From Elusimicrobiota bacterium (lineage in GTDB: Bacteria > Elusimicrobiota > Elusimicrobia > UBA1565): 12,446 nt of DNA. The notes under the pieces were generated by a model. It did not search any database, was not told where the DNA came from, and saw only the letters and a list, made by a program, of their open reading frames with translations. The stretch covers positions 1 to 12,446 of the forward strand of contig JBDRPD010000070.1 in NCBI GenBank assembly GCA_043827405.1. The letters run 5' to 3'. Of the stretch, positions 1-12,446 are shown in pieces (position 1 is the first letter of the stretch; each line of letters opens with the position of its first letter). The position numbers were made by a program, and so were the translations under genes.

Positions 1-48
1 CCCCGCCGGGGACCGGCGCTCGTTGACGGCAACAACAACATGAACCGA

Positions 49-79
49 GCTTCACTCTCCCCCGCGGGGAGAGTGAAGC
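49..79. terminator. Perfect 14-bp GC-rich hairpin; candidate terminator or REP-like palindrome downstream of the RDD gene
   Basis: GCTTCACTCTCCCC (49-62), loop CGC, GGGGAGAGTGAAGC (66-79) are exact reverse complements. It lies about 70 nt past the RDD stop. There is no canonical U-tract (minus strand continues TCGGTTCATGTTGTTG), so function is inferred. Confidence 0.55.
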
Positions 80-150
80 AGTAGAGGGGGGCGAAAAGCC
101 GTTTCCGTTCAGAAACTATGGCTTACTGGAGGTTTTGGGGACTTTTCGCC

Positions 151-939
151 TCAAGGCCCCCGCAGAGTCACAACGGTATGGCGGCGATCCTTAGCGCGCG
201 CGCGCAGGATATAGCCGTCATCGATCACCGCAAACACGAAACCATCGGTATGAAAAATCTTTTCCATCGCTCCGCGAAATTTTGTCACATCGCCGCTGGT
301 CTTGGCGAGCTCCACCAGATCGTCCGTATACGCGCCGTGTTCGACTTTATACGCCTCCTCGACCGCCGCCAGCACCTTAAGCCCTTCGCGCGCCTTCGCG
401 ACCGCTGCGCGGTCCTGCGGCGACGGCTGCTTGAAGCTTAACCACACATTGGAAACAATGATCAGCCCCAGCACCATGAAGGATAAGAAGGCCGAAGCCA
501 GCGCGACCGCGGGAGGCTTCGGCTCGACCTCGATGACAACGCTTCCGGACAGCAGATCATGCCAGGTCCGCGAATCCCGGTCGAACAGGCTCCACAGGAA
601 CCCCAGATTCAGCAGCGGGGTGCTCACCAGATAGCCGCCGGCGCGCAGCAAACTTCGGCCGATACCGAGCCCTCCGCCGTCGCGTCTTACGACCCGAATG
701 CCGAACAGGCGCTTGCCGATCGTCCCGCCGGAAATATTGCCAATGACCTGGTAGGCGATGTAGAGGACCAGCCATGCCGCAAAGACCTGCCGCCACATTG
801 CTTCCGTATTCGACAGGAGGCCGAGCCGAACGATGAGGACGTACAGGCTCAAATAATAGCCGACGACAAACGGCACGAAGTCCAGAACAAAAGCCAGAAA
901 ACGGTCGGTGATCTTCGCTGGCTGAAGACCCTCTTGCAT
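151..939 (-). CDS. RDD family membrane protein with C-terminal type IV pilin-like domain
   Basis: RDD hallmarks: DRFLAFVLD, GGTIGKRLFGIRVV, SLLR, RTWHDLLSGSVV, with TM helices. A further TM helix is followed by AREGLKVLAAVEEAYKVEHGAYTDDLVEL, which resembles the pilin alpha1-C segment. Confidence 0.9.
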   Translation of the reverse strand: MQEGLQPAKITDRFLAFVLDFVPFVVGYYLSLYVLIVRLGLLSNTEAMWRQVFAAWLVLYIAYQVIGNISGGTIGKRLFGIRVVRRDGGGLGIGRSLLRAGGYLVSTPLLNLGFLWSLFDRDSRTWHDLLSGSVVIEVEPKPPAVALASAFLSFMVLGLIIVSNVWLSFKQPSPQDRAAVAKAREGLKVLAAVEEAYKVEHGAYTDDLVELAKTSGDVTKFRGAMEKIFHTDGFVFAVIDDGYILRARAKDRRHTVVTLRGP

Positions 940-951
940 AGGCGAATAATA

Positions 952-3291
952 CTAATTTTGCGGGAGGCTGCTTTTGTTCAGACGCCAGCGGAGATAGAGG
1001 TAGAAGGCGCCGAGGGGGATCATGCCCCAAGCGAGATAGAGGAACGGTGCGAAGCCCGCGACGTTCTGAAACAGCGCCTTGAGCCCCAGCAGGCCCAGCG
1101 TGCTGACGAGCATCGATGCCGAGCCGAAAAAGCCCATGGCATCCGGCATATTGTCGGCCTCGACGCCGTTTTCATCCGTTGCGGGAACCCGAGACTGGAA
1201 GAAGCTGCGGAGCTTGAGCACCGAAATGACTTGGGCGATACCGAAGAATATCAGCGCCGCGGCCTGCACCGTCAAGCCGCTCGCCCAGGAAAGGAAGGAA
1301 GGCAAAGCCACCATCTGCCCCAGAGTCGCCAGGGGGAAGGCGAGCGGCACCAGCATCGAAAGTCCCGCGGCACCCAAGAGCAGCCAAGTCAGCATCGACT
1401 TGCGCAGCTTCTCATTCTGCCAGGGCGTGATTTCTTTTGCCCAATCCGCGTCGGAAATCTTGCCGCGATTGGCCTCGGCCTCGGCGCGCATCTTCCCCAT
1501 ACTGCGCTTATTGCGCCACTGCTCCCACATCAGAAGCAGTCCGCCGAACAGGCCGCCCATGCTGTAAAGTCCGGTCAGCCAGCCCTGCACCGAGGCGGCC
1601 AGCTCCGGCGTCGGCATCAGGCGCAGCCCGAAGGCCGGAGCGAGCATGGTGTAAAGGAGGGGATTGATCAAGACATACATCGTATAGGCGAGAAACGAAT
1701 AACGCAGAGGCTTGTTCTGCCAAACCAGCTTCGCGCCGTATGCCAGCTTGCCGAAAAAGCCTCTTTCCGCGCCGGCCTTCTTCGTAAGCTCGAGCGCGCG
1801 CAGCTGCTCAAGCCGCTTGGGAATACGCAGCGTCATAAACACGATCACCAAGCTGACGCCCATCGCCACCGGGAAGGCGATCAGCGCCGGCAGGAACCCC
1901 ATGCTGGCGACAATCGAGCCGGTAAGGATCGGGGTAACAATGGCCGCCATTTCGAGGATCGTCTGCTGCCAGGTCCAGAACTTCTCGAGCTTAGCGGTTT
2001 CGCGGCCCACGATGGCGGGGGGGATGCTCTCCAGCGCGGTCAGGGAAATACCCGCCAGAACACCGTTGATAGCGTAAAAGCCGCCCATCATCAGGAGGGA
2101 CATATTGCCGGTCGCCAGCAGTCCCGCCAGGAGAGAGATCGATACTAGCCGAACCGTATCCGCTCCGAGATAGGTATTCTTCAAGCTGAAGCGTCTAACG
2201 GCGAGCGGTCCGAGCTGTCGGCCGATGATCGAAGCGATCGACGAGACAATCGCCAGCTGCGCGACGGCGGTAAAATCCCCGAACGTCTTTTGAATCAAGG
2301 AGGGCATCGCGGCGCCCAGCGACTCGATTCCGATCTGCGCCACCACCAAAGACGCGATCAGCATGACGGCGACTTTACCGAGCCCCAGCCAGGCGCCCTT
2401 CTCCTTGTCTGCGGCACCGGGGGTCTTCGCCTTGGCTTGAACGGCCTGCGCGGCGATACCGGTAACTTCCGCGCCGAAATCTTCAGGCTTAAACAGCCCG
2501 CCGTCCCCGGTCTTCATATGCCCCAAGCGCCCGACTCCTGAATACCGTGGTTCGACCTCAACGCGCATGTCCGCCGCGCCGCGGCGGGCTTTGAGCGCCA
2601 AAGGAGTCGGAGCTGCGAGCTTCTTCAGGCCCGGGACACGAGACAGAAAGGGGAATGTCCTTCCGGACACCGGCATCGCGGCATAGCGGCTCGCGGAGCC
2701 CGGCGTTTGCGCATGCTGCGGGACGAAGTCTTCATCGCTGATAGACCGGTTCTTAAACGCCGAGCGCAGTTCCTTAAACCGCAGGCCGAGCGTATTGGAT
2801 CGCGAACGGACCGACTGCAGGCTGTCCGGGGTCTCCTCTATTAGCGACTGGGTATCTTCCGGGGTGGAGCGACGAATGCGTCCGGGCCGAACCTTGATGC
2901 CCGCTGACGGATCGTCCCCGCCCGGGATGGTCCGCGGAGTCCTGCCCGCGGGCAGCGGAGTCGCGCCCGGCTGAATAGTGGAAAGCGGAAGCGACAGCGA
3001 CAGCGGACTATTGGGGGCGACGACCGGATTAGCGACCGTCGCCAACGAACCGCCCAAGGGAATCACACCCGACATGCCCAAGGCATTCATCGGCATCCGC
3101 AAACCGGAGGAAATCCCGGCACCTGCGGCGCCCGCGGCGTTCCCGCCTACCGGCACCACGACCTTGACCGGCGCCACGCCCATGGCGGCCAAGGCCTCAT
3201 ATGCGCCGAGGCCCGGCGCGCCCAAAATCAGCGCCGCTGCGACATTAATCGCCAGCCCTTTTTTGAGCATCGGGACATACCTTGCGCGCAT
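952..3291 (-). CDS. MFS transporter (DHA3/EntS/MefA-like appearance) with about 300-aa N-terminal extension; start may be ATG at 3270
   Basis: Residues ~301-779 hold about 12 hydrophobic segments, a degenerate motif A (GPLAVRRFSLK), ESIPPAIVG, and a central loop followed by GAKLVWQNKPLR. Residues 1-300 are a signal-like segment plus Pro/Gly/Ser/Ala-rich sequence. An SD-like AAGGT lies 8 nt before the ATG at 3270 (MLKKGL). Confidence 0.85.
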   Translation of the reverse strand: MRARYVPMLKKGLAINVAAALILGAPGLGAYEALAAMGVAPVKVVVPVGGNAAGAAGAGISSGLRMPMNALGMSGVIPLGGSLATVANPVVAPNSPLSLSLPLSTIQPGATPLPAGRTPRTIPGGDDPSAGIKVRPGRIRRSTPEDTQSLIEETPDSLQSVRSRSNTLGLRFKELRSAFKNRSISDEDFVPQHAQTPGSASRYAAMPVSGRTFPFLSRVPGLKKLAAPTPLALKARRGAADMRVEVEPRYSGVGRLGHMKTGDGGLFKPEDFGAEVTGIAAQAVQAKAKTPGAADKEKGAWLGLGKVAVMLIASLVVAQIGIESLGAAMPSLIQKTFGDFTAVAQLAIVSSIASIIGRQLGPLAVRRFSLKNTYLGADTVRLVSISLLAGLLATGNMSLLMMGGFYAINGVLAGISLTALESIPPAIVGRETAKLEKFWTWQQTILEMAAIVTPILTGSIVASMGFLPALIAFPVAMGVSLVIVFMTLRIPKRLEQLRALELTKKAGAERGFFGKLAYGAKLVWQNKPLRYSFLAYTMYVLINPLLYTMLAPAFGLRLMPTPELAASVQGWLTGLYSMGGLFGGLLLMWEQWRNKRSMGKMRAEAEANRGKISDADWAKEITPWQNEKLRKSMLTWLLLGAAGLSMLVPLAFPLATLGQMVALPSFLSWASGLTVQAAALIFFGIAQVISVLKLRSFFQSRVPATDENGVEADNMPDAMGFFGSASMLVSTLGLLGLKALFQNVAGFAPFLYLAWGMIPLGAFYLYLRWRLNKSSLPQN

Positions 3292-3476
3292 TGTAAGGAT
3301 ATTTTATGCCTAAAGCCCTTCTCAGGAGCAGGGCCATACGGGCAATCAAACCCGGATATGCGGCCTAAAAACTTTCTAGGTCCTATTGCCTGCCTCTCAA
3401 ATGACCCGGTGCGCGACGCCCACGTCCGCGTGGCGGTTTATTAAATTTACCTGAAAAAACCACAAGTTGCAGGTGG

Positions 3477-3504
3477 TTGAATTTTATGATAAGTTTCATA
3501 TAAG
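3477..3504 (+). promoter_or_regulatory. Candidate sigma70 promoter for the HEAT-moxR-bat operon
   Basis: TTGAAT (3477-3482), 16-nt spacer, TATAAG (3499-3504), in an AT-rich island about 30 nt upstream of ATG 3534. Confidence 0.5.
3485..3500. promoter_or_regulatory. Palindromic operator candidate TATGA-N6-TCATA (CRP/FNR-family geometry)
   Basis: TATGA TAAGTT TCATA matches TGTGA-N6-TCACA at 4/5 in each half, has AT-rich flanks, and sits inside the putative promoter spacer. Confidence 0.35.
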
Positions 3505-3514
3505 GCATCTTCCC

Positions 3515-3526
3515 GGACCATGGTCC
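3515..3526. promoter_or_regulatory. Perfect 12-bp palindrome GGACCATGGTCC just upstream of the first operon gene
   Basis: Exact self-reverse-complement ending 7 nt before ATG 3534. Related GGNCCTA half-sites occur at 3362-3385. Confidence 0.35.
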
Positions 3527-3533
3527 TACATAT

Positions 3534-4187
3534 ATGAAATACGTCATGATGATCGGCGGCTTATGCATGCTGGGCTTTATCGGCGTAATGCTCATGACGT
3601 CTTCCGCGAAAAAGAAACCGCAGCAGGAAGCATCGACAGAGCTGCCCAATCCCGACATGGATGCTACGGCACCACCCCGGGTTATCATTGAAAAAGAGCC
3701 GCAGCGGCTCAAGCTTGACGGAGAATCCCTCCAGCGCGTACGCAACGCAACGCGTGATACCGACCCCAAGGTACGCTGGGATGCCGCACGCCTGCTCGTC
3801 GCGATCGAGGACGACTACGCGTCCGATGCCCTATTCGGCATCCTGCACCGCGACTCCTCTCCGGATAACCGGCGCAAAGCGCTGTCGCTGCTCGCCGACT
3901 ATGACGAACCCGTAGTCACGCGCAACATCATCCGCGCACTGCGCGACACGAACGACGACGTACGCATCGACGCGCTGAGCGCTTTGGGACAGATCGGCGA
4001 TTACCAGGCGGCTCACCCCATTGGACAAATGATGCACGATGCGAACGAACGCGTCCGCTTAAAGGCGATCAATACGCTGGACTTGCTGGAGAAACGGCGC
4101 AACAAGGAAATTTCGCAAGCCAAGACGCAGCACGCGGAGCAGATGCGTCAGTGGGAAGAGCAGGTCAAGCAGCAAAAACAACGGTAG
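3534..4187 (+). CDS. Membrane-anchored HEAT-repeat (HEAT_2/PBS-lyase-like) protein
   Basis: N-terminal hydrophobic anchor (YVMMIGGLCMLGFIGVMLM) and Pro-rich linker. Repeats DTDPKVRWDAARLL, DSSPDNRRKALSLL, DTNDDVRIDALSALGQIGD, DANERVRLKAINTL. Q/E/K-rich C-terminal helix. Confidence 0.9.
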   Translation: MKYVMMIGGLCMLGFIGVMLMTSSAKKKPQQEASTELPNPDMDATAPPRVIIEKEPQRLKLDGESLQRVRNATRDTDPKVRWDAARLLVAIEDDYASDALFGILHRDSSPDNRRKALSLLADYDEPVVTRNIIRALRDTNDDVRIDALSALGQIGDYQAAHPIGQMMHDANERVRLKAINTLDLLEKRRNKEISQAKTQHAEQMRQWEEQVKQQKQR

Positions 4188-4197
4188 GAGCGCCTCA

Positions 4198-4869
4198 ATG
4201 TATCGCATTCTCCTCGTCTGCGTTCTACTCGGCGGCATGGGATATCTCTACATGCGGAAATCACCCGCCGCGACCGAGCAGGAACTGCCCGCGCCGCCGC
4301 CGCTGCCGCCCGCTCTCCAGCACATGCCGCCGCAGGTGCTCGGGGAAGCGCAGATCGAGAAGATCCGCTTGGCGACGCTGGACGGCGATCCCCAAGTGCG
4401 CTGGGCGGCCATCGATCTGCTGTATCGAATCCGCGATCCTCGGGCCTACGAAATCCTAAAGAAAGCCCTCGTGATCGACTCGGAGTCCTCCGTGCGCCAG
4501 AAATCTCTCGATATCATCAAGAACGTGGACAGCCCCAACCGGGTGAAAGTGCTGATCAGCGCGCTCAACGACACCGAACGCAATATCCGCATCGCCGCGC
4601 TGGTGGCGCTCGGAGAGATCGGCGATCCGAACTCGACCGCGGCGATCGTCGAAATCCTGCGCGATCCCGATCCCATCGTGCGCCGGCAGGCCATCAATAC
4701 GCTGGGGATCATCCAGACCAAGCAGGATCTCGAGCACAGCAGGATGCAGGACAAAATACGTGAACAATACGAGAAGGAGCTTGCCGAACACAACCGTCAG
4801 GCAGGTGGGCTAACGTCGCCCATCAAGCACTCCGAAAAGGACCTTCTCGAAAAAAACAGGGTGGAATAG
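4198..4869 (+). CDS. Membrane-anchored HEAT-repeat protein, paralog of the upstream gene
   Basis: SD AGGAG. N-terminal anchor (ILLVCVLLGGMGYLYM) and PAPPPLPP linker. Repeats DGDPQVRWAAIDLL, DSESSVRQKSL, DTERNIRIAALVALGEIGD, DPDPIVRRQAINTLG. Confidence 0.9.
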   Translation: MYRILLVCVLLGGMGYLYMRKSPAATEQELPAPPPLPPALQHMPPQVLGEAQIEKIRLATLDGDPQVRWAAIDLLYRIRDPRAYEILKKALVIDSESSVRQKSLDIIKNVDSPNRVKVLISALNDTERNIRIAALVALGEIGDPNSTAAIVEILRDPDPIVRRQAINTLGIIQTKQDLEHSRMQDKIREQYEKELAEHNRQAGGLTSPIKHSEKDLLEKNRVE

Positions 4870-4871
4870 CG

Positions 4872-5861
4872 ATGTCGACAGATATCCGAGAGATCAACAG
4901 CAAAGTCCAAGCCGAAAGCCTCTTCGTCGCCGAACTGAAGAAGGAACTTTCCGCCGTTATCGTCGGGCAAGAGGAGATGATCGACCGACTGCTGGTCGCT
5001 CTGCTCGCGAAAGGGCATGTGCTTATCGAAGGCGTTCCCGGACTGGCGAAAACTCTAACGATCAGCACTCTGGCTTCGACGATCACCGCGCAGTTCCTCC
5101 GCATCCAGTTCACTCCGGACCTGCTCCCGGCCGATCTGACCGGAACCATGGTATTCAATCCCAAGGACAATGTTTACAGCGTGCGCAAAGGGCCGATCTT
5201 CTCCAACCTCATCCTCGCCGACGAGATCAACCGGGCGCCCGCCAAGGTGCAGAGCGCCCTGCTGGAAGCGATGCAGGAGGGCCAGGTCTCGATCGGAGGA
5301 AAATCCTATCCTCTGCCGGAGCTGTTTATGGTTCTGGCGACGCAGAACCCGATCGAGCAGGAGGGGACCTATCCGCTGCCGGAAGCTCAAGTTGACCGCT
5401 TTATGCTCAAGCTCCTGGTGGACTACCCGGGACGCGACGACGAACGCATTATCCTTGAACGCATGACCAATCCGAACCCGCCAAGCGCGCGCCAGGTGGT
5501 CACGCAGAAGCAGCTGTTCTCCGCCCGGCAGATCGTAGAGCATATTTATGTCGACGACAAGGTCAAAAACTATATCCTCGACATAGTCTTCGCTACGCGT
5601 GACCCGCAGAAATTCGGACTCGAGCGCCTGAAATCGCTGATCCGCTACGGCGCCAGCCCCCGCGCGACCATCAACCTGACCCGCGCATCCAAGGCCTTTG
5701 CGTTTCTCAACGGCCGCGGTTTCGTCACCCCGGAGGACGTCAAGTCCATCGGCCCGGACGTCCTGCGCCACCGCATCCTCACCAGCTATGAGGCCGAAGC
5801 GGAGAGCGTAACACCCGAGGACATCATGCGCAGCCTGTTTGAAACGATCGAAGTTCCCTGA
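4872..5861 (+). CDS. moxR: MoxR-family AAA+ ATPase (MoxR proper subfamily)
   Basis: Walker A GVPGLAKT, RIQFTPDLLPADLTG, Walker B LADEINRAPAKVQSALLEAMQE, ATQNPIEQEGTYPLPEAQVDRF, and lid GASPRA...VLRHR. Confidence 0.97.
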   Translation: MSTDIREINSKVQAESLFVAELKKELSAVIVGQEEMIDRLLVALLAKGHVLIEGVPGLAKTLTISTLASTITAQFLRIQFTPDLLPADLTGTMVFNPKDNVYSVRKGPIFSNLILADEINRAPAKVQSALLEAMQEGQVSIGGKSYPLPELFMVLATQNPIEQEGTYPLPEAQVDRFMLKLLVDYPGRDDERIILERMTNPNPPSARQVVTQKQLFSARQIVEHIYVDDKVKNYILDIVFATRDPQKFGLERLKSLIRYGASPRATINLTRASKAFAFLNGRGFVTPEDVKSIGPDVLRHRILTSYEAEAESVTPEDIMRSLFETIEVP

Positions 5862-5869
5862 CCGAGGTC

Positions 5870-6760
5870 ATGCTTCCCAAAGAAATCCTAGCACAGGTCC
5901 GGCGAATCGAGATCCAAACCGGCCGGTTGGTCAACGAGACGTTCGCGGGAAAATACCTGAGCGCCTTCAAGGGCCGCGGCATGGAGTTCGCCCAGGTACG
6001 AGAGTATACGCCCGGGGACGACATCCGCACGATCGACTGGAACGTAACGGCGCGCTTCGGCAAGCCCTTCATCCGGGAATATCAGGAAGAGCGGGAGCTC
6101 ACCGTCATCCTGGCCTGCGACCTATCGGGATCCCAGTTCTTCGGCTCGTTCGATAAACTGAAGCGCGAGATCGCCGCCGAACTCTCCGCCCTTCTTGCCT
6201 TTTCCGCGCTGCGGAACAACGACAAGGTAGGCCTTTTCCTCTTCACCGACCGCATCGAGCATTTCATCCCGCCGCGCAAAGGCCACCGGCACGCGCTGAC
6301 CATCATCCGGGATGTCCTGGCCTACCAGCCTCGCAACCGCGGCACGAATATCGCATCAAGCCTGGACGCCCTCAACCGCATGCTCCAGCGCCGCTGCATC
6401 GTCCTCTTGGTCTCGGATTTTCAGGATGCGGGCTATGAGAAAAGTCTCCGCCACACCGCACGCAAGCACGATCTCATCCCCATTGTCATCGAAGACCCCC
6501 GTGAAGAGAACCTGCCGGACCTGCCGGCCTATCTTGAGCTGGAGGATCCCGAGAGCGGAGCACGGACCCTTATCAGCGGGATGTCCCGCCGATCGCGCGA
6601 GGAGATCGCTGACCGGCGGCGGCGGGCACGCACCGAGCTTAATGCGCTTTTCAGCTCGGCGGGTTTGGATCATATCTCCATACGCACCGACCGGCCGTAT
6701 ATTGATCCGATTGTACGATTCTTCCGCGAACGTTCGAGGAGGGTCCTACGCTCGCGCTAA
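5870..6760 (+). CDS. DUF58 domain-containing protein (VWA-like MoxR partner)
   Basis: FKGRGMEFAQVREYTPGDDIRTIDWNVTAR, REYQEERE, MIDAS-like DLSGS, GTN and VSDF motifs. Canonical position right after moxR. Confidence 0.95.
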   Translation: MLPKEILAQVRRIEIQTGRLVNETFAGKYLSAFKGRGMEFAQVREYTPGDDIRTIDWNVTARFGKPFIREYQEERELTVILACDLSGSQFFGSFDKLKREIAAELSALLAFSALRNNDKVGLFLFTDRIEHFIPPRKGHRHALTIIRDVLAYQPRNRGTNIASSLDALNRMLQRRCIVLLVSDFQDAGYEKSLRHTARKHDLIPIVIEDPREENLPDLPAYLELEDPESGARTLISGMSRRSREEIADRRRRARTELNALFSSAGLDHISIRTDRPYIDPIVRFFRERSRRVLRSR

Positions 6761-6789
6761 GACTGCTGCTTATACCGCCGGCCGTCCTC

Positions 6790-7719
6790 ATGCTCGCCGC
6801 GCCCGCCCGCGGAGCGCAGCCGGAGGACGCCGTCATACGGCTTGAAGCCGTGGAAACTACGGCCCTTATCGGAAGTCCCTTCGAGATCACGGGCGAGGCG
6901 GACCTGCCGCAAAGCTACGCGCTCAGACCGCCGGAAACTGACGCCCAGCGCGGGGAGTTTGAGATCCTTTCCGTCCAATTCGGCGCTCCCGTATCGGCGG
7001 ACGGGCGCAAGCGCCTGCCAATCCGCATCCGCGCCGCCGGTTTCGCCCTGGGCGAGCAGGAGGTCCCGGCGATGGAATGGCGGCTGCTCGGACCGGACGG
7101 CTCGGTCGCCGCGCTCCAAGGCCCTCCCGTCCGGATTACGATCATCCCGCCAAAACCCGGCGAACACGACACCGGAGACATTCGGGATATTAAAGGTCCG
7201 TTCGCTCCGCCGTTATGGCCCTGGATACTGCTTTCGGTCCTGCTGCTGCTTGCCGCCGTCGCCTGCCTCTACTACGCGTTTTGGCGGAAGCCGCGGGCAG
7301 AACGGGGAGGGGAGAAGAGCGCACCCGAAGACGCCCGCACCTTCGAGGAGATCGCCCTCGACGAGATCGAAGCCCTGCCCGGCCTGGGACTGCCCACAAA
7401 AGAGTTTTATGACCGCCTCTCAGACATCGTACGGCTGTATCTCAAACGCCGCTGTGGAATTACCGCGCTGCAGATGACGAGCTGCGATCTCATGCGGGAG
7501 ACGCGTCGCGCGAAGCTCGACGATAAGGCGCGCTCACTAATGAAGCTGCTGCTTGACCATTGCGATCTTGCCAAGTTCGCCCGCCACCAGCCCCAAGAGA
7601 GCCAATTCCCGGCCGACTGCGTAACCGCCAAAGATATCATCGGCATCCTGAGTCCCGGCAAGCGGGAAGCCGGAGCAGTGCGCGACCTCGCCGCGGGGCC
7701 GAGGGGAGAACGGCCTTGA
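6790..7719 (+). CDS. Bat-operon accessory membrane protein (exported Ig-like domain, DIRDIK motif, TM helix, helical C-terminal domain; DUF4381-like); true start probably upstream near 6748-6763
   Basis: DIRDIKGP, then TM WPWILLSVLLLLAAVACLYYAFW, then KEFYDRLSDIVRLYL...ALQMTS...DLAKFA, typical of the gene found between DUF58 and batA. In-frame upstream codons extend a hydrophobic signal peptide. Confidence 0.85.
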   Translation: MLAAPARGAQPEDAVIRLEAVETTALIGSPFEITGEADLPQSYALRPPETDAQRGEFEILSVQFGAPVSADGRKRLPIRIRAAGFALGEQEVPAMEWRLLGPDGSVAALQGPPVRITIIPPKPGEHDTGDIRDIKGPFAPPLWPWILLSVLLLLAAVACLYYAFWRKPRAERGGEKSAPEDARTFEEIALDEIEALPGLGLPTKEFYDRLSDIVRLYLKRRCGITALQMTSCDLMRETRRAKLDDKARSLMKLLLDHCDLAKFARHQPQESQFPADCVTAKDIIGILSPGKREAGAVRDLAAGPRGERP

Positions 7720-8711
7720 GGTTTCACAGCCCTGGGTGGCTTATCATTCTCCTGCCGGCCGCCGCCGCCATTGCCCACAGCTGGCTGCGCCTGGAAAAGC
7801 GCCGCGCCGCCATGCTCTATCCCGGCTCCGCAACACTGGCGGACCTCACCCCGAAAATCGGAGTATTTTGGGTGCGGCGCCTGCCCGCGATCCTGAAGTC
7901 GGCCGCACTGATCCTCGCGATAGCCGCCCTCGCTCGGCCGCAGACAGTCTTGCGCCATTCCGCGGGACTAACTGAAGGCATCGACATACTGCTCGTCATG
8001 GACACGTCGATGAGCATGCTGGCCGAGGATTTTGCGCCGCACAACCGGATTGACGCCGCCGTGGAGGCGGCCCGGGACTTCATCCGCCGCCGGACTTCCG
8101 ATCGCATCGGCCTGCTGGTATTCGGCAGCGCCCCATTGCTCTCGTCGCCGCTTACCCTCGACCATGCCGCGCTTCTCGAGTTTCTCGACGACGTCCAGCC
8201 CGGGATGGTCGACCAGAAAGGAACGGCCATCGGCGACGGGATCGCCTCCGGCGTAAACCATCTAAAGGAAACGGAATCCAAAAGCAAGGTCATGATCCTA
8301 CTGACCGACGGCAGCAGCAACACCGGACTACTGGACCCCGTAACCGCCGCCCAGCTCGCCCAAACCTTCGGCATCAAGGTCTACACGATCGGGACAGGAA
8401 AGCGCGGCGTCGCGTACGCCACAATCAACCATCCGGTCTACGGTACACAGCGCTTCATAATCAACGATGATCTCGATGAGGACACGCTGCTGAAGGTCGC
8501 GGCGGAGACTGATGGGAAGTACTATCGCGCGACCAACACGACGCAGCTCAAGGAAATCTACGAAGAGATCAACCGCCTGGAAAAGCACCGTTTTGAAAAA
8601 CCGGAGTTTCTGTCCTACCACGACCACTACATCATACTGCTGATCCCAGCGGCGCTGCTCCTGGCGAGCGGACTAATCCTCTCACGAACGCTGCTGCTGA
8701 GAATCCCATAA
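7716..8711 (+). CDS. batA: BatA-like VWA domain membrane protein (331 aa)
   Basis: Start reassigned from the ORF track (7560) to TTG 7716, which has SD GAGGGGAG, a TTGA overlap with the upstream stop, and a typical N-terminus MRFHSPGWL. Also ALARPQ, MIDAS DTSMS, DRIGLLVF, PLTLD, GTAIGDG, LLTDG, KVYTIGTG, LDEDTL..VA..TDGKYYRA. Confidence 0.93.
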   Translation: MRFHSPGWLIILLPAAAAIAHSWLRLEKRRAAMLYPGSATLADLTPKIGVFWVRRLPAILKSAALILAIAALARPQTVLRHSAGLTEGIDILLVMDTSMSMLAEDFAPHNRIDAAVEAARDFIRRRTSDRIGLLVFGSAPLLSSPLTLDHAALLEFLDDVQPGMVDQKGTAIGDGIASGVNHLKETESKSKVMILLTDGSSNTGLLDPVTAAQLAQTFGIKVYTIGTGKRGVAYATINHPVYGTQRFIINDDLDEDTLLKVAAETDGKYYRATNTTQLKEIYEEINRLEKHRFEKPEFLSYHDHYIILLIPAALLLASGLILSRTLLLRIP

Positions 8712-10396
8712 TGGAAATTTTTCGCGATCCCGGCTACATGATATGGGCCCTGGCTGCGGCCGCGGCGGCCTATCTATTCGGCCGCTGGGCCGCCGCACGG
8801 CAGAATGCGATTACCGCGCGCTTCGTCGGCGCCAGCCTGCTCCATCATCTGGTCCCGCAGGAAGCGGCCGCCGCCCGCAAGAAGAGCTACCTCCTTAGCT
8901 CAACAGCGCTCGTCTTGATGTTGGCCGCGCTGGCCGGACCGCAATGGGGAGTCGAACTCATTACCGCCCGGACCAAAGGAACACAGATCATGATTGCGGT
9001 CGACACCTCCATTTCGATGCGGGCGGAAGATCTGAAGCCCAACCGAATGCAGAAAGCTAAGAGCGCGCTGACGCTGCTCATTGAAGGGTTGAAAGGCAAC
9101 CGGATCGGCTTGATCGCTTTCGCCGGAGACGCCTTTATTCAGTGTCCCCTAACGACTGATACCGAGGCCGTCAAGTCCTTTCTCCGCCGGATGGAAGCGG
9201 GCATGGTGCCCAGCCCCGGCACAGCCTTGGGACGCGCGGTACAGCTCGCCGCGCGCTATCTCACGCGCTATCCCGGACATAAGGCCATCGTGCTCCTAAG
9301 CGACGGGGAGGATCACGAAGGAGAACCGCTGGCGCACGTTCAGGCGGCGGCAGAAGCCGGCATACACCTCTACATCATCGGCATGGGAACCCCCGAAGGC
9401 GCACCCATCCCCATCAAGAACGACCAGGGGAAAACGATCGGCTACAAGAAAGACGAAAAAGGCGAGACCGTGGTCAGCCGACTCGCAGAACAAAGCCTCA
9501 TCGACCTGGCAGCCGCCTCCACGGGCGCCTACTACCGCGCGACGCCGTTGGAAAATGAAGTGGGCAACATCGTCAAGCATATCGCTGACTTGGAAAAAGC
9601 CGACTTGGGAGCGGGCGCGCAGAACCGGTTCAAAAACCGCTACCAGTACCCGCTGGCGCTGGCGGTGCTGCTGCTGCTGCTGGAACTGCTGACCTCGGAA
9701 ACGAAGCCGCGCTCGCCTGCCAGCGCACCGCGCACCGCCGCCAAAGCCGGGGCGCTCGCCGCAGCGGTTTTGTTGGCCGCCGGATGCAGCCTTCCCTCCG
9801 ACGTAAAACTGCACCGGGGGAACAAGAAATACCGCGCAGAGAAGTATGAGGAGGCGCTGGCGAAGTACTCCCAAGCCGACCCCCGCGATGCGAAGACGCC
9901 GTTCAACGCCGGAGCGGCGATCTATAAAATGGACAACTTCACGGAAGCGCAGAAGATGTTCGAACAGCTGACGGACACCGTCAAAGTACCGGCGAAAATG
10001 GCGCCCCAGGCGTACTACAACCTCGGCAACACTCTCTACCGGCAGAAGGACCTCAAGGGTGCGGCCCAAGCCTATAAGCGCTGCCTGCTGCTCGACCCCA
10101 CGGATCAGGACTGCCGCCACAACCTGGTACTGGCGCTCCGACCGCCGCCGCCCAAAGACAAGAAGAACCAGCAGCAGAAACCCGACCAAAAGAAGAAGGA
10201 CGAAGAAAAAGACAAGAAAGACAACCCGGATCCGACGCAGCCTCAGCCCCAGCAGCAAGACCAAGGGCTGTCAAAAGAAGACGCGCAGCGGATTCTCCAG
10301 GCGCTCAAGGAAAAGGAGAAGGCCGCTCAGCAAACGCTGCCCAAGCGTCGTCTTGATGCGCAGCCGTCGCAAGGCAAAAAGGAGAAAGACTGGTGA
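8711..10396 (+). CDS. batB: BatB-like VWA protein fused to a BatC-like TPR domain and Q/K-rich tail
   Basis: ALAGPQWG, MIDAS DTSIS, NRIGLIAFAG, CPLTTD, GTALG, LSDGEDH, GTPEGAPIP, GETVVSRL. After two hydrophobic segments come TPRs (GNKKY, YYNLGNTLY, LDPTDQDCRHNL), a Q/K/D-rich linker, LSKEDAQRILQAL and terminal KDW. Confidence 0.93.
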   Translation: MEIFRDPGYMIWALAAAAAAYLFGRWAAARQNAITARFVGASLLHHLVPQEAAAARKKSYLLSSTALVLMLAALAGPQWGVELITARTKGTQIMIAVDTSISMRAEDLKPNRMQKAKSALTLLIEGLKGNRIGLIAFAGDAFIQCPLTTDTEAVKSFLRRMEAGMVPSPGTALGRAVQLAARYLTRYPGHKAIVLLSDGEDHEGEPLAHVQAAAEAGIHLYIIGMGTPEGAPIPIKNDQGKTIGYKKDEKGETVVSRLAEQSLIDLAAASTGAYYRATPLENEVGNIVKHIADLEKADLGAGAQNRFKNRYQYPLALAVLLLLLELLTSETKPRSPASAPRTAAKAGALAAAVLLAAGCSLPSDVKLHRGNKKYRAEKYEEALAKYSQADPRDAKTPFNAGAAIYKMDNFTEAQKMFEQLTDTVKVPAKMAPQAYYNLGNTLYRQKDLKGAAQAYKRCLLLDPTDQDCRHNLVLALRPPPPKDKKNQQQKPDQKKKDEEKDKKDNPDPTQPQPQQQDQGLSKEDAQRILQALKEKEKAAQQTLPKRRLDAQPSQGKKEKDW

Positions 10397-12213
10397 TGCG
10401 GATACTCGGTCCGCTGCTCCTGCTCTGCAGCGTCGGCGCTGCACCGGCCGCCGCGCTCACGATCCTGGCGCGCGTCAACAAAGACCGCGTCGCGCTCAAT
10501 GATCAGGTTTTGCTGACGGTCCAGATTCGGCTCGACCAGGGAGGGGCGCCCAAGCCGCAACTGCCCTCGATCCCCAATTTCAACATACACTCCGCCGGTA
10601 GTCGCACCAATATGCAGTTCATCAACGGCGTCGTTTCGAGTACCGTGGAGAGCGACTACGTACTGGTCCCTCGTTTCGTGGGCAACGCCGTCATTCCCCC
10701 GATTACCGTAACCCATAACGGAACCAGCGCGCGGACCAAACCCCTGACGATCCGCGTACTGCCCGCCGACACCGCCACACCGGCACCCGCGCCGGAGAGG
10801 CCCGCGCAGGAAACGGACCCCCGCGCCGCGCCGCGCCGCGACGAACAAGGACCGGACATGTTCATCACCGCCGAGGTGGACAAGAAAGATCCCTACGTCA
10901 ACGAACAGGTCATGATGACCGTGCGCTTCTATCTGGGGGTGCAGGCGCTCAGCGACTCCGAATATGAGTTCCCGGACACCCACGGCTTCGCCCGGGAGAA
11001 CCTCGGGACCTTGCCGCCGCGCAACGTCAGCAACCATAACCGGCACTATGTTCTGCACGAGATACGCACGGCCTTATTTCCCATCAACGCGGGAACGCTG
11101 CACGTCGGTCCGACCAAGATCACGGTCAAGGTGCAGGACCGCATCGACATCAATACCGAGGGACCTGATTTCTTCCGCATGTTCTTTTCCCAGCCATTGG
11201 TATCGGTAAAGAAAAAGACGATCCAGACCAAAGCGCTGAAGGTGAAGGCGCGAGCGCTCCCCAAAGACGGCAAGCCGCACCACTTCTCGGGGGCGGTCGG
11301 CACGTTCTCCATCCGCGCGGAAGTCGAGCCGTCAGCGGCCAAAGTCGGCGAAGCGGTAACCCTAACCGCGACCATCAAGGGACGAGGCAATATAAAAACG
11401 CTCGGCGACATCTCACTGCCGACGCTGGACGATTTCCGGGTGTACGAGACCGTGAGCTCGCTTAACATTGAAACCGACGTCACCGGGGTAAAGGGAGCGA
11501 AATCGTACAAAACAGTGCTGGTGCCCCGCGTCTCGGGAACGCTGACCATACCGCCGATCCCGTTCAGCTACTTCGACCCCGACAAGAAAGAATACGTCGC
11601 CCTGCAGACGCATTCGATCGACCTGCCGGTCAGCCCGGGCGACGCGGCGACGGCGCCAGTAGGCTACCAGGCTCAGGGCTCCGGGTCTCAGATCACGCGC
11701 ATCACCGCAGATATCCGGCACATCAAAAGCTCGCTGCACCAGCCGACATCGCTCCGGTTCGCCTCCGCGCTTACGGGGGCGGTCTGGCCGCACATGATCC
11801 CTTCCCTAATCTTCATCCTCTGCTCCGGCCGCAGCTTCTATCGAAACCGCCTGCTGCGCGATCCGGCGCGGCGCAGGTTTCGCGATGCCTTCGCACGCGC
11901 ACGCAAGCGCATCGCAAATGGCACCTCTTCGGGGGAGGCGCCCGCCCGTCTCGCCGAAGCCTTGACGGGCTACCTATCCGACAAGTTGGGCATTCCCGCC
12001 GCCGGACTCACCCAGCGCGAAGCCCAGCAGCGGCTGAAAGAACGATTCCCCAAGCTTCCCGAGGGCCACTTCAACCAGATCAAATTGCTATGGGAGGAAC
12101 TGGAAGTGATGCGCTTTGCCCCGCAGGACGGGCGAGATAACGATGCCTCACGCCGGCTGGAAAAAGAGGTTGAAGTCCTCCTCGAGGCGCTCGAGGAGGT
12201 CATCGGGAAATGA
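10393..12213 (+). CDS. batD: BatD family exported protein with C-terminal TM helix
   Basis: Signal peptide ending in AAA. NMQFING, G...IPPITV, VDKKDPYVNEQ, ALFP..GTL, FSGAVGTF, GRGNI, IPPIPFSYFDP..EY and DIRHIK motifs, then a TM helix. GTGA/TGATG overlap with the batB stop (start 10393 or 10396). Confidence 0.92.
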   Translation: MMRILGPLLLLCSVGAAPAAALTILARVNKDRVALNDQVLLTVQIRLDQGGAPKPQLPSIPNFNIHSAGSRTNMQFINGVVSSTVESDYVLVPRFVGNAVIPPITVTHNGTSARTKPLTIRVLPADTATPAPAPERPAQETDPRAAPRRDEQGPDMFITAEVDKKDPYVNEQVMMTVRFYLGVQALSDSEYEFPDTHGFARENLGTLPPRNVSNHNRHYVLHEIRTALFPINAGTLHVGPTKITVKVQDRIDINTEGPDFFRMFFSQPLVSVKKKTIQTKALKVKARALPKDGKPHHFSGAVGTFSIRAEVEPSAAKVGEAVTLTATIKGRGNIKTLGDISLPTLDDFRVYETVSSLNIETDVTGVKGAKSYKTVLVPRVSGTLTIPPIPFSYFDPDKKEYVALQTHSIDLPVSPGDAATAPVGYQAQGSGSQITRITADIRHIKSSLHQPTSLRFASALTGAVWPHMIPSLIFILCSGRSFYRNRLLRDPARRRFRDAFARARKRIANGTSSGEAPARLAEALTGYLSDKLGIPAAGLTQREAQQRLKERFPKLPEGHFNQIKLLWEELEVMRFAPQDGRDNDASRRLEKEVEVLLEALEEVIGK

Positions 12214-12446
12214 ACAGCACCCTGCTGCTGGTCACTCTGCTCTTCAGCTGCGCGCCTGCGAATTCAGCGGAGCCTTCCGATTTCGCACGCGCGAACCTTC
12301 TCTACGAGGAATCTCGGCTGGACGATGCCGTCCGCGAATATCGCGCGCTGACGGCGGCTGAACCGCAAATCGCTGAACTGCACTACAACCTCGGCAACGC
12401 CTACTTCCGCCTAGGCACGCCCGGCAGCCTCGGTCGGGCAATTGCC
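12210..12446 (+). CDS. batE: BatE-like TPR protein, 5' part only (runs off the window; absent from the ORF track)
   Basis: ATGA overlap with the batD stop. Translates MNSTLLLVTLLFSCAPANSAEPSDFARANLLYEESRLDDAVREYRALTAAEPQIAELHYNLGNAYFRLGTPGSLGRAIA, with the BatE-type F..AN..Y and YNLGNAYFR..LG.AI motifs. Confidence 0.88.
   Translation, partial: MNSTLLLVTLLFSCAPANSAEPSDFARANLLYEESRLDDAVREYRALTAAEPQIAELHYNLGNAYFRLGTPGSLGRAIA

Follow-up and report, generated by a model that had tools for sequence, protein, structure and literature searches.

The 12,446-nucleotide stretch of Elusimicrobiota DNA analysed here (contig JBDRPD010000070.1; the window) encodes an MFS transporter that begins with what looks like a Sec-type signal peptide, and the question it raises is where such a leader sends such a protein. 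The gene lies at positions 952–3291 on the reverse strand and encodes 779 aa without a single Cys; its product matches the MFS profile, and a hexamer-based gene caller preferred its frame to that of the shadow ORF at 559–2148 on the forward strand. The MFS domain, comprising residues 300–779 (955–2394, reverse strand) with 12 TM helices, was delimited using Pfam, an AlphaFold model, and a charge count. The Pfam MFS_1 model (PF07690) matches residues 313–733 with an e value of 4e-4, but the score of 19.8 bits is below the gathering score of 33.4, which is passed by five paralogues, both closer and farther ones. AlphaFold modelled residues 300–779 with a pLDDT of 93.9 as a two-bundle fold of 12 helices, the first of which starts near residue 306, and Foldseek matched this model to PepTSt (5oxn), sialin (8u3d), and MdfA (4zp0) with an e value of 3e-7 and a TM-score of approximately 0.6; identity to the top structural matches is 12–16%, and no close relative has been solved. 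As judged from the model, the product is an MFS transporter by fold, with transport as its predicted function. It shares the 12-helix fold and the N-in charge bias with the MFS superfamily and differs from it in the absence of Cys, in a long basic loop 8–9, and in a tagged extension of approximately 300 residues that is found in all complete homologues.

This extension consists of four conserved elements. Residues 1–35 (3187–3291, reverse strand; kept in orthologues) resemble a signal peptide, having a basic n-region, an h-region (Kyte-Doolittle 19-mer 1.7), and the c-region PGLGAYEALA with a predicted cut at A33-L34-A35 / A36; by inspection and hydropathy, n-region, h-region, and A-x-A at −3/−1 are all present, as in the Sec/SPase I layout. 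An uncharged Ala/Gly/Val-rich segment follows (residues 36–65; 3097–3186, reverse strand; class consensus GAAGAA), which on a crude scale is too polar for a TM helix in all 66 members of the class described later. The third element is an L-x-S-x-L-P-type box (residues 79–86; 3034–3057, reverse strand) that reads LGGSLATV here and LGSVLPSV in the class consensus, with a Leu column conserved in at least 90% of 63 leaders. The fourth is a basic amphipathic island, LGLRFKELRSAFK (residues 168–180; 2752–2790, reverse strand), of which LRaaFG is conserved in orthologues; from its sequence, this island is likely the counterpart of the F-D-G island in other class members, 27 of 66 of which contain [FYW][DE]G within residues 100–220, compared with 156 of 1882 called proteins of at least 300 aa. 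Gly, Ala, Pro, and Ser make up 51–55% of residues 36–135, residues 136–185 are 16% Arg and 20% K+R, and by a crude residue count disorder-promoting residues amount to 72% of residues 36–300 versus 54% of the MFS part. Residues 60–295 showed no similarity above noise to other proteins of the genome. Sequence, composition, and model thus confirm a signal-peptide-like leader and approximately 265 low-complexity residues ahead of the MFS domain, as an earlier note on this DNA had claimed; its description of a disordered pro-region holds for the low complexity, but the pro-region is not featureless, as the box and the basic island are conserved.

We rejected a mis-called start, which would place the true N-terminus near residue 240–300, because the leader is present on homologues and no complete homologue lacks the extension or begins at TM1. 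The leader lies within the first 80 residues of 41 of 61 homologues, and the TM1 motif was found at a median residue of 268 among 50 parsed homologues, its earliest occurrence, at residue 64, being in a record marked partial. Met1 (ATG at 3291) is on sequence grounds more likely to be the start than Met8, because orthologues share the short extension and because a candidate −10 element, TAAAAT (3301–3306, reverse strand), lies 10 bases upstream of this ATG; by eye, TAnnnT boxes like it precede many starts of the class. Among other signal types, the Tat motif is S/T-R-R-x-F-L-K with an invariant twin arginine, and we rejected a Tat signal because the query reads LKKGLA and no column is invariant in 63 leaders; TatC is present in the genome. 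A lipoprotein (SPase II) signal was rejected because a protein without Cys has no lipobox. With Sec/SPase I peptides the leader has in common the n/h/c layout, the A-x-A site, and a frequent Gln at +1 (directly after A-x-A in 13 of 28 parsed family members), which resembles the Q-rule of Bacteroidetes, and it differs from them in its three further conserved elements followed by cytoplasm-type or N-in cargo. The glutaminyl cyclase model Glu_cyclase_2 had no match in G000 and was present in one of five genomes checked.

The conflict between a Sec-type leader and an N-in MFS protein, to which the earlier note had drawn attention, is real. With helix limits taken from the model, 39 K+R fall on the N-terminal-side face and 3 on the opposite one, a bias that places the pro-region and both termini on the cytoplasm-type (positive-inside) face. 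No extra TM helix that would restore normal topology lies between the cleavage site and TM1, where the best window scores 4.6 on a crude insertion scale compared with 0.4–3.3 for the 12 real helices. A hairpin membrane tether was likewise rejected, as no second helix follows the first hydrophobic segment: on the same crude scale, none of the 66 class members scores below 1.5 within residues 30–128.

The leader is not confined to this transporter. A profile search found the four-part leader at the head of 66 proteins of the genome, a count that excludes 5 drifting and 6 last-round sequences discarded by eye. Among 14 other genomes sampled from the order, 13 have it, which bears out the earlier note's statement that it precedes unrelated cargos within a restricted lineage. 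When members were scored while left out of the profile, 64 of 66 reached at least 13.7 bits, and the best decoys reached 13.3 (3445 reversed sequences) and 10.0 bits (5756 internal ones). Cargos with a Pfam family (44 of 66) include hydrolytic enzymes (13 peptidases, an RNase II-type enzyme, endonuclease I, EEP and HD enzymes, PLD, and two amylases), ATP-linked proteins (Lon, two ClpB-type Clp unfoldases, MoxR, adenylate kinase, and PPK2), transport proteins (seven MFS, an SDF symporter, an ABC transporter, and MscS), and glycogen synthase; Walker motifs are intact in the tagged adenylate kinase and both Clp proteins. Many of these cargos duplicate housekeeping genes, and for 21 of them the genome encodes a paralogue not called as tagged. 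By its annotated families the cargo resembles a digest-and-transport set, with extreme Cys loss (see below), in line with the nutrient capture suggested earlier. A tag reserved for membrane-protein cargo, as had been proposed, is too narrow a description, because at least 28 of 66 cargos have no predicted TM helix. Tagged genes are dispersed, with another tagged gene within two genes for 11 of 66. A search of the literature, mostly open-access papers and the main texts of preprints, found no paper on the leader or on the upstream motif described below.

Membership in the class predicts loss of Cys. Tagged proteins contain 0.27 Cys per 1000 residues (0.26 in the 25 multi-TM members), compared with 6.07 in other signal-peptide proteins, 9.22 in other multi-TM proteins, and 12.21 in cytoplasmic ones. 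Across the aligned parts of 21 pairs, which remained after 2 of 23 rows were dropped because the partner was itself a class member, tagged cargos have 1 Cys and their untagged paralogues 46; MFS domains have 0 in 2870 residues when tagged and 74 in 5994 otherwise, and 20 leader-class genes of other genomes encode 12 in 16,705. Of these 21 partners, at least three lack Cys themselves and are possibly class members in truncated form. Exclusion of Cys is an adaptation of exported proteins described in PMC2823432.

The class also has a common upstream signature, a palindrome GNCCYA-N8-TRGGNC near −90. Upstream of the transporter gene it takes the form GGCCTA-N9-TAGGTC (3362–3382), which together with an overlapping further half-site forms a predicted operator at 3360–3385 (14.1 bits); within the window there is one match versus 0.01 expected from shuffles. 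Two or more half-sites are present in 53 of 66 class promoters compared with 186 of 1343 others, and the motif precedes 14 of 20 genes from other genomes; 28 of the 66 class genes score below 10 bits. Class-wide in its distribution, the motif extends beyond the leader and is also found on ordinary secreted-protein genes. In the leader-negative genome G066, inspection by eye placed it ahead of a signal-peptide-like gene at 14 of 15 sites, which groups the tagged class with the secretome. The sequence pattern suggests that the tagged-class genes are likely co-regulated through a predicted transcription-factor operator. A Y1-transposase/DnaA-C HTH gene that adjoins the giant genes described below was not supported as the factor binding it, because the motif also occurs in G076, G066, and other f4 genomes, where this gene has no close orthologue.

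As to secretion or pilus genes, whose co-occurrence with the leader the earlier note proposed to check, two giant genes provide a candidate machine, and pilus ATPases do not mark the system. The first giant, an SF2 ATPase of 3,018 aa, was found in 17 of the 38 genomes, and these are precisely the members of families f1, f3, f8, and f11. All strongly leader-positive genomes tested have it and the leader-negative sister G076 lacks it; G030 and G070 have weak leader matches and no ATPase giant. It contains the motifs MKTGAGKT, GDEMD, FSGTA, GGRGLD, and QAQGR, and it matches ResIII (e value 4e-5) and is DEAD-type in Atlas (0.94). We call it SecA-like by comparison with what we take to be the SecA motifs; Pfam SecA_DEAD matched the canonical SecA of the genome and not this giant. 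The second, of 5,435 aa and encoded outside the window, carries the leader, the upstream motif, and a TolC-like region whose model matches SilC, CusC, TolC, and OprM (e value 2.5e-6; Z 12.6; Atlas 0.98). The alpha-barrel/beta-barrel repeat fold of TolC/OEP is seen in a low-confidence model (pLDDT 51.5), with a Pfam OEP e value of 0.16, and a beta-rich region resembles part of the TamA/BamA barrel (Z approximately 9; also low-confidence). Similar to outer-membrane factors in the fold of this region, the giant differs from the TolC family in being one chain that also has the leader, TM helices, long helical stretches, and the beta-rich region. Searches of the PDB by sequence and profile with both giants gave empty or chance matches. 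In G214 (94% complete) the leader and MFS are present and the TolC-like giant was not found, whereas G076 has the TolC-like giant and no leader match. Because the genomes compared are kin, co-occurrence of leader and giant may reflect one inheritance. Single-marker searches of the 98% complete genome gave no match for FlhA/SctV/T3SS, VirB4, VipB, TssC, or a contractile sheath; divergent or type IVB systems could escape such a search. The genome has 3 secretins and 17 matches to PilB/GspE-type motor ATPases (e value less than 1e-40). We rejected this expansion as a marker of the system because environmental members of the phylum have it in general, many leader-negative relatives carrying 7–10 such ATPases.

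Tagged membrane proteins have weaker TM helices on a simplified scale, the shift being small: the best-helix median is 0.21 in 25 tagged multi-TM proteins and −0.63 in 330 others (p 1e-4). The weakening is inconsistent across four family pairs (SDF, ABC, a putative MEX1 pair, and M50). Among the eight leader MFS counted in the best-helix and family-pair analysis is one protein (C39:130193) that has no Pfam match and was taken on hydropathy alone. Over ten helices per MFS domain the shift vanishes (p 0.23) when two partial housekeeping domains are kept. The query keeps helices at 0.4 and 0.9, which on this crude scale is the ordinary TM range. Passage of a 12-helix transporter through SecYEG is, to our knowledge, without precedent.

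The explanation that we favour, while rating its chance a little below even, is that export of the tagged class takes two steps and ends in the cytoplasm and membrane of another cell, either prey or host, where the class would digest the contents and release nutrients. The signal peptide would start export over the producer's inner membrane, weak TM helices helping the chain avoid permanent insertion or permitting later extraction; the giant-gene machine would then read the pro-region (Ala/Gly segment, LP box, and basic island) and move the unfolded chain across the envelope. The MFS protein would insert from the target's cytoplasm in its normal N-in orientation, which would remove the topology conflict. 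Tagged adenylate kinase and PPK2 would regenerate ATP in the target and so supply the Clp, Lon, MoxR, and ABC proteins that bear the tag, while enzymes digest the contents and transporters release the products. More tentatively, the whole may amount to an undescribed secretion system by which an Elusimicrobia clade would place a second proteome in another cell, with one regulator, approximately 66 tagged proteins, a SecA-like motor, a TolC/barrel conduit, injected 12-helix nutrient taps, and ATP-keeping kinases.

Alternatively, Sec-exported cargo might stay with the producer in an enlarged periplasm, a vacuole-like pocket, or a vesicle, which prey contents and ATP/polyphosphate would enter and from which an MFS inverted in the own inner membrane would import the products. 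Sec alone would suffice, signal peptides, Cys loss, secretome-type regulation, and tagged adenylate kinase and PPK2 would all be accounted for, an inverted efflux-type MFS or ABC would presumably import, and the TolC-like giant could be an inward duct. However, the 39 K+R, with 11 in each of two 47-residue loops, would have to cross the membrane against the positive-inside rule, the charge bias shows no erosion, not even in loop 8–9 with its unusual length, and the literature found describes no such compartment for the clade, making this reading unlikely. A leader that is not translocated at all would fit the normal N-in charge bias, leave ATP-dependent cargo where ATP is, and make a new export step unnecessary. 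We consider it unlikely as well, since an N-in, C-out arrangement is what the basic n-region predicts and on the crude scale no further helix returns the chain, A-x-A is conserved with Gln often after the site, and neither the 30-fold Cys loss in cytoplasm-type enzymes nor the motif shared with ordinary secreted proteins would be explained. Delivery through the giant conduit into another kind of cell or particle of the organism's own making, such as a daughter cell, spore-like body, minicell, or vesicle having its own cytoplasm, appears improbable: the parallel housekeeping-type set (ClpC/B, Lon, RNase R-type, glycogen synthase, MoxR-vWA, and MscS) fits any second cytoplasm and a single shared regulator fits a developmental switch, but none of the 44 annotated cargos serves translation, replication, or biosynthesis, and degradation and transport dominate. 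That mis-called starts or ordinary signal peptides merely look alike through Ala/Gly composition is hardly credible, for although the leader is low-complexity, the profile drifted in late rounds, and the leader has a GC of 0.56 at codon position 2 versus 0.45 genome-wide, this reading is already largely refuted by the 64 members that outscore all reversed and internal decoys and by Cys loss and the upstream motif, which were not used in the definition and recur in other genomes.

Export into another cell, as favoured here, has partial parallels. Bipartite export signals, familiar from Plasmodium PEXEL/PTEX, plastid transit peptides, and curli CsgA N22, offer an analogy with the present tag in that the mature N-terminus behind the signal peptide bears a second address, and PTEX also drives a second translocation with an ATPase; no sequence relation to any of them is expected. 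According to PMC6110835, TM effectors of type III/IV systems sit just under the inner-membrane targeting threshold, and PMC11602083 indicates that such effectors can go via an inner-membrane intermediate. These effectors are similarly membrane proteins for a foreign membrane with reduced hydrophobicity or such an intermediate but use dedicated N- or C-terminal signals rather than a Sec-type peptide, and neither FlhA nor VirB4 was matched in the genome studied here. The Omnitrophota giants ("Archaeovorins") are portrayed in passages of two preprints (10.1101/2023.11.21.568195; 10.64898/2026.06.07.730766) as combining a signal peptide, TM helices, cytoplasm-type enzymes, and divergent SecA-type DEAD domains, with a proposed role in predation. 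Compared by these descriptions, they hold the enzymes in one chain of 10,000–147,000 aa, whereas here approximately 66 separate genes share a tag and a motif; the passages do not describe the leader.

If correct, two-step export would be a new delivery route moving complete polytopic transporters and ATP-driven machines between cells. Under the rival readings too, proteins with the tag form a sorting class in which signal peptide and cargo type are not coupled as they usually are, and it may bear on why Omnitrophota giants carry cytoplasm-type enzymes behind signal peptides. Tag, upstream motif, and two giant genes are concrete handles, the motif for tracing the regulator and the switching condition. 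The favoured reading would also give a widespread uncultured clade a predatory or parasitic lifestyle; one genome of the UBA1565 order, to which the clade probably belongs, came from an amoeba culture but was interpreted as that of an aerobic heterotroph (PMC9476967).

The window is contig C70 of the source genome. The 779-aa product of the open reading frame at 952–3291 on its reverse strand contains no Cys and is composed of a signal-peptide-like segment (residues 1–35), a low-complexity segment (residues 36–300), and a 12-helix MFS domain (residues 300–779; Pfam E value 4e-4), as the earlier note had proposed. The predicted model of the MFS domain (pLDDT 93.9) matched PepTSt, sialin, and MdfA in Foldseek, and the transporter itself has an ordinary fold. 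Searches for homologues yielded 61 and 71 proteins, and all taxon names shown for these were Elusimicrobiota, except one "bacterium." Because 41 of the 61 homologues carry the leader at their N-terminal start and no complete homologue starts at the first transmembrane helix (TM1), the long extension belongs to this transporter family and is not explained by a real start near TM1. A Cys-free RDD-family membrane protein is encoded 12 bases downstream (151–939, reverse strand) and is possibly cotranscribed with the transporter.

The suspicion that export of the leader would conflict with normal MFS topology was confirmed. With helix limits taken from the model, the loops contain 39 Lys and Arg residues on the N-terminal side versus 3 on the other, placing the end of the pro-region on a cytoplasm-type face, and a normally working signal peptide would place it on the opposite side. 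An extra helix that restores normal topology was looked for and is absent: on a crude scale, no membrane-spanning segment lies between the predicted cut and TM1 (score 4.6), and none of the 66 leader-bearing proteins of the source genome (G000) has a second one in residues 30–128 (0 of 66 under 1.5).

These 66 tagged proteins were collected by iterated profile searches over the N-termini of 3,445 of the 3,651 called G000 genes, followed by removal by eye of 11 drifting sequences. Their leader consists, in order, of a signal peptide, an uncharged Ala/Gly/Val segment, an L-x-S-x-L-P box, and a basic island that often ends in F-D-G (27 of 66 members vs. 156 of 1,882 proteins). Six secreted Cys-containing G000 proteins (C54:33541, C54:39637, C54:105597, C76:2527, C83:191111, and C53:180339) have F-D-Q-G directly after the signal peptide, perhaps a short form of this island. 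A profile built from 63 leaders was run against 251 sampled members of the phylum and matched 23. Among the other genomes of the order 13 of 14 are leader-positive; matches also occur in families f8 and f11, six weak ones in f4, and none among the 84 genomes of f14. Searched against 1.8 billion representatives, the profile matched 48 proteins, all N-terminally; of 10 looked up, 4 clusters have a taxon name, in each case Elusimicrobiota. The leader is therefore found on many other proteins and, as the earlier note had suggested, is a lineage-restricted module on unrelated cargo. In one f8 genome (G094:C60, L075), the MFS relative lies within an open frame of 4,241 aa that likewise matches the leader, a hint that giant polyproteins can arise by fusion of cargos.

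A Pfam family could be assigned to 44 of the 66 tagged proteins. Among them are intramembrane proteases (M50, Rce1-like, M48), further peptidases (subtilases, M3, M28, S41, trypsin, LonB-type), two ClpB-type unfoldases, nucleases and phosphoesterases (RNase II-type, endonuclease I, EEP, HD, PLD), two amylases and a glycogen synthase, a uridine kinase/cytidine deaminase/PQ-loop fusion, adenylate kinase, PPK2, Fic, a MoxR with a fused vWA giant, and transporters or channels (seven MFS, SDF, ABC, MscS). Many have untagged duplicates in G000. The class contains 0.27 Cys per 1,000 residues versus 6.07 in other secreted, 9.22 in membrane, and 12.21 in cytoplasmic proteins, as sorted by simple heuristics. 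Across 21 tagged/partner pairs (two self rows dropped), the tagged copies have 1 Cys and the partners 46. The class retains 16, including a pair in the deaminase that we take to be zinc ligands. Twenty tagged genes from 10 other genomes encode 12 Cys in 16,705 residues. PMC2823432 describes Cys exclusion as an adaptation in exported proteins. Within the window, MoxR, DUF58, DUF4381, vWA (BatA-like), vWA-TPR, and BatD genes occupy 4872–12213 (forward strand); a tagged twin of this set lies elsewhere in G000, where a MoxR (43% identical; C91:25020–26885) adjoins a tagged protein of 3,386 aa that fuses BatA, TPR, vWA, and DUF58.

Most tagged genes are preceded by the palindrome GNCCYA-N8-TRGGNC. 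Two or more GNCCYA/TRGGNC half-sites, with favored spacings of 14 and 23 bases, are present in 53 of 66 class promoters versus 186 of 1,343 others. Since these promoters had also supplied the motif, it was tested in three ways: in held-out halves (median p 1.7e-5 over 60 splits, worst 0.56), genome-wide, where 86 of the 101 strong sites fall between genes, and in other genomes, where 14 of 20 tagged genes reached at least 10 bits versus 11 of 400 shuffled sequences and 1 of 136 windows of coding sequence. Sites cluster near −90 from the start codon, and four of the six F-D-Q-G proteins are also preceded by the motif. The copy upstream of the transporter, located by motif scan at 3362–3382, lies between its promoter and that of two tandem, Cys-free, single-TM HEAT-repeat genes (3534–4869, forward strand), which are divergent from it and first in the MoxR operon; the motif could thus act on either. 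For most genomes of the taxonomic class, exact motif counts are higher than those of a reversed control (55 vs. 7 in G000), and they are 0–2 in the ten genomes of other classes, a wider distribution than that of the leader. In the closed, leaderless 1.64-Mb genome G066, 14 of 15 sites, judged by eye, are tandem palindromes that precede a signal-peptide-like gene. In the small gut-type genomes G066 and G070 (L105–L124), the tandem palindrome TRGGNC-N4-GNCCYA-N8-TRGGNC-N4-GNCCYA precedes lineage-specific secreted proteins and apparently marks a class-wide regulon. We infer that the motif is the predicted operator of a class-wide secretome regulator. Many tagged genes have a TAnnnT box, often ~8–14 bases before the ATG, suggesting nearly leaderless mRNAs.

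The motif also led to a locus on contig C22 that encodes Gly-rich membrane proteins, a 3,018-aa protein with SF2 ATPase motifs and a signal peptide of the leader type, a tagged 5,435-aa protein, and a Y1-transposase-like gene fused to a DnaA-C HTH (L007:17883–18782; C22:50879–51781). The ATPase giant may be SecA-like, judging by its sequence motifs. For the larger giant, a low-confidence model of residues 2590–3720 matches channels of the TolC family and shows a weaker match to a portion of a TamA/BamA barrel. Near the HTH gene the larger giant is present in 10 of 11 relatives examined and the ATPase giant in 9. The Y1/HTH gene is single-copy in 12 relatives (47–72% identity) and stays beside the giant genes; NYVH stands in place of an expected His-x-His motif, and the gene looks domesticated. 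The ATPase giant was found in 17 of 38 genomes; these are kin, and their families are those in which the leader matches strongly. It is absent from G076, the sole leader-negative genome of the order. The TolC-like giant occurs in 17 of 251 genomes, including G076, and was not found in leader-positive G214. No type III, IV, VI, or contractile system markers were found in G000, and the system fits no known secretion type among those tested. A family of 450–880-aa proteins (C22:64493–73166 and C22:32945–34435) has a Lys/Glu-rich start, one TM, and a long Gly-rich body; four members have a C-terminal "TPY" motif together with a hydrophobic hairpin. Inspected by eye, these proteins recall pore-forming translocators. 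A second giant of 4,027 aa, a paralogue of the TolC-like one (L034:3744–15824; C99:25740–37823), has a weak leader match. One Tad-type pilus cluster and two others of type IV pilus/type II-like character (C83:126899–134562, C66:112218–123252, and C34:32834–37741) were called by eye with three Pfam markers; PilB/PilT-type ATPase matches total 17.

Because cytoplasm-type or N-in cargo here combines export-type signals, Cys loss, and secretome-type regulation, the simplest account is that the tagged enzymes and transporters work in a cytoplasm other than that of their maker. Delivery into a prey or host cell is our tentative preference. Its weak link is that a tagged 12-helix chain would have to pass the producer's own inner membrane. 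Compared with other membrane proteins, tagged ones have weaker best helices (0.21 vs. −0.63, p 1e-4), and the difference persists when proteins are binned by helix number; it is modest and does not hold consistently across four family pairs. Weaker helices are likewise reported for type III/IV membrane effectors (PMC6110835), and there is precedent for a protein being extracted from an inner-membrane intermediate (PMC11602083). That the cargo is instead housed in an inside-out compartment of the producer is a doubtful reading. That the leader is an untranslocated anchor is unlikely, and a self-made second cell type as recipient is improbable. An artefact is very hard to credit: scored by models from which they had been withheld, 64 of the 66 members outscored the best decoy. 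The leader thus defines a genuine sorting class that is restricted to this lineage, shares a regulatory motif, and is inherited together with a candidate machine.

In the literature covered by our searches, no paper on the leader or motif was found, and the report of a UBA1565 genome recovered from a culture of amoebae (PMC9476967) mentions no such system. The nearest published parallel, described in two preprints, is the giant proteins of Omnitrophota (bioRxiv 10.1101/2023.11.21.568195, 10.64898/2026.06.07.730766).
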